Source: Myxococcota bacterium (GTDB lineage Bacteria; Myxococcota_A; UBA9042; PHBI01; JAWLBL01). Taken from it: DNA of 64,000 bases. The DNA is taken from positions 96,001 to 160,000 of the forward strand of contig JAWLBL010000004.1 of NCBI GenBank assembly GCA_041687695.1, in the 5' to 3' direction. The notes beneath the pieces were generated by a model, which worked only from the letters and a program-made list of their open reading frames with translations, was not told where the DNA came from and made no database searches. Positions 1-64,000 of this stretch are shown here, piece after piece. Every line of letters starts with the position of its first letter. Position 1 is the stretch's first letter. The position numbers were made by a program, and so were the translations under genes.

Positions 1-90
1 GTACAGCTCGAAGGCCACGGCGACGTCTCCGGCGTTCCACAGCTCGTCGACACTGCGGCGCACTAGTTCGTGGACGTCCTGCGAGGCCAT
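1..90 (-). CDS. SnoaL-like ester cyclase / NTF2-family protein (N-terminus only, runs off window)
   Basis: Manual translation from ATG at 90 gives MASQDVHELVRRSVDELWNAGDVAVAFELY, a typical SnoaL N-terminus. AGGGGG RBS-like motif lies just upstream. Confidence 0.65.
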   Translation of the reverse strand, partial: MASQDVHELVRRSVDELWNAGDVAVAFELY

Positions 91-275
91 TGAACCCCCT
101 CGTAATGCGAGTGCGTCGACCCTAGCCGCGCCGGACCGCCCGCGCAAAGCCGGGGAGTCATTGGAGCGCGGCCACGGCGCAGGCCCGCCAGCTGCGGTGA
201 CCGCCGGGGCCCCGCCCGCGGGATGAAACTCGCTCAGAGACGCGAAATCACTGACGATCGAGGCCCGCGCTGCGG

Positions 276-2255
276 CTAGGGGCAGCAGCACCCCGCGGTG
301 CCGCACGACAGCGTCACGACCAGGGTGTAGGGGCCGTAGTCGTAGTCGTCGTCGAAGGCCATGCGGCCGTCGACGACCACGGTGTGCCACCCGTCCACCG
401 TCGCCACCCAGGTCAGCGTCTCCTGGCCGCCGTCGCCCTTGTCGTTCTTGCACGTCAGCGGCGACCCGCCCGACTTGCACTGGGTGCCCGCGTACAGCTT
501 CATCATCAGGTTCATGTCATTGTACTGCGGGGTCAGCTTGAACGTGACCGTCTCGCCCGCCACCAGCCAGATCCGATAGAACTGGTCGTACTTGGCGTCC
601 CAACAGGCCGACTCGTTGGTCGACAGGTCGTCGTTGTTCTTGGCCTTGGTCGTGTCGCCCATGAAGTAGGCCCCGACCAGCGCGTCCTTGCGGCCGACGA
701 CCTTGGCCGACGAGCAGGTGTTGGCGTTCGGCGTCAGATCGCTCTGGCAGCCCTGGACCTGGCAGTCGGGCACGCAGCTCACGCCCTGGCAGTGCTCCTC
801 GGCCGGACAGTGCAGATCGCTCAGGCACTCCCCGCACGTCGACCCGTCCGGCGCGCAGTACGGCGTCGCCCCGCCGCACGGCTGGCAGGTCGCCCCGCAC
901 GCCTCCACCGTGTCGCACTTGACGCAGCCGCCGCCCTCGCAGCGCCAGCCCGGCCCGCACGAGGTCGCGCTGCAGACGCACTGGCCGCCGCTGCAGACCG
1001 GCGTCGCGCCGCCGCACTCCAGACACGACGGCCCGCAGTGGTCGGGGTCATCGTCCGAGCACGACGTGCACTGCTTGCCGTCGCAGTACGCGCCCGCGCC
1101 GCACGACGTCGCGCTGCACACGCACACGCTGCCGGCGCACACGGGCTTGTCCCCCCCGCACGGGGCGCAGGTCGGCCCGCACGCCGCCGCCGTGTCACAG
1201 GCCACGCACCCGCCGCCCTGGCACAGGGACCCCGCCCCGCAGTCCTCGTCGGTGCCGCAGGCGCACTTGCCGTTCACGCACGTCGGCGTGCTGCCGGTGC
1301 ACACGGCGCAGCTGGCGCCGCAGTGCAGCGGGTCGCTGGCCCCGCACGCCACGCACTGACCGGCCGAGCAGTACTTGCCGGCCCCGCACTGCGCGTCCGC
1401 CGTGCAGAAGCACTGGCCGTTGTTGCACACCGGCGTCGGCCCCAGCGTGCAGTCCACGCAGTCGAACCCGCAGTGCGTCGCCTGGTTGCACGTGACGCAG
1501 GCGCCGCCCTGGCAGGACGTCCCCGGTCCGCACGAGCCGGCGTCGCAGACGCACTGGCCGCCGTCGCACACCGGCGTCGCCCCGCCGCAGGGCGCGCAGG
1601 TCGGCCCGCAGGCCGCCGCGGTCGCGCAGGCCACGCACGTCCCGCCGACGCACTGAGCGCCCGCCCCACACGGCACCTCGTCCGAGCAAGCGACGCAGCC
1701 CGCGCCGTCCGCGCTGCACGTCTTCCCGGTCGCCGTGCAGTCGACGCAGGCGGCCCCGCACCGCGCGTCGCTGTCGCACGGCTCGCACACGCCGCCGTTA
1801 CACCACGCGCCCGCGCCGCAGCTGACCGGCGTGCACACGCACTGCCCGTCGACGCACACCGGCTCGTCCACGGGGCACGCGTCGCAGCCGCCCCGGCTCG
1901 TGTCCGCCGGCGGCCGGCTCGCGTCTTGCGGCGCGCTCACGTCTTGCGGCGCGCTCACATCCGGCGTCGGCTCCTCGGCGTCCTCGCCGACGTCCTCGAC
2001 GCTGCCCGCGTCACCCGGCCCGCTGCCGTCCGGCGTCCCGACCGGCCCGGCGTCCTTGCCCGGCCCGAACACGACCTCGAAGTCCCCCGTCGTGTCCACC
2101 GCCACGTCGGCCGCGCCGCCCTCGGGGTCCCCCGAACAGGCGATCATCCCGGCGGCCGCGGCCAGCGCCCACACCAGGGCCGCCCATCGCGCCCGCCCGC
2201 GGCGGGGGTGGTCCAACCCATCGGGTCGCGGCGTCGGCGTGGTCGTCGGCGTCAT
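276..2255 (-). CDS. Cys-rich repeat lipoprotein with C-terminal PPC-like (pre-peptidase C) domain
   Basis: Start set at MTPTTT (GAGGAGG upstream). Lipobox-like MIAC-SG, acidic linker, many CGxxCxxCxGxTPVCxGGQCVC repeats, C-terminal beta domain (DQFYRIWLVAGETVTFKL...YTLVVT). Confidence 0.75.
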   Translation of the reverse strand: MTPTTTPTPRPDGLDHPRRGRARWAALVWALAAAAGMIACSGDPEGGAADVAVDTTGDFEVVFGPGKDAGPVGTPDGSGPGDAGSVEDVGEDAEEPTPDVSAPQDVSAPQDASRPPADTSRGGCDACPVDEPVCVDGQCVCTPVSCGAGAWCNGGVCEPCDSDARCGAACVDCTATGKTCSADGAGCVACSDEVPCGAGAQCVGGTCVACATAAACGPTCAPCGGATPVCDGGQCVCDAGSCGPGTSCQGGACVTCNQATHCGFDCVDCTLGPTPVCNNGQCFCTADAQCGAGKYCSAGQCVACGASDPLHCGASCAVCTGSTPTCVNGKCACGTDEDCGAGSLCQGGGCVACDTAAACGPTCAPCGGDKPVCAGSVCVCSATSCGAGAYCDGKQCTSCSDDDPDHCGPSCLECGGATPVCSGGQCVCSATSCGPGWRCEGGGCVKCDTVEACGATCQPCGGATPYCAPDGSTCGECLSDLHCPAEEHCQGVSCVPDCQVQGCQSDLTPNANTCSSAKVVGRKDALVGAYFMGDTTKAKNNDDLSTNESACWDAKYDQFYRIWLVAGETVTFKLTPQYNDMNLMMKLYAGTQCKSGGSPLTCKNDKGDGGQETLTWVATVDGWHTVVVDGRMAFDDDYDYGPYTLVVTLSCGTAGCCCP

Positions 2256-2445
2256 CGGCGGGCCCTCCTCGCGAGCGGGGCGATCAGACTGGCCCGAAGC
2301 CGCCTTCGGTTCAAGGGCCGCGGCCGAGCCGCGGGCAGGAGCCCGTCCGCCCGGCCCGCAGCTCCACGCCCATCGGCCCCGGCACCGGCCCCCGCCTCTC
2401 CGGACCATGGACACCCACCCGACCGCCGGGCTAGCTTGCCGCCCC

Positions 2446-3315
2446 ATGAAGGTCCATCACCTCAACTGCGCCACCCTGCGCCCCTGGGCCGGCAAGACGC
2501 TGCTCGGCCCCGGCGACGCCACCACCGACGCCCACCTGCCCGGGTGCATGGTCTGCCACTGCCTGCTGGTCGAGACCTCGGCCGGCCTCGTGCTGGTCGA
2601 CTCCGGCTTCGGCCTGCAGGACGTCGCCCGCGCGAACGAGCGCCTCGGCCGCGCCTTCGTCGCCATCTCGCGCCCGCGCCTCGACCCCGCCGAGACCGCC
2701 GCCCACCAGGTCGAGCGCCTCGGCTACCGCCGCGAGGACGTCCGCCACGTCGTCCTGACCCACCTCGACCTCGACCACGCCGGCGGCCTGTCCGACTTCC
2801 CCCAGGCCAGGGTCCACCTGCACCGGCGCGAGCTCGACGCGGCCACCCGCCCCGCCAGCCGCAAGGACACCATGCGCTACCGCGCGGCCCAGTGGGCCCA
2901 CGGCCCCGACTGGCGCCCCTACGAGGCCGACGGCGAGACCTGGAACGGCCTGTCCTGCGTCCGCCCCCTCGACGGCGTCCCCGACGACGTCCTGCTCCTG
3001 CCCCTCGACGGCCACTCGCGCGGCCACTCCGGCGTCGCCATCCGCGCCGCGGGCCCGGGCGGCGACGGCTGGCTGGTCCACGCCGGCGACAGCTACTTCC
3101 ACCGCGACGAGATCCACGCCCGCCCACCGCGCTGCCCCCGCGGCCTCCAGCTCTTCCAGCGCTTCACCCAGGTCGACGGCCAGCGCCGCCTCGACAACCA
3201 GCAGCGCCTGCGCGACCTCGTCGACGCCCACCCCTCCGTGACCGTGTTCTCGGCCCACGACCCGGTCGAGTACGCCCGCCTCACCGCCGCCCCCTCCGCC
3301 GCGGCCGCCGCCTGA
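2446..3315 (+). CDS. MBL-fold metallo-hydrolase
   Basis: MKVHHLNC start, THLDLDHAGG metal-binding motif, GHSRGH, HAGD, SAHD. Confidence 0.9.
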   Translation: MKVHHLNCATLRPWAGKTLLGPGDATTDAHLPGCMVCHCLLVETSAGLVLVDSGFGLQDVARANERLGRAFVAISRPRLDPAETAAHQVERLGYRREDVRHVVLTHLDLDHAGGLSDFPQARVHLHRRELDAATRPASRKDTMRYRAAQWAHGPDWRPYEADGETWNGLSCVRPLDGVPDDVLLLPLDGHSRGHSGVAIRAAGPGGDGWLVHAGDSYFHRDEIHARPPRCPRGLQLFQRFTQVDGQRRLDNQQRLRDLVDAHPSVTVFSAHDPVEYARLTAAPSAAAAA

Positions 3316-3326
3316 CGGACCTCCTC

Positions 3327-4064
3327 ATGCGCACGACCCAGACCTCCTTCGGCGAGCTGACCTGCCGCGTCGTCGGCGATCCCGACCAGTCCCCCACCCT
3401 GGCCGTCGTCCTCTGCCACGGCTACGGCGCCCCCGGCACCGACCTCGTCCCGCTCGCCGCCGAGCTCGCGCGCGCCCACCCGCGCCTGCAGACCGGCGTC
3501 CGCTTCGTCTTCCCCGAGGCGCCCCTGTCGCTGGCGAGCCTCGGCTACGGCGGCGGCCGCGCCTGGTGGCACCTCGAGATGGAGCGCTTCATGATGTCGC
3601 CCGGCCCCGCGCTGGTCGACTACCTGCGCCGCTCCGAGCCCGAGGGCCTGCCCGCCGCGCGCCGCAAGCTGCGCGCCAGCCTCGACGCCCTGACCGCCCA
3701 GACCGGCCTGCCCATGGGGCGGGTCGTCCTCGGCGGCTTCTCGCAGGGCGCCATGCTTGCGACCGACACGGCCCTGCGGCTCGAGGAGGCGCCGGCCGCC
3801 CTGGTCGCCTTCTCGCCGACGCTGCTGAGCGAGGACGCCTGGCGCCGCGCCGCCTCGGTCCGCGCCGGCCTGCCGGCCCTGGTCTGCCACGGCCGCCAGG
3901 ACCCGCTGCTGCCCTTCGCAGGCACCGAAGCGCTGCGCGATCTGCTGCGCGACGCCGGCCTCGACGTGACCTTCCTCCCGTTCGAGGGCGGCCACACCAT
4001 CGGCCACGAGGGGCTGACCCGCCTCGCCCACCTGCTCGAGCGGCTGCAGGGCGAGGCGGGCTGA
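3327..4064 (+). CDS. Phospholipase/carboxylesterase (alpha/beta hydrolase)
   Basis: LCHGYGA, GGFSQGA nucleophile elbow, HGRQDP, FEGGHTI. This is the C-terminal part of ORF 384..4064. Confidence 0.9.
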   Translation: MRTTQTSFGELTCRVVGDPDQSPTLAVVLCHGYGAPGTDLVPLAAELARAHPRLQTGVRFVFPEAPLSLASLGYGGGRAWWHLEMERFMMSPGPALVDYLRRSEPEGLPAARRKLRASLDALTAQTGLPMGRVVLGGFSQGAMLATDTALRLEEAPAALVAFSPTLLSEDAWRRAASVRAGLPALVCHGRQDPLLPFAGTEALRDLLRDAGLDVTFLPFEGGHTIGHEGLTRLAHLLERLQGEAG

Positions 4065-4076
4065 CCGACTCGCGGC

Positions 4077-4523
4077 CTAGTCGTCGCTGCGGCGCAGCAC
4101 CAGCACCGGGCAGTGGGCGTGCCGGATGACGGTCTCGGCCACCGACCCCAGCAGCAGGCGCTTGATGCCGCTGCGCCCGTGCGACGGCAGGACGACCAGC
4201 TCGGCGTCGACCTCGGCCGCGAAGTCGCAGATGGTCAGGCCCGGTGAGCCGAAGCGGATGGCCAGCTGCGTCCCGGTCAGGCCGCGCTTGTCCAGCTCCT
4301 TGGCGACGGCCTCGCGCACCGCGGTCGCCCGCTTCTGGTCGTTCAGCTCGCCGACCAGCACGCCCGGCGCGACGCTCGACAGCGGCTCGAGCACGTAGAC
4401 GAGCTTGACGACGGCGGGGTCCGAGACCATCTGGCGCGCCGTCTCGGCCGCCAGGTACGAGGCCTCGGAGTGATCGATGGGGACGACGATGCAGCGGCTC
4501 GGAGGCCAGTTGGTCATGACCAT
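4077..4523 (-). CDS. Universal stress protein (UspA family)
   Basis: IVVPIDHSEAS, then SHGRSGIKRLLLGSVAETVIRHAHCPVLV. Confidence 0.92.
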   Translation of the reverse strand: MVMTNWPPSRCIVVPIDHSEASYLAAETARQMVSDPAVVKLVYVLEPLSSVAPGVLVGELNDQKRATAVREAVAKELDKRGLTGTQLAIRFGSPGLTICDFAAEVDAELVVLPSHGRSGIKRLLLGSVAETVIRHAHCPVLVLRRSDD

Positions 4524-4721
4524 GGTCGTTCACCTCCCCGGCAGCGGGGGCGTAGGTTGAGGGCGTTGGGAGACTTCCGGCCGTTATAGACGACCCGCGA
4601 AGCGGCGGACAACCCGCGTGTCGCGGACGGCGGCCCGCCCGGCGGCCGTGACACGCCCATGAAGCCCTTCGGCGGATTCCGAGAGGCATCGAGGGCCGGG
4701 CCGTGGCATCCTGCGCCGGTG

Positions 4722-5783
4722 ATGACGTTCCGCCTGCCCCACCTAGCCGCTCTGTTCGCCGTCCTCCTGCTCGCCTGTGGCGACGGCCCGGGCGCCAACC
4801 CGCCTGCCTCCGACGCCTCGGACGCCGCCCAGGCCGACATCGCGCCGCAGCCCGACGCCGACGCCTCACCCGACGGCGTCGGTCACGAAGACGCCGCGCC
4901 CCCCGACGCCATCGCGCCTCCGGTCCGCAACCCCCGCGCCCTGCGCGTCGCGACGTGGAACGTCAAGCGCCTGTTCGACACCACCTGCGACACCGGCAAG
5001 TGCGGCGGCTGGAACGACTACGAGGAGCTGCCGAGCGCCGACGAGTTCGCCGCCAAGGTGGGCGACGTGGCCGACCGCATCGACGACTTCGCGGCGGACA
5101 TCGTCATCTTGCAGGAGATCGAGAGCGACGCGGCCCTCGACGCCGTGGTCGCCGCCCTCGACCCGCAGGGCGACACCTGGAAGACGTCGCACCTCGGCGA
5201 GATCGGCCCGGACTACGCCACGGTGGACGTCGCCATCCTGGCCCGCTTCCCCTACATCGGTGCCTATCACCACCGCGCCAAGACGCCGCTCCTCCTGGCC
5301 GACGGCACCGAGGAGAAGTTCGCCCGCGAGTTCCTCGAGGTCCACCTGAACGTGCCCGACGCCGACGGCGCGCTGCCCGAGCGGGTCGTCGTCTTCGCCG
5401 CCCACTTCAAGTCCAAGGCCAACGACCAGCCGCAGCTCCGCCTCGCCGAGGCCAAGGCCGCCCACGACATCGTGGCCGCCCGCGCCGCCGCCACCCCCGA
5501 CGCCCTCATCATCCTCGGCGGCGACCTCAACGACGTGCCCGGCTCCGCGCCGCTCACGGCGCTCGAGGGCTCGGGCGCCCTCTCCCGCGTCGCCGCCGAC
5601 GTCCACGCCGACTATCGCTGGACCTTCAACTTCAACGGCAAGCAGCAGGCCATCGACCACCTCTTCCTCGCCACGGGCGCCTCGGGCCAGTACGTCCCCG
5701 GCTCGGCCCACGCCCGCCGCGATCACCCCAACGGCCTGGGCCTCAGCGACCACGCCGCGCTGCTGGCCGACTTCCTGTTCTGA
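4722..5783 (+). CDS. Exported endonuclease/exonuclease/phosphatase (EEP) family lipoprotein
   Basis: Lipobox LLAC-G, VATWNV, ILQEIE, HFKSK, GGDLND, IDH, SDH motifs. Confidence 0.88.
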   Translation: MTFRLPHLAALFAVLLLACGDGPGANPPASDASDAAQADIAPQPDADASPDGVGHEDAAPPDAIAPPVRNPRALRVATWNVKRLFDTTCDTGKCGGWNDYEELPSADEFAAKVGDVADRIDDFAADIVILQEIESDAALDAVVAALDPQGDTWKTSHLGEIGPDYATVDVAILARFPYIGAYHHRAKTPLLLADGTEEKFAREFLEVHLNVPDADGALPERVVVFAAHFKSKANDQPQLRLAEAKAAHDIVAARAAATPDALIILGGDLNDVPGSAPLTALEGSGALSRVAADVHADYRWTFNFNGKQQAIDHLFLATGASGQYVPGSAHARRDHPNGLGLSDHAALLADFLF

Positions 5784-5969
5784 CCCGACGCGGCGCCCCG
5801 CCGGCGCGCCGGAAAACGCTGGGGCGGCCGTGGCGCGCCGCGGGCGCTCGGGTGTACCTTTTCGAAGGTCGTCGCGGCCGCCACCGGCCTCGCGCACGGG
5901 GGACTGCAGACAGCCACACGCGGGCGCGTCAGGGCTCGGGGGAGCCCTGGCGCGTCACACCCAGCGGCC

Positions 5970-7688
5970 CTACCTCGCCACGGCGGCGACCCGGTCCCTG
6001 CGGTAGACGTCGTGCAGGAAGTGCACCCGCCCCGCGTCGTCCACCCGCGCGGTCACGTAATCGACCACGATGGGCACGCGCCGGTCCAGCGGGATGGGCG
6101 TCTCCTTGTAGTGCTTCATGACCCGCGCGTCCTCGGCGGCCTGCCAGCTGCCGTCGCGCTCGAGCAGCAGGCGCGCCAGGTCCAGCGGCTGGTCGACCCG
6201 CATGCACCCGTGGCTGAAGGCGCGCCGCGTCGCCTTGAACTTCGTCTTGGCCGGCGTGTCGTGCAGGAAGACGAAGTCGCGGTTCTCGAAGATGATCTTC
6301 ACCTTGCCCAGCGCGTTGCCCGGCCCCGGCTCGCGCCGCACCCACTGCCGCGCCGGGTCGTCGCCGCCCATCACCTCGAAGCGGTGCCGCGCCCAGTAGT
6401 CGGGCGCGTCGGCCTCGGCCTCGGCGGCGTATTTTTCGGCGTCGGGCTTCAGCTCGCGCTCGAGGATGCGCCGCGGCACGTTCCAGTACGGGTTGTAGAT
6501 GACCTGGTGGATGTACGACACCAGGGTCGGCGTGGCGTTCACCATCCGGCCGCGCTCGCGCTGGGTCCCGCCGACCACCACTCGGAAGCGGTGGACCCGC
6601 TCGGGGCCGTCCCAGACCTCGCCGTGATAGTCGGGCACGTTCACGAAGACGGCGTAGGGGAAGTCGTTCAGCGCGCTGGCCCGCCAGCGGTCCAGGTTCA
6701 GCCGCAGCGTCGCGATCCGCTCGGTGACCGGCACGGCCAGCGCCTCGAGCAGCGCCTTGTCCACGAGCCCCTTGTCGCCCCGCCGCGGCGGCTCCAGCTG
6801 ATAGGCCTCGCGCGCCCGGCGCAGCGCCTCCGTCAGCGCCTCGTCCCAGGTCTCGCCGCCGGCCGCGGGGTCCAGGGCCTGGTCCTCTTGCGCCAGCCGC
6901 GCCCGCAGCGCCGCGACGGCCGGGTGCGCCTTGCCCGGCGTGGCCTTGAGCGCCTCGCGCGGCACCTCGACGAACCCGCCGGCCGCCGCCAGCGCCTCGT
7001 AGCGGGGCAGGGCGACGCGCAGCCGCTCGTAGGGCTGGCGCGTCGGCGGCAGCGTCGCCAGCAGCGCCGTCGGGTCGTCCCAGGTCGCCAGCGCCTCCAC
7101 CAGACGCGCCTGTTGCCGCGCCGGCTCCTCGGGCGGGTGGACGCGCGTCGCGCCGTGCGCCTGGGCCAGCGCCAGCAGCAGGTGGGCCAGCGCGTGCTCG
7201 GCGTGCACCAGGGTCCGGGCGCGGGCGCGATCGGCCGTCGGCTCGCCCGTCCAGTCGGTCGCCAGCGCCTCCTCGACCAGCCCGGCCAGCTCGTCGCGGT
7301 GGACCTGCGGCACCGCGCTCGGGTCCAGGCCGTGGGCCGGCAGCTCGGCGGCGGCGGCCAGCAGCGCCTCGGCGCGCGGGGCCAGCCCGTCGGGGGTCGC
7401 CAGGACCAGGGCGTCGCCCGCCGAAGCCTGCAGCGCTCGCAGCCGCTCGCGCGCCGCCTCGGGCAGCGGCACCGGCCCGCTCAGCGCGGCGTCCAGCAGC
7501 TCCGTGAGCGCGGGCGCCTGGGCCGGCGGCGGCGGGGCCGGCGCCTGGACCGGGGCCGCCTCGGCGGCCGTCGCCTCGGTGGGCGCCGTCGCCTCGGGCG
7601 GCGAGGGTGGCGGCGGCGCCGGAGCGTCACCGCGGCAGGCCGGCAGGGTCAGGGCGAGGACGAGGAGCCAGCGACCAGGAGGTGTCAC
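5970..7688 (-). CDS. L,D-transpeptidase, YcbB/LdtD-like lipoprotein
   Basis: GTG start overlaps the upstream TGA (GTGA). Lipobox LPAC, VNVPDY, NPYWNVP, PGPGNALGKVK, VFLHDTP, SHGCMRV catalytic motif. Confidence 0.88.
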   Translation of the reverse strand: MTPPGRWLLVLALTLPACRGDAPAPPPPSPPEATAPTEATAAEAAPVQAPAPPPPAQAPALTELLDAALSGPVPLPEAARERLRALQASAGDALVLATPDGLAPRAEALLAAAAELPAHGLDPSAVPQVHRDELAGLVEEALATDWTGEPTADRARARTLVHAEHALAHLLLALAQAHGATRVHPPEEPARQQARLVEALATWDDPTALLATLPPTRQPYERLRVALPRYEALAAAGGFVEVPREALKATPGKAHPAVAALRARLAQEDQALDPAAGGETWDEALTEALRRAREAYQLEPPRRGDKGLVDKALLEALAVPVTERIATLRLNLDRWRASALNDFPYAVFVNVPDYHGEVWDGPERVHRFRVVVGGTQRERGRMVNATPTLVSYIHQVIYNPYWNVPRRILERELKPDAEKYAAEAEADAPDYWARHRFEVMGGDDPARQWVRREPGPGNALGKVKIIFENRDFVFLHDTPAKTKFKATRRAFSHGCMRVDQPLDLARLLLERDGSWQAAEDARVMKHYKETPIPLDRRVPIVVDYVTARVDDAGRVHFLHDVYRRDRVAAVAR

Positions 7689-8686
7689 GCCGCGTCGACC
7701 GTGAGGCGAGGGGACACCTCGCCGGCGAGGAGCTTGAAGAAGGGCTCGGTGCGGGCCCAGGCCATGCCGTGGTGCACGCGCCAGGCGGGCAGGGGGTGCG
7801 TGCGCCGGTTGTTGTTGAACATCTCGGTGATCTGCAGGAGCAGGTCGCCGTCGCGCAGCTGCTCGGCCTCGTTGGCCTGGTCGATGAACGCGGCGACGTC
7901 CATCTCCTCGAGGTAGCGGCTGTTGCCGCCCGACAGCAGCATGTGCGTGCGCACGAAGGTCTCGAGCGACCCCGTCGTCAGCAGCTCGCCGCGGTCGGCC
8001 GAGAGCTCGGACATCTGGTACCAGCGCGTCAGCGCCACCTGCAGCGGGGCCAGCAGCGCGCCCGCGATGCCCAGCAGCCGCTGCAGGATGGCCAGGCCGC
8101 CGTTGATGACGAGGATGGCGATGGTCCGGTACAGCACGTGGCCCAGCTTCACGTGCGTCAGCTCGTGGCCCAGCACGCCGGTGATCTCGCGCTCGCCCAT
8201 GCCGTCGAGCAGGCCCGACGTCACCCCGACCATCGGCGCGCCCGCGCCCATGGCGAAGGCGTTCATCCCCGGGTCCTGCACGATGAACAGCGGCGGCGGA
8301 TCCACGTCCACGCGCCCGGCCGCCTCGAGGTAGCTGCGCCACAGCCGGGGCGCCTGCTTCTCGTCGATGCGCACCGCGCCGGCCAGCATCTGGAAGCGGG
8401 CCAGCTTGTCGAGCGTCGCCGCGAAGACGGTCGACACGACCTTCTCGGCGTAGGGGATCGCCTTGAGCGCCTTGAGCGCCTCGCGGTCCCAGGGGTGCGC
8501 CAGATCCTCGGCCCGCACGTTGGTCAGCGGCTCGCCCGACACGCGCAGCAGCGGCACGAGGCACCGTCCGCACTTGACCGCCGCCAGGTCCGCGAGCGCG
8601 CGCTCGACCGGGAAGCGGTTGCCGGAGCCGCAGGCGCGGCACTTGAGGGTGACGGACTCGACCGTGCCATCGTACTTGGGCGGCAT
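7685..8686 (-). CDS. M48 family zinc metallopeptidase with N-terminal CxxC...CxxC zinc ribbon
   Basis: NAFAMG, GHELTH, ELSADR, THP motifs. N-terminal CRACGSGNR...CGRC. Confidence 0.88.
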   Translation of the reverse strand: MPPKYDGTVESVTLKCRACGSGNRFPVERALADLAAVKCGRCLVPLLRVSGEPLTNVRAEDLAHPWDREALKALKAIPYAEKVVSTVFAATLDKLARFQMLAGAVRIDEKQAPRLWRSYLEAAGRVDVDPPPLFIVQDPGMNAFAMGAGAPMVGVTSGLLDGMGEREITGVLGHELTHVKLGHVLYRTIAILVINGGLAILQRLLGIAGALLAPLQVALTRWYQMSELSADRGELLTTGSLETFVRTHMLLSGGNSRYLEEMDVAAFIDQANEAEQLRDGDLLLQITEMFNNNRRTHPLPAWRVHHGMAWARTEPFFKLLAGEVSPRLTVDAA

Positions 8687-8774
8687 GCGGCTCCTCGCGG
8701 GCGGCAGCGCGGGCGGACCCCGGTAGCCTGCGCCCCTGCGGCGGGCTACTCCAGGCAGGCCGCCCAGCGGCGGG

Positions 8775-11700
8775 CTACTCCAGGTAGCCCTGCATGAAGG
8801 TGTGACCGCCCTGGCGGGTGAGCGCCTCGACGATCGGGACGATGACGGTGCCCTCGGCGAACATCGGGCTCATCGAGTGCATGTCCAGCTCGGGGACCAC
8901 GATGTTGCCCAGGGGCTTGCCCAGCATGTCGGCCAGCACGCCGTCGATGAGCTGGGCCTCGAGCAGCTCCTCGAGCGCCTCCTCGGCGCCCTCGAAGGCC
9001 TCGGGCACGTACGCCCAGTGGTACTCGAGCGTGTCGAGCCCCAGCGGCACGATGGCGATGGCGTCGCCCTCGTCGGTGGGGATCATGACCAGCTCGGCCG
9101 ACAGCTCGGCCGCGATGTACACGCCCATCTTGCCCGGCTGGTCGCCGAAGATGAACGACTCCAGCTCGACGTCGACGAACAGATCGCCGATCTGCAGCTT
9201 GACGATGCCGCTCGGGTCGCAGCCGTTCAGGATGGGCGGCAGCAGGAAGTCGGTCGTGATGGTGATGCTGTCGATGGGCAGGCCGCCCAGATCGAGCCCC
9301 TCGTCACCCAGCGAGCTCTCGTCCAGCGTCAGGTTGGTCACCCCGCTGTACCAGAGCGCCGTCAGCGCCAGGTTCAGGAAGTCGTCGAACAGGCCCACCT
9401 CGAACTCGCTCGCGCCCGGCAGGCTCCAGCTGATGGGGTAGCCCTTGACGCAGGTGCCGCGGCCGATGGAGCCCAGGATGGTGTGCGGCACCTGCTGCGA
9501 GGCGAGGAAGCGGGCGCCCAGGCCCAGGCGTCCGCCGTCGGGCGTGAAGGCCAGCGAGTGGATGCGCGAGTCGAGGGTCAGCGACAGCGGCGGCATCCCC
9601 GGCATGAGCGGCTCCATCTCGAAGGTCTCGCTCAAGGCCAGCGACTCGAGCAGGCCGCCCAGGGTGTCCTCGAGCTGGCCGGCCAGCTGGTCCTCGAAGG
9701 CGTCCTCGATGGTGCCCGTGAAGATGTTGACGACGAAGTCGATGAGCCAGTCGAAGAGCCAGCCCAGGATGCCGTCGATGTTCACGTCGATGTACTCGAG
9801 CTCGACCTTGGGGTTGGCCAGGCTCACGTTCAGGACGGCGTTGGCGGCCGAGGCCAGCAGATCGGCCCACAGCTTGAGCTTGTCGATGGAGATCGAGCCC
9901 GACAGATCCGGGCACAGGTCGACGCCGAGGACCTTGCACTCGCCCTCGAGCTTGAGCTTCATCGACGCGTTCTTCGCCTCGAAGTACACGCCGAGGCCCC
10001 CGTACTTGGGGGTGAGCGACAGCTTGGGCGGGTTCATCTTGAAGTTCGACATCTTCAGGTCGTAGTCGCCCGAGACCTCGATCTTGGGCGGCAGGGCCGA
10101 GTTGATGTCGAAGCTGGCGACGACGCCCTCGAGGATGGTGGCGAGATCGTCGGGGTGCGTCGGGTTGTGTACGCCGTCGTCGATGAAGTCCTTGGCCAGC
10201 CAGACCTTCAGCGCGTCCGGGATGAAGGGCAGCTCGGGCTTGAGCGGGTACCAGAGCTCGGCGAAGTAGAAGGACTGCGTGATGGTCGTGACGGAGCCGG
10301 AGTCGTCCTCGGCCTCGACCTTCAGGACGTTCAGCCCCCACTGCGGGATGATGATGCGCGTGAAGGAGCCGTCCTCGTTGAGCTTGGCCGGCTGGCCGTT
10401 GACCCGCACGGCGGCGATGCCGGCGATGGTGTCGTTGGCGATGCCCTCGACCGTCAGGCTGGGCTTGGAGTTCTGGATGGTCGCGCCGCGCAGCGGGTGC
10501 AGCACGGTGACGGCCGGGGGCGAGCCCTCGATGGCGAGCTCGAGCGTGGCCACGACCGACGGGTCGTTCTCGAGGCGGCCGGTGATGAGGTAGTAGCCCT
10601 CGACGTAGAACAGGAAGCTGGTCGCGGACTGCTTCTTGTGGTCCTGGTCGGGGCTGACCTCGAGCGGCAGGACCGGCGCGTCGGGGACCAGGTTGCCGTA
10701 CTGGTCGTGGGCGATGACCTGGATCTGGACCAGCTCGTAGACCGGGAAGAACGGCTTGGGCGGCTGCGCCTGCAAGGCGAGCGTCACCGGCGCGTCGGGC
10801 AGCACCTCGAGCAGCGCCCCGTCGATGACGAAGGCGCCCCAGTCGAGGCCCACCGGCACGCAGCGCACGTTGAACTTGCCGGCGGTCGTGCCGGTGACCT
10901 TCAGGCCCAGCAGCCCCAGCGACGACGGCAGGTCGATGGCCATCGGCAGGTCGGGCACCACGTTGCCGTGCTTGTCCTCGGCGTGGCAGGCGACCGAGGT
11001 GTCGTGGCCCGCGACGATGGACGGCGACCCAAGGGTGGTCACCAGACGATAGGGCAGGCCGTGCTCGACCGTGACCAGCACCGGCGCGTCGTCGGTGGCG
11101 CCGCCCTTTTGGGCGCAGACCACGATGTAGGTGCCGACGCTCAGCGCCTTGATCGCGAAGTTCGCCTCGACCAGGCCGCCGTCCGGCCCCGGCGCGGCCC
11201 CGCCCGACGCGATGAGCACCAGCCAGCCGTCCTCGATGTCGTTGCCGTAGGCGTCCACGCCGTGGCAGGTCGCGGTCGCCGTCTGGCCGGCCTTGAGCAC
11301 GCTGGGCGACACGGCGGTCGTGATCTCGACCGCCACCCCCGGGTGCACCAGCACCTTGGACGGCGTCGGGTCCGTCCAGCCGGTCGCCTCGATCTGGCAG
11401 CGCACCCGGTACTCGCCCGCCGTCTCGAACACGACGTGCTCGCCCTGCAGCTTGGGCGGCGAGGCGCCTTCGGGCGCCTGGAAGATCTCCCAGCGGGTCG
11501 CCGGGGCCTCCTGCCCCTCGGCCAGCCCCTGCACCGTGCAGAAGACCTGCACCTGCTCGCCGGCCGCCGGGCCGTCCTTGCTGACGCCCGTCTCGACGCT
11601 CAGCTGCTCGAGCGGCGTCTCCTTGGGCGGCAGCTCCTGCTCGACGTCGTTCGCCCCGACGTCGGCCTGGTGTTGGCCCTCCGTCGCGTCCGAGCACGCG

Positions 11701-11783
11701 GAGGCGCCCCACACGAGGGCACAGGACAGCAGGGTGAGCAGCGTGGAAGGCCACGACGCACGAAGGCGCGAGGTCTCGGGCAT
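8775..11783 (-). CDS. Large lipoprotein: Ig-like repeats plus putative BPI/LBP-like C-terminal region
   Basis: Lipobox ASAC-S, several Ig-like beta segments (DAYGN, DKHGN, DQYGN turns; GLNVLKVEAED), C-terminal half resembling BPI superfamily. Confidence 0.65.
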   Translation of the reverse strand: MPETSRLRASWPSTLLTLLSCALVWGASACSDATEGQHQADVGANDVEQELPPKETPLEQLSVETGVSKDGPAAGEQVQVFCTVQGLAEGQEAPATRWEIFQAPEGASPPKLQGEHVVFETAGEYRVRCQIEATGWTDPTPSKVLVHPGVAVEITTAVSPSVLKAGQTATATCHGVDAYGNDIEDGWLVLIASGGAAPGPDGGLVEANFAIKALSVGTYIVVCAQKGGATDDAPVLVTVEHGLPYRLVTTLGSPSIVAGHDTSVACHAEDKHGNVVPDLPMAIDLPSSLGLLGLKVTGTTAGKFNVRCVPVGLDWGAFVIDGALLEVLPDAPVTLALQAQPPKPFFPVYELVQIQVIAHDQYGNLVPDAPVLPLEVSPDQDHKKQSATSFLFYVEGYYLITGRLENDPSVVATLELAIEGSPPAVTVLHPLRGATIQNSKPSLTVEGIANDTIAGIAAVRVNGQPAKLNEDGSFTRIIIPQWGLNVLKVEAEDDSGSVTTITQSFYFAELWYPLKPELPFIPDALKVWLAKDFIDDGVHNPTHPDDLATILEGVVASFDINSALPPKIEVSGDYDLKMSNFKMNPPKLSLTPKYGGLGVYFEAKNASMKLKLEGECKVLGVDLCPDLSGSISIDKLKLWADLLASAANAVLNVSLANPKVELEYIDVNIDGILGWLFDWLIDFVVNIFTGTIEDAFEDQLAGQLEDTLGGLLESLALSETFEMEPLMPGMPPLSLTLDSRIHSLAFTPDGGRLGLGARFLASQQVPHTILGSIGRGTCVKGYPISWSLPGASEFEVGLFDDFLNLALTALWYSGVTNLTLDESSLGDEGLDLGGLPIDSITITTDFLLPPILNGCDPSGIVKLQIGDLFVDVELESFIFGDQPGKMGVYIAAELSAELVMIPTDEGDAIAIVPLGLDTLEYHWAYVPEAFEGAEEALEELLEAQLIDGVLADMLGKPLGNIVVPELDMHSMSPMFAEGTVIVPIVEALTRQGGHTFMQGYLE

Positions 11784-11957
11784 GGGGACGCTCCGGAGCG
11801 ATGGCCGCGGTGGCCGAGCCGCGATACTATACGGGTCCCGGCCCGTGACTTACAACGCGCGCGGGATTTCGGGCGCTGGATTCCGGGGCCGGGGATGGCT
11901 AGCCTGAGGCGCATGGAGCGCGGCATGACGGGTCGAAGGGGGGCGAGCGTGGGTCGA

Positions 11958-13028
11958 ATGGGCCGGATGCATCGGGTGATCGTCGCGCTGGGCGCGGGCC
12001 TCCTCGTCGCCGCCTGCGCGGGTGACGGCGGCGTGACCGGCGGGGACGACGGGGACGGCAAGGGGCCGGACATCCAGATCGGGCAGCCCGATCAGGGCGG
12101 CTCGGACGGCGAGCAGGTCGACCAGACCGGGACGCCGGACGTGACCCCCGATCCCGGCGAGCCCGAGGTCGCCGAGCCGGACGTGTTGCCGGACACGGGC
12201 CCCGACGTGACGGCCGACGTCAAGCCGCCCGAGGACGTCGCGCCGCCCAAGGACCAGGCCGTCTGCGAGCCGAACTGCGAGGGCAAGGTCTGCGGCTCCG
12301 ACGGCTGCGGCGGGATCTGCGGGTACTGCACCTATCCGAACGTCTGCGACAAGGAGGGCCAGTGCGTCGAGGTCTGCCCGCCCCAGTGCGAGGGCAAGTT
12401 CTGCGGCCCCGACGGCTGCGGCGGCACCTGCGGCGAGTGCGAGGGCGACCTCGCGTGCGGCGACGACGGCCTGTGTTACGAAGAGGACTGCGTCCCGGAC
12501 TGCTCGGGCAAGAAGTGTGGCTCCGACGGCTGCGGCGGCGACTGCGGCGTGTGCCCCGAGCTGCAGATCTGCATGGGCGACGGCGCCTATTGCGACCTCG
12601 GCCCGTGCGGGACGGTCAAGTCCACCGGCGAGTGCCAGGGCCAGACGGCCGTGTGGTGCGAGAACAAGATCGATCTGAAGGAGCAGGACTGCTCGCAGCT
12701 GGTCAACCACCACTGCGCCTACGACGGCTGGGACAACCGCTGGAAGTGCATGGAGATCCCCGAGTGCGTCCCCAACTGCGCCGGCAAGGTCTGCGGCGGC
12801 GACGGCTGCGGCGGCTCCTGCGGCGCCTGCACCGACGGCTGGTCCTGCGAGGTCGGCCAGTGCAAGCCGGTGAAGGGAGCCAAGTGCGGCTCGGTCACGC
12901 ACCTCGGCCTGTGCGACGGGACCTACCTGTGGTGGTGCTCGAGCAACGTCTTGAACGGTATGGACTGCGCCGTCCAACCAGGCTCCAGCAAGTGCGGCTG
13001 GGTGGATGGGGCTTACGACTGCAAGTAG
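11958..13028 (+). CDS. Cys-rich repeat lipoprotein (CxPxCxGKxCGxDGCGGxCG repeats)
   Basis: Signal/lipobox LVAAC-AG, Pro/Asp linker, four CxPxCxGKxCGxDGCGGxCGxC repeats. Start uncertain (11958 or 11967). Confidence 0.8.
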   Translation: MGRMHRVIVALGAGLLVAACAGDGGVTGGDDGDGKGPDIQIGQPDQGGSDGEQVDQTGTPDVTPDPGEPEVAEPDVLPDTGPDVTADVKPPEDVAPPKDQAVCEPNCEGKVCGSDGCGGICGYCTYPNVCDKEGQCVEVCPPQCEGKFCGPDGCGGTCGECEGDLACGDDGLCYEEDCVPDCSGKKCGSDGCGGDCGVCPELQICMGDGAYCDLGPCGTVKSTGECQGQTAVWCENKIDLKEQDCSQLVNHHCAYDGWDNRWKCMEIPECVPNCAGKVCGGDGCGGSCGACTDGWSCEVGQCKPVKGAKCGSVTHLGLCDGTYLWWCSSNVLNGMDCAVQPGSSKCGWVDGAYDCK

Positions 13029-13218
13029 TCGTCTGACCTGGCGCACCCGTTCGGGCGACCGCAGGCCAGGTAGCTTCATCGGCTGCTTGGCCGCGGTCTA
13101 GAGAGTTCAGCCCCGGCCTTGACCGCCATCATCGAACAGCGGAACCGCGAATGCTCGTTCAGGAGGCCGCAGCCACACTTCGTACGTGCACTCCTGCCGC
13201 GTGGGCATGGCGTGCGCG

Positions 13219-14904
13219 CTAGCGGCAGCAGCGGATGCCGGCGCTCACGCAGAACTCCTCGCATGTGTGGGTCCGAGATGACGCCCTCAGGCCCGCCGAG
13301 CCATGACCATACGTCCCCCCCTTCATGACCCTTTCGGTCATGTTATCGAGTTGAACACAGGACGTGACCCAGGCCGAGCCGTCGATTGGGGCGCCCTCAT
13401 GGCTCTCATGCCAACAGTCGGCGACCCACTCGTGCACGTTGCCAGCGAGATCGAGGATGTTGTAGGGGCTCTTCCCTTGAACGATGGAGCCCACGGGCCA
13501 TGGCCCTGACTCGGTGCCGCAGCTGGAGCCAGTACCGTCGTTCATGACGGCGTACTCACAGGTGGCCGGGCTGTTCCCCCACGGGAACAGAGCCCCGTTC
13601 GGGCCGCGCGCCGCCTTCTCCCACTCAGCCTCTGAACAGAGCCGTGCTCCAATCCAGGCGCAGTAGGCGTCGGCCTCGATCCATAGTGTCTTGAATATGG
13701 GATGGTGCTGCTTGCTGGGATCCGCGAGGTCATCAGATACCTTCACCGGATCAGTACAACCACCCGCCGCGACGCAGGCCCTGTACTGCTGGTTCGTGAC
13801 CTCAGTGACCCCGATCGAGAACTCGGGCACGGTCACCGAGCGGTACGGGTGCTCGCTCGGCTCGCAGTCGGCGTCGACGGTGGCGTTGCAGCCCATCATG
13901 AAGGCGCCGGCCGGAACGCTCAGCATCGGCGTAGGCTCGATACACGCGCCGGCAAGACAGGCGCCGGGCGCGTCGCTGCACGAGTACCCGTCCGGGGCTG
14001 TCGACCAGATGGATGGTGACGCTGGATCACACACGGAGCAGCCGTGACCTGGCTTGGGATCACCGGAGCTCCAGCACGCACCATCAATCAGGCAACCGCC
14101 GTCGGCCAACTGGAACGTGCACTTGTAGTTGTCGGATCCCAGGGACTCGCACAGCCCGGTCGTGCACGTGAGCCCGTCGTCACAGGCCGCAGCAACGCCG
14201 GGGGTGCACACTCCGTCTTGGCATGCATCGCCGATCGTGCATCCGTCGTCGTCGGCATTGCAGCTCGTCCCGTCCGGCTTCGAAGGATACGAGCACGTCC
14301 CGGTGGCCGGGTCGCAGGTGGCTTCGAGTCGACACACGTCGGCGGGCTCACAGAGGACGGGATCGCGCCCCACGCACTCACCGCTTTCGCACTGGTCGGT
14401 CAGCGTGCAGGCGTCGCCGTCGTCGCACGGTACGTCGTCCAAGGGCACCACGACGCACTTGCCGTCCGCGCAAACACCTGCCGTACACGCGGTCTTGAGG
14501 GACTTACAGTCGTCTTGCGTGGAGCATTCGTCCGTCACGGTGTCCGGAGCCGTCGACACGTCCTCGTCAGCGGCATCCAGACTTCCTTTGGTTTCGGAGT
14601 CCACCTCGGCGGCGTCCGCGACGTCCGAGGAGGTCGCGTCATCGAGCGAGCCGTCGGGACCCAAATCGTCAGCCTTGCCATCCGAGGCTTGGCATCCGGG
14701 TTCCCACGGAGCCTCTTCACACGAGTTCACTTGCGTGAAGCAGGCGTTGAGTGCGAGCACGTTCAGCGCGAGCGCAGAGACCGCAGTGACAGGTCCTCGA
14801 AGCTTCGTCACCCAGCTCCCGCGACTGGTTTGCGTCAACCCCGACCGTGGCACGACGCGACCCAACAGGCAAGCGTACCCGATCGGCCTGCGAAGGCTCG
14901 GCAT
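13219..14904 (-). CDS. FGE-sulfatase/SUMF1 (C-type lectin fold) domain protein with Cys-rich CTDC-like repeats
   Basis: VPAGAFMMG, TEVTNQQY, RLCSEAEWEKAARG, FPWG, DLAGNVHEWV, RVMKGG...GIRCCR. Lipobox-like LNAC. Start uncertain. Confidence 0.85.
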   Translation of the reverse strand: MPSLRRPIGYACLLGRVVPRSGLTQTSRGSWVTKLRGPVTAVSALALNVLALNACFTQVNSCEEAPWEPGCQASDGKADDLGPDGSLDDATSSDVADAAEVDSETKGSLDAADEDVSTAPDTVTDECSTQDDCKSLKTACTAGVCADGKCVVVPLDDVPCDDGDACTLTDQCESGECVGRDPVLCEPADVCRLEATCDPATGTCSYPSKPDGTSCNADDDGCTIGDACQDGVCTPGVAAACDDGLTCTTGLCESLGSDNYKCTFQLADGGCLIDGACWSSGDPKPGHGCSVCDPASPSIWSTAPDGYSCSDAPGACLAGACIEPTPMLSVPAGAFMMGCNATVDADCEPSEHPYRSVTVPEFSIGVTEVTNQQYRACVAAGGCTDPVKVSDDLADPSKQHHPIFKTLWIEADAYCAWIGARLCSEAEWEKAARGPNGALFPWGNSPATCEYAVMNDGTGSSCGTESGPWPVGSIVQGKSPYNILDLAGNVHEWVADCWHESHEGAPIDGSAWVTSCVQLDNMTERVMKGGTYGHGSAGLRASSRTHTCEEFCVSAGIRCCR

Positions 14905-15056
14905 TCGGTCTTACCGACCGCCTGGCAGCAGGGAAGCCACGGCGCTATGCTCGGGATGGATCGTTTCCCCATGAACTCGTGGAGTTCCATCTTGAGGGCT
15001 TCCATGCAGCCACGACCGTTCGTTTTGACGTTCGACGCTTCCCGGAAAGCTGCGCG

Positions 15057-17084
15057 ATGAACCTGGGCGCGGCGGTCGCGGACATGGTCCGGGGCCTGAA
15101 CCCGCAGCAGCGGGCGGCGGTGGTCCACCGGGGCGGGCCGCTGCTGGTGCTGGCGGGGGCGGGCAGCGGCAAGACGCGGGTCATCACCGTGCGCATGGCG
15201 CACCTGGTGGCCGAGGGGCTGGCGCCCGAGAACATCCTGGCGCTGACCTTCACCAACAAGGCCGCCGGCGAGATGGCCGAGCGCGTCGCCGGGCTGGTCG
15301 GCCACGAGGCCGCGCGGGCGATGACGGTCGGGACCTTCCACTCGCTGGGCCTGCGCATGGTCGAGGAGGACGCCCGCCGCCTGGGCTTCAGCCGCCAGTT
15401 CACGCTGCTCGACGCCGCCGACCAGGCCAGCGCCGTCCGCCACTGCCTGCGCTCGCTGCGCATCGACCCCAAGCGCCACGACCCCGCGGTCTTCCTCACC
15501 GCCATCTCGAACGCCCGCAACGCCGGCCAGACCCCCGACGACGTCGCCGCCCAGCCCGGCCGCCGCATCACCGCCCAGGTCTACGCCGCCTACCTCGCCT
15601 GGCTCGAGGCCTACCAGGCCATCGACTTCGACGACCTCATCCTGCGCCCCGTGCAGCTGCTGCGCGAGCACGCCGATCTCCGCGCCAAGTGGCGCGCCCG
15701 CTTCCGCACGGTGCTCGTCGACGAGTACCAGGACACCAACGGCATGCAGTTCGAGCTGATGCGCCTGCTCGTCGAGGAGCACCGCAGCCTGTGCGTCGTC
15801 GGCGACGACGACCAGGCCATCTACGGCTGGCGCGGCGCCCAGGTCTCCAACATCCTCGACTTCGACCAGCACTTCCCCGACGCGACCATGGTCGCGCTCA
15901 CCCAGAACTACCGCTCCAGCGGGCACATCCTCGAGGCCGCCAACGCCGTCATCCGCCGCAACGACGCCCGAAAGGTCAAGAGCCTTTGGACCGACGTGGG
16001 CCTCGGCGAGCGCGTCCAGGTGGTCGCCTGCAAGGACGCCCAGGCCGAGGCCGCCTGGGTCGCCGGCGAGATCTCGCGCCGCGCCAGCGTCGAGGGCCGC
16101 CCCTTCCGCGACTTCGGCGTCCTGTTCCGCACCGGCAAGCAGTCCGATCTGGTCCAGGACGCCCTGCGCATGGCCGGCGTCCCCTTCGCCGTCGTCGGCG
16201 CCTTCGACTTCTACGAGCGCAAGGAGGTCAAGGACATGCTGTCCTACCTCAAGCTCGTCACCAACCCGCGCGACCAGAGCGCGCTCATGCGCGTCATCAA
16301 CTTCCCGCAGCGCGGCATCGGCCCCAAGACCCTCGAGACCCTCCACGCCTTCGCCAAGGCCAACAACGTCTCGCCGCTGGCCGCCATGCAGCTCGCCGAC
16401 GAGATGGAGGGCCTGACCCAGCGCCAGGTCGAGGCGATGCTCGACTTCCACGACGTCATCACCGAGGCCGGCCGCCGCTACGCCGAGGCGCCCGATCTCG
16501 CCGGCCTCGTCGCCTGGATCTGCGAGCGCACCGGCGCCCGCGAGGCCTGGATCCGCGACCCGACCGAGGGCCCCGGCGGCCACGCGCGCTGGCGCAACAT
16601 CGAGGCGCTGATGCGCTCGATGCGCTCGTTCCAGCAGCGGCGCCCCAAGACCGAGCTGCGCGACTACCTGCGCCTCATCGCGCTCGACAAGCACCAGGAT
16701 CAAGAGGAAGGCGCCGCCGACGCCGTGACCCTGATGACCCTGCACGCCTCCAAGGGCCTCGAGTGGCCGGTCTGCTTCGTCATCGGCTGCCAGGACGGCG
16801 TCGTCCCGCACCAGCGGGTGCTCGAGGAGTCCGGCGGCGACGTATCGGAAGAGCGGCGCCTGTTCTACGTCGGCATCACCCGCGCCCGCCGCCACTGCTA
16901 CCTGTCGTACGGCAAGACCCGCCGCAAGTTCCAGGGGTCCGAGCCCGCCCGCCCGTCGCGCTTTCTGGCGGACATCCCGGCCACCCACCGCGAGGACAAG
17001 GACCTGTCGCGCGGCCAGGGCGAGGTCGAGCGCGAGGAGGCCCGCCGCCGCTTCGCCGAGCTGAAGGCCCGCCTCGGCGGCTGA
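15057..17084 (+). CDS. ATP-dependent DNA helicase, UvrD/Rep/PcrA family
   Basis: LAGAGSGKT, TFTNKAA, TFHS, VDEYQDTN, VGDDDQAIYGWRGA, QNYRS, TLHASKGLE, EERRLFYVGITRA. Confidence 0.95.
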   Translation: MNLGAAVADMVRGLNPQQRAAVVHRGGPLLVLAGAGSGKTRVITVRMAHLVAEGLAPENILALTFTNKAAGEMAERVAGLVGHEAARAMTVGTFHSLGLRMVEEDARRLGFSRQFTLLDAADQASAVRHCLRSLRIDPKRHDPAVFLTAISNARNAGQTPDDVAAQPGRRITAQVYAAYLAWLEAYQAIDFDDLILRPVQLLREHADLRAKWRARFRTVLVDEYQDTNGMQFELMRLLVEEHRSLCVVGDDDQAIYGWRGAQVSNILDFDQHFPDATMVALTQNYRSSGHILEAANAVIRRNDARKVKSLWTDVGLGERVQVVACKDAQAEAAWVAGEISRRASVEGRPFRDFGVLFRTGKQSDLVQDALRMAGVPFAVVGAFDFYERKEVKDMLSYLKLVTNPRDQSALMRVINFPQRGIGPKTLETLHAFAKANNVSPLAAMQLADEMEGLTQRQVEAMLDFHDVITEAGRRYAEAPDLAGLVAWICERTGAREAWIRDPTEGPGGHARWRNIEALMRSMRSFQQRRPKTELRDYLRLIALDKHQDQEEGAADAVTLMTLHASKGLEWPVCFVIGCQDGVVPHQRVLEESGGDVSEERRLFYVGITRARRHCYLSYGKTRRKFQGSEPARPSRFLADIPATHREDKDLSRGQGEVEREEARRRFAELKARLGG

Positions 17085-17116
17085 CCGGGCCCGCCGCGGC
17101 GAGGCCCGGTCGTTTT
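17083..17116 (+). terminator. Intrinsic terminator after helicase gene
   Basis: GACCGGGCC...GGCCCGGTC stem followed by GTTTT. Confidence 0.6.
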
Positions 17117-17288
17117 CGCGGATGAACATCGCCGGGCCGTTGGTTGGATGCCAGCCGGCCCTCCCTTATGATGCCGCGCGTCTACCGGCCCGGCGTTGTC
17201 AAGCGCGTCGCGAGCCGGCAGTCTGACCGACTCCGTCACCCAGCACGCCACCCCTGGCGGCCGCCCCCCAGCAAAGGAACCCCAGCCC

Positions 17289-18062
17289 ATGCGCACTCCC
17301 GTCGCCCTGCTCGGTGCCCTCGCGCTCGGCCTCGTCACCCTCGGCCCCCTCCCGGCGGCCGCCCAGGCCCCGGCGCAGATCCTCAACCTCACCGATCGCC
17401 AGGTCGAGGCGAACGGGACCCTCAACGTCTCCGCCGCCCAGAAGCTCGTCGCCAAGCTCATCCAGCTCGACGCCCAGGCCGAGGCGCCGATCTTCCTCAC
17501 CATCTCGTCCACCGACGGCACCGCCCAGGGCGTGCTGCTCGTCGCCGACACCATCCGCTCGCTGCGCAGCCCGGTCGTCGGCGTCGTCGTCACCCAGGTC
17601 CACGGGCCCGGCGCCGCGCTCGCCGCCTTCACCGACCGGATCATGATGTTCCCCTCGTCGGGCCTGGTCTTCACCGAGCTCGAGTACGAGGGCGTCAAGA
17701 AGCCCAAGGCCGCCAAGGCCGGCGCCAACGGCGCGGCCGCCGAGTCCGACGTGGCCGCCGAGACCAACGGCGAGGACGTCCTGCTCCAAAAGGCCCGCCA
17801 GCAGTACCTCGACCGCTTCAACGCCCAGCTGGCGTCGCGGCTGAACCTCAAGTCGGCCGCCGACCTCGTGCGCCGCATGGAGGCCGGCTACTTCGTCACG
17901 CCCGACGAGGCCGTCCGCCAGAAGGTCGCCCACGCCGTCGTCGACCGCATCACCTACGCGACGCTCCCCGAGGAGAAGCGCGAGGTGAAGATCACGACCA
18001 CCGACAAGCGCACCCGCACGGTCGACCCCTCACCGCTGCTCCAGGGCCGCCGCCCGAACTGA
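17289..18062 (+). CDS. Exported ClpP-like protein lacking the catalytic triad
   Basis: Sec signal ending AAA-QA. Aligns by eye with ClpP along its length (IFLTISSTDG, ADTIRSLRSPV, YFVTPDEAV). Confidence 0.75.
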   Translation: MRTPVALLGALALGLVTLGPLPAAAQAPAQILNLTDRQVEANGTLNVSAAQKLVAKLIQLDAQAEAPIFLTISSTDGTAQGVLLVADTIRSLRSPVVGVVVTQVHGPGAALAAFTDRIMMFPSSGLVFTELEYEGVKKPKAAKAGANGAAAESDVAAETNGEDVLLQKARQQYLDRFNAQLASRLNLKSAADLVRRMEAGYFVTPDEAVRQKVAHAVVDRITYATLPEEKREVKITTTDKRTRTVDPSPLLQGRRPN

Positions 18063-18188
18063 CGCGCCGGGCCCCTCCGATCGGCCGGCGACCACCCCCG
18101 GCCGGGCCCGACCCGCGCCCCCGCGCCAGGGTCGGCCGGCTGCGGGGGCCACCTTGACTTTCCCCGGGCCGCGGCCCAGAACGTCACC

Positions 18189-19271
18189 ATGACCGATCAG
18201 CCGACCCCCAAGCGCGGGGCGAGAAAGCGCGTCGGCGCGCGCACCAAGCGCGCCGCCCGGCCCGCCGCCAGCCCCATCCGCGTCGCCCTCACCGGCGCCC
18301 GCACCTTCCTGGGCGAGCGCCTCGTGCAGGTCCTCGAGGCCGACCCCCGCGTCGCCCACATCCTGGCGCTCGACATCGCGCCGCCGCGCTCGGGCCGCGG
18401 CAAGACGCGCTTCGCGCGCCTGGATCTGACCGATCCCATGGCCGACGAGCGCATGGCCGACCTCCTCAAGGAGGACGGCATCGACGTCCTGTGCCACCTG
18501 GCCTTCCTGTCCAAGCCGTCGCACAGCCGCTCGTGGGCCCACGAGCTCGAGGCCATCGGGTCGCTCTACGTCATGAACGCCGCCGCCGAGGCGCAGGTCC
18601 CCAAGGTCATCCTCGGCTCGACCACCATGGTCTACGGCGCCTACTCGACCAACCCCAACTTCCTGACCGAGGACCACCCGCTGCGCGGCAACCCGGCCAG
18701 CCGCTGGGTCAAGGACAAGGTGTCGGCCGAGCGCGAGCTGATGAAGCTCAAGCGCGACTGCCCCGACATCATCACCACCTCGCTGCGCTTCGGCGTCATC
18801 CTGGGCCCGACCGTCAAGTCCTTCTTCACCCGCATGTTCGGCCGGCAGGTCGTCGTCAGCCTGATGGGCTACGACCCGCTGATGCAGTTCCTGCACGAAG
18901 AGGACGCCGTCCGCGCGCTGGCCAAGGCCGTCTTCGAGGACCACCAGGGCGCCTTCAACATCGTCGGCGACGGGGTCCTGTACTACTCGCAGGCGCTCAA
19001 GCTCGGCGGGCGGGTCCCGATGCGGATGCCCCACGGCTTCGCCTACCCCTCGGCCACGCTGCTGTGGAACCTGCAGGTCGTCGACACCCCCGGCCCCTTC
19101 CTCAACTACTTCCGCTACTCGTGGCTGGCCGACGGCAAGCGCGCGAAAGAGGTCATGGGCTTCGAGCCCGAGCACAGCTCGCGCGAGGCGCTCACGGACT
19201 TCTACGCCTCCTGCGAGGCCCGCCAGGCCGAGGCCAACGAGCAGCTCACCCCGCGCGAGGTGGCGTCATGA
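18189..19271 (+). CDS. NAD-dependent epimerase/dehydratase (extended SDR)
   Basis: VALTGARTFLG, HLAF, STTMVYGA, MQFLHEEDAV, FNIVGDG. Confidence 0.88.
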   Translation: MTDQPTPKRGARKRVGARTKRAARPAASPIRVALTGARTFLGERLVQVLEADPRVAHILALDIAPPRSGRGKTRFARLDLTDPMADERMADLLKEDGIDVLCHLAFLSKPSHSRSWAHELEAIGSLYVMNAAAEAQVPKVILGSTTMVYGAYSTNPNFLTEDHPLRGNPASRWVKDKVSAERELMKLKRDCPDIITTSLRFGVILGPTVKSFFTRMFGRQVVVSLMGYDPLMQFLHEEDAVRALAKAVFEDHQGAFNIVGDGVLYYSQALKLGGRVPMRMPHGFAYPSATLLWNLQVVDTPGPFLNYFRYSWLADGKRAKEVMGFEPEHSSREALTDFYASCEARQAEANEQLTPREVAS

Positions 19272-20374
19272 GCTCGAGCCCGATCGAGAGCGGCCGCGGC
19301 AAGTCCGGCCGAGCGGCCGGAGGCGACGCGACCGACGCCCAGCCAGCCCCGTCCCCCGCCGACCAGCCGCCGCCGAAGGGCGCCGACCAGCCGCCGCCGC
19401 CGGGCGCCGACCACCGCCCCGGCGCCTACGAGGTCTTCGAGTCCGAGACCGACGCGCTGTCCATCGAGCACCTGCGCGACCTGTGGGAGCGCTTCGCCAG
19501 CCACCCCGCGGTCGCCAAGGCCCTGGGCGCCTCGCGCGAGCTGGGCCTCGAGCAGGCCCGCAGCCTGACCCAGCGCCTGCTGCGCGTCGACGTCGACCGC
19601 GCCATCGACCCGTTTGGCTGCGACCCCGAGTTCGTCGACCAGCTCTTCCCCATCGCCCGCTGGTTCCACGACAAGTACTTCCGCTGCGAGAGCCGCGGCG
19701 TCGAGCACATCCCCAGCGACGGGCGCGTGCTGCTCGTCGCCAACCACTCGGGCACGCTGCCCTACGACGGCGCGATGGTGGTGACGGCCGTCAAGTGCCG
19801 CCACGCCTCGGGGCGCCTCGTGCGACCGCTGGTCGAGGACTTCGTCTACCACTTCCCCTACCTCGGCATGTTCATGGCGCGCGTCGGCGCCATCCGCGCC
19901 TCGCAGGAGAACGCCCAGCGCCTGCTCGAGGCCGACGAGCCGGTCCTCGTCTTCCCCGAGGGCGTCAAGGGCATCGGCAAGCTCTACCGGCGCCGCTACC
20001 GCCTGCAGCGCTTCGGCCGCGGCGGCGCCATCAAGCTGGCCATGAACACGGGCGCGCCCATCATCCCGGTGTCCATCGTCGGCGCCGAGGAGTCGATGCC
20101 GCTCATCAGCAAGATGACCTGGCTCGCGCGGCCGCTGGGGCTGCCCTACATCCCCATCACGCCGACCCTGCCGCTGCTCGGGCCGCTGGGCCTCATCCCG
20201 TACCCGACCAAGTGGTACGTCGACTTCGGCGAGCCCATCGACATCGCCGAGTACGGCCCCGACGCCGCCCAGGACCGGGTGCTGGTCAACAAGCTCAACG
20301 AGCGCATCCGCGCCGTCATCCAGGACATGATCGACCAGCGCCTGCGCGAGCGCCACTCGGTCCTGTTCGGCTGA
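19268..20374 (+). CDS. Lysophospholipid/glycerol acyltransferase (PlsC-like)
   Basis: ATGA overlap with the epimerase. VANHSGTLPYD and VFPEG motifs. Confidence 0.9.
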   Translation: MSSSPIESGRGKSGRAAGGDATDAQPAPSPADQPPPKGADQPPPPGADHRPGAYEVFESETDALSIEHLRDLWERFASHPAVAKALGASRELGLEQARSLTQRLLRVDVDRAIDPFGCDPEFVDQLFPIARWFHDKYFRCESRGVEHIPSDGRVLLVANHSGTLPYDGAMVVTAVKCRHASGRLVRPLVEDFVYHFPYLGMFMARVGAIRASQENAQRLLEADEPVLVFPEGVKGIGKLYRRRYRLQRFGRGGAIKLAMNTGAPIIPVSIVGAEESMPLISKMTWLARPLGLPYIPITPTLPLLGPLGLIPYPTKWYVDFGEPIDIAEYGPDAAQDRVLVNKLNERIRAVIQDMIDQRLRERHSVLFG

Positions 20375-20393
20375 GCCGCCGAGGGGGCCGCCC

Positions 20394-21425
20394 GTGAGTC
20401 GCCAGCGCTTGGTCGACCTGCGCTCGGACACGGTGACGCGTCCGACCCTGGGCATGCGCGCCGCGATGGCTCAGGCCGAGGTGGGCGACGTCTGCTTCGG
20501 CGACGACCCGACGGTGACCCGCCTCGAGCGCGCCGTCGCCGAGCGGCTGGGCAAAGAGGCCGCCCTGTTCGTCCCGACCGGGACCATGGCCAACCAAATC
20601 GCCGTCGCGGTCCACACCCGACCCGGCGACGCCGTCCTGCTCGACCGCCGCGCCCACATCGCCCTGTGGGAGGCCGGCGCCTCGGCCGTGCTGGCCGGCG
20701 TCCAGCTGGTCGGCGTCGACTCCGACGACGGCCTGCCCACCCCCGACGCGCTGGCCGCCGCCGTCTACGCCCCCCACGTCAAGGCGCCCCAGCCGCGCCT
20801 GCTCGCCCTCGAGGACACCCACAACGCCGCCGGCGGCCTCGCCCACAACGTCGCCGCGCTGGCCCCGGCCCTCGACTTCGCCCGCCAGCGAGGCCTGGCC
20901 ACCCACCTCGACGGCGCCCGCCTCTTCAACGCCGCCGTCGCGACCGGCGACGACGTGGCCTCCCTCGCCGCCGGCTTCGACACGGTCAGCCTCTGCCTCT
21001 CCAAGGGCCTGGGCGCCCCGGTCGGCTCGCTCCTGGCCGGCCCCCGCGACCTCATCGCCCGCGCCGACGCCTGGCGGCACCGCCTGGGGGGTGGCTGGCG
21101 CCAGGCCGGCGTCCTCGCCGCGGCGGGCCTCCACGCCCTCGACCACCACCCGGCCCGCCTCCCCGAGGACCACGCCCGCGCCCGCGTCCTCGCCGCCGCC
21201 ATGACCCAGGCCGGCGTCGCCCACCCCGTCCACGACGTCCAGACCAACATCGTCTACTTCCACGTCGACCCCGCCTGGGGCACCGCCCAGGCCTTCGCCG
21301 CCGCCCTGGCCGACCGCGGCGTCCTCGTCGGCGCCACCGCCCCCCAGCGCGGCCGCCTGGTCACCCACCTCGACGTCGACGACGCCGCCCTCGCCCGCGC
21401 CAGCGAGGCCCTCGCGGCCCTCTGA
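20394..21425 (+). CDS. ltaE: Low-specificity L-threonine aldolase
   Basis: DLRSDTVTRP, GDDPTV, PTGTMANQ, HLDGARLFNA, CLSKGLGAPVGS, GGGWRQAG. Confidence 0.92.
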   Translation: MSRQRLVDLRSDTVTRPTLGMRAAMAQAEVGDVCFGDDPTVTRLERAVAERLGKEAALFVPTGTMANQIAVAVHTRPGDAVLLDRRAHIALWEAGASAVLAGVQLVGVDSDDGLPTPDALAAAVYAPHVKAPQPRLLALEDTHNAAGGLAHNVAALAPALDFARQRGLATHLDGARLFNAAVATGDDVASLAAGFDTVSLCLSKGLGAPVGSLLAGPRDLIARADAWRHRLGGGWRQAGVLAAAGLHALDHHPARLPEDHARARVLAAAMTQAGVAHPVHDVQTNIVYFHVDPAWGTAQAFAAALADRGVLVGATAPQRGRLVTHLDVDDAALARASEALAAL

Positions 21426-21483
21426 GCCGGCCCACCCCGCCGCCTCCAGCGCGAAACTCCACCGCGAGCAGCGTCGGCCGCGC

Positions 21484-21861
21484 TCTTCGATGAAGAATCC
21501 GACGGCCCAGCCCCGCCGAGACGATTCTTCGATGAAGAATCCCGCTGTCGAGCCCCGCCGAGACGATTCTTCAATGAAGAATCCCGCTGTCGAGCCCCGC
21601 CGAGACGATTCTTCAATGAAGAATCCCGCTGTCGAGCCCCGCCGAGACGATTCTTCAATGAAGAATCCCCATGTCGAGCCTCGCGCTGCGGTTTCTTCAT
21701 CCCAGAATCGTCCCCGCCACCCTCGCGCTGCGGTTTCTTCATCCCAGAATCGTCCCCGCCACCCTCGCGCTGCGGTCTCTTCGTTCCAGAATCGTCCCCG
21801 CCACCCTCGCGCTGCGGTCTCTTCGTTCCAGAATCACCCCCGGCACCCTCGCCCTCCGGCC
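21484..21861. repeat. 42-bp tandem array (9 units, two sub-types)
   Basis: TCTTC recurs at 21484, 21526, 21568, 21610, 21652, 21694, 21736, 21778 and 21820. Core TCTTC-N5-AGAATC is conserved in all units. Confidence 0.95.
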
Positions 21862-21864
21862 ACC

Positions 21865-23160
21865 TCATCGAAGGCTCGTCCCGTCGCCGGCCGCCCCCGG
21901 CTTTCCAACGGCCCCCTCCGCGCCCTCGGTCCACCCGCCCCGGGGCGGAGCCGTCCGCGTCCGCCGCTCGGCCATCTTCCGCGCCACGAACCCGGCACCC
22001 AGCTCCGTCCGGGCGACGAACAGGTTGTGCGCCTGACACACGACCCGAACGTTCGCGATGGAGTGAGCCCCGCCCTTCGCGAACGCCTCGTCGTGGTGCA
22101 GCTCCAGCCGCCGCGTCTCGGTGCACCGGCCCCCCGCGCCCACGAACGTGCACCGCAACCCGTCCCGCGCGACCACGGCCCGCCTGACCTCCGCCGGAAT
22201 GGCCCGCCCCCGCCCGCCAACCAGCTCGCCCGACCCGCTGGCCTGCCCGACCGACTCACCGGCCTGCTCGACCGACCCGCCGGCCTGCTCGACCGACTCA
22301 CCGGCCTGCTCGACCGACTCACCGGCCTGCTCGACCGACTCACCGGCCCGTTCCGCTGGGTTCGTCATGGCCGCGCTCTCGGCCTGCTCGACCGCCTTGG
22401 AGACCGCCTTCTTCGAAGGTCGCTTGGCCCCCACCCCGAACCGCTGCTTCTTCTTCGCGGCCAGGAACACATCCAGCGCCATCTCCAGCAGCGTCTCGTA
22501 GTCGCCTGACGCGACCCGATGCCCCGAGATCGCCATCGCCTCCTCCAGCTTGGCGGCCACCCGCGCCCCGACGGTCACCTGCACCCGATACCGAGCCTCC
22601 GAGAGCGGCTCGACCCGATGCTTCGGCTTCGGTCGCTCCAGCGCCAACTCGCTCTCTCGCGCCTTCGGCTCGGCCAGGGTCTGCTTCGCCGCCTCGTCCC
22701 GCCCGCCCCGGGGCGGCGGCAGCTTCACCACCCGCGCCGGCACGTCCGGCCGCGGCGCCCACCGCGCCACCAGCTCCACCAGCTCCCGCTTGCTCTTCCC
22801 AGCCGCCTCGGCCAGCCGCTCCACGGCGTTCCCTTCCCCGAGATGCGGTCCGATGACCCTCATCCCGCTCAGGCTCAGCCGTCCGTCGGCCAGCATCGCC
22901 CCCATCTCGGGCCACCGCCTCACCCACTCGACGGCCTTCACGTAGTTGTAGGCCTTGTCTTCTCCGAAGCCCCACCGGTCGCGGCACCACGCGAACAGCG
23001 ACGCGCTGCCGTCGCCCAGATGAAGCTCCCGCGCCTCCACCTCGGCCAGGTGGACGACCAGGTTGGCCGTCGTCCGCCGCTCCAGGTGTACCAGCTCACC
23101 GACCCGCCCCAGCAGCCGCTCGTCGGACAACTTCTCCAGCATCTTCAGCCCCTTGCGCAT
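21865..23160 (-). CDS. HNH endonuclease with DUF222-like N-terminal helical region
   Basis: N-terminal LSDERLL...ERRTTANLVVHLAEVEARELH...SLFAWC...AAGKSKRE. C-terminal IPAEVRRAVVARDGLRC...C...LELHH...GG...N...CQAHN. Start may be 23142. Confidence 0.88.
   Translation of the reverse strand: MRKGLKMLEKLSDERLLGRVGELVHLERRTTANLVVHLAEVEARELHLGDGSASLFAWCRDRWGFGEDKAYNYVKAVEWVRRWPEMGAMLADGRLSLSGMRVIGPHLGEGNAVERLAEAAGKSKRELVELVARWAPRPDVPARVVKLPPPRGGRDEAAKQTLAEPKARESELALERPKPKHRVEPLSEARYRVQVTVGARVAAKLEEAMAISGHRVASGDYETLLEMALDVFLAAKKKQRFGVGAKRPSKKAVSKAVEQAESAAMTNPAERAGESVEQAGESVEQAGESVEQAGGSVEQAGESVGQASGSGELVGGRGRAIPAEVRRAVVARDGLRCTFVGAGGRCTETRRLELHHDEAFAKGGAHSIANVRVVCQAHNLFVARTELGAGFVARKMAERRTRTAPPRGGWTEGAEGAVGKPGAAGDGTSLR
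22230..22348. repeat. 21-bp tandem repeat inside the HNH gene, encoding (ESVEQAG)n
   Basis: CCGACTCACCGGCCTGCTCGA-like units at 22230, 22251, 22272, 22293, 22314 and 22335 (partial). Confidence 0.9.
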
Positions 23161-23415
23161 CGCCCACCCCTCCCAATCGAGGCCCGAAGCATACCACGGG
23201 GGTCCCGGCCCCCTCGGAACGCCCCCTGGACGCCCGTTCAGCGCCTCCGGACGACGCGCGACGACCCTCTCCCCGGATCAGCGCGTCCTGGAGCCCGCCA
23301 GGCCGCTCCCAGGGCCCGTCTACCTCCGACCTCCGATCGCCCGCCGAGGGCTCCAAGAATCCGTCAACAACTATTTCGCCCCTCGTCCCCTCTCGAGGTC
23401 GATTTTGCCCCCTCC

Positions 23416-23910
23416 CGCCCCGGGACGACGAGCCGCCCGGGATCTCCGCCCCGGGACGGCGACCCGCCCCGGGGGTCTCCGCCCCGGGACGACGACCGGC
23501 CCCTGGGCTCTCCGCCCCGGGACGACGCCCCGCCCCTGGGATCTCCGCCCCGGGACGACGACCGGCCCCTGGGATCTCCGCCCCGGAACTACGACCAGCT
23601 ACCGCCCCGGGACGACGCCCGCTCGTACTGTCGCCCCGGAACTACGACCAGCTACCGCCCCGGGACGACGCCCGCTCGTACTGTCGCCCCGGAACTACGA
23701 CCAGCTCCCGCCCCGGGACGACGCCCGCTCGTACTGTCGCCCCGGAACTTCAACCAGCGCTCCCGCCCCGGAACTACGACCAGCTACCGCCCCGGGACGA
23801 CGCCCGCTCGTACTGTCGCCCCGGAACTACGACCAGCTACCGCCCCGGGACGACGCCCGCTCGTACTGTCGCCCCGGAACTTCAACCAGCGCTCCCGCCC
23901 CGGGACGACG
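23416..23910. repeat. Higher-order tandem array of 18 CGCCCCGG-cored units (24-33 bp)
   Basis: Units start at 23416, 23447, 23480, 23513, 23546, 23579, 23603, 23632, 23656, 23685, 23709, 23738, 23764, 23788, 23817, 23841, 23870 and 23896. Confidence 0.95.
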
Positions 23911-24040
23911 ATCCGCGCACCCAACCACAGCCTGCCTCCACCTCCGCTCCCACCCATAACCTCAGACTATCACGCCCCCATGCCGCACCCCCGCTCACCC
24001 CAGCCCCTCGCGACCCAGTCCGCGCCTCGGGACGCGCAGC

Positions 24041-24186
24041 GGCCCGGACGCCCCCGTCCGGGCCGATATCAGCTCTCCCAGCCGCAGCGGAGGCCGGGGT
24101 CAAGGGCTTTGTCGTCCGCGAGGAATTGGCCGGCCGAAGGACGGCCAAGGGGGGACAAAGCCCTTGATGCCGGCCGAAGCGGAGGC
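24041..24186. other. Structured inverted-repeat element (short hairpin plus long nested hairpin)
   Basis: GGCCCGGACG/CGTCCGGGCC at 24041-24064. TCAAGGGCTTTGTC (24100-24113) pairs with GACAAAGCCCTTGA (24154-24167), with inner TTGGCCG/CGGCCAA and outer GGCCGG/CCGGCC arms. Confidence 0.8.
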
Positions 24187-24202
24187 TACCGCGCCTCCTC
24201 AA

Positions 24203-24343
24203 CCCGCTCGTCCCGCTCGTCCTGCTCGTCCTGCTCGTCCTGCTCGTCCTGCTCGTCCTGCTCGTCCCGCTCGTCCTGCTCGTCCTGCTCGTCCTCCTCG
24301 CCCCTCTTCGTCCTCCTGGTCCTCCTGGTCCTCCTGGTCCTCC
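24203..24343. repeat. 9-bp tandem repeat
   Basis: About 10 copies of CC(T/C)GCTCGT, followed by three copies of CCTCCTGGT. Confidence 0.9.
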
Positions 24344-24574
24344 TCCCCGATAGCGTCCAGCGCCGCCCCCAATCCCCCTCACCCCCCCCCCCGGAATCCC
24401 CACCCCCCACCCACTGTTTCGCCCCCTCGGCCGAACTTCCCGGTGGACTCCACCGCCTGAACGGCCCCAAAGTGCGCCCCGACGCGACCGAGCCTCGCGC
24501 CGCCCCCCAAACGCGGGCCCACCCCTCGCTCCCCACGAGCGCGCCCCCGGCCCGGATCACCTCAGAGCACAGCC

Positions 24575-25495
24575 ATGACCGAACGAGCGTATCGCGCTGG
24601 CTTCGTCGCCATCGTCGGCCGGCCCAACGTGGGCAAGTCGACGCTGATGAACCAGATCGTCGGCGAGAAGATCGCCATCGCCACCCCCAAGCCGCAGACG
24701 ACGCGCGAGCGGATCCGCGGCATCCGCACCTTCGACGACTGGCAGGTCGTCTACGTGGACACGCCCGGCATCCACGAGGCGCGCACGGCCCTGAACAAGT
24801 TCATGGTCGACACCGCCGTCGGGACGCTGTCGGACGTCGACCTCACCTACCTGCTGGTCGACGCGGCGCACATGAACGCCAAGCCCGACCAGGTGCTGGC
24901 CGAGACCGAGCGGGTCGTGGCCGCCATCACCGCCGCGGGCGCGCGCACCTTCCTGGTGGTCAACAAGATCGACCGCCTGAAGGACAAGGCCGCGATGCTG
25001 CCGCTCATCGAGCGGCTGACCGCCCTGTACCCGTTCGACGAGGTGGTGCCCGTCAGCGCCGCGACCGGCGACGGCGTGGCGCAGCTGCTCGAGCTGACGC
25101 GCCCCCACATGCCCGAGGGGCAGGCCCTGTTCCCCGGTGACGAGCTGACCGACCGCTCGATGCGCTTTCTGGCCGCCGAGCTGGTCCGTGAGCAGCTGTT
25201 CATGCAGCTGTCCGACGAGCTGCCCTACCACGTCGCCGTGAACGTCGAGGACTGGCAGGAGCGCGACAACGGCACCGCCGCCATCCACGCGACCATCCAC
25301 GTCGCGCGCGACAGCCACAAGGGCATCGTCATCGGCAAGGGCGGCCAGCGCCTCAAGACCATCGGGCAGAAGGCCCGGCAGAACCTGGAAGACTTCATGC
25401 AGCGCAAGGTCTGGCTCGAGCTGCACGTGCGGGTCGAGGACGACTGGACCGACCGCGCCGCCGCCCTGCGCAAGCTCGGCTACACGGAGAGCTGA
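24575..25495 (+). CDS. era: GTPase Era
   Basis: GFVAIVGRPNVGKSTL, KPQTTR, DTPG, NKID, KH domain with VIGKGG. Confidence 0.97.
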   Translation: MTERAYRAGFVAIVGRPNVGKSTLMNQIVGEKIAIATPKPQTTRERIRGIRTFDDWQVVYVDTPGIHEARTALNKFMVDTAVGTLSDVDLTYLLVDAAHMNAKPDQVLAETERVVAAITAAGARTFLVVNKIDRLKDKAAMLPLIERLTALYPFDEVVPVSAATGDGVAQLLELTRPHMPEGQALFPGDELTDRSMRFLAAELVREQLFMQLSDELPYHVAVNVEDWQERDNGTAAIHATIHVARDSHKGIVIGKGGQRLKTIGQKARQNLEDFMQRKVWLELHVRVEDDWTDRAAALRKLGYTES

Positions 25496-25496
25496 G

Positions 25497-27170
25497 ATGC
25501 CCAGAACCCACCACAGCCACGGCATCAAGCCCATCCTGGCCATCGTCGGCCGCCCCAACGTGGGCAAGTCGACCCTGTTCAACCGCCTGGTCGGCCGCCG
25601 CATCGCCATCGTCCAGGACATGCCGGGCGTCACGCGCGACCGCCACTACGGTGACGGCGACATGCTGGGCCGGCAGTTCATCTGCATCGACACCGGCGGC
25701 TTCGAGCCCGAGACGACCGACGACATGCTGCAGGCGATGCGCCGGCAGGCCCAGGTCGCCATCGAGGAGGCCGACGTCATCATCGCCGTCTTCGACGGGC
25801 GCGCGGGCCTGCTGCCCGCCGACCGCGAGATCACGCGCATGCTGCAGCGGACCGGCAAGCCGGTGCACTACGCGGTCAACAAGATCGACGGCGCGCGCCA
25901 CGAGGCGCTGGCGGCCGAGTTCTGGGAGCTGGGCGTCGACATGATCTGGTCGATCTCGGCCCAGCACGGCGCGGGCGTGCTCGACCTGATGGAGGTGGTC
26001 ATCGAGGACCTGCCCGAGCTGGTCGACGACGTGCCCGAGGACCTGCCCGAGCACAGCCGCATCGCGGTGGTCGGCAAGCCCAACGCCGGCAAGTCGACCC
26101 TCATCAACCGCATGCTGGGCGAGGACCGCCTGCTCGCCAGCGACGTGCCCGGCACGACCCGCGACAGCATCGACACCTGGCTCGAGCTGCCGCCGGACCG
26201 GCAGGCGATCGCCGCCGCCGAGGCCGCGTTGGCCGAGGCCGAGGTGGCGCTGGCGGCGGGCGACGACGCCGACGAGGACGCGGCCTGGGACGCGCCCGGC
26301 GAGACCGACTTCGAGCTGATCCCGTTCTCGGACGACGAGTGGGAGTCGGGCGAGGCGGCGCAGGGCTGGGAGGACGGCGGCGAGGCCGACTTCGACTGGC
26401 CCGAGGAGGTCGCGGAGGCGGACGCGGCCGAGAGCGACGCGCCGACGGACGAGCAGATCCACGCCGAGCGGCTGGCCGCCCTCGAGCGGGCGCGGCAGCC
26501 GCGGCGCTACCTGCTCATCGACACGGCCGGCGTGCGGCGCCGCAAGTGGATCCGGACGGCGCTCGAGCGGTACAGCATCGTCCAGAGCTTCAAGAGCATC
26601 GACCGGGCCGACGTCGCGCTGCTGATGCTGGACGCGACCAGCGGCGTGACCGACCAGGACGCCAAGCTGGCGGGCCTGGTGCAGGCCAAGGGGCGCGGCG
26701 CCATCATCCTGGTCAACAAGTGGGACGCCGTCCCCGACAAGGACACCTACACGGCGGGCCGCTACGTCAAGGAGCTGCGCGAGGCGCTCAAGTTCATGAG
26801 CTACGCGCCCATCCTGTTCATCTCGGCCCTGTCGGGCCAGCGGGTCCACCGCATCCTGGCGACCGTGGACCGCGTCTCGCACAACCGCGAGCGGCGCGTC
26901 CCGACGGGCGAGCTGAACCGCTTTCTGACCCGGCTGACCCAGAAGTTCCAGCCGCCCAGCCACAAGGGCCGGCGCCTGAACATCTACTACGCGACCCAGG
27001 TGTCGGCCTCGCCGCCGACCTTCCTGCTGGTCGTCAACTACCCCGAGGCCATGCACTTCTCGTACGAGCGGTTCCTGCACAACCGCATCCGCGAGCAGTG
27101 GGACTTCGAGGGCACGCCCATCCGCATCGTCCTGCGGCGCGCCCGCCGAGGCGGCCCGGGCCAGGGCTGA
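25497..27170 (+). CDS. der: Ribosome biogenesis GTPase Der (EngA) with a large acidic insertion in GD2
   Basis: Two GTPase domains (GRPNVGKS...DTGG...NKID; GKPNAGKS...DTAG...NKWD) and C-terminal KH-like domain (PPTF...FEGTPI). Confidence 0.96.
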   Translation: MPRTHHSHGIKPILAIVGRPNVGKSTLFNRLVGRRIAIVQDMPGVTRDRHYGDGDMLGRQFICIDTGGFEPETTDDMLQAMRRQAQVAIEEADVIIAVFDGRAGLLPADREITRMLQRTGKPVHYAVNKIDGARHEALAAEFWELGVDMIWSISAQHGAGVLDLMEVVIEDLPELVDDVPEDLPEHSRIAVVGKPNAGKSTLINRMLGEDRLLASDVPGTTRDSIDTWLELPPDRQAIAAAEAALAEAEVALAAGDDADEDAAWDAPGETDFELIPFSDDEWESGEAAQGWEDGGEADFDWPEEVAEADAAESDAPTDEQIHAERLAALERARQPRRYLLIDTAGVRRRKWIRTALERYSIVQSFKSIDRADVALLMLDATSGVTDQDAKLAGLVQAKGRGAIILVNKWDAVPDKDTYTAGRYVKELREALKFMSYAPILFISALSGQRVHRILATVDRVSHNRERRVPTGELNRFLTRLTQKFQPPSHKGRRLNIYYATQVSASPPTFLLVVNYPEAMHFSYERFLHNRIREQWDFEGTPIRIVLRRARRGGPGQG

Positions 27171-27208
27171 CGTGGAGTCCTGACGGGGCGGGGCTGACCC
27201 AGCGGGGA

Positions 27209-28798
27209 TCAGCCCCGCGTCAGCAGGAAGATCATCGTCACGACGATGGCGGCCGGCGCGACGAAGCGGAGCGAGACGCCGACGACCGCGAGCAGGGCCT
27301 TGCGGTCGCGGCCCAGCTCTTCCGCCAGCACGCGCTGGCCCAGGCCGTAGCCGACGAACACGGCGACTAGCAGGCCGCCCAGCGGCAGGGCCCAGTTCGA
27401 GACCATGTGGTCGAGCAGATCGAAGATGCCGCGCTCGCCGAAGGTGACGTCGCTGAGGACGCTGAACGACAGGGCGCTGAGCACGCCGAAGGCGAAGATG
27501 CCGCCGCCGGCGAGCAGCACCGCGCCCGGGCGCTTCATCCCGCGCTGGTCGATGAGGTGGCTGACGACGACCTCGAGCAGCGACACGGTGGAGGTCAGCG
27601 CGGCGAAGGCCACCAGGACGTAGAAGACGACCAGCAGGATGTTGTCGAGGGGCAGCGTGTCGCCCAGCGGCAGGCGCTGGGCCATGCCGTCGAAGATGGC
27701 GGGGATGGCGACGAAGAGGTTGCCGGCGCCCGAGCCCTCCATGACCAGATCCAGGCTGAAGATGGCGCCGATCATCACGAAGGCGGCGGTGGCGGCGACC
27801 AGGGTGTCGGCCACGGAGACCGCCAGGGCGGCCTTGGGCAGGTCGACGTCCTTGGGCAGGTAGCTGCCGTAGACCAGCATGGCGCCCATGCCGAGCGACA
27901 GCGTGAAGAAGCCGTGTCCGATGGCTTCGAGCACGGCCTCGCCGGTCAGGGTCGAAAAGTCCGGCTTGAACAGGAAGGCGAGGGTGTCGCCGGCGCCACC
28001 CAGCTGGGCGACCTCGACGGCCAGCGCGACCAGCATGACCAGCAGCGCCGGCATCAGGATCTTGGCCGCCCGCTCGATGCCGCCCGACACGCCGCCGGCG
28101 ACGATGCCCATGGTCAGCAGCAGGAAGAACATCAGGAAGCCGACCTGCTTGGTCGGGTTCGAGACGAACTCGCCGAAGAGCTGCCCCGGCAGGATGCGGG
28201 CGCGCCAGGCGTCGACCGCGGCGGCGTCGCCGACGGCGGACAAGGGCAGGGCGGCGGCCGCGGCCTGGTCGAGGCCCTGCTGCTGCGCGAAGGCCTGGAT
28301 GACGGCGGCGTCGCTGACCTGCGACAGGTCGTCGAACTGGCCGGTCGCCGCCTTGCCGACGTACTCGACCGTCCAGCCGGCCACGACCCCGTAGTAGCTG
28401 AGGAGCACGAAGCCGGTGACGACGAAGAGCAGCCCGGCCAGCCACCATGGCGTGCGCGGCTTGAGGGCGTGGAAGGCCGCCACGGGCGAGCGCTGGGTGC
28501 GGCGGCCGACGAGCAGCTCGGCCATCATCACGGGCAAGCCGATGAGGGCGATGGCGCCGAGGTAGACCAGGATGAAGGCCCCGGCGCCGGCCCGGCCGGT
28601 GGCGCCTCCGCCGTACTCGTAGGCGATGTAGGGGAACTTCCAGAGGTTCCCCAGGCCCACGGCGCTGCCGGCGGCCGCCAGGACGAAGCCCAGGCGGCTG
28701 TTCCAGTGGCCGCGGCCGTTTTGGGTGTCGCCGCTGTCGGCCGAAGTCGCGTCGTCGGCGTTCACGCGCCCCTCCGGGGCCGGTCCCTGGGTGCTCAT
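27209..28798 (-). CDS. Sodium-dependent transporter, NSS/SNF family
   Basis: WNSRLGFVLAAAGSAVGLGNLWKFPY, FFTLSLGMG, YGSY, AALTSTVSLLE. Multiple TM helices. Confidence 0.93.
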   Translation of the reverse strand: MSTQGPAPEGRVNADDATSADSGDTQNGRGHWNSRLGFVLAAAGSAVGLGNLWKFPYIAYEYGGGATGRAGAGAFILVYLGAIALIGLPVMMAELLVGRRTQRSPVAAFHALKPRTPWWLAGLLFVVTGFVLLSYYGVVAGWTVEYVGKAATGQFDDLSQVSDAAVIQAFAQQQGLDQAAAAALPLSAVGDAAAVDAWRARILPGQLFGEFVSNPTKQVGFLMFFLLLTMGIVAGGVSGGIERAAKILMPALLVMLVALAVEVAQLGGAGDTLAFLFKPDFSTLTGEAVLEAIGHGFFTLSLGMGAMLVYGSYLPKDVDLPKAALAVSVADTLVAATAAFVMIGAIFSLDLVMEGSGAGNLFVAIPAIFDGMAQRLPLGDTLPLDNILLVVFYVLVAFAALTSTVSLLEVVVSHLIDQRGMKRPGAVLLAGGGIFAFGVLSALSFSVLSDVTFGERGIFDLLDHMVSNWALPLGGLLVAVFVGYGLGQRVLAEELGRDRKALLAVVGVSLRFVAPAAIVVTMIFLLTRG

Positions 28799-28817
28799 CC
28801 GTCGTCCCGTCGTGGTC

Positions 28818-29375
28818 TCAGTAGCTGAAGACGCTGTAGGTCAGCGTGATGTCGAACGGGCCCGTCGTGTCGTCGAGATCCGTCAGCAGGGCGAAGTAGC
28901 GCCCGACCAGTCCGACGCTCCAGTCGCGCGAGGGGCGGTAGTCGAAGCCGAGCCCGGCGTGCACGCTGAGGTCCAGGGCCGGACCGTCGCCGCCCGCGTA
29001 CGCGTCGGGGCCCGAGGTCCGCAGCAGCCCGCCGACGCCGGCGGCCAGGAAGGGCACCCACTCGAGCGCGTCGAGGATGTAGCGCGCTTCGCCGAAGGCC
29101 TGGGCGACGCCCTCGAGGTCGGGATCGCCGCCGAAGGCCACGCCGCCCCGCGCCGCGGCGCCGAGCTGCCAGAAGTCGGTCAGGGCGTAGCGCCAGCCCA
29201 CGTGCAGCAGGGGCGCCTGGCGGGTCAGATCCTCGTCGGCGACGTCGGTCACCCACGCCAGGCCCGCCAGGCCGAAGGACCAGGTGGTCTCTCCCTCTTC
29301 GGCGTGGGCGCGGGGCAGGGGGGAGGCGACGAGCATCGCGGCGACCAACGTCGCGCGCGCACCGCGGCGGGGCAT
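28818..29375 (-). CDS. Small outer-membrane beta-barrel protein
   Basis: Signal peptide ending AHA-E, alternating aromatic beta strands (VPFLAAGVGG, HAGLGFDY), C-terminal YSVFSY. Confidence 0.7.
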   Translation of the reverse strand: MPRRGARATLVAAMLVASPLPRAHAEEGETTWSFGLAGLAWVTDVADEDLTRQAPLLHVGWRYALTDFWQLGAAARGGVAFGGDPDLEGVAQAFGEARYILDALEWVPFLAAGVGGLLRTSGPDAYAGGDGPALDLSVHAGLGFDYRPSRDWSVGLVGRYFALLTDLDDTTGPFDITLTYSVFSY

Positions 29376-29531
29376 GGGTCCTCCAGCTGAGGGGTTTGGG
29401 GGAGCGGGTCGCTTATAGGAATGCCCGCCGGGTATGTCAACGCGGCCCCCGGTTGACAAGGGCGAGGGCGTTGGCTTAAGTGGCGCCCCTTGCGCAGCGG
29501 CCCCCACTCCAGGGGGCCTTCGGAGGCGAGT

Positions 29532-30329
29532 GTGGCGAAGAAGATGAAGCGCATGTCGAAGGAGGAGCTGCGGGCCCCCGACCAGGTCGAGGTGGCGCTG
29601 CGGACCACCTGGGAGCGGCTGTCGGACCACCGCAACAAGCTGCTCGGCGCGCTGGCCGTGGTCATCGTCGCCGGCGTCGGGCTGTCGGTCTGGCAGAGCT
29701 CCAAGCGCGCGGACACCCAGGCGCGCGCCGAGGCGCTGCGCAAGGCCATGGCCCCGCTCAACGCGCCCATCGGCCCGCCCGACCCGGCCGTCGATCCGGC
29801 GACCACCGTGCCGCTCGAGCGCTTCGACACCCGCGAGGCCGCGCTCGCCGCCGCCGAGGAGCGCCTGAGCGCCTTCCTGCAGGCCCACGGCGATGCCCCG
29901 GACGCGCTGCCCGCCCGGTTCGCCCGCGCCAGCGCCCTGCTCGGCCAGAAGAAGGCCGCCGAGGCCGCCAAGGAGCTCGAGGCCGTCGTCGCCGAGGCCG
30001 GCGACTCGGCCCTGCGCGCCCCGGCGCTCGAGAAGCTCGCGCAGGCCTACGTGCTCTCCGGCGATCGCGCCAAGGCCGTCGAGACCTACACCAAGCTGGT
30101 CGACGGCTCGAAGGGCACCCTGCGCGCGCTGGCCCTCATCGCGCTGGGCGACCTCCACCACCCGCTGGTCGTGCAGGGCGGCGACGTGGCGCAGGCCCGC
30201 AAGTACTACGACGAGGCGAAGACCGTGCTCGGCCCCAAGCCGGCCACCGACCCGAACGACATCTTCGCCCAGTTCAGCGAGCCGGCCATCTACGCCGAGC
30301 TCGACCGCAAGCTGTCGACCCTGCCCTGA
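29532..30329 (+). CDS. YfgM-like membrane-anchored TPR protein
   Basis: GTG start after GGAGG. KEELRAPD motif, single TM helix, TPR-like helices. Lies directly upstream of a BamB-like gene. Confidence 0.7.
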   Translation: MAKKMKRMSKEELRAPDQVEVALRTTWERLSDHRNKLLGALAVVIVAGVGLSVWQSSKRADTQARAEALRKAMAPLNAPIGPPDPAVDPATTVPLERFDTREAALAAAEERLSAFLQAHGDAPDALPARFARASALLGQKKAAEAAKELEAVVAEAGDSALRAPALEKLAQAYVLSGDRAKAVETYTKLVDGSKGTLRALALIALGDLHHPLVVQGGDVAQARKYYDEAKTVLGPKPATDPNDIFAQFSEPAIYAELDRKLSTLP

Positions 30330-30418
30330 CGGTCGCGTCGCCGCGGGGGCAGAGCATTGACTCCGCCCCGCGGCTCGTTTGGGATGGGCGCTGACCCGGA
30401 CACGGAGCCCTGCCCCCC

Positions 30419-31558
30419 ATGAAGCCGCCCCTGCCGCTCGCCCTGTGCAGCGCCCTCGCGGGTGCGCTCGGCCTCTTCGCCTGTGGCATCGTCCAGCCCA
30501 TCGGCGAGTGGCCGACGCCGCGGATCGCGACCGACTGGGGGCACCGGTTGTACGCGCTCGAGGCCTTCGCCTATGGGCCGCGCGAACGCGGCGTGCCGCT
30601 GTACGTCGAGGGACCCGCCGCCCCGACCGGCGGGATGGTCGTGGTGCCGTCCCGCGAGCGGCACGTGCGCGCGCTGGACGCCCACGGCGCGCTGCTGTGG
30701 CGCGCCGAGACCCAGGGTCCCAACGTGGCGCAGCCGGTGGTCCTGGGCGAGGACGTCCTGGTGGCCTCGATGAGCGGCCGGGTCCACCGCCTGCAGCAGC
30801 GCAACGGGCGCGCGGTCTGGGTCAGCGACGCGCCGGCCGCGTCGATCCTCTCCGAGCCGCTGGTCCTGGGCGAGCGCCTCTTCGTCACCAGCATCGACAA
30901 CCGCATCACCGCCCTGTCGGCCGAGACCGGCGCCCGCCTGTGGGACCAGCGGCGGCCGCACCCGGGCGAGTTCAGCGTGACCGGGCAGGCCGGCGTGACC
31001 GCGCTGAACGCCGACACCGTCGTCACGGGCTTCTCCGACGGGCGGCTGGTCGCCTACGCGGCCGCCGACGGCGCGACGGTCTGGATGGCCGATCTGGGCG
31101 GCGACGAGACCGAGTTCGTGGACGTGGACACGACCCCCATCCTGGCGGGGGACGTGCTGATCGCGGGCAACTACGCGACGGGCCTGTACGGGCTGGACCC
31201 GGCGACCGGCGACGTGAAGTGGCGGGTCGAGGGGCGCGCGTTCCTGACGCCGACCCTCTTCGAGGGCACGCTGTACGCGCCGCAGGCCACGGGCCGGGTC
31301 CTGGCCATAGACGCGGCCACCGGCGCGGTGCAGTGGACGCTGCGGGTCGAGCACGGGGCCCCTTCGACCCCCGCGGTCACGCGGCGCTACGTGCTGGTGC
31401 CCATCGACACCAGCCTGCTGCTGCTCGAGCGCGGCACCGGCCGCACCCTGACGCGCTTCACGGACACCCACGGGTTCTCGGCGACGCCCGAGCTGGCGCC
31501 GGGCACCGTGTACGCCCAGAGCAACAGCGGCATGCTGTACGCGCTGGGCCTGTACTGA
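30419..31558 (+). CDS. PQQ-like beta-propeller lipoprotein (BamB-like)
   Basis: Lipobox LFAC-G and repeated ALDxxTGxxxW blades. Confidence 0.8.
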   Translation: MKPPLPLALCSALAGALGLFACGIVQPIGEWPTPRIATDWGHRLYALEAFAYGPRERGVPLYVEGPAAPTGGMVVVPSRERHVRALDAHGALLWRAETQGPNVAQPVVLGEDVLVASMSGRVHRLQQRNGRAVWVSDAPAASILSEPLVLGERLFVTSIDNRITALSAETGARLWDQRRPHPGEFSVTGQAGVTALNADTVVTGFSDGRLVAYAAADGATVWMADLGGDETEFVDVDTTPILAGDVLIAGNYATGLYGLDPATGDVKWRVEGRAFLTPTLFEGTLYAPQATGRVLAIDAATGAVQWTLRVEHGAPSTPAVTRRYVLVPIDTSLLLLERGTGRTLTRFTDTHGFSATPELAPGTVYAQSNSGMLYALGLY

Positions 31559-31699
31559 CGCGCCCGAAGGCCTGGACCGGCACGGCCCCGACGCGCTCGC
31601 CCATGGCGGCGAGCGTGACGAAGGCCCCAACCAATAGTGGCTTTGGGCGCGCGCTCCGGCTTTACTACCCGCCTTCCCACGCGAGCTGGAGAGGTCGGG

Positions 31700-32944
31700 A
31701 TGCGGGTCGAGGGCGTGACGAGGGCGGCGTTGGCCGCGTGCATGGTGCTGGGGCTGGGGGCCGCTTGCGGCGGTGACGAGGGCGGCGGGACGCCGGCCGG
31801 CGACACGGCGACCGGGGGCGACACCGGCAAGGACGGGACCCAGACGGGATCCGACGCGACGGCCGACGCGGGGCCCGACGCGGCGCCGGTCGTGCCGCTG
31901 TGCACGTCGGAAGACGACTGCGCCGAGCAGTCGGGGACGATCTGCTCGTGCAACGGCACCTGCGTGGTGCCCGAGGGCAACGCCTGCGCGACCAACAAGA
32001 ACTGCCCGCCGGGGATGTGGTGCGACCCGTGCCTGGGCCGCTGCGCCAGCCGGGTCGAGCTGTGCGACCCGTGCGCGCTGTCGGGGGCCTGCCAGGACGG
32101 CGCGTGCTTCCCGCTGGCCTCGGGGCAGACGGTCTGCGGGCTGGACTGCATCTCGGACGTGGGGTGCCCGACCGGGTTCGGCTGCGTCGCGGCCGAGGGG
32201 CTCGCGGCCAAGCAGTGTGTGCCCGTCAGCGGCAGCTGCGTGGATCTCGGGCTGTGCGGCGACGACGGGGACTGCCCCGACGGGCAGGTCTGCAACGACA
32301 GCCTCAAGCAGTGCGCGCCGGGGTGCCAGGACGACGACTCCTGCGCGGGCGACCTGGTCTGCGTGGCGGCGCGCTGCGTCGCGCCGTGCGCGACCAACGC
32401 GGACTGCGTCGCGCCGGCCGAGTGCACCGACAGCGGCCGCTGCAAGGTGCCGGGCTCGTGCGAGGGCTCGGACGAGTGCCTCGAGGCCGAGACCTACTGC
32501 AACAAGAAGTCGGGCATGTGCGAGCCGGGGTGCCTGGTGGACGCGGACTGCAAGGACGCGGCGAAGATCTGCGAGGGCAAGGCCTGCGTGCCCAAGGGCT
32601 GCGAGCACAACTTCCAGTGCGCCTTCGAGCAGGAGTGCGACAAGGCGACCGGTCAGTGCATCCCGATGACCAAGGACCACTGCGCGACCTGCGTCGCCGA
32701 CCAGGAGAACCAGTGCGGCGGCGACCCCAACCTGTGCGTGACCTTCAGCGAGAAGGATCAGGAGACGGGGCAGGACGTCGAGAAGGGCGACTTCTGCATC
32801 CTGCCCTGCGAGCCGGACCCCATCGACCAGTGCCCGCAGGGCTACGGCTGCCAGAAGGTCGAGATGCAGGACCAGAGCGGGGCGACGACCGAGGCCTTCT
32901 ACTGCATCCGCAGCTGCTGGCAGAAGCCGGTCGGGGCGCCCTGA
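31700..32944 (+). CDS. Cys-rich repeat lipoprotein
   Basis: Lipobox GAAC-GG and many CxxDxDCxxGxVC repeats. Confidence 0.8.
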   Translation: MRVEGVTRAALAACMVLGLGAACGGDEGGGTPAGDTATGGDTGKDGTQTGSDATADAGPDAAPVVPLCTSEDDCAEQSGTICSCNGTCVVPEGNACATNKNCPPGMWCDPCLGRCASRVELCDPCALSGACQDGACFPLASGQTVCGLDCISDVGCPTGFGCVAAEGLAAKQCVPVSGSCVDLGLCGDDGDCPDGQVCNDSLKQCAPGCQDDDSCAGDLVCVAARCVAPCATNADCVAPAECTDSGRCKVPGSCEGSDECLEAETYCNKKSGMCEPGCLVDADCKDAAKICEGKACVPKGCEHNFQCAFEQECDKATGQCIPMTKDHCATCVADQENQCGGDPNLCVTFSEKDQETGQDVEKGDFCILPCEPDPIDQCPQGYGCQKVEMQDQSGATTEAFYCIRSCWQKPVGAP

Positions 32945-33058
32945 GCGGCGTCGCCTGAGACGAGCGAGGGCCGGGCGCGGCGTCATGCCGCATCCGGCCC
33001 TCGTGCATGGCTCCGCGGCGCGCGGCGCCCCTGTCGGACACCGCGCGCGCAGACTGGA

Positions 33059-34369
33059 TCAGTGGCGCGGCGCCTCGCCGTACAGATCGAGGCCGGGCGC
33101 GACCTCGGCGCCTTCGACCTTCTTGGCGCGCTTGCGCTTCTTGTCGCCGTTGGCCTCGGCCTCCTCGGGCTCGGCGGCCGCCGGGGCGGGGTCGCTGGCC
33201 GGGGACGCGGCCTCGGCCGTGGCGGGCTCGGCGGTCTGCTCGGTGACGATCGGCGCGGCCGGCGTCACCACCTCGGGGACCCAGGCGTCGCGGTGCGTCT
33301 CGGCGGCGACGTGCTCGAGGGCGGCCGCCTCGTGGGCGATCATGTCGTCGAGCTCGCCCGAGATCTTGCGCAGGATGGCCTGCCGCTCGTGGAAGGGCAG
33401 GAAGGCCGACTTGAAGCCGTTGATGACCAGCTGCTTGAGGTCGGTCGCGTCGAAGCCGAAGGTCTCGACCGCGCGGGTGTACTCGGTGGTGACGGTGGTG
33501 TCCGTGACCAGGCGGTTGTCGGTGTTGATGGTCACCCGCACGCCGAAGTCGTAGTAGAACTTCAGCGGGTGGTTCTTGAAGTCGGTGACGGCGCGCGTCT
33601 GCACGTTCGAGGTCAGGCAGATCTCGAGCGGGATGCGGTGGTCGTTGACGTAGTTCAGCAGGTCGCCGCTCTCGCGCAGCCGCGTGCCGTGGCCGATGCG
33701 GTGGGCGCCGCACAGGTGGATGGCCTGGTGGATGCTCTCGGGGCCGTAGGCCTCGCCCGCGTGGATGGTCGAGTTGACGTTGTTGTTGCGGATGAGGCTG
33801 AAGGCCTCGCGGTGCTGCTTGGCCGGGTAGTCGTACTCGGCGCCCGCCAGATCGAAGCCGACCACGCCCTTGTTCTTGTAGGCGACGGCCAGCTCGGCGA
33901 GGCGCATGCTCTGCTCGGGCGCGATGTGACGGATGCCGCAGATGATGAGGTTGCAGCGGATGTCGTAGTCGCGCCGGGCGTCGTGCAGGCCCTCGAGCAC
34001 CGACTCGACGACCCGCGTCATCGCCAGGTTCTTGCGCGTGTGGAAGATGGGGGCGTAGCGGACCTCCATCAGCCGGACGTTCTCCTTGGCGGCGTCCTCG
34101 GCCAGCTCGTAGGCGGCGCGGTACAGGGCGTACTCGTCCTGCAGGACCGACAGGGTGACGTCGAAGGCCTTGAGGTAGTCCGTGAGATCTTTACAGATCT
34201 CGCCCATGTGGATCGCCTTGGCGAGGTCCGCCTCGTTGTCGGCGGGCAGGTCGACCTCGAAGCGCTCGGCGAGCTCCAGGATGGTCTTGAGCCGCATGGA
34301 CCCGTCGAGGTGGACGTGCAGATCCGTCTTGGGCAGCTTGTGGATGAACGCTTGGGAGGGGGTGAACAT
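33059..34369 (-). CDS. add: Adenosine deaminase with low-complexity C-terminal extension
   Basis: LPKTDLHVHLDGS, GFDLAGAE, TIHAGE, RIGHG, LEICLTSN, TINTDN. Confidence 0.93.
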   Translation of the reverse strand: MFTPSQAFIHKLPKTDLHVHLDGSMRLKTILELAERFEVDLPADNEADLAKAIHMGEICKDLTDYLKAFDVTLSVLQDEYALYRAAYELAEDAAKENVRLMEVRYAPIFHTRKNLAMTRVVESVLEGLHDARRDYDIRCNLIICGIRHIAPEQSMRLAELAVAYKNKGVVGFDLAGAEYDYPAKQHREAFSLIRNNNVNSTIHAGEAYGPESIHQAIHLCGAHRIGHGTRLRESGDLLNYVNDHRIPLEICLTSNVQTRAVTDFKNHPLKFYYDFGVRVTINTDNRLVTDTTVTTEYTRAVETFGFDATDLKQLVINGFKSAFLPFHERQAILRKISGELDDMIAHEAAALEHVAAETHRDAWVPEVVTPAAPIVTEQTAEPATAEAASPASDPAPAAAEPEEAEANGDKKRKRAKKVEGAEVAPGLDLYGEAPRH

Positions 34370-34496
34370 GCTCTCTTTCCTGTTCCTTCATCGGATTTCG
34401 ATTCGGGACAGGGTAGGGGGAGCGGTCACCCCGGGCAAGGCCCAGGCGAAGGTCGCGCCGGCCGAAAGCGAGCGCCCTCGGCCGGCGCGGTCGGGT

Positions 34497-35234
34497 CTAC
34501 TGCCCTTCGCAGTCCACCTGATCACAGGTGTCGAGCGCGACGATCTTGGTCACCTTGTCGCCAGCGCCCAGGTTGATGCCGCTCACCTGGCCGCGGGCGA
34601 CCTTGGTGCCGGACGTGCTCAGGCCGTAGCCGAGCACGACCATGCCCTCGATGGGCTCGAGGTCCTCGAAGAGCGCGCCCGCGGTGGTCTCGCCGTCCTC
34701 GGGGTCCGGGAAGGTCGCGTCGCAGTCGACCGTCTGCGTGCGGCCAGCCAGCTCCTTGCCCTGGGAATCGAACAGCGTCACCTCGACGCGATCGATGTTG
34801 CTGGTCGCGCACTTCCCGCCCGGCAGCGTCCAGTCGACGATCAGCGCGGCCGGCTTCTCCTCGAGACGCAGCTGCGGGCTCTCCGCGGTCTTGCCGCTCG
34901 ACACCGTCAGGCTCGTGGATTCGATGAGCCAGGTGCCCTTGTCCGTCGCGTCGAAGCCCTCGACGACCACCTTGTACTTGGCGGGCGTCAGCTCGTCGAT
35001 CGTCAGCGTGCCGGACGAGCCGTTGGCCGGGCAGTCGGCCGAGACCGTGTTCTCGAGGGTCGTGCCGCGGTAGGCCCGCGCCTCGATCCGGGTCAAGTGC
35101 AGGCTGCCGCAGGTCGCGACGGGGCCCAGGGTCCACTTGACGTCGATGGCGCCCGGCGCGGCCGGGGCGTCGTCCCCGCAGCCAAGGGCCGGCAGCAGGG
35201 TGAGGGCGAACAACACGTAGGCGACGTGCTTCAT
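34497..35234 (-). CDS. Hypothetical lipoprotein with two similar beta-sandwich halves
   Basis: MKHVAYVLFALTLLPALGC lipobox. Repeated (I/V)xWTL...C...xRI/VE unit. Confidence 0.7.
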   Translation of the reverse strand: MKHVAYVLFALTLLPALGCGDDAPAAPGAIDVKWTLGPVATCGSLHLTRIEARAYRGTTLENTVSADCPANGSSGTLTIDELTPAKYKVVVEGFDATDKGTWLIESTSLTVSSGKTAESPQLRLEEKPAALIVDWTLPGGKCATSNIDRVEVTLFDSQGKELAGRTQTVDCDATFPDPEDGETTAGALFEDLEPIEGMVVLGYGLSTSGTKVARGQVSGINLGAGDKVTKIVALDTCDQVDCEGQ

Positions 35235-35357
35235 CGTCGATGGCTCCAGTCGGTCGGGAGGTGCGGTGGGACGTTGTGCTCGATGGCGCGGTAGGAGCAA
35301 GGAATTTCAAGGGTTTTTTTGCGCCGCAGCGCCGCTGGGGACAGACTATCCCGAACC

Positions 35358-36338
35358 ATGCGGTGCCGAGTCAACCAGAGCCGGCCGCGCGCGCTGGGCG
35401 TCAGTACGCGCGGGCTGGCGATCGTATTCACGCTGCTCGGCCTCGGTTGCGCCGGACGGCCGGTGGCGCCGCAGCCGTGGTACGACTTCGACACCGTCTA
35501 CATGAACGACGGCGTGGGTGGCCACGCGGTGTGGAAGCGGCGGGACAAGGCGGCCGTCGCGCGGGCCACGAAGGCCCGCGAGCGCGCCTGGACCCGGGCC
35601 GAAGCCGCCGAGGCCCGCGCGGTGGCCAAGGCGCGGCCGGCGGCCAGGCGCCCGACCGCCCGGCCCAAGCAGGTCGCCCAGGCCAAGCCGGCCCCGCGGC
35701 CCAAGGCGAGACCCACGGCGAAGGCCAAGCCCGCCGCCAAGCCGCTCCCGGCGCGGATCGCCAAGGCCCCCTCCAAGCCCAAGCCCGCTAAGCCGGATCC
35801 GCGGCCGGCCCCGGTGCTCGGCGACGGCTCGGTCGCCGGCGAGCTGCTCGCGGCCGCCAAGCGCCTGCGGGGCATCACCGACGACTTCACGCGCCGGCCC
35901 TTCCTCCTGCACCTGCTGACCGTCGCCGCCGTCGATCTCGACGTCTCGGCGACACCCGACCGCTTCGTCGCCGAGGCCTGGCGCGTCCTCGACGCTCGGG
36001 GGCGCACGTTCTCGAGCCGCACCGGCCGCCGGCCAGAGCCCGGGGACCTGGCCTTCTTCCACCACCTGGTCGACGCGGACGGCGACGGATTGGCCAACGA
36101 TCCGTTCACCGGCGTCGCCGTGATCGAGCGCATCAAGCCCGACGGCGTGATCCTGTGCATCGGCGAGGTGCACGGCAAGGTGCGCCGCTTCGCCATGGAT
36201 CCCGATCGGCCCGGCGTCCGCCGCGACGAGGGCAGCCGGGCGGCCGTGAACACGCCGCTGCGCCCGCGCCGCCTCGCGGAAGGGCCCGACGTCCCCTATC
36301 TGGCCGGTGGCCTGCTCGCCGGTTACGCGCGCCCCTGA
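35358..36338 (+). CDS. CHAP/NlpC-P60-like lipoprotein, apparently catalytically degenerate
   Basis: Lipobox LGLGC, Lys/Ala/Pro linker, PEPGDLAFF...DGDGLAND motif. Confidence 0.6.
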   Translation: MRCRVNQSRPRALGVSTRGLAIVFTLLGLGCAGRPVAPQPWYDFDTVYMNDGVGGHAVWKRRDKAAVARATKARERAWTRAEAAEARAVAKARPAARRPTARPKQVAQAKPAPRPKARPTAKAKPAAKPLPARIAKAPSKPKPAKPDPRPAPVLGDGSVAGELLAAAKRLRGITDDFTRRPFLLHLLTVAAVDLDVSATPDRFVAEAWRVLDARGRTFSSRTGRRPEPGDLAFFHHLVDADGDGLANDPFTGVAVIERIKPDGVILCIGEVHGKVRRFAMDPDRPGVRRDEGSRAAVNTPLRPRRLAEGPDVPYLAGGLLAGYARP

Positions 36339-36444
36339 GCATGGCCCGTCCTGCGCGCCGGAACCCGCCGAGCATGTTGCCGTTCCGGACTTTCGGCCTG
36401 ACGCCCGCTTGCGTTATGGTCGCCGCCACGGGGGCCCGGGGTTC

Positions 36445-38871
36445 ATGAGCACGGACGGCAACATCGTAGGCTTCGCCCACGCCTTCCTGAGATCGCTCGT
36501 CGGGGCGACCCAGGACGGCTTCACGCCGGCCGTGACCCAGTCGCTGCAGGAGGCGTGGACCCACTTCGGCATCGTGTCCGAGGGCCGCTTCGCCGTCGAC
36601 GTCCGGCACGTCCCGGCCCGCGGCGCGACCTTCTTCGTGCAGCGCCTGGGCGAGCGGCCGATCGAGCTCGGGCCGACCCTGCCGCCGGCCAACCGCGAGT
36701 GGCTCAGCGGGCTCATCCAGCAGATCTTCACGCGCGTCGGCGCCCAGCAGATCTCCCTGCTGCCCGGCCTGACCTTCGAGGATCTGTCGACGGCCAGCGT
36801 CGCGCTCCTCGCCGGCGGCGAGCACCCGCAGCACCGCGTCGCGCAGCGCCACGTGAACCACATCGTCTGCCTGGGCGCCGCGCCGTCTCTGGCGATCCCC
36901 CCGCAGCTGCCCCGCGTCGTGGCCGAGAGCATCGACATGCTCCACATGGTCCTGACGGGCATCGAGCGCTTCGGGCCCGGGCCGAAGCTGAAGGTCACCC
37001 AGTTCCTGCAGCCGATCGCGCAGTACCTCGTGCATCGCTGCGAGAACCCGGCCGGCGTCGGCGCCTTCCTCGCCTCGCTGGAGCTGCCCGCCCACAGCAT
37101 GGCGCCGCGGTTCCGCGCGGCCCTGCTCAAGATGCTCATCGAGGCCGTCCCCGACGCGATGGTGCAGCGCCTGTCCGAGGGGTGCGACCGCATCGTCGCC
37201 ATGGTGGGCGGCCCGCAGGCCATCGGCCAGCAGGTCGACCCGCAGGGCGTCTCCATCGCCGGCTACCACACCCTGGGCCAGGCGCTGCGGCCTCGCCTCA
37301 GCAGCGTCAAGGCGGCCGCCCCGACCGGTCCGGCGGGCGCCAGCGTCGGTCCGCCGCCCCGCCCGCCGACCATCCCGACGCCCTCGGCGCCACCGCCCGT
37401 CCCGCCGCCGGTCGTCCCCGCGGCGCCCGTCGCCGACGTGTGGGGCTACGATCAAGAGCTCGGCGGACCCAGCGCCGCCGCCCCGGTCTCCGGCTACGGC
37501 ATGGAGGCCCCCGTCGCGGCCCGTCCGGCCCCGCAGGGCGACTCGGGCCTCATCCGCACGGCGGCGCGTCCGGCCGCCGCCAACCCGGGGTCGGGCGTGC
37601 ACCGCATGCCGGCCGCCGACCAGTCGGGCCTGCTCCGTCCAGGCGGTCGTCCCGGCTCCGAGTCCCACGTGGGCCCCCTGCCGTCGGACCAGTCGGGCGT
37701 GCTCGATCCCAGCGGCGCGGCCCCGATCGCGCGGCCCCGCCGGCTCGACCCGCGCGTCGACGGCTGGGTCGGCTCGTACCAGACGCTCGGGCCGCGCCTG
37801 ATGGAGCGCGCGCAGGACGTCCAGGACGCCGGCAAGTACGAGGGCGCCATCAAGATCCTGGCCAACGTCGCCGGCTACTTCCTCGACCAGGGGCAGTGGA
37901 CGGACGCGCTGCCGATCGTGCGCCTGCTCAAGGTGCAGGAGCAGCAGGCCCTGCGCTGGCCCGAGGAGCAGAAGCGGGCGCTGGCGGCCGCGCTCTCGTT
38001 GGTGCTGCCGGCGGACGGGGCCGACGTGATGGTCCACGCGCTCCTCGTGGCCGACGTGCGCGAGCGGGCGGCGGTCTACGATCTGGTCGCCTTCTACGGG
38101 CACCTGGCCGTCCCGGCGCTGCTCGAGGCGATGCTGAGCCGCCGCCTCAACCCGTCGACGCGCAAGGAGGTCGTCGCGCTGATCGAGGCCGCCGGGCCAG
38201 CGGCCGGCCCGGCCATCATCGACGCCATCCAGCGCTGCGGCCGGCAGTGGAACCGGGCGACGCCCCTGGTCAGCCTGCTCGGCGCCGTCGGCTACCGGGC
38301 CGGGCAGCGCGCGGTGGGCGATCTGCTGCGCCACGCGCAGCCCAAGGTGCGCGAGGAGGCCCTGCTCAGCGCCTACAAGATGATGGAGGGCGGGGCACAC
38401 CGCTACCTCATCGACGCGCTCGAGGACCCCGACATCGGGGTGGTGCAACGATCCGTGGCGCTCCTGGCGGCGGCCAACAGCCGCGACGCCAGCTACACCA
38501 GCCTGCTGCACGAGCTGGTCTCGAACCCCTCGCCGGCGGACGCGCGCGAGGAGGGGCTCATCATCACGGCCATCTACGCGCTCAAGGATCTCGGCAACAT
38601 CGAGCTGTACGAGGGCATGGACGCCGAGACGGCGCTCACCGAGGCGCTGCGCGACGGGGGCAAGAGCGGCTTCCTCAGCCTGGTCAAGGGCGGCCGCGGG
38701 CAGCGCTCGCTCGCGATCCAGACCGCGCTGTGCGACACGCTGGCGGCCGTTGGCTCCGACCGCGCGCGATCGACCCTGCAGGCGGTCGGCAAGGACGCGC
38801 CGCTCGCCCTGCGCGAGGCGGCCGAGGGCGCGCTCCGGTCCCTGGCGGCGCGGTTCCCGAGCCCAGCGTAA
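36445..38871 (+). CDS. HEAT/ARM-repeat protein with Pro-rich linker
   Basis: C-terminal HEAT-like repeats (LLRHAQPKVREEAL, ALEDPDIGVVQRSV, ALREAAEGAL). Confidence 0.7.
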   Translation: MSTDGNIVGFAHAFLRSLVGATQDGFTPAVTQSLQEAWTHFGIVSEGRFAVDVRHVPARGATFFVQRLGERPIELGPTLPPANREWLSGLIQQIFTRVGAQQISLLPGLTFEDLSTASVALLAGGEHPQHRVAQRHVNHIVCLGAAPSLAIPPQLPRVVAESIDMLHMVLTGIERFGPGPKLKVTQFLQPIAQYLVHRCENPAGVGAFLASLELPAHSMAPRFRAALLKMLIEAVPDAMVQRLSEGCDRIVAMVGGPQAIGQQVDPQGVSIAGYHTLGQALRPRLSSVKAAAPTGPAGASVGPPPRPPTIPTPSAPPPVPPPVVPAAPVADVWGYDQELGGPSAAAPVSGYGMEAPVAARPAPQGDSGLIRTAARPAAANPGSGVHRMPAADQSGLLRPGGRPGSESHVGPLPSDQSGVLDPSGAAPIARPRRLDPRVDGWVGSYQTLGPRLMERAQDVQDAGKYEGAIKILANVAGYFLDQGQWTDALPIVRLLKVQEQQALRWPEEQKRALAAALSLVLPADGADVMVHALLVADVRERAAVYDLVAFYGHLAVPALLEAMLSRRLNPSTRKEVVALIEAAGPAAGPAIIDAIQRCGRQWNRATPLVSLLGAVGYRAGQRAVGDLLRHAQPKVREEALLSAYKMMEGGAHRYLIDALEDPDIGVVQRSVALLAAANSRDASYTSLLHELVSNPSPADAREEGLIITAIYALKDLGNIELYEGMDAETALTEALRDGGKSGFLSLVKGGRGQRSLAIQTALCDTLAAVGSDRARSTLQAVGKDAPLALREAAEGALRSLAARFPSPA

Positions 38872-38958
38872 CCTGGCCGCCGGGGCCGGGATTGGCACGA
38901 CCGGCGACAAACGATAGAGTCTGGCCTCCGCGGTCTCCCCGAACGGTTTGGAGGGCGA

Positions 38959-41316
<2,358 letters not shown>

Positions 41317-41365
41317 GGGCGCCGCGCGCCTCCCGACGCGCGACGGCCGACCCTCGCAAGGCGCC

Positions 41366-42430
41366 ATGATCCAGCGTTCTCCCATCGTCGCCCTCGTCCT
41401 CGCCGCCGGCCTCGGGGCCCTACCCGCGAGCCCGGCCTGGCTGGTCGCGCCCGCCTTCGCACAGCAGGATCCGCAGCGCGCCAAGGCCCTGTTCGCCGAG
41501 GCCAAGGATCTCCACGAGGCCGGCAAGACGCGCGAGGCGCTCGGCAAGCTCAAAGAGGCCTACGAGGCCTTCCCCGCCGACGGCATCCTGGTCTCCATCG
41601 CCAACCGCCACCTCGATCTCGGCGAGCCCGAGGAGGCCGCCGAGATCCTGAGCCGCATCGAGACGCGCGACCCCAACCTGCGCAAGCAGGTCAAGCGCCT
41701 GCAGGAGGACGTCGAGGCCAAGCTGGCCGAGCCGGTCACCGTGCGCATCTCGGCCGACGCCGCGCTCGCCAAGGTCTCGGTCGACGGGCAGCCCGCCCGC
41801 GAGCTGCCGACGACGCTGCAGCTGCCGCGCGGCAACCACCGCTTCCTGTTCACCGCGCCCGGGCGGGACGACGTGGTCGTCACCCGCGAGCTGCGCGGCA
41901 CGTCCGAGGTCACCATCGAAGGGTCGATGCCGGCGCCCAACGGCCGCTTCCAGGTCAACGTCACGCCCGCCGGGCCGCTGGGCGACCTGCGCGTCTTCGT
42001 CGGCAAGCGCCAGGTGTCCCTGAAGGAGACCGAGCGCTCGGCGCCCCTGTCCGAGCCGCGCGAGCTGCCGGCCGGCCGCTACGAGATCCGCTGCCTGCGC
42101 GGTGTGGACGACTTCGCGTCGACCGTCATCGAGGTGCAGCCCGGCGAGGTCGCCGTCGCCACCTGCGCCTTCACCCCGCCGGTCGTCGAGAGCGACAACC
42201 AGACCTGGGGCTGGGTCTCCGCCGGCGCCGGCGCTCTGGCCCTGGCCGGCGGCATCGCCTTCCTCGCGGCGTATGTCGACGAGACCGAGCGCTTCCCCGA
42301 GCCGCGCTACCGCATCGAGTCGACCAAGCCGCTCGCCTCGGGCCTGCTCTTCGCCGGCGCGGTCGGCTTCGGCGCGGCCTCCTACCTGTTCTTCACCGAC
42401 TTCGAGCTGCTCGAGCCGTCCGAAGAGTGA
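41366..42430 (+). CDS. TPR plus PEGA-domain membrane protein
   Basis: Signal peptide, TPR helices (AKALFAEAK...EALGKLKEAY), PEGA-like AKVSVDGQP...LPRGNHRF, C-terminal TM helices. Confidence 0.75.
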   Translation: MIQRSPIVALVLAAGLGALPASPAWLVAPAFAQQDPQRAKALFAEAKDLHEAGKTREALGKLKEAYEAFPADGILVSIANRHLDLGEPEEAAEILSRIETRDPNLRKQVKRLQEDVEAKLAEPVTVRISADAALAKVSVDGQPARELPTTLQLPRGNHRFLFTAPGRDDVVVTRELRGTSEVTIEGSMPAPNGRFQVNVTPAGPLGDLRVFVGKRQVSLKETERSAPLSEPRELPAGRYEIRCLRGVDDFASTVIEVQPGEVAVATCAFTPPVVESDNQTWGWVSAGAGALALAGGIAFLAAYVDETERFPEPRYRIESTKPLASGLLFAGAVGFGAASYLFFTDFELLEPSEE

Positions 42431-43353
42431 CGCGCCCCCGGGCGCGCCCTCCGACCCGCGAGCCCACCCACATGCTCCTGCGCTACTACCGCCGCATCCT
42501 GGACGACTGCGAGCCGTACCTCGTGGCCCGCCCGCCGGTGCTCGAGGCGATGGGCCGCGCCCCGCTGGGCATCGAGATCCCCGCCGCCAACTGCTTCGAC
42601 CCGCAGAAGGTGGGCAGCGGGCCCTTCCTGAACCTGGTCAAGACGCTCGACGAGCAGACGTACGGCCCGCTGGGCCTGTCCATGCCTTCCTGGGTCTTCT
42701 ACGACTGCGCCATCATGCCGGGCGCCGTCTTCGGCTTCGCGCGCCGCGCGAGCGCCCTCGAGCCGTGGGTTCACCGCTCGCTCGCCGTCCCGCCGGGCTA
42801 CGACGGCCTGGTCCCCATGTCGCTCTTCATCGCCATCCCGCTGCCCGACCGCACCACCTGGCTCGTCTACTCGCTGTGCAGCATCAACCAGGTCGCCGCC
42901 GGCGCCGCCCCCGAGGGCCTGTGGCGCCTGACGCTCGCCCTCGGCACCGACGCCCTGGGCATGCGCGAGCTGGTCGGCACCTCGCGCTGGCGCTCGCCCC
43001 GCCTGGGCCTGTACGCCGGCCTCGGCCCGCTGGATCTGATGACCGCCTGGACGCCCGCCCACGACATCCCGGCCACCACCACCTTCCGCGTGGTCACCGA
43101 CGCCAGCGCCCGCGACCGCCTCCTGCGCGGCGACGCCGTCGGCCCCGAGGGCATCCACCGCTACCTGGACGCCGACGACTTCGGCGCCATGCGCGCCCTG
43201 CAGGACGAGCTCGAGCAGGGCCTGCGCTGGGCGGTCGTCGGCCCGGCCGAGATCCGCGGCGCCGAGACCCGCGTCCCGCTCCAGCTCCGCGACGCCCCCG
43301 CCGATCACCCGGTCGACGACGGCGTCGGCTTCACCCGGCGGTTCCAGGGATGA
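42427..43353 (+). CDS. Hypothetical protein, paralogue 1 of a tandem pair
   Basis: GTG overlaps the upstream stop (alternative start ATG 42472). Full-length similarity to the next ORF. Confidence 0.8.
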   Translation: MTRPRARPPTREPTHMLLRYYRRILDDCEPYLVARPPVLEAMGRAPLGIEIPAANCFDPQKVGSGPFLNLVKTLDEQTYGPLGLSMPSWVFYDCAIMPGAVFGFARRASALEPWVHRSLAVPPGYDGLVPMSLFIAIPLPDRTTWLVYSLCSINQVAAGAAPEGLWRLTLALGTDALGMRELVGTSRWRSPRLGLYAGLGPLDLMTAWTPAHDIPATTTFRVVTDASARDRLLRGDAVGPEGIHRYLDADDFGAMRALQDELEQGLRWAVVGPAEIRGAETRVPLQLRDAPADHPVDDGVGFTRRFQG

Positions 43354-44177
43354 CGCTGCGCACCTCCAACGACGCCATCCTCACCGACTACCAGCCCTTC
43401 GTGGTCGGCCTCGAGCGCAACCTCCCCTACCTCGACCCGGCCCCCTTCGGGCTCGAGACCCGCTGGTTCATCGACCCGACCCGCCGCGCCTCGGGCACCT
43501 TCCTCGATCTCCTGCAGCGCCTGGACGCCCTGACCTTCGGCCCCGAGGGGATGCCGATGGACAAGTGGGTGTTCTACGACTGCGCCGAGCTGCCGGGCTT
43601 CATCTACGGCTTCGCCACGCCCGCCGCCGACCTCACGGCCGACGAGCGCGCCGTCTTCGGCGTGCCGGCCGGCTACGACGGCCCGGTCCCCTTCTCGATG
43701 TACATCGCCATCCCGATGCACGAGGACGGCGCCTGGTTCGGCCACAACCTGGCCAGCCTCAACCGCACCTTCCCCGAGCGGCGCCTGGACTACCTGGGCA
43801 CCATCACCAAGGCCATCGCCTTCAAGGCCTACAAGATCCGCCGCTTCTACGGCGCGACCCAGTGGCAGTCCAAGGCCTTGTACATCCACACCAAGTTCGG
43901 GCCGCTGGATCTCTCGACGACCTACACGCCGGCCCACAGCCTGCCCGAGACGCTGACCTACGGCCTGCAGGTCACCGACGAGCTGCTCCGCGGCGCGGCG
44001 GGCGACCCGGCCCACAAGCTGCCCCGGGTCGAGCCCAACCTGCACCTCGACGCGACCGACGTCGAGGGCATGAAGCGACTGCAGGCCGACATCGAGGCGG
44101 GCGCCCGCCTGCAGCTGGTCGGCCCGCCCTCGCTGCGCGGCAAGAGCGTCCTGCACCCGCTCCGGCGCCTGTCGTAG
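43350..44177 (+). CDS. Hypothetical protein, paralogue 2 of a tandem pair (possible GNAT-like fold)
   Basis: ATGA overlap, strong GC3 codon bias, shared motif WVFYDCAxxPG. Confidence 0.82.
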   Translation: MTLRTSNDAILTDYQPFVVGLERNLPYLDPAPFGLETRWFIDPTRRASGTFLDLLQRLDALTFGPEGMPMDKWVFYDCAELPGFIYGFATPAADLTADERAVFGVPAGYDGPVPFSMYIAIPMHEDGAWFGHNLASLNRTFPERRLDYLGTITKAIAFKAYKIRRFYGATQWQSKALYIHTKFGPLDLSTTYTPAHSLPETLTYGLQVTDELLRGAAGDPAHKLPRVEPNLHLDATDVEGMKRLQADIEAGARLQLVGPPSLRGKSVLHPLRRLS

Positions 44178-44207
44178 CCGCGACCCGACAGGCGCCCGGG
44201 CGTCGCC

Positions 44208-45131
44208 TCAGGCCGCCTCGTGCCCCATCAGGCGGATCATGACGGCCTTCTGGATGTGCAGGCGGTTCTCGGCCTGGTCGTAGATGATCGACCGGGGCCC
44301 GTCGCACACGTCCGCCGAGACCTCCTCGCCGCGGTGGGCGGGCAGGCAGTGCATGAACACGGCGGCGCGGTCGGCGCGGTCCATCAGGGCCTCGGTCACC
44401 TCGAAGCCCTGGAAGTCGGCGACGCGCTTGACCTGCTCGTCCTCCTGGCCCATCGACGCCCACACGTCCGTGTACACGACGTGCGCGCCCGCGACGGCCT
44501 CCTCGGGGCTGGTCGTCTCGATGATGCGCGTGCCGGCGGCCTGCGCGTCGGCCTCGCCCAGCGCGACTACGTCGCGGTCCATCCAGTAGCCCTCGGGCGA
44601 GGCGCAGGCGAAGTCCATGCCGGCCTTGGCGCAGGCGAACATCAGCGAGTGCGCCATGTTGTTGCCGTCGCCGACGTAGGCCAGCTTGAGCCCCTCGGTC
44701 TTGCCGAAGACCTCGTGCACCGTCATGACGTCGCACAGCGCCTGGCACGGGTGCAGCAGATCCGTCAGGCCGTTGATGACAGGCACCGTGCCGTAGTTGG
44801 CCAGATCGATGACGTCCTGGTGCGCGTAGGTGCGCGCCATGATGCCGTCGACGTAGCGGCTGAGGACCTTGGCCGTGTCGCTGATGGGCTCGCCGCGGCC
44901 CAGCTGGATGTCGCGCGCGCTGAGGAACATGCCCATGCCGCCCAGCTGGTGGATGCCGACCTCGAAGCTGACGCGGGTGCGCGTCGAGGACTTCTGGAAG
45001 ATCATCGCCAGCGACTTGCCTCGACAGGCGTCGCGGTACTGGGCCGGCGACGCCTTGACGGCGCGGCCGAGGTCGATGAGGTCCGCGACCTGGGCCGCGG
45101 AGAGATCGTGGATCGAGATGAGGTGCTTCAT
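44208..45131 (-). CDS. argF: Ornithine carbamoyltransferase
   Basis: FQKSSTRT, HPCQ, GDGNNM, DVWASMGQE, HCLP, QAENR. Confidence 0.95.
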   Translation of the reverse strand: MKHLISIHDLSAAQVADLIDLGRAVKASPAQYRDACRGKSLAMIFQKSSTRTRVSFEVGIHQLGGMGMFLSARDIQLGRGEPISDTAKVLSRYVDGIMARTYAHQDVIDLANYGTVPVINGLTDLLHPCQALCDVMTVHEVFGKTEGLKLAYVGDGNNMAHSLMFACAKAGMDFACASPEGYWMDRDVVALGEADAQAAGTRIIETTSPEEAVAGAHVVYTDVWASMGQEDEQVKRVADFQGFEVTEALMDRADRAAVFMHCLPAHRGEEVSADVCDGPRSIIYDQAENRLHIQKAVMIRLMGHEAA

Positions 45132-46180
45132 TCCCAAGCCTCTTCGGGGTCGTCCGGGCGGTCGGGGTCGGGGAACAGGTTGAGCTGGCGCCGCACGGCG
45201 CGCCCCTCCGGGTCGCGGGTCACGCGGGTGCCGGCGCGGTCGGCGAGCGCCGCCACCAGGCGCTCGGGGCTGGTGATGATGACGGCCGCGCCGCCGTCGT
45301 CGATGAAGTCGAGGGCGGCCTCGATCTTGGGGCCCATGCTGCCGGGCGGGAAGTGCCCCGCGGCGTGCAGCTCGCGCAGCTCGCTGGCCGAGACCTGCTC
45401 GAGCACGCGCTGACCCGGCTGGCCGAAGGACACGTAGACGTTGTCGACGGCCGTGATCAGGACCAACAGATCGGCGCCCAGGTGCGCGCCGAGCAAGGCC
45501 GACGTGCGGTCCTTGTCGACCACGGCCTCGAGGCCGACGTAGCCGCCGCGCCCGTCCACCGCCGTCGCCACGCCGCCGCCGCCGCCCGCGACGACGACCT
45601 GCTTGGCGTCGAGGAGCACCTGGACGCTCTCGAGGTCGAAGACGTCGAGCGGCTTGGGGCTGGGCACGACGCGCCGCCAGCCGCGGCCGGCGTCCTCGAC
45701 CATGTGGACGCCGGTCGTCTTCATCAGCTCGCGCGCGCGCCAGGCCGAGTAGAAGTGCCCGACCGGCTTGGTCGCCTGCTGCCAGGCGGGATCCTCGCGG
45801 CTGACCAGGACCTGCGTCAGCAGGCACGCGACGGGCCGCACCAGCCCCGCCGCCTTCATGACGTTGCGCAGCTCGTTGGTGAGCAGGTAGCCCATCGAGC
45901 CCTGCGTCGCGGCCACGCACACGTCGAGCGGCTGCGGCGGCACCTTGGTCGAGGCCTCCTCGTTGCGCAGCAGCTCGCGGCCGACCTGCGGGCCGTTGCC
46001 GTGCACGACCAGCACGCGGTAACCCTCGCGCAGCAGCTCGACGATGGCGCGCGCCACCTTGCGCGCGGCCCGCACCTGCTCGCGGTGGGTGCCCACCTCG
46101 TCTTTTTTGAGCAGGGCGTTGCCGCCGATCGCGAGGACGGCGAGGCGCGCGGGCGGGTTGGTCTCGGTGAGGTCGTCCAT
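45128..46180 (-). CDS. arcC: Carbamate kinase
   Basis: AIGGNAL, HGNGPQVG, GRGWRRVVPSP, GGGGV, EAVVDKD, GSMGPKI. Confidence 0.95.
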   Translation of the reverse strand: MDDLTETNPPARLAVLAIGGNALLKKDEVGTHREQVRAARKVARAIVELLREGYRVLVVHGNGPQVGRELLRNEEASTKVPPQPLDVCVAATQGSMGYLLTNELRNVMKAAGLVRPVACLLTQVLVSREDPAWQQATKPVGHFYSAWRARELMKTTGVHMVEDAGRGWRRVVPSPKPLDVFDLESVQVLLDAKQVVVAGGGGGVATAVDGRGGYVGLEAVVDKDRTSALLGAHLGADLLVLITAVDNVYVSFGQPGQRVLEQVSASELRELHAAGHFPPGSMGPKIEAALDFIDDGGAAVIITSPERLVAALADRAGTRVTRDPEGRAVRRQLNLFPDPDRPDDPEEAWE

Positions 46181-46360
46181 GTCGCCGCGAGCGATAGCAC
46201 AGGGCCCGATCGGCTGCCAGTGCTCGACCTTCGCCGCCTCTCGCGACCCTCGCCGCGCCGCGAGGGACGCGGACGATCTTGACGCAGGCCGGCCATTGCG
46301 TTGCTCTTAGCGCGCCGCGCGCCACGTCGGCCCGCGCCGCGTCCCCGGAGCCTCCCCGCG

Positions 46361-47044
46361 ATGCCGTTGAGAGCCACCCTGGCCACCCTGGCCCTCGCCG
46401 CCCTGCTGGGCGCCTGCTACTCGCCCGTCGCGCAGGTCCCCTCGCTGGCGCCCGTCGACACCACGCAGCCGATGGTCCGCTACAAGGCCATCCAGGGCGA
46501 GGCCTGCCGCACGCTGCTCCTGCACATGATCCCCATCGGGACCAACAGCGCGCTCGAGGCCATCTGGGACATGAAGCGGCTCGAGGGCGTCGACGGCTAC
46601 GTCGAGGTCACGGTCGAGGAGCACACCCTCTTCTGGCTGCTCGGCACGACCCTGTGCACCCAGGTGACCGCCTACCCCTTCACCTACGGCGTCGAGCCCA
46701 AGCCCCTGTCGCTGCGCGGCGAGGTGCCGGCCCCCGACTACGGCGTCGGCGCGCGCCCCGCCGCCGCGCCGGCCCCTCCAAACCCCGCGCCCGCGCCCGC
46801 GCCCGCGCCCCGGCCGGTCGTCACGGCCGCACCGGACCGCGACGGCGCCCCCGCGCGCGACCGCTGCGAGTTCGAGTGCAAGCGCTTCGGCCAGCTCGCC
46901 GGCTCGACCCAGCTCATCCAGCAGGTCGTCGCCGACCGCTGCCTCGAGCGCTGCACCGCGGGCGACGCGACCTACTTCCGCTGCGTGACCCAGGCCCGCT
47001 CGGCGGCGGACGTCAAGGAGTGCAATGCGGCGCCCGCGCCTTGA
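46361..47044 (+). CDS. Hypothetical lipoprotein with C-terminal Cys-containing helical domain
   Basis: Lipobox LGAC, GEAC...LLxxIPIG...CTQVTAY domain, Pro linker, CxxxC...CxxxC...C...C tail. Confidence 0.7.
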   Translation: MPLRATLATLALAALLGACYSPVAQVPSLAPVDTTQPMVRYKAIQGEACRTLLLHMIPIGTNSALEAIWDMKRLEGVDGYVEVTVEEHTLFWLLGTTLCTQVTAYPFTYGVEPKPLSLRGEVPAPDYGVGARPAAAPAPPNPAPAPAPAPRPVVTAAPDRDGAPARDRCEFECKRFGQLAGSTQLIQQVVADRCLERCTAGDATYFRCVTQARSAADVKECNAAPAP

Positions 47045-47924
47045 TCGACGCGCCCTGGCCGCCCTCGTGCTGTTGACCGCGGCGCCGGCCTGTCGCGAGA
47101 CCTCCGACACGGTGACCGCGGCCGACGAGCAGATGGCCGAGCTGGTCCCCGAGCACATGCGCCACCTGCCGACGACCGCCTCGGACGACGAGCGCTGGGC
47201 GCGCGCGCAGGCGGTCAGCGAGGCCCACGCCAAGGGCCTCGCGCCGCGGCCCGGCCGCGCCTTTCCCGAGGACAGCCCCGAGGCGCGGCTCCTGACGGCC
47301 ATCGAGCACCGCCTCGCCTGCCGCGACGACGCCTGCGCCAGCGAGGCGCTCGGGCGCATCCGCGCGGCCGCCGACCGCCTGCTCCCGGCGCTGTCGGCGC
47401 TGCTCGAGGAGCAGCCCGACGCCGTGCTCATCGAGGCCATCCGCCTGGCGGGCCTGTTCGCGCGCAAGGACACGGTCGCGGCCCTCGGGCAGCTCGCGAT
47501 CGGTGGCTCGCGCCCGGTTCGGGCCGAGGCGGTCTGGGCGCTCGGCGAGGTCCGTGACCCGGCCGGCGCGCGGCCGCTGGTCCGCGTGGCGCTCTCGCGG
47601 CCCGAGCCCGGCCTGCGGCCCCCCCTCTGCCGCGCCCTGGGGCGGATTGGCGCCGCCGAGGGCGTCCAGGGCCTCGCCGCGCTCATCGGCGACGCCGATC
47701 CCCTGCTGCGGCGGGACTGCGTCGACGCCCTGGGCGACATCGCCGCCCGCGAAGCGGTGGACCAGCTGAGCGTGCTGGCGATGGAGCACGGCGACGCGGC
47801 CACCCGCGAGGCGGCGGTCACCGCGCTGCGGCGCAACCGGGCGCCCGAGGCCGCGGCCGCGCTGAAGCGGCTGGCGCGGAGCGGGCCGGCCGACGTGCGG
47901 AAGCTGGCGGGTCGCCCGCGCTGA
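47025..47924 (+). CDS. HEAT-repeat lipoprotein
   Basis: Lipobox APAC. Repeats VRAEAVWALGE, CRALGRIG, CVDALGDI. Confidence 0.75.
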   Translation: MRRPRLDRRALAALVLLTAAPACRETSDTVTAADEQMAELVPEHMRHLPTTASDDERWARAQAVSEAHAKGLAPRPGRAFPEDSPEARLLTAIEHRLACRDDACASEALGRIRAAADRLLPALSALLEEQPDAVLIEAIRLAGLFARKDTVAALGQLAIGGSRPVRAEAVWALGEVRDPAGARPLVRVALSRPEPGLRPPLCRALGRIGAAEGVQGLAALIGDADPLLRRDCVDALGDIAAREAVDQLSVLAMEHGDAATREAAVTALRRNRAPEAAAALKRLARSGPADVRKLAGRPR

Positions 47925-48031
47925 ACGAGGTCGCAGGGCGCCGACGGCCGACGCCGGGTTGACACCACCCGGGCGGGCTGTCAGCGTCTTCGGCTCCCCT
48001 GTTCGATCGCCGTCTGCCCTCGAGGTGGCCC

Positions 48032-49645
48032 ATGCGAAGCGCGCGCGCCCTCGCTCTCGGTCTGGTCCTGGCGACCGGCCCCTTCGGCCTCTCGGCCTCG
48101 CCGCCGGTCCACGCGACCGAGGGGCCGGCCAGGCCCGCGCATCTGCCGCGGCCCGAGCCGCGCGGCCACCGCGACCTGCTGACGCAGCGGCCCGCCCAGC
48201 TGCCGCCGCACGTGCTGCAGCGCGCGCCGGCGCCCCAGGCCGCGCAGGGGGCCGGCCCCATCGTGCAGCGAGAGGTCTGGGGGTACCTGCCGTACTGGGA
48301 GATGGACTACACCTTCCCGCGCTGGGATCTCCTGACGGTCCTGGCCTGGTTCGCGGCGGACATCGACAGCGCCGGCAACATCGTCGACTACAACGGCTGG
48401 GGGGGCACGGCGACCCAGGACCTCGTCGACGAGGGCCACGCCAACGGCGTCAAGGTCATCGTCACGGTGACCAACTTCAGCAGCAGCTCCATCGGCACGC
48501 TCGTCAACAGCGCCAGCAACCGGGCCAAGGCCATCGAGTCGTGCCTGGCGCTGATGGCCACCCACGGCGCCGACGGCATCAACATCGACTTCGAGTTCGT
48601 CCCGTCGAGCGGCAAGGCCGGCTTCGTGACCTTCATGAAGGATCTGAAGCTGGCCGTGGCCGAGGCGCAGCCCAACGGGTGGGACGGCCACGTCAGCCTG
48701 GCCGGGCCCTCCATCGACTGGAACGGCGCGTACGACTACGACGAGCTGCTCATCCACACCGACGGCATCATGGTGATGGCGTACGGGTACCACTGGAAGG
48801 GCGGCACGCCGGGCCCGCTGTCGCCGCTGTTCACGGGCGACCTGTGGAAGAGCAAGTCCATCGCCTGGACCATCGACGACTACCTGACCTGGGGCGGCGT
48901 CGACAACCGCCACAAGGTCATCATCGGCCTGCCGTTCTACGGCAACGAGTGGCCCGTCGTCAGCGCGACCGTCCCGGCGACCAAGACCGCCGACGGGATC
49001 TCGATCTTCTTCAACAAGGCCATGCCCGAGGCGCTCGAGCAGGGGCGGCAGTGGGACGACGTCTCGAAGACGCCGTACTACCACGTCACGCGCAACGGCA
49101 AGTTGAAGCAGGTCTGGTACGACGACGAGGAGAGCCTGACCCACAAGGTGGCCTACGTCGACCAGATGGACATGGGCGGCATCGGGATCTGGGCGCTGGG
49201 CTACGACGCGCCCTTTCCGGACCTGTGGACGGCCATCGAGTCGGTGCTGGGCCCGGACGAGCCGCCGGTCGTCGCGGACGAGGGGCCGGGCGAGGACGAT
49301 CTGGGCCCGGTCGTGCCCGACGAGGGCGGCGGCGAGGCGGAGGTGGTCGAGCCCGGCCCGGTGGTCGAGCCCGGCCCGGTGGTCGAGGACGAGCCCGACG
49401 CGGGCGGCGGCGAGCCGGACGTGACGGCGCCCCCCGCCGACGCGACCTGGGCCGACGTCGCCGCGCCCGACGCCCCGGGCGACAGCAAGGCGCCGCAGGT
49501 GGGGCCCGTCGAGCGCTGGTCGCACGCGAACTTCGCTCAGAACGACGGCGGATGCGCGGGCGGCTCGGCCCGCGGCGGCCTGCTGTTCGGCGCGCTGGCG
49601 CTCGTGGCCTGGGGTTGGCGGCGGCGGGCCGCGCGCGGCGCCTGA
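48032..49645 (+). CDS. Glycoside hydrolase family 18 protein with MYXO-CTERM-type sorting tail
   Basis: DGINIDFE, VMAYGY, IGLPFYG, VWYDD, GIGIWALG. C-terminal GGC...hydrophobic helix...RRR. Confidence 0.9.
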   Translation: MRSARALALGLVLATGPFGLSASPPVHATEGPARPAHLPRPEPRGHRDLLTQRPAQLPPHVLQRAPAPQAAQGAGPIVQREVWGYLPYWEMDYTFPRWDLLTVLAWFAADIDSAGNIVDYNGWGGTATQDLVDEGHANGVKVIVTVTNFSSSSIGTLVNSASNRAKAIESCLALMATHGADGINIDFEFVPSSGKAGFVTFMKDLKLAVAEAQPNGWDGHVSLAGPSIDWNGAYDYDELLIHTDGIMVMAYGYHWKGGTPGPLSPLFTGDLWKSKSIAWTIDDYLTWGGVDNRHKVIIGLPFYGNEWPVVSATVPATKTADGISIFFNKAMPEALEQGRQWDDVSKTPYYHVTRNGKLKQVWYDDEESLTHKVAYVDQMDMGGIGIWALGYDAPFPDLWTAIESVLGPDEPPVVADEGPGEDDLGPVVPDEGGGEAEVVEPGPVVEPGPVVEDEPDAGGGEPDVTAPPADATWADVAAPDAPGDSKAPQVGPVERWSHANFAQNDGGCAGGSARGGLLFGALALVAWGWRRRAARGA

Positions 49646-49656
49646 CGCGACGTGCG

Positions 49657-49699
49657 AAAAGACCACGCCGGCCACCCCGCGGGGGGATGACCGGCGTGG
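49657..49699 (-). terminator. Intrinsic terminator between convergent genes
   Basis: CCACGCCGG/CCGGCGTGG stem with adjacent AAAA (U-tract on the minus strand). Confidence 0.6.
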
Positions 49700-49720
49700 G
49701 AGCGGCCGCCGCGGCGCCGG

Positions 49721-50860
49721 TCAGAACGTCGCGGAGACCACGACCTGCGGCTTGCCCTTGCCCTTGCCCTTGCCCTTGCCCTTGCCGCGCGGCTTGGCTT
49801 CCACGGGCGGCACGGGCATCGGCGCGACGACCACCGGGCGCGGCGCCGGCGGGCTGAAGACCGCGGCCGTGGTGCGGTCCGGGGCGATGCGGACGCGCTG
49901 GTGCAGGTCGCGGCGCGCCCGGCCGTCGGCGGTCAGCAGGAAGTCGCCGGCCGGCAGGTCGCGGAAGAGCGCGGTCTGACCGGGGCGCAGGCTGCCGAGC
50001 TTGCGGCCGTCCAGCTCGATCCGCATCCGCTGCGCCGTGGCGTTGGTCACGCGGAGGTCGCCGGTCGGCAGGTAGGCCGGGGCGAAGCGGCCCTTGCCGC
50101 CGGGCGCGAGGCGGACGGCGTCGGCGGCGAGCACGCGGCCCTTGGCGCGCAGCGAGACCTCGTGGCGGCCCGGGGTCTGCTGGGCGATGAGGAGGCTCTG
50201 ACCCGGGGCCACCGACGCGACGCGGCGGCCGTCGATCCAGACGTTGGCGCGGCGCGGGAAGGGGTTGGTCACGAGCAGCTCGGCGAGCCAGGGCGCCAGG
50301 CGGACCTGGGTCGCGCCGCCGGGGCGGACCGTGAAGGTCTCGCGCACGGGGGCCGCTTCGCGGGCGTGCGGGCCGGCGGGGAAGGCCACCAGGGTGTGCT
50401 CGCCCGCGAGCAGCTGATCGGTCTCGAGGCGCGCGCCGGGGCGGACCAGGCCGAGGTCGTGGCCGTCGAGGCGCACGCGCATGGGGACGCCGCTCTGGTT
50501 GTCGATGCGGGCGCGGCCGGTCATCGGCGCGACGCGGAGGGAGGCGCGGCCGCGCGGCGGGACCGCGACCGACTCGCTGACCGCCGGCAGGCCGGGGCTG
50601 GTGACCGTGACCAGCCGGACGCCGTTCGGGACGCCGCCCAGGGTGCGGGTGCCGCGCGGGCCGATGGCGCCGGCCGGCTCGCCGTCGATGCTCAGGTGGA
50701 TGGCCTGCGCCCGGTCGTTGACGACCTGCAGCTCGCCGTCGAGCGAGGCGCTGTGGCCATGACCGGCGAAGGCCAGGCCGGGGACCAGCAGGAGGGTCGC
50801 CGCCAGGGCGACCGAGAGCGCGCGCGTCGTCCGACGCATCTTCGAGGGGCGGGGCTGCAT
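49721..50860 (-). CDS. Secreted protein with four PEGA-like/Ig-like repeats
   Basis: Signal ending AFA-G. Repeats of LxVxN...xxxDGxxxGxxxPG...LxAGxH. (GK)n tail. Confidence 0.7.
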   Translation of the reverse strand: MQPRPSKMRRTTRALSVALAATLLLVPGLAFAGHGHSASLDGELQVVNDRAQAIHLSIDGEPAGAIGPRGTRTLGGVPNGVRLVTVTSPGLPAVSESVAVPPRGRASLRVAPMTGRARIDNQSGVPMRVRLDGHDLGLVRPGARLETDQLLAGEHTLVAFPAGPHAREAAPVRETFTVRPGGATQVRLAPWLAELLVTNPFPRRANVWIDGRRVASVAPGQSLLIAQQTPGRHEVSLRAKGRVLAADAVRLAPGGKGRFAPAYLPTGDLRVTNATAQRMRIELDGRKLGSLRPGQTALFRDLPAGDFLLTADGRARRDLHQRVRIAPDRTTAAVFSPPAPRPVVVAPMPVPPVEAKPRGKGKGKGKGKGKPQVVVSATF

Positions 50861-50963
50861 GGGGGACCTCCTTGGGGTCTCGAGGATACGTGTGTTGTGA
50901 CGCGGTATCGGTTCGGCTATTCAGTCGTCTTCATTGCGGATTTGTGTATGTGCGATGCGGCAG

Positions 50964-50997
50964 AAACGCCGAAGCCCCGCACGAGGCGGGGCTTCGG
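50964..50997 (-). terminator. Intrinsic terminator
   Basis: Perfect 12-bp stem CCGAAGCCCCGC/GCGGGGCTTCGG, followed by CGTTT on the minus strand. Confidence 0.65.
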
Positions 50998-51021
50998 GAG
51001 AGGGAGAGGGGAGGGTGAGGG

Positions 51022-51519
51022 TCAGCGGGTGGCGCTGCCCCGGGAGAGGCGGCCGCGCTTGCTGGGGATGGGCTCGAGGGGGTTGCGGATGCCGCCGGAG
51101 CGGTTCAGGGCCTGGCCCCGCACCTCGATGCGGGTGCCGTTCCCGTCGGCCTGGACGTTGGCCACGATGACCTCGCCGTCCTTCTCGAAGGAGAAGTTGT
51201 ACGAGCCGTCCGCGGCCATGCGGGCCCAGCCGACCACCTCGTAGCCGTTGTCGAGGCGGCGGGCCTCGACGAAGGCCTTGCGGAGCTCGGCGACGACCTT
51301 GGTGTCGGCCGTGCGGGCGAAGAGCACGAGGTCGCGGCGGCCGCGGTCGGTCAGGACGACGCGCTCGTTGGCGACGTCGATCTTCAGCCCGTCGATGGCG
51401 CCACGGATCTCGGTCTGGCGCGCGGGGATGTTCGGCGGCGCGGCGAGGGCGGAGCCGCCGACGGCCAGAGTCAGCGCGAAGACCAGCGAACGCAGGATGC
51501 GGCGAGTGCTCATGCTCAT
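51022..51519 (-). CDS. Hypothetical secreted protein
   Basis: GGAGGA RBS, signal peptide ending ALA-A, GC3-biased codons. Confidence 0.7.
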   Translation of the reverse strand: MSMSTRRILRSLVFALTLAVGGSALAAPPNIPARQTEIRGAIDGLKIDVANERVVLTDRGRRDLVLFARTADTKVVAELRKAFVEARRLDNGYEVVGWARMAADGSYNFSFEKDGEVIVANVQADGNGTRIEVRGQALNRSGGIRNPLEPIPSKRGRLSRGSATR

Positions 51520-51817
51520 GGGGGTATCCTCCGAAGGGGACGTCGTCACAGGGGCGGACCGTAGGCCCAGGGGGCCGGGGCGGTCCGGGCGGTTTGCCAG
51601 GGTCGCGCCAGGTGAGTGTCCCAACGCGGCGGGTCAGACGGGGCGGCGCGAGCGACATTCAATCGGCGACGCGACGTTGCGCCGCGGCTGGCCAACGTGC
51701 CAGAGATTCCAACCGGTTATCGCCTCCGGCTGCCTCCCGACCAGTTGACGAGAGCGCACGATAGGGGTAGGGCAGGAGGCGGACGGCTCGTCGCCCACAC
51801 CCTCCGGGAGGACCCTC

Positions 51818-53362
51818 ATGAGAGCGCTTTGGCACCTTCTCCCCGCGTCGGCCCTGGCTCTGGGCCTGGTCGGCTGCTTCGAGCAGGAGCAGGACACCTG
51901 CGAGTACTGGAGCGGCAAGCTCACGAGCGCCAGCCAGATCGACAAGGCGCTGTCCAAGGTGGACGAGCTGCAGTGCAAGGAGGCGGTGCCCACCCTCGAG
52001 AAGCTGTTCAACGAGGGGCAGTACCAGGAGCGCATCCTCCGCATCGTCAAGTCCATCGGTGACCAGAAGGCCGCGGCCCCGATCCTGAAGAAGGCGCTGA
52101 CGATCCGCGACACCAGCAAGCTCGCTGCGTCGATCGTCTCCGACTGGAAGCTGGCCGAGGCCAAGCCCGAGCTCGAGCAGATCCTGACGGGCACGGCGAT
52201 GCCGAAGTTCCGCGAAGAGGCGCTCAAGGCGCTCCTCACCTTCGAGAAGCCCGAGAACATCGAGGACCTGCTGATCCAGCTGGCGGGCGACGACCCGAAC
52301 ATGCAGGGCATCCTGGTCAACAAGCTCGCGGTCGAGAAGCTCAGCGAGATGAAGAGCGCCAAGGCCGTGCCCGTGCTGGTCAAGGCCGCCTTCATGCGCA
52401 CCGCGCGCGGCGAGAAGGTCTACCGCTTCGCCCGCGAGGGCCTGGCCGCCTCGGGCGGCGCGGCGACCGAGATGCTCATCAAGACGGTCCTGGGTGAGAA
52501 CGAGGAGCTCAAGGCGTACGCGCGCGAGAACGGCATCTACGACTGGGAGTGGAACGCCAGCCCCGAGATCGTGCAGCTGCTGACCGACACCATGGACCCG
52601 AAGGCGGCCCCGGCGCTGGTCAAGAACATGGCCGCCGACATCGTCGAGCCGACCGGCATCAGCCCGACGGCGCAGGACGCCTGGCGCCAGGCGCAGATCA
52701 ACCGCCTCAAGACCATCATGCTCGGCATGGGGCACATGCCGCCGGCCCCCGAGGTCATCGAGCCGCTGGTGGCGCTCATCAAGGACCCCAACGCCGACGC
52801 GCGCGCCCAGCGCCTGCAGGCCGCCTCGGTGCTGGCCTACATGGGCACGGCCGAGGCGCAGGACCGGCTGCTGACCGTCTACAAGGAAGAGACCGACAAC
52901 CGGTTCCGCGCGCCGCTGCTCTTCCCGCTCGTCGAGGCCATCGACGCCTCGCGCCTCGCCGCCTTCGACGAGCTGGTCAAGGAGCCGCACGCCCTGGTCA
53001 AGGAGACCCTGGACGACGAGCGCGTCAAGGGCTACCTGGCCGCGCTGCGCGAGTGCAAGGACGACACCAGCTGCTGGGTGAAGAAGCTCGACAGCGAGGA
53101 CAAGTGGCAGGTCATCAAGGCCGCCCTGATGCTCGCCCGCGGCCAGGGCGACGTCGCCGCCGTGCGCCAGGCCCTGCTCGACAAGTTCGGCAAGACCCCG
53201 CCGGGCGAGATCGACGTGCGGCGCTTCACGCTGATGGCGCTGACCCGCATCGGCGACGCGGCGACCGGCCAGCAGCTGCTCGAGCTGGGCAAGAACGCCA
53301 CCGACAAGTACTGGCCGGGCGAGCTGCAGGCCTACGGGGCGTACCTGGCCGCGCGCAAGTAG
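51818..53362 (+). CDS. HEAT-repeat lipoprotein
   Basis: GGAGGA RBS, lipobox LVGC, all-helical HEAT-like repeats. Confidence 0.75.
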   Translation: MRALWHLLPASALALGLVGCFEQEQDTCEYWSGKLTSASQIDKALSKVDELQCKEAVPTLEKLFNEGQYQERILRIVKSIGDQKAAAPILKKALTIRDTSKLAASIVSDWKLAEAKPELEQILTGTAMPKFREEALKALLTFEKPENIEDLLIQLAGDDPNMQGILVNKLAVEKLSEMKSAKAVPVLVKAAFMRTARGEKVYRFAREGLAASGGAATEMLIKTVLGENEELKAYARENGIYDWEWNASPEIVQLLTDTMDPKAAPALVKNMAADIVEPTGISPTAQDAWRQAQINRLKTIMLGMGHMPPAPEVIEPLVALIKDPNADARAQRLQAASVLAYMGTAEAQDRLLTVYKEETDNRFRAPLLFPLVEAIDASRLAAFDELVKEPHALVKETLDDERVKGYLAALRECKDDTSCWVKKLDSEDKWQVIKAALMLARGQGDVAAVRQALLDKFGKTPPGEIDVRRFTLMALTRIGDAATGQQLLELGKNATDKYWPGELQAYGAYLAARK

Positions 53363-53459
53363 GCGCCGGGTCGCGACGACACGAGGCGGCGTGCCATGCG
53401 GTGCGCCGCCTCTTTCGTTTCGAACCGGCGGGTCGGGGCCCCACGCGGGGGCCCGGGCC

Positions 53460-54026
53460 TCACTTACAGACGGTGACCTGGGTGCTGCGCGAGCAGGAGA
53501 AGTCGTCGCAGTCGGTGAAGCCGTTGCCGTCGTTGTCGATGCCGTCCGAGCAACGGACGTCGTTGCCTTCGCAGACGGTGACGCCCGGGGCCTTCGAGCA
53601 CGAGAAGTCGCCGCAGTCGATGTGGCCGTTCCAGTCGTTGTCGAGGCCGTCGGAGCAGGTCTCGTCGGTGTTCTCGGGGCCCTGGACCTCGGTGCGGCAG
53701 GCGGCCGTGGGGCGGCACGAGAAGTCGGCGCAGTCGGTGTAGCCGTTGCCGTCGTTGTCGAAGCCGTCGGCGCAGCGCTCGGCGGTGTCCTCGGGGCCCC
53801 GCTCGCGGCACAGGTAGGCGCCGGCGCAGTCGGGGTCCTCGCAGTCGGTGAGGCCGTCGCGGTCGTTGTCCTCGCCGTCGGTGCAGGCGGCCTCGTCGCC
53901 GGCGGCGCAGCCGGGGCACTCGGCCTCGAGGTGCAGCGGGACGGTGTAGATGCGCTCCTCGCAGGCCGCCTGGGGGGCGGAGAGCGCGAGGGCGAGGAGG
54001 GCGGCGTGGCGGAGGCGGCGGATCAT
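53460..54026 (-). CDS. Lipoprotein with four CxDGxDNDxxGxxDCxDxxC (putative Ca-binding) repeats
   Basis: Overlaps the pgsA stop (ATGA). Lipobox QAAC. Repeats directly visible. Confidence 0.8.
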   Translation of the reverse strand: MIRRLRHAALLALALSAPQAACEERIYTVPLHLEAECPGCAAGDEAACTDGEDNDRDGLTDCEDPDCAGAYLCRERGPEDTAERCADGFDNDGNGYTDCADFSCRPTAACRTEVQGPENTDETCSDGLDNDWNGHIDCGDFSCSKAPGVTVCEGNDVRCSDGIDNDGNGFTDCDDFSCSRSTQVTVCK

Positions 54027-54694
54027 GAGCGGCTCACGGGCGGAGGGACCTGGCCACCGAGCTTCTTGAGCGCCATGGCGTGCAGGAACCCGCGGAAGTA
54101 GCTGAAGGCGCTGGTGAGGCTGAAGACGAGAGAGACCAGGAGCAGGGCGTAGCCCATGGCCCCGAAGTCGACGACCTGGGCCGTGAAGCCGAAGTCGATG
54201 CGGTAGGGGTAGTGGAGGATGAGGCCGACGAGGCCGCACAGCTGCAGGGCGGTCTTCCACTTGCCGCCGCTGCTGACGGCGATGGTCAGGCCCTCCTGGC
54301 TGGCGATGGAGCGCAGGCCGGTGATGCTGATCTCGCGGGCGAGGACCAGCACGACGAACCAGCCGGGGATGTGGCCGAGCTCGGCCGCGACGACCAGGGT
54401 CGCCATGACGATCAGCTTGTCGGCCAGCGGATCGAGCAGCTGCCCGAGCACGCTGACGAGCCCGCGCTTTCTGGCGAGGTAGCCGTCGAGGAAGTCGGTG
54501 GCCGCCGCGACGCCGAAGAGCCAGGCCGCGAGGTACGCCGCGAGCGGCGTGTCGAGCAGCATCAGCACCATCACCGGGGGGATGAGCACGATCCGGCCGA
54601 GCGTCAGCAGGTTCGGGAGGTTGGTGACCTCCTCGCGGATCGAGCGTCGCAGCTCGGTGACGGGGGGCGGCAGCGGCGGGGTGGCGGACGACAT
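54023..54694 (-). CDS. pgsA: CDP-diacylglycerol--glycerol-3-phosphate 3-phosphatidyltransferase
   Basis: NLPNLLTLGR, TDFLDGYLAR...G..LDPLADK, REISITGLR, GKWKT. Confidence 0.93.
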   Translation of the reverse strand: MSSATPPLPPPVTELRRSIREEVTNLPNLLTLGRIVLIPPVMVLMLLDTPLAAYLAAWLFGVAAATDFLDGYLARKRGLVSVLGQLLDPLADKLIVMATLVVAAELGHIPGWFVVLVLAREISITGLRSIASQEGLTIAVSSGGKWKTALQLCGLVGLILHYPYRIDFGFTAQVVDFGAMGYALLLVSLVFSLTSAFSYFRGFLHAMALKKLGGQVPPPVSRS

Positions 54695-54820
54695 CGCGCG
54701 GGACCTTAGCCGAATCGACGGGGGCAAGTCACCTGCCGTGGCGGCCGCTGGGCTTCCCCGTCGGCCCGAGATGTGGCACGACTGCCCGGCACCCACCCCG
54801 GACCCCACGCGGAGGACACC

Positions 54821-55696
54821 ATGGCAGCGGACTGGCAGGCGAGCATGAAGGGCAAGGTCGCGCTCATCACGGGCGCGAGCCGCGGCATCGGCAAGGCGAT
54901 CGCGCTGAAGCTGGCGAGCGAGGGCGTCAAGGTGGTCGTGGCCGCCAAGACGGTCGACCCGCACCCGAAGCTGCCGGGCACGATCCACGACACGGTGCGC
55001 GAGTGCGAGGCGCTGGGCGTCGAGGCGCTGGCCGTGCAGATGGACGTGCGCGACGAGGCGCAGGTGGGCGCCGGCGTACAGGCCGCGGTCGACCGCTTCG
55101 GGCGGCTGGACATCGCCATCCACAACGCGGGCGCGCTGTGGTGGAAGCCCATCGTCGACACCCCGGTCAAGAAGTTCGATCTGGTCAACGAGGTGAACGC
55201 GCGCGCCGCCTACGCGCTGGCGCACTACGCCATCCCGCACATGAAGGCGGCGGGCGGCGGACACTTCGTGGTGATGAGCCCGCCGGTGTCGCTGGACGCG
55301 CTGGGCGGCAAGGTCGCCTACCTGATGAGCAAGTTCGGCATGACCATGGTGGCGCAGGGCGTCGCGGCCGAGCACGCGCGCGACAACATCGCGGGCAACG
55401 CGCTGTGGCCCGAGACGGCCATCGAGTCGGCGGCCACGGTCAACTTCGGCCTGGGCGGGCCGAGCATGTGGTACAAGGCCGAGCTCGTCGCCGACGCCAC
55501 CTGGGAGATCGTGCGGCGTCCGCCGACCGAGCGCACGGGCGAGGCGCTGCTGGTGCTCGAGGTGATGCGCGAGGCGGGCGTGACCGACTTCACGCCGTAC
55601 CGCTGCGACCCGAACAGCGAGCCGCCCATCCTGAACGTCACGCGCCTGCCGCGCGCGGGCGGCAAGGAGACGGCCGGCGGCAAGGTGACCCTCTGA
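54821..55696 (+). CDS. SDR oxidoreductase (HSDL2-like)
   Basis: ITGASRGIG, AAKT..PHPKLPGTI, YLMSK, NALWPETAI. Confidence 0.9.
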   Translation: MAADWQASMKGKVALITGASRGIGKAIALKLASEGVKVVVAAKTVDPHPKLPGTIHDTVRECEALGVEALAVQMDVRDEAQVGAGVQAAVDRFGRLDIAIHNAGALWWKPIVDTPVKKFDLVNEVNARAAYALAHYAIPHMKAAGGGHFVVMSPPVSLDALGGKVAYLMSKFGMTMVAQGVAAEHARDNIAGNALWPETAIESAATVNFGLGGPSMWYKAELVADATWEIVRRPPTERTGEALLVLEVMREAGVTDFTPYRCDPNSEPPILNVTRLPRAGGKETAGGKVTL

Positions 55697-55702
55697 CCGG
55701 CG

Positions 55703-55742
55703 GCGGGCGCGCCCTCGCGGGCCGAGGGCGCCCGCGGTTTTC
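55703..55742 (+). terminator. Intrinsic terminator
   Basis: GC-rich stem GCGGGCGC/GCCCTCG...CGAGGGCGCCCGC followed by TTTT. Confidence 0.55.
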
Positions 55743-55834
55743 GCTTCGAGCGGCCGGCGATGCTAGCTTGGCGCGTGGCGGACGGCCGGCCGGGTGGCGG
55801 GTCGTCGGCCGGGGATCGGCTGGGAGGGAACAGC

Positions 55835-58369
55835 ATGAGGGCTCTCGCCTTCGCGGTGACAGGGGCGACGCTGGCGCTGGCCGGGTGCGCCGATTGGTTC
55901 GAGGAGCAGTTCACCAAGCAGCTGCCCGACATCGACGCGAACCTGGGTGACATCACCTTCGATCCGACGGACGGCAAGGGCGTCGGCGAGGCCTGTCAGA
56001 AGGACCCGGGCGGCTTCACGGACTGCCGCCTGGGGCTGCGCTGCCTGGACGGCGAGTGCATGGCCGTCGGCGACACGCCCGAGAACCAGCCGTGCATGCT
56101 GACCGCCGAGTGCGGCGACGGGCTGCACTGCTCGCTGGTCGGCCTGTGCAAGCCAGGCGGCGAGGGCCCCGTGGGCGCGCCGTGCGCCAGCAGCGCCGAG
56201 TGCGAGGCGGGGCTGTTCTGCGCGGCCGTCGGGTTCGCGGGCGTCTGCGCCCAGCCGGGCGCGGGCGACGTCCACGACAGCTGCCAGACGACCGGCGACT
56301 GCATGGCCGGGCTGGTGTGCGCGTCGGGCCAGAGCTGCCAGCCGGGCAGCCTCAGCTACCACAACTACAAGCCCTGGCCGGGCGTGGCCTGCCCCGAGCC
56401 CACCGGCGCGCCGCGGCCCTACTTCCGCATCCCGCGCGACGACGTCAACGACTTCTTCGCGCTGCCCTTCCCCAACGACGTCCGCGTCAAGGGCGGGCGC
56501 CTGCGCCTCGACGGCTTCCCGACGCCCGGCCCCGGCGTCGTCGGCTTCGACGCCGTCGCCCGCATCGTGGACGCCCTCGAGGCCGACCAGAGCGGCTTCT
56601 CGACCGTCCCCTCGGTCTTCTTCCGGTTCTCGGCCGCGCTCGACTACAGCAGCATCAAGACCGGCGAGGCCGCGACGCTGCACTTCGTCAACATCGACCC
56701 CGACAGCCCGAGCTACGGCGCCAGCGTCCCCGCCTATCGCTGGTGGGCCACCGACGGCCGGGGCAAGTACATCTGCGAGCGCTACCTGGTCGTCCAGGCC
56801 GCCTGGGACTACCCGCTGCAGCCCGAGACCACCTACGCGGTCGTCCTGACCCAGGGGCTGCGCACGCCCGACGCCGTCGAGCTCGTCGCGGACAAGGACC
56901 TCGAGCTGATGCTCAGCAAGCAGAAGCCGGGCGGCGCCATCGAGGGCTCGGCCTGGGAGGCCTACGCGCCGCTGCGCGCCTGGCTCGACGACGCCGAGGC
57001 CCAGGCCAAGGGCAAGAACCTGTCGGCCGACGCGGTCGTCGGCGCCGCCGTCTTCACCACCCAACCCACGCGCCACGTGCTGCCCGCGCTGCGCGACGCC
57101 GTCGTGGCCGAGCCCGCGCCGGCCCCGGTCGACCTGACGCTGTGCGACGGCGCCACCGCCAGCCCCTGCGACGACGGCCTGACCGGCGACGCCCACGTCC
57201 GCGGCTGCTTCGACGTCTCGCCCGACGTCTACGAGCTGCACATGAAGCTGGACTTCCCGGTCGTGCAGCAGGGCACGCGCCCCTACGCCACGCCGGCCGA
57301 CGGCGGCGGGCTGGCCCTCGACGGCCAGGGCCAGCCGCAGGTGACGGGCACCGAGCCCGTCTGCGTCAGCCTGACCATCCCCAAGAACACGCCGATGCCG
57401 GCCGCCGGCTGGCCCGTCGTCCTGTACGGCCACGGCACCGGCGGCACCTTCCGCTCGGCCGTGCGCGACGCGGGCGTGCCGCTGGCCGCCATCGCCACCG
57501 GCGAGGGGACGGTCGGAGCGGCGGTGGTCGGCTTCGAGGGGCCCATGCACGGCAGCCGCCGCGGCGCCGATCTCGAGCCCGAGGCCCTGTTCTACAACTT
57601 CGGCAACCCGGCCGCCGCCAAGGGCAACCTGTACCAGGGCGCCGCCGACTTCTTCCACCTGACCCGCGCCTTGCGCCAGCTGACCATCCCGGCCGCCGAG
57701 AGCCCGACCGGGGCCGAGCTGCGCTTCGATCCCGGCAAGGTCCTCATCGTCGGCCACAGCCAGGGCGCCTCGACCGGCGCGCTGGCCGCGCCCTACGAGC
57801 CCGACGTGCAGGCGACCGTCTGGAGCGGCGCCGGCGCCGGCCTGGTCCTGAGCCTGCTGGCCAAGACGCAGCCGGTCGACACCAAGGGCGGCGTCGCCGT
57901 GGCGCTGCAAGAGGTCGGCGAGCAGGGCCCCTACGAGCTGAACGACCGCCACCCGGTCCTGTCGCTCATCCAGACCTACTTCGACCCGGTCGACCCGGTG
58001 AACCACGCGGATCTGCAGATCCGGCGCCCGCGCGACGGCCACGCGCCGCAGCACGTGCTGCACGTCTACGGGCTCGACGACCACTTCACGCCGCCGGCCA
58101 CCATCGAGACCTTCGCGCGCCTTTTGGGCGTGCAGCAGGTCACGCCCATCCTGAAGGGCGTCGTCTCCGAGGACCACCAGGTCGAGCCCCCGGTCAGCGG
58201 CAACTTGAAGGGCGGCCAGGCGACCGGCGCCCTCATCCAGGCCAAGGCGGCGGCCGACAGCGACGGCCACTTCGTGATGTTCCGCGACGCCCAGGCCAAG
58301 GAGCGCTATCGCCAGTTCGTCGGGACCTGGATCCGCGACGGCGTCCCGACGGTGGTGCCCGGCCCATGA
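55835..58369 (+). CDS. Lipoprotein: Cys-rich repeats, Ig-like domain and alpha/beta-hydrolase (lipase-like)
   Basis: Lipobox LAGC, FFALPFPND, GWPVVLYGHGTGG, GHSQG nucleophile elbow, downstream D and H candidates. Confidence 0.82.
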   Translation: MRALAFAVTGATLALAGCADWFEEQFTKQLPDIDANLGDITFDPTDGKGVGEACQKDPGGFTDCRLGLRCLDGECMAVGDTPENQPCMLTAECGDGLHCSLVGLCKPGGEGPVGAPCASSAECEAGLFCAAVGFAGVCAQPGAGDVHDSCQTTGDCMAGLVCASGQSCQPGSLSYHNYKPWPGVACPEPTGAPRPYFRIPRDDVNDFFALPFPNDVRVKGGRLRLDGFPTPGPGVVGFDAVARIVDALEADQSGFSTVPSVFFRFSAALDYSSIKTGEAATLHFVNIDPDSPSYGASVPAYRWWATDGRGKYICERYLVVQAAWDYPLQPETTYAVVLTQGLRTPDAVELVADKDLELMLSKQKPGGAIEGSAWEAYAPLRAWLDDAEAQAKGKNLSADAVVGAAVFTTQPTRHVLPALRDAVVAEPAPAPVDLTLCDGATASPCDDGLTGDAHVRGCFDVSPDVYELHMKLDFPVVQQGTRPYATPADGGGLALDGQGQPQVTGTEPVCVSLTIPKNTPMPAAGWPVVLYGHGTGGTFRSAVRDAGVPLAAIATGEGTVGAAVVGFEGPMHGSRRGADLEPEALFYNFGNPAAAKGNLYQGAADFFHLTRALRQLTIPAAESPTGAELRFDPGKVLIVGHSQGASTGALAAPYEPDVQATVWSGAGAGLVLSLLAKTQPVDTKGGVAVALQEVGEQGPYELNDRHPVLSLIQTYFDPVDPVNHADLQIRRPRDGHAPQHVLHVYGLDDHFTPPATIETFARLLGVQQVTPILKGVVSEDHQVEPPVSGNLKGGQATGALIQAKAAADSDGHFVMFRDAQAKERYRQFVGTWIRDGVPTVVPGP

Positions 58370-59142
58370 CCGGACGCCGGCTTCGCACGGCCGCCCTGGT
58401 CGCCGCCACCTGGGCGGCCGCGGCCTGTGGACGGGCCGACGCGCCCCCGGCCGAGCGCCCCGGCAACCCGCTCGGCGACCGGCCGGCGACCACGATCGGG
58501 GCCTTCGACCCGGCCGAGGTGCGGGCCACGCTGCGCGGCCACTGGGAGGTCTACGAGGGCAAGCGCCTGCTCTGGGAGTTCGTCATCGACGATCAGCGCA
58601 TCCAGGTCGTCGACCGGCGCTTCGCCCAGCCCACGGTGCGTGAGGGCGCGCTGGTCATCCGCTCGCACACGGGCTTCGGCCTGCGCGACGCCGACGACGT
58701 GACCTACTACTACGCCTTCGTGCCGGCCGAGGACGGCATGCGCATGGGCCTGGGCGACGCCATCTGGATGGGGCCGGACGACGGCTTCACGGCGCACCTC
58801 GGCGCCTGGGAGCGCCTGCAACGCACGCCCGACGGGTGCACGCTGACGACGACCTGGGCCGGCCAGACGACCGAGCGCGAGGTCAAGTGCGGCTTCACGA
58901 CCAAGGACGACCGGGCGATGTTCTTCTACGAGGCCGAGGACAAGTTCCGCCGCGGCCGCCTGAAGACCTACGAGCTGTTCGTCTCGGGTGAGTACCTGGT
59001 GAGCCCGGATCTGTACCGCACCCAGGCGCGCCGCAAGGACGCGCCGCAGCCGCCCGCGCCCGATGCCTCGGAGGCGGAGGCGGACGCCGAGGCGCCGCCA
59101 GAGGTCGAAGCGCCGGACGCCGAGGCGTCAGGGGACCAGTAG
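58366..59142 (+). CDS. Hypothetical lipoprotein
   Basis: ATGA coupling to the lipase-like gene, lipobox AAAC-G, beta-rich sequence. Confidence 0.72.
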   Translation: MTGRRLRTAALVAATWAAAACGRADAPPAERPGNPLGDRPATTIGAFDPAEVRATLRGHWEVYEGKRLLWEFVIDDQRIQVVDRRFAQPTVREGALVIRSHTGFGLRDADDVTYYYAFVPAEDGMRMGLGDAIWMGPDDGFTAHLGAWERLQRTPDGCTLTTTWAGQTTEREVKCGFTTKDDRAMFFYEAEDKFRRGRLKTYELFVSGEYLVSPDLYRTQARRKDAPQPPAPDASEAEADAEAPPEVEAPDAEASGDQ

Positions 59143-61497
59143 CCGCGAGCGCTTGGGCGGGACGGTGACCTTCAGGGTCGCGCCGGTGGCGTTGAGCGAC
59201 TCGCCGTCGACCGCGTCGGTCCAGGGGCCGGCGCCCGGGGGGACCGGCACGTCGACCGTCACGGGCTGCGCCCCGCGGTTGAAGGCGCCGATGGCGACCT
59301 CGCCCGCGAGGCTGCGCGTCAGGACCAGGTGATCGGGGCCGCTGGCGACCATCGCCAGGTCGCCGCGGCGCAGGGCCGGCGAGGCCAGGCGGGCCTTCAT
59401 CACCTTGGCCACGTGCGCGCGCACCTCGAGCTGCTGCGCGCTCAGCCCCGCCCAGGGCAGCTCGCGTCGGTTGTCGGGGTCGCCGGCGCCCGCGAGGCCG
59501 ACCTCGTCGCCGTAGTAGACCAGCGGCACCCACGGGGTCGCGGCCAGGAAGGTGAAGGCGTGGCGCAGGCGCTCGTAGGCCTCGTCCGAGGCGGGCTGGG
59601 CGGGCGGGTCGTTCCAGCCCTGCTCGGTGGCGCCGTTGCCCCACACGTCGCCGATCTGCCCCGCCGCGTGCGACACGAAGCGCGCGACGTCGTGGTTGCC
59701 CAGGAACGACGCCATGATCGCGCCGGGGTCGTAGTAGGCCGTCGTGGCCGTCAGGACGTCGCCCAGCGTGTCGAGGCCGATCTCGTGGCGGCCGAAGGCC
59801 TGCAGGACGGCCCAGTACAGCGGGAAGTCGAACTGCCCGTACAGCTGGGTGTCGCCGATGTACTGCTTGATGAGCTGCTCGGCCTCGCCGTCGCCGCCGC
59901 CCCACATGCCGGTGAAGGTCTCGCCGACGGTCCAGAAGGGCTGGTCGGCGTGGGCCTCGAGGTGCGCGTCGAGCTTGGCGCGCAGGGTGTAGAGGAAGTG
60001 CGGATGCACGTGCTTGACGGCGTCGACCCGGAAGCCGTCGAGATCGGCCTCGCGGGCCCACCACAGGGCGACCTCGGTCATGTGCTCGACGACGGCGTCG
60101 TTGCGGTAGTCGAGATCGGGCAGGTAACTCTGGAACCAGCAGGTCTCGGGCTGATCCCAGCCGCAGACGTAGGGCGGCGTGTTGAACCAGCCGTCGTGCT
60201 GGTGGTCGAGCCAGATGGGGGCCGTGTCGTGGACGTGGTTGGCGGCGAGATCGACCAGCACGCGCAGGCCCCGGGCGTGGGCGGCGCGGACCAGGGCGCG
60301 CAGATCCTCGAGGGTGCCGTAGCGCTCCTCGGTGGCGGTGAGCTGGACCGGGAAGTAGCCGTGGTAGGCGGTGTAGGTGAAGCCGCCGATGCCCGCCATG
60401 CAGCCTTCGGGGTTGTCGTTGGGCGCGCTGAGCCACAGGGCGTTGACGCCCAGATCGGTGAAGTAGCCCTCCTCGATGGCGGCGGTGACGCCCTTCCAGT
60501 CGCCGCCGCGCCAGCTGCCCAGGGGGTCCGCGGCGGGGCAGGGCGAGGCGCCGGCCGGCTCGTTGGGCACGCCGCCGTCGCGGAAACGATCGGTGAAGGC
60601 GAAGTACAGGACCGCGTCGCGCCAGCTGAAGGGCTGGGCGAGCTGCGGCTCGACCCAGAAGCTGACGAGCAGGGGCTCGGCGGGGCCGTGGACGCTGTCC
60701 GCGTCGAAGCGGAAGGTGTGCTTGCCGGCCGGCAGGCCCTGGAGGTCGACCAGGAAGGTGCCGCGCGCCGGGTCCCAGGCGGCGGGCAGCGGGTCGAAGT
60801 TGTGGGTGGCGCGCAGCGAGCCCACGTCGAGGTCGCCGTCGACGCCGCGCTGGGGGGCGACCTCGACGCGGGCCGCGCCGGTCGCCGGGTCGAGGGTGCG
60901 CTCGAGCAGGGCGAGGGCCGGCCGGCGGCAGTCGGGGACGAGCAGCTTGGAGTTGGCGACGCCGTCGTCGAAGCGCTGCATCTTGTTGGCGGGGTCGAGG
61001 CGCCAGTCGGGCGCGCCGCCGGGGCCGACGACGACCAGCTTGTAACCGTGGCTGCCGGGGGGCAGGGCCGTGAGATCGAGCGTGACGCGGAAGACGTCGT
61101 CCGGGCCCTTGTCGAGGGGGAGCGCCTGGGGATCCCAGCCGTTGAACGAGCCGGCGAGGTGGACGGTGTACACGGCCTCGCCAGGGGGCGGCGCATAGGT
61201 GACGACGTGCTCGCAGGCGCGGGTCGACAGCTCGGCGGGGGGGACGTCGGCGAGCGTCGTCTCGGAGGCGCTGGCGTCCGCGTCGGGCGGGGCGGTGACG
61301 TCCGGGCCGACGTCGGGCGCCGGCGGGGCGTCGAGCAGGAGGCCGTCGCCCGGGGTGACCTCGAGGCCCGGGCCCGGGTCGGAGGCGGGCGCGTCGAGGG
61401 CGGCGTCGGGGTTGAGGGCCTGCGGGTCGGCGGAGCAGGCGGCGAGGACGGCGGCCAGGGCAGCGGTGATCGTGGCGCGGAGGCGGTGGATTCGCAT
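59128..61497 (-). CDS. Alpha-amylase family (GH13) lipoprotein with CBM48-like domain
   Basis: Lipobox LAAC, VHLAGSFNGW, YHGY, DLAANH, DGFRVDAVKH, VGE, NHD, YYGDE. Confidence 0.92.
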   Translation of the reverse strand: MRIHRLRATITAALAAVLAACSADPQALNPDAALDAPASDPGPGLEVTPGDGLLLDAPPAPDVGPDVTAPPDADASASETTLADVPPAELSTRACEHVVTYAPPPGEAVYTVHLAGSFNGWDPQALPLDKGPDDVFRVTLDLTALPPGSHGYKLVVVGPGGAPDWRLDPANKMQRFDDGVANSKLLVPDCRRPALALLERTLDPATGAARVEVAPQRGVDGDLDVGSLRATHNFDPLPAAWDPARGTFLVDLQGLPAGKHTFRFDADSVHGPAEPLLVSFWVEPQLAQPFSWRDAVLYFAFTDRFRDGGVPNEPAGASPCPAADPLGSWRGGDWKGVTAAIEEGYFTDLGVNALWLSAPNDNPEGCMAGIGGFTYTAYHGYFPVQLTATEERYGTLEDLRALVRAAHARGLRVLVDLAANHVHDTAPIWLDHQHDGWFNTPPYVCGWDQPETCWFQSYLPDLDYRNDAVVEHMTEVALWWAREADLDGFRVDAVKHVHPHFLYTLRAKLDAHLEAHADQPFWTVGETFTGMWGGGDGEAEQLIKQYIGDTQLYGQFDFPLYWAVLQAFGRHEIGLDTLGDVLTATTAYYDPGAIMASFLGNHDVARFVSHAAGQIGDVWGNGATEQGWNDPPAQPASDEAYERLRHAFTFLAATPWVPLVYYGDEVGLAGAGDPDNRRELPWAGLSAQQLEVRAHVAKVMKARLASPALRRGDLAMVASGPDHLVLTRSLAGEVAIGAFNRGAQPVTVDVPVPPGAGPWTDAVDGESLNATGATLKVTVPPKRSRLLVP

Positions 61498-61632
61498 ACG
61501 ATGACGACCATACGCGAACGCGGCGTTCGGGGGCAGCCCCGTAGGGTGGCACGGGGGCTGCCGGCGACGCGCGCCAGCCGACGAGGAGCCGGAGCGATGG
61601 TGAGGACGGGCCAGCAGAGCGAGGGGCGGACG

Positions 61633-62628
61633 ATGGGGACGCGCGGGCGAGGTGCCTTCATCGGGTTGGTGGCGTTGGGGCTCGGCAGCGTCGGGCTGGC
61701 GTCCGGCTGCCGGCAGGGCGCCGAGCCGCCGGCCGCCGAGGAGCCGGGCGCCGAAAAGCCCGGGAAGGAGGAGGGCGCGCGCGCCGTCACGCTGACCATC
61801 AAGGCCGAGTTCCCGGAGCTGCCGGCCGGCGCCCGGGTCGTCGCGCCCTCGGCGCGCGATCGGCAGCAGCTGCGCGTCGCGCGCACGGATCACACGGGCC
61901 TCGTGGGCCAGGTGGCGTCGATCGACGAGACCGAGAGCCTGGTCTTCGTCAGCGACCCGGTCGCGGGCGGGCCGGCGACCTACGAGGCGCGGCTGGACGT
62001 GACGCTGCGCCCGGTCACGGCGGTGGATCTGGCCAACGTCCCGCAGGACGCCTGGCCCGAGGGGCAGGCGCCCCAGGTCGCGCCCGGTCCGGCCGAGCTG
62101 GCCCCGGTGGCCGCGCCGCTCAACGCCGAGGCGGGCGCGCCGGCGGCGCGGACGATCAAGGCGCTGGAGCTGGCCAAGGGCTGGAAGGTCGAGGCCAACG
62201 GGGCGACCGACCCGCTCGAGGTCGCGCGCGAGGGCGCGGGCTCGCCGTACGGCATCACCTCGGCCTTCGTGGCCGTGCTGTCGCACGCGGGCGTCCCGGC
62301 GCGGGTGGTGCACGGCCTGGTGCTGCCCGAGGCCGAGACCGGCGCGGCGCGGCCCGCGGCCTGGGCCGAGGTGCAGCTGCCGACGGTGGGCTGGGTCCCG
62401 GTCGATCCGGTCGCGGCGCGCGAGCAGGGCGCCCCGCCGCAGGGCACCCGGGCGCTCGATCGCGTGCCGCTGGTCTACGGGGCGGAGATCACCGTGCCGG
62501 GCACGACGGCTACCGTGCAGCACGCGCTGGGGGGCCCGGTGGCGGTCGTCGGCGAGGGCGAGGCGACGAAGATCATCGAGCCGACCACCTACTCGGCGCA
62601 GGTCGCGCCGCAGGCCGACGTCAAGTAG
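61633..62628 (+). CDS. Transglutaminase-like domain lipoprotein, catalytic Cys and His apparently lost
   Basis: Lipobox ASGC. FVAVLSHAGVPARVVHG...AWAEVQLPTVGWVPVDP. Confidence 0.75.
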   Translation: MGTRGRGAFIGLVALGLGSVGLASGCRQGAEPPAAEEPGAEKPGKEEGARAVTLTIKAEFPELPAGARVVAPSARDRQQLRVARTDHTGLVGQVASIDETESLVFVSDPVAGGPATYEARLDVTLRPVTAVDLANVPQDAWPEGQAPQVAPGPAELAPVAAPLNAEAGAPAARTIKALELAKGWKVEANGATDPLEVAREGAGSPYGITSAFVAVLSHAGVPARVVHGLVLPEAETGAARPAAWAEVQLPTVGWVPVDPVAAREQGAPPQGTRALDRVPLVYGAEITVPGTTATVQHALGGPVAVVGEGEATKIIEPTTYSAQVAPQADVK

Positions 62629-62655
62629 TCGCGCCGCAGGCCGAGGCCAAGTAGC

Positions 62656-63999
62656 TCACGGCGCGGCCTCGGGCCGCGCGGCCTCGGGCCGCGGCTCGGG
62701 TGGCGTCGCCAAAGGCGTCGCCGGCGGCGTAGCTTGGGGCGTCGCCGGCGGCGTCGCTGAAGGCGTCGTCATCGGCGGGAAGACGCGCCGCGCCTCGTCG
62801 GCCTCGTGCCACCACAGGCCGTCGGGGGTGGCGCGGTACTGATCGGCGCCCACCGTGACCAGGGTCCCGTCGCCCCCGAGGGCGGGGCCCTGGCCCAGCG
62901 CCGTCCAGTGGGCGCCCAGATCGCGCGTCTCGAAGCGCTCGCCCGCCTCGGTGCGCGCCAGGACGTGGTCGAGGCGCCCGTCGACCAGCGTCACGTCCGA
63001 CAAGCGCGTCGCGGGGTTCGAGCCCTCGGTCCCGGCCGGCGAGGGCACGCGGGTCCAGCGGTCGCCCCCGTCGCGGGTCGCGAACAGCTCGCCGCCGAAG
63101 ACGCCGCGCCCGCCGTCGCGGCACACCGCGCCCAGGGCCAGCGCGTGTCCCGGCCGGTGGGCGTCGGCGGCCACCTCGCGCGCGGCGGTCTGCAGCCGCC
63201 CGTCGTCACCCTGCACCGGGACGCGCCGCCATGATCGGCCGCCGTCGTCCGAGCGCCAGACGGCCCCGCGCGTCTGCGGGTCGACGACGCCCGGCTCGTC
63301 GCACCGGCCCGCGTCCGCGACCCACAGCGCGCCCTCGGGCCCGGCCGCCACGGCGCTGACCGGGTGCGGCTCGCGCTCGGCGCGCCGGGTCGGATCGGCG
63401 GGGAAGGCGATCCGCACCTCGCGCGCGCGCCAGTCGCCCTCGAAGCCGCACGGGCCGCCGCGGTGCAGGACCAGCTCGGTGTCGGCGCCGTTCGACACCA
63501 GCGCCACCACCAGCTCGCGCAGGCGCGTCTCGCCGTCGCCACCCGCGGCCGCCCAGCAGTCGTCGCCGGCCATCGGCGCCGTCGTGATGCGGGACACCTG
63601 CCGCGTCGACAGGTCCAGCAACCCCACGCCGTCCGCGTCGCTGAAGTACAGCGCCGAGGCGTCGGCCCGGGGCGCCGCGTACCCGAAGTCGGCGCCCTCG
63701 CGCTCTACGAAGACCTCGCGTTGCTCGGGGGCCGCGCAGGCGACGCGCCACAGGACGCCGGCGGGGCGGGGCCGATCGGGCGCCGCGTAGTCGTGGCGGA
63801 GCGCGAGCAGGACGTGCTGGGCGTCGAGCGGCCAGGCGACCAGCTCGGTCCCGGGCGGCAGGGGCTCGAGCCAGGTGAGGGGGCGGCCGGCCAGCGTCGG
63901 CGGCCCCGCGTCGGCGGGCTCGGGCGCGCAGGCCAGCTCGGGCGGGTGGTCGGGCGCCGGAGGGATGTTCCGCGGATCGTACCCGCCGGTCGGGCGGCG
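62656..63999 (-). CDS. BNR/Asp-box beta-propeller protein (N-terminus beyond window)
   Basis: Frame is open to the window edge. Asp-boxes WRSDDGGRSW, ATRDGGDRW, ETRDLGAHW. Confidence 0.72.
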   Translation of the reverse strand, partial: RRPTGGYDPRNIPPAPDHPPELACAPEPADAGPPTLAGRPLTWLEPLPPGTELVAWPLDAQHVLLALRHDYAAPDRPRPAGVLWRVACAAPEQREVFVEREGADFGYAAPRADASALYFSDADGVGLLDLSTRQVSRITTAPMAGDDCWAAAGGDGETRLRELVVALVSNGADTELVLHRGGPCGFEGDWRAREVRIAFPADPTRRAEREPHPVSAVAAGPEGALWVADAGRCDEPGVVDPQTRGAVWRSDDGGRSWRRVPVQGDDGRLQTAAREVAADAHRPGHALALGAVCRDGGRGVFGGELFATRDGGDRWTRVPSPAGTEGSNPATRLSDVTLVDGRLDHVLARTEAGERFETRDLGAHWTALGQGPALGGDGTLVTVGADQYRATPDGLWWHEADEARRVFPPMTTPSATPPATPQATPPATPLATPPEPRPEAARPEAAP

Positions 64000-64000
64000 G

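Follow-up and report, generated by a model that had tools for sequence, protein, structure and literature searches.

A dispersed, palindrome-bounded HNH nuclease element inserted between ltaE and era in a Myxococcota bacterium: a candidate selfish element moving without a transposase

The window, a stretch of 64,000 nucleotides from a Myxococcota contig (JAWLBL010000004.1), contains the conserved genes ltaE and era, and from where ltaE stops (21425) to where era starts (24575) a single credible gene was found, the ORF 21865-23160 (-) of 431 aa. An earlier note on this DNA had described an island with a lone intact HNH gene, four tandem arrays and a nested hairpin, and each item was recovered: the motif C-x8-C-x8-HH-x13-N-x4-CxxHN is present, two related 42-bp arrays lie near the stop codon with the second ending 6 nt from it, a 21-bp array lies within the gene, 18 core units (noted as ~250 bp upstream) start 255 nt before the ATG, and a hairpin (24080-24187) is accompanied by a 9-bp array. 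The features are listed below.

20394..21425, + strand: ltaE, left host flank (gene calls and profile match)
21484..21859, no strand: two related 42-bp arrays (21484-21684 and 21679-21859) outside the element, of a genome-wide 41-44-bp class
21865..23160, - strand: HNH nuclease ORF, 431 aa, its final ~20 codons running past the right boundary of the element
21932..21951, no strand: right-end palindrome, core 21936-21947; homology among copies ends a few bases past it
22000..22194, - strand: residues 323-387, HNH (His-Me finger) nuclease domain with intact motif (profile, fold and motif matches)
22224..22348, - strand: 21-bp coding repeat (x6) with a 7-residue unit, in the low-confidence linker between the ribbon-helix-helix and HNH regions; variable or absent in paralogues
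22438..22617, - strand: residues 182-241, predicted ribbon-helix-helix (strand, helix, helix; 3no7 at E 0.016, NikR in 1 of 86 family members)
22704..22715, no strand: palindrome core in a linker of the ORF; equivalent core in 20 of 22 copies
22744..23085, - strand: residues 26-139, a moderately supported prediction of a helix-turn-helix DNA-binding domain of ParB/KorB/Noc type (Z 5.8-7.0, E 0.8-1.7)
23188..23193, - strand: extended -10-like box (leader comparison among copies)
23362..23367, - strand: -35-like box, 168 nt from the -10-like box
23415..23911, no strand: left-end array; its 18 units, likely binding sites, each consist of a palindrome core with two unlike half-sites and a spacer that varies
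24028..24190, + strand: 163-nt terminal structured module with a GNA-triloop hairpin, an 11-bp hairpin, a long stem and a G.A zipper (sequence and folding)
24206..24345, + strand: 9-bp C-rich tandem tail (x15.4) just beyond the module; unit unique to this copy
24575..25495, + strand: era, right host flank (gene calls and profile match)

The gene, the arrays and the hairpin are real, yet they do not constitute a single system, as the earlier note had supposed for the four arrays. The 42-bp arrays sit past the right boundary of the element, a similar array at C7 has no HNH gene, and no gene was found to be common to the surroundings of the 41-44-bp arrays, with just 4 of 76 sharing one family. 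Judged by their sequence these arrays belong to a separate genome-wide class, and their closeness to the HNH gene is probably chance co-location. The 21-bp array is coding and forms a linker that varies. Enrichment of arrays around homologues, which the note had proposed to check, was nevertheless found: of the genome's 571 strong tandem arrays, 53 are no more than 1.8 kb away from a family gene, in space that makes up 1.2% of the genome, an 8.4-fold density. Relatives were also compared at the ltaE/era neighbourhood. Seventeen loci were examined, 13 of which have ltaE, and in 12 of these 13 ltaE adjoins era directly; the HNH copy here is therefore an insertion into a conserved gene pair, and with 22 copies in the genome (G000) it is not the single-copy syntenic gene that would have spoken against mobility.

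Three domains are predicted in the protein. In fold searches with the N-terminal domain, ParB/KorB/Noc/Spo0J proteins were four of the top five VIA hits and the top six Foldseek hits, the matches being middling (Z below 8, with the unrelated Raf1 at 6.0, and Foldseek E 0.8 or worse). A CTPase domain was absent, as residues 1-142 are all-helical, align to the DNA-binding part of ParB only and have no ParBc Pfam match. The ribbon-helix-helix region is likely a dimerisation domain; the homodimer prediction for residues 176-250 scored 0.41, the mark being 0.42. The best fold match of the HNH domain is McrA. No DDE, HUH, serine or tyrosine recombinase encoded by the element was found in profile and structure searches, nor was a joining or ligating domain found in its protein. 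The assignment of the gene to the DUF222/13E12 type holds as distant homology but not as Pfam membership: the protein has no match to DUF222 (PF02720), none of 86 family members exceeds the cut-off, and the best weak match in the genome reaches 21.2 bits against a cut-off of 24.4. Profile alignment with a DUF222-positive protein over the N-domain and HNH (hhalign 98.6%, E 9.5e-16) identifies it as a distant DUF222/13E12 homologue, and in the ESM Atlas it lies at 0.93 to a cluster of which 12% are DUF222. Upstream of the gene, the -35-like and -10-like boxes are 168-169 nt apart in 21 of 21 copies; a promoter scan returned only weak matches, all within the 42-bp array.

The signature of the family is a spacer-less palindrome of ~20 bp placed upstream of the gene, in the linker and after the HNH domain, and it was detected at 97 of 121 homologue loci elsewhere, 24 lacking a palindrome under the strict test. 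Palindrome density is 0.58 per kb at homologue loci versus 0.17 in distal flanks. When sites were chosen by AAC-N14-GTT alone, 6-7 of the 7 inner positions pair in 78/110 cases versus 0/21 in flanks, and of the 50 positions that differ in one element, 26 are altered on both sides. In genome G217, homology between copies begins at the upstream palindrome and stops just past the C-terminal one, and two clades of G000 copies differ in both the recognition helix and the half-site. Outside the elements the site shows neither excess nor avoidance, and a 12-mer scan for recurrent palindromes did no better than its control. Judged by its units, the upstream array is the palindrome site amplified, and these units are likely protein binding sites. 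The proposal that the arrays are binding sites is thus retained for the upstream array, as probable sites, and abandoned for the 42-bp arrays, which lie outside the element, and for the 21-bp array, which is coding. When the two ends of a G000 copy were compared, they were not consistently the most similar, its own array ranking first in 2 of 9 cases and its own module 3rd-36th of 40, so that the evidence for concerted evolution of the ends is mixed for arrays and absent for modules.

The 22 near-full-length paralogues in G000 are dispersed, share 51-76% identity and all retain an intact HNH motif; none is a pseudogene, and dN/dS values of 0.15-0.41 indicate purifying selection. The closest pair of copies is 92% identical and near-identical copies are absent, thus no recent burst is seen. 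ORF-less units of the form module-array-module occur at C7, C27 and C3. Eight copies of G217 were compared with its congener G222: three are missing from G222, leaving gaps of 25-134 nt, and of these clean empty sites one retains a solo palindrome and two have no palindrome; among the remaining sites two hold unrelated DNA, one is rearranged and two share the insertion. No target-site duplication was recognised, the genomes compared being 83-89% identical. Clustering at 50% identity divides the family (E up to 1e-30) into 10,801 clusters, and its numbers reach 8-22 copies in a genome; one query each against phages and plasmids gave no match.

Building on the observed dispersal, intact genes, palindrome positions and boundaries, insertion, presence/absence and ORF-less derivatives, and on the three predicted domains, we consider it fairly probable that this is a selfish element that spreads without a transposase, its nuclease likely binding the element's own palindromes and cutting them, and the unit being copied by host repair. 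The selfish multicopy element that the earlier note had suspected is borne out by the copy number, the insertion into a conserved pair and the polymorphism among congeners. Alternatively, a restriction-like or abortive-infection nuclease may be retained by the host, autoregulate through the palindromes and be multiplied passively by recombination and horizontal transfer. Such a history is unlikely. It would accommodate the purifying selection without pseudogenes, the McrA-like fold and the failure to see a recent burst or a target duplication, but active selfish elements are also expected to show purifying selection, and a host nuclease does not account for a split gene pair, for presence that varies among congeners, for ORF-less derivatives, or for palindromes at the boundaries and inside the gene rather than at the promoter alone.

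The terminal module bears on two further alternatives. Its hairpin (24080-24187) has a folding z of -4.3, and none of 200 shuffles folded as well. Of the two strands of the G000 module, the one with its 3' end directed out of the element folds better, and the other has GTAG at the outer end; the module is inverted at both element ends and also in the ORF-less derivatives. The c-GNA-g triloops carry all four middle bases and are found on one strand only, with 0.98 versus 0.10 GNA triloops per module between strands in G000 and 3.23 versus 0.15 in G011; the G.A zipper is conserved, and 10 of 44 consensus pairs show compensatory changes. The module of G011 is unrelated and lies inside the palindromes, with its folding strand pointing inward. 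GNA hairpins are not enriched across the family (0.5-0.8 per kb near the gene versus 0.6-0.7 in flanks), which indicates that the modules are lineage-specific; the module here is an end piece peculiar to its lineage, with GNA loops of the DNA type. The tails of modules are C-skewed in 39/39 cases versus 52/600 controls and contain tandem repeats in 25/39 versus 41/467 controls. Local tandem duplication, the other origin suggested for the arrays, is supported for the 9-bp array, a copy-specific tail.

The module could be a REP/TIR-like end that a HUH transposase of RAYT type mobilises in trans, with the HNH gene and its autoregulatory palindromes as cargo, as suggested by the GTAG with which the unit starts at either outer end of most two-ended copies, by the ORF-less inverted pairs and a solo module at C26, and by 11 Y1 matches and one Y2 match in the genome; long TIRs may flank RAYT genes (excerpt of PMC3733652). 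However, within 2 kb of the 12 HUH genes there was no core and no convincing module match (best E 0.015, although several of these genes are at contig ends), the copies in G217 have dispersed with palindromes and no module, the G011 module is unrelated and sits inside the palindromes, and the right end of ~9 of the 22 G000 copies, this one included, is a palindrome or array with no module. This makes transposition in trans quite unlikely.

An RNA cofactor had also been suggested, and an RNA-guided or RNA-associated nuclease (IscB/HEARO/TIGR-like) using a transcript of the module or array might explain the compensatory changes and a weak IscB profile match, which is restricted to the HNH (22.7 bits versus a cut-off of 175). 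Rfam gave no match to E 1 and the 270-nt leader showed no conserved fold; moreover, the triloops, confined to one strand and with any middle base, are of DNA type, the G.A zipper is conserved, the module is found in either orientation and most homologues lack it, the array spacers repeat instead of being unique, and the protein has a predicted protein-DNA reader. We therefore abandon the RNA cofactor as very improbable. An ordinary gene whose arrays arose in assembly or adjoin it by chance is scarcely credible: many copies lie at contig ends or beside N gaps, and chance probably explains the 42-bp arrays, but the others vary among copies, are inverted at the two ends and have one core in common, and the design recurs in G011 (20 contigs) with a different palindrome.

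For the selfish, transposase-free element, the following mechanism is proposed. The element, which is dispersed and multicopy and has spacer-less palindromes at its boundaries, encodes a single protein, which likely binds these palindromes as a dimer through its predicted ParB-type domain; ParB/KorB/Noc/Spo0J-type proteins bind spacer-less palindromes, and the Noc site has a CCC-GGG centre as here (excerpt of PMC7383237). The HNH domain would then likely nick or cut at the palindromes, and host repair synthesis would copy the unit into new sites without a transposase. Nick-primed strand displacement may expose the module as folded single-stranded DNA, amplify sites into arrays and make the C-rich tails, and fold-back copying may keep each palindrome symmetric. 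The joining of the copy to its new site is the least supported step.

Several known systems share parts of this design. REP13E12/13E12-repeat DUF222-HNH loci (PF02720 plus PF01844), the nearest relatives with a name, described in an excerpt of PMC13061034 as lacking a defined function, have a homologous protein, are dispersed and multicopy, and carry spacer-less palindromes in 7 of 9 examined; here, in contrast, the protein is below the Pfam threshold, its middle ribbon-helix-helix region aligns poorly, the palindrome differs, and arrays and terminal modules are present. ParB/KorB/Noc with parS/NBS share the predicted helix-turn-helix fold, several spacer-less palindromic sites and the NBS-like centre, whereas the protein of the element lacks the CTPase domain and is fused to HNH, and its sites of ~20 bp are variable inside yet symmetric and are carried by a unit that is mobile. 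REPtrons/TIRtrons (RAYT with GTAG REPs or long TIRs) and REPINs resemble it in inverted structured GTAG ends (G000 only) and non-autonomous pairs; unlike them, the element encloses an HNH gene with no HUH tyrosine transposase between the repeats, and its ends are 163 nt instead of 20-40 bp and absent from most family members. IscB/omegaRNA (HEARO) and TIGR-TasH likewise have an HNH domain adjoining structured or arrayed non-coding DNA, but no full-length IscB match or Rfam RNA was found here, and spacers recur within and between units. Free-standing HNH homing endonucleases combine a DNA-binding domain, predicted here, with HNH and spread selfishly via host repair; in the element, by contrast, copies are ectopic rather than allelic, the presumed site is carried rather than disrupted, and one query gave no phage match. 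Streptomyces telomere 3' overhangs are single-stranded DNA folded into several hairpins, with sheared G:A closing their GNA loops (excerpt of PMC5449611), like the G000 module with its outward 3' end, but the element is internal to the chromosome, has no terminal-protein gene, and in G011 the folding strand points inward.

A broader proposal is a real possibility that falls somewhat short of probable: this family and the DUF222/13E12 repeats would form an unrecognised class of bacterial mobile elements, in which a reader of ParB origin, joined to HNH, moves a unit bounded by palindromes without a transposase, restores its own sites through fold-back synthesis, also mobilises derivatives that lack the ORF, and turns on its gene via a promoter with two boxes ~168 nt apart. 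In the literature searched, which included few subscription papers, no description of the palindrome/array/module anatomy was found, and the way this very large gene family moves is not explained. If the proposal is true, it would extend the routes of mobility by one that needs no transposase, show the ParB fold in a new use and provide a source of compact nucleases reading ~20-bp sites. An enzyme-site pair, defined ends and empty alleles make the spread of these genes directly testable.

The C-richness of the + strand, which the earlier note had called strong throughout the island, is confirmed there (skew -0.29, equalled by 0.6% of 2498 genome windows) but is not peculiar to it, as ltaE, outside the island, is likewise skewed (-0.20). 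The coding strand is G-rich in 22 of 22 paralogous ORFs.

The 3.1 kb between ltaE and era contains a gene for an HNH nuclease, four tandem arrays, a hairpin and a pronounced C skew, all of which were found where an earlier note had placed them. The features of the region are as follows.

21426-24574: stretch between ltaE (stop at 21425) and era (start at 24575)
21484-21859: pair of 42-bp arrays
21865-23160, minus strand: HNH nuclease gene, 431 aa
22224-22348: 21-bp array, within the gene
23188-23367: leader with -35-like and extended -10-like boxes
23415-23911: upstream array, 18 units
24028-24190: structured terminal module, 163 nt
24206-24345: 9-bp array
25497-27170: der

Comparison with relatives, which the same note had proposed, covered 17 era loci, with ltaE seen in 13: ltaE adjoins era in 12 of these and another gene lies between them in one, and the HNH gene was found between them at none of the 17. 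It follows that the 3.1 kb stretch is an insertion. The insertion at 21426-24574 parts era and der from the gene that normally precedes them. At locus L157 of G011, a further genome with copies of the family, a different gene of about 600 nt, putatively for a Uma2-type nuclease, sits between ltaE and era. Within the second GTPase domain of Der (EngA) itself is a long acidic stretch of about 100 residues, inserted where relatives have a gap.

The gene is multicopy: 22 near-full-length copies (51-76% identity) were found in this genome, the HNH motif being kept in 22/22. Among 21 of them, one 5'-truncated copy being left out, the closest pair is 92% identical and dN/dS of the three protein domains is 0.41, 0.15 and 0.21. 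Retention of the nuclease by the host is an unlikely explanation of this family, the mobility of which was observed when eight copies of genome G217 were compared with the congeneric G222: three are absent from G222, unrelated DNA occupies two of the sites, a further site is rearranged, and the remaining two copies are common to both. The three empty sites are gaps of 63, 25 and 134 nt; in the first there is a solo palindrome of the family type whose inner sequence differs, no palindrome was found in the other two, and no target duplication was recognised among the eight copies. At L171:3173-4456 (G222:C24), a 1.28-kb insertion sequence lies immediately beside an HNH element; in G222 it is present about 40 times with nearly the same sequence, and G217 too has many copies.

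In the structure model, low-confidence linkers join three domains: an N-domain made of helices, a middle domain of the order strand-helix-helix, and HNH. The N-domain, modelled alone with pLDDT 95.7, was matched to KorB (Z 7.0, rmsd 3.6, 97 aligned), ParB on parS (Z 7.0, rmsd 4.5, 101 aligned), KorB on its operator (6.3) and Spo0J (5.8), the unrelated Raf1 scoring 6.0; the top six Foldseek matches are Noc or ParB throughout, though with E 0.8-1.7. The middle domain matched 3no7 (E 0.016), presumably a ribbon-helix-helix ParB. The N-domain matches are consistent, if moderate, and a DNA-binding fold of the ParB/KorB/Noc type is predicted for this domain. PMC7383237 describes parS and NBS as palindromes without a spacer, the latter with the centre CCC-GGG.

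A spacer-less 20-bp palindrome is the signature of the family. It was found in 97/121 homologue loci, left from 142 after removal of 9 duplicates and of 12 loci whose coverage was short. A few lineages contribute most of these loci, which are not independent. The sites lie about 230 to 430 nt upstream (-230 to -430), within the linker, or downstream of HNH. When sites were chosen by AAC-N14-GTT alone, 6-7 of the 7 inner positions paired in 78/110, versus 0/21 in flanks, with 36 different half-sites; at the expected positions 60/72 sites paired to this extent. Every centre is a pyrimidine-purine step (CG 43, CA 14, TG 6, TA 2), and 26/50 differences between sites of one element are altered on both sides. 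The preservation of symmetry under one and the same protein points to copying of one half from its partner, or else to a need for the site to extrude. Homology shared by G217 copies runs from the upstream palindrome to shortly past the C-terminal one, with no module, and G011 has a different palindrome and an unrelated inverted module of about 260 nt.

The closest known kind is REP13E12/DUF222-HNH, of which the element is a variant. In Pfam the protein has no DUF222 match and only a weak match to HNH; a DUF222-HNH protein can be aligned with the family (hhalign 98.6%), and parS-like palindromes occur in 7/9 DUF222-type loci. PMC10589994 calls this kind repetitive, and PMC13061034 says that it has no defined function; searches of an open-access library turned up no description of the palindrome signature or of the ParB-type fold. 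There is a fair chance that the element defines a new class of mobile element. The family profile retrieved 10,801 clusters (limit E 1e-30) and matched at least 17/201 genomes of the phylum (9 candidates scored per genome); one query each gave no phage and no plasmid match. A 126-bp array with eight parS-like palindromes (C12:175312-176547) lies upstream of a true DUF222 gene (C12:173568-174680) in the source genome.

In that genome, the module stands upstream of the gene in opposite orientation in 19/22 copies, the other three each being less than 500 nt from a contig end; an inverted downstream module is present in 7/22 and a module at both ends in 5/22. Between module and gene lie arrays, running in opposite directions at the two ends, whose unit is built around a palindromic core of 12 bp; the ORF contains this core too. 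In the window copy, array and module are present on the left; on the right, the element runs only a few bases beyond a palindrome and stops 65 nt short of the stop codon. In a clade of seven copies one half-site is mostly used twice, and in the larger clade two different half-sites are mostly combined; predicted recognition helices are also unlike between the clades, an association that, as a single contrast on a tree, is no more than suggestive. Module-array-module units without the gene occur on contigs C7, C27 and C3, and one solo module on C26. Movement of the ends by a RAYT, with the HNH gene as cargo, is quite unlikely. The part of PMC3733652 describing GTAG REPs and TIR-flanked RAYTs does not mention HNH. 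At C26:55485, C27:86581 and C42:42283, a RAYT-like gene has short hairpin repeats of its own on either side, and similar repeats recur elsewhere, once directly beside a module. Other dispersed intergenic repeats (a unit of about 130 nt, 27-bp arrays and 54-58-bp arrays), near C2:34273, C3:10311, C5:98073, C19:163810 and C48:5140, often cluster with HNH elements.

We infer that the element's own protein acts at the palindromes. Most likely, a dimer would bind them, HNH would nick or cut the DNA there, and host synthesis and recombination would copy and presumably join the unit at new sites; probable by-products would be arrays, tails, derivatives lacking the ORF and, in some cases, a solo site. 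Module copies have a mean identity of 89%, 10/44 consensus pairs show at least two Watson-Crick types, and a G.A zipper is conserved. The module folds better on one strand, on which c-GNA-g loops are at least tenfold enriched in both the source genome and G011; GNA-type loops are a feature of single-stranded DNA according to PMC5449611. On the better-folding strand the module lies 3' of the palindromes in both genomes, the arrangement to be expected had it been displaced from a nick made there. Structured modules were not family-wide when tested across family loci.

An RNA-guided nuclease is very improbable: for the RNA partner suggested in the earlier note, an Rfam search gave no match and no conserved RNA fold was found in the leader. 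The -35-like and extended -10-like boxes are 168-169 nt apart in 21/21 copies of the source genome (window 23188-23367). Among other loci in which both boxes could be located, the distance is mostly 163-176 nt; outside the source genome the -10 pattern turned up in only 17/88 loci. The sequence between the boxes is variable.

The four arrays differ in nature, and an artefact is extremely unlikely. The upstream array is an amplified form of the element's own palindromic site, and the 9-bp array is a tail of the module. Module tails are C-skewed in 39/39 and contain tandem repeats in 25/39, versus about 9% of controls; the units mostly differ from tail to tail, the end of the module itself is repeated in some, and a few extend into neighbouring family arrays. 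The 21-bp array codes for a low-confidence linker that varies among paralogues. The 42-bp arrays (21484-21859) lie outside the element and resemble C7:54011-54292, a region without an HNH gene. They are members of a genome-wide class comprising 65 arrays, whose periods of 41-44 bp form a peak. This class is sequence-diverse, with many periods not multiples of three (e.g., C1:411078, C4:252418, C4:290006, C7:54011, C8:26062). Half of the units of about 42 bp contain an inverted repeat with arms of at least 6 bp, versus 9% in shuffles, and 11/76 arrays look coding. Four of the arrays of about 42 bp adjoin genes of one unannotated, helical-looking protein family of about 280-330 aa (C10:22486, C31:27319, C40:9339, C48:5140).
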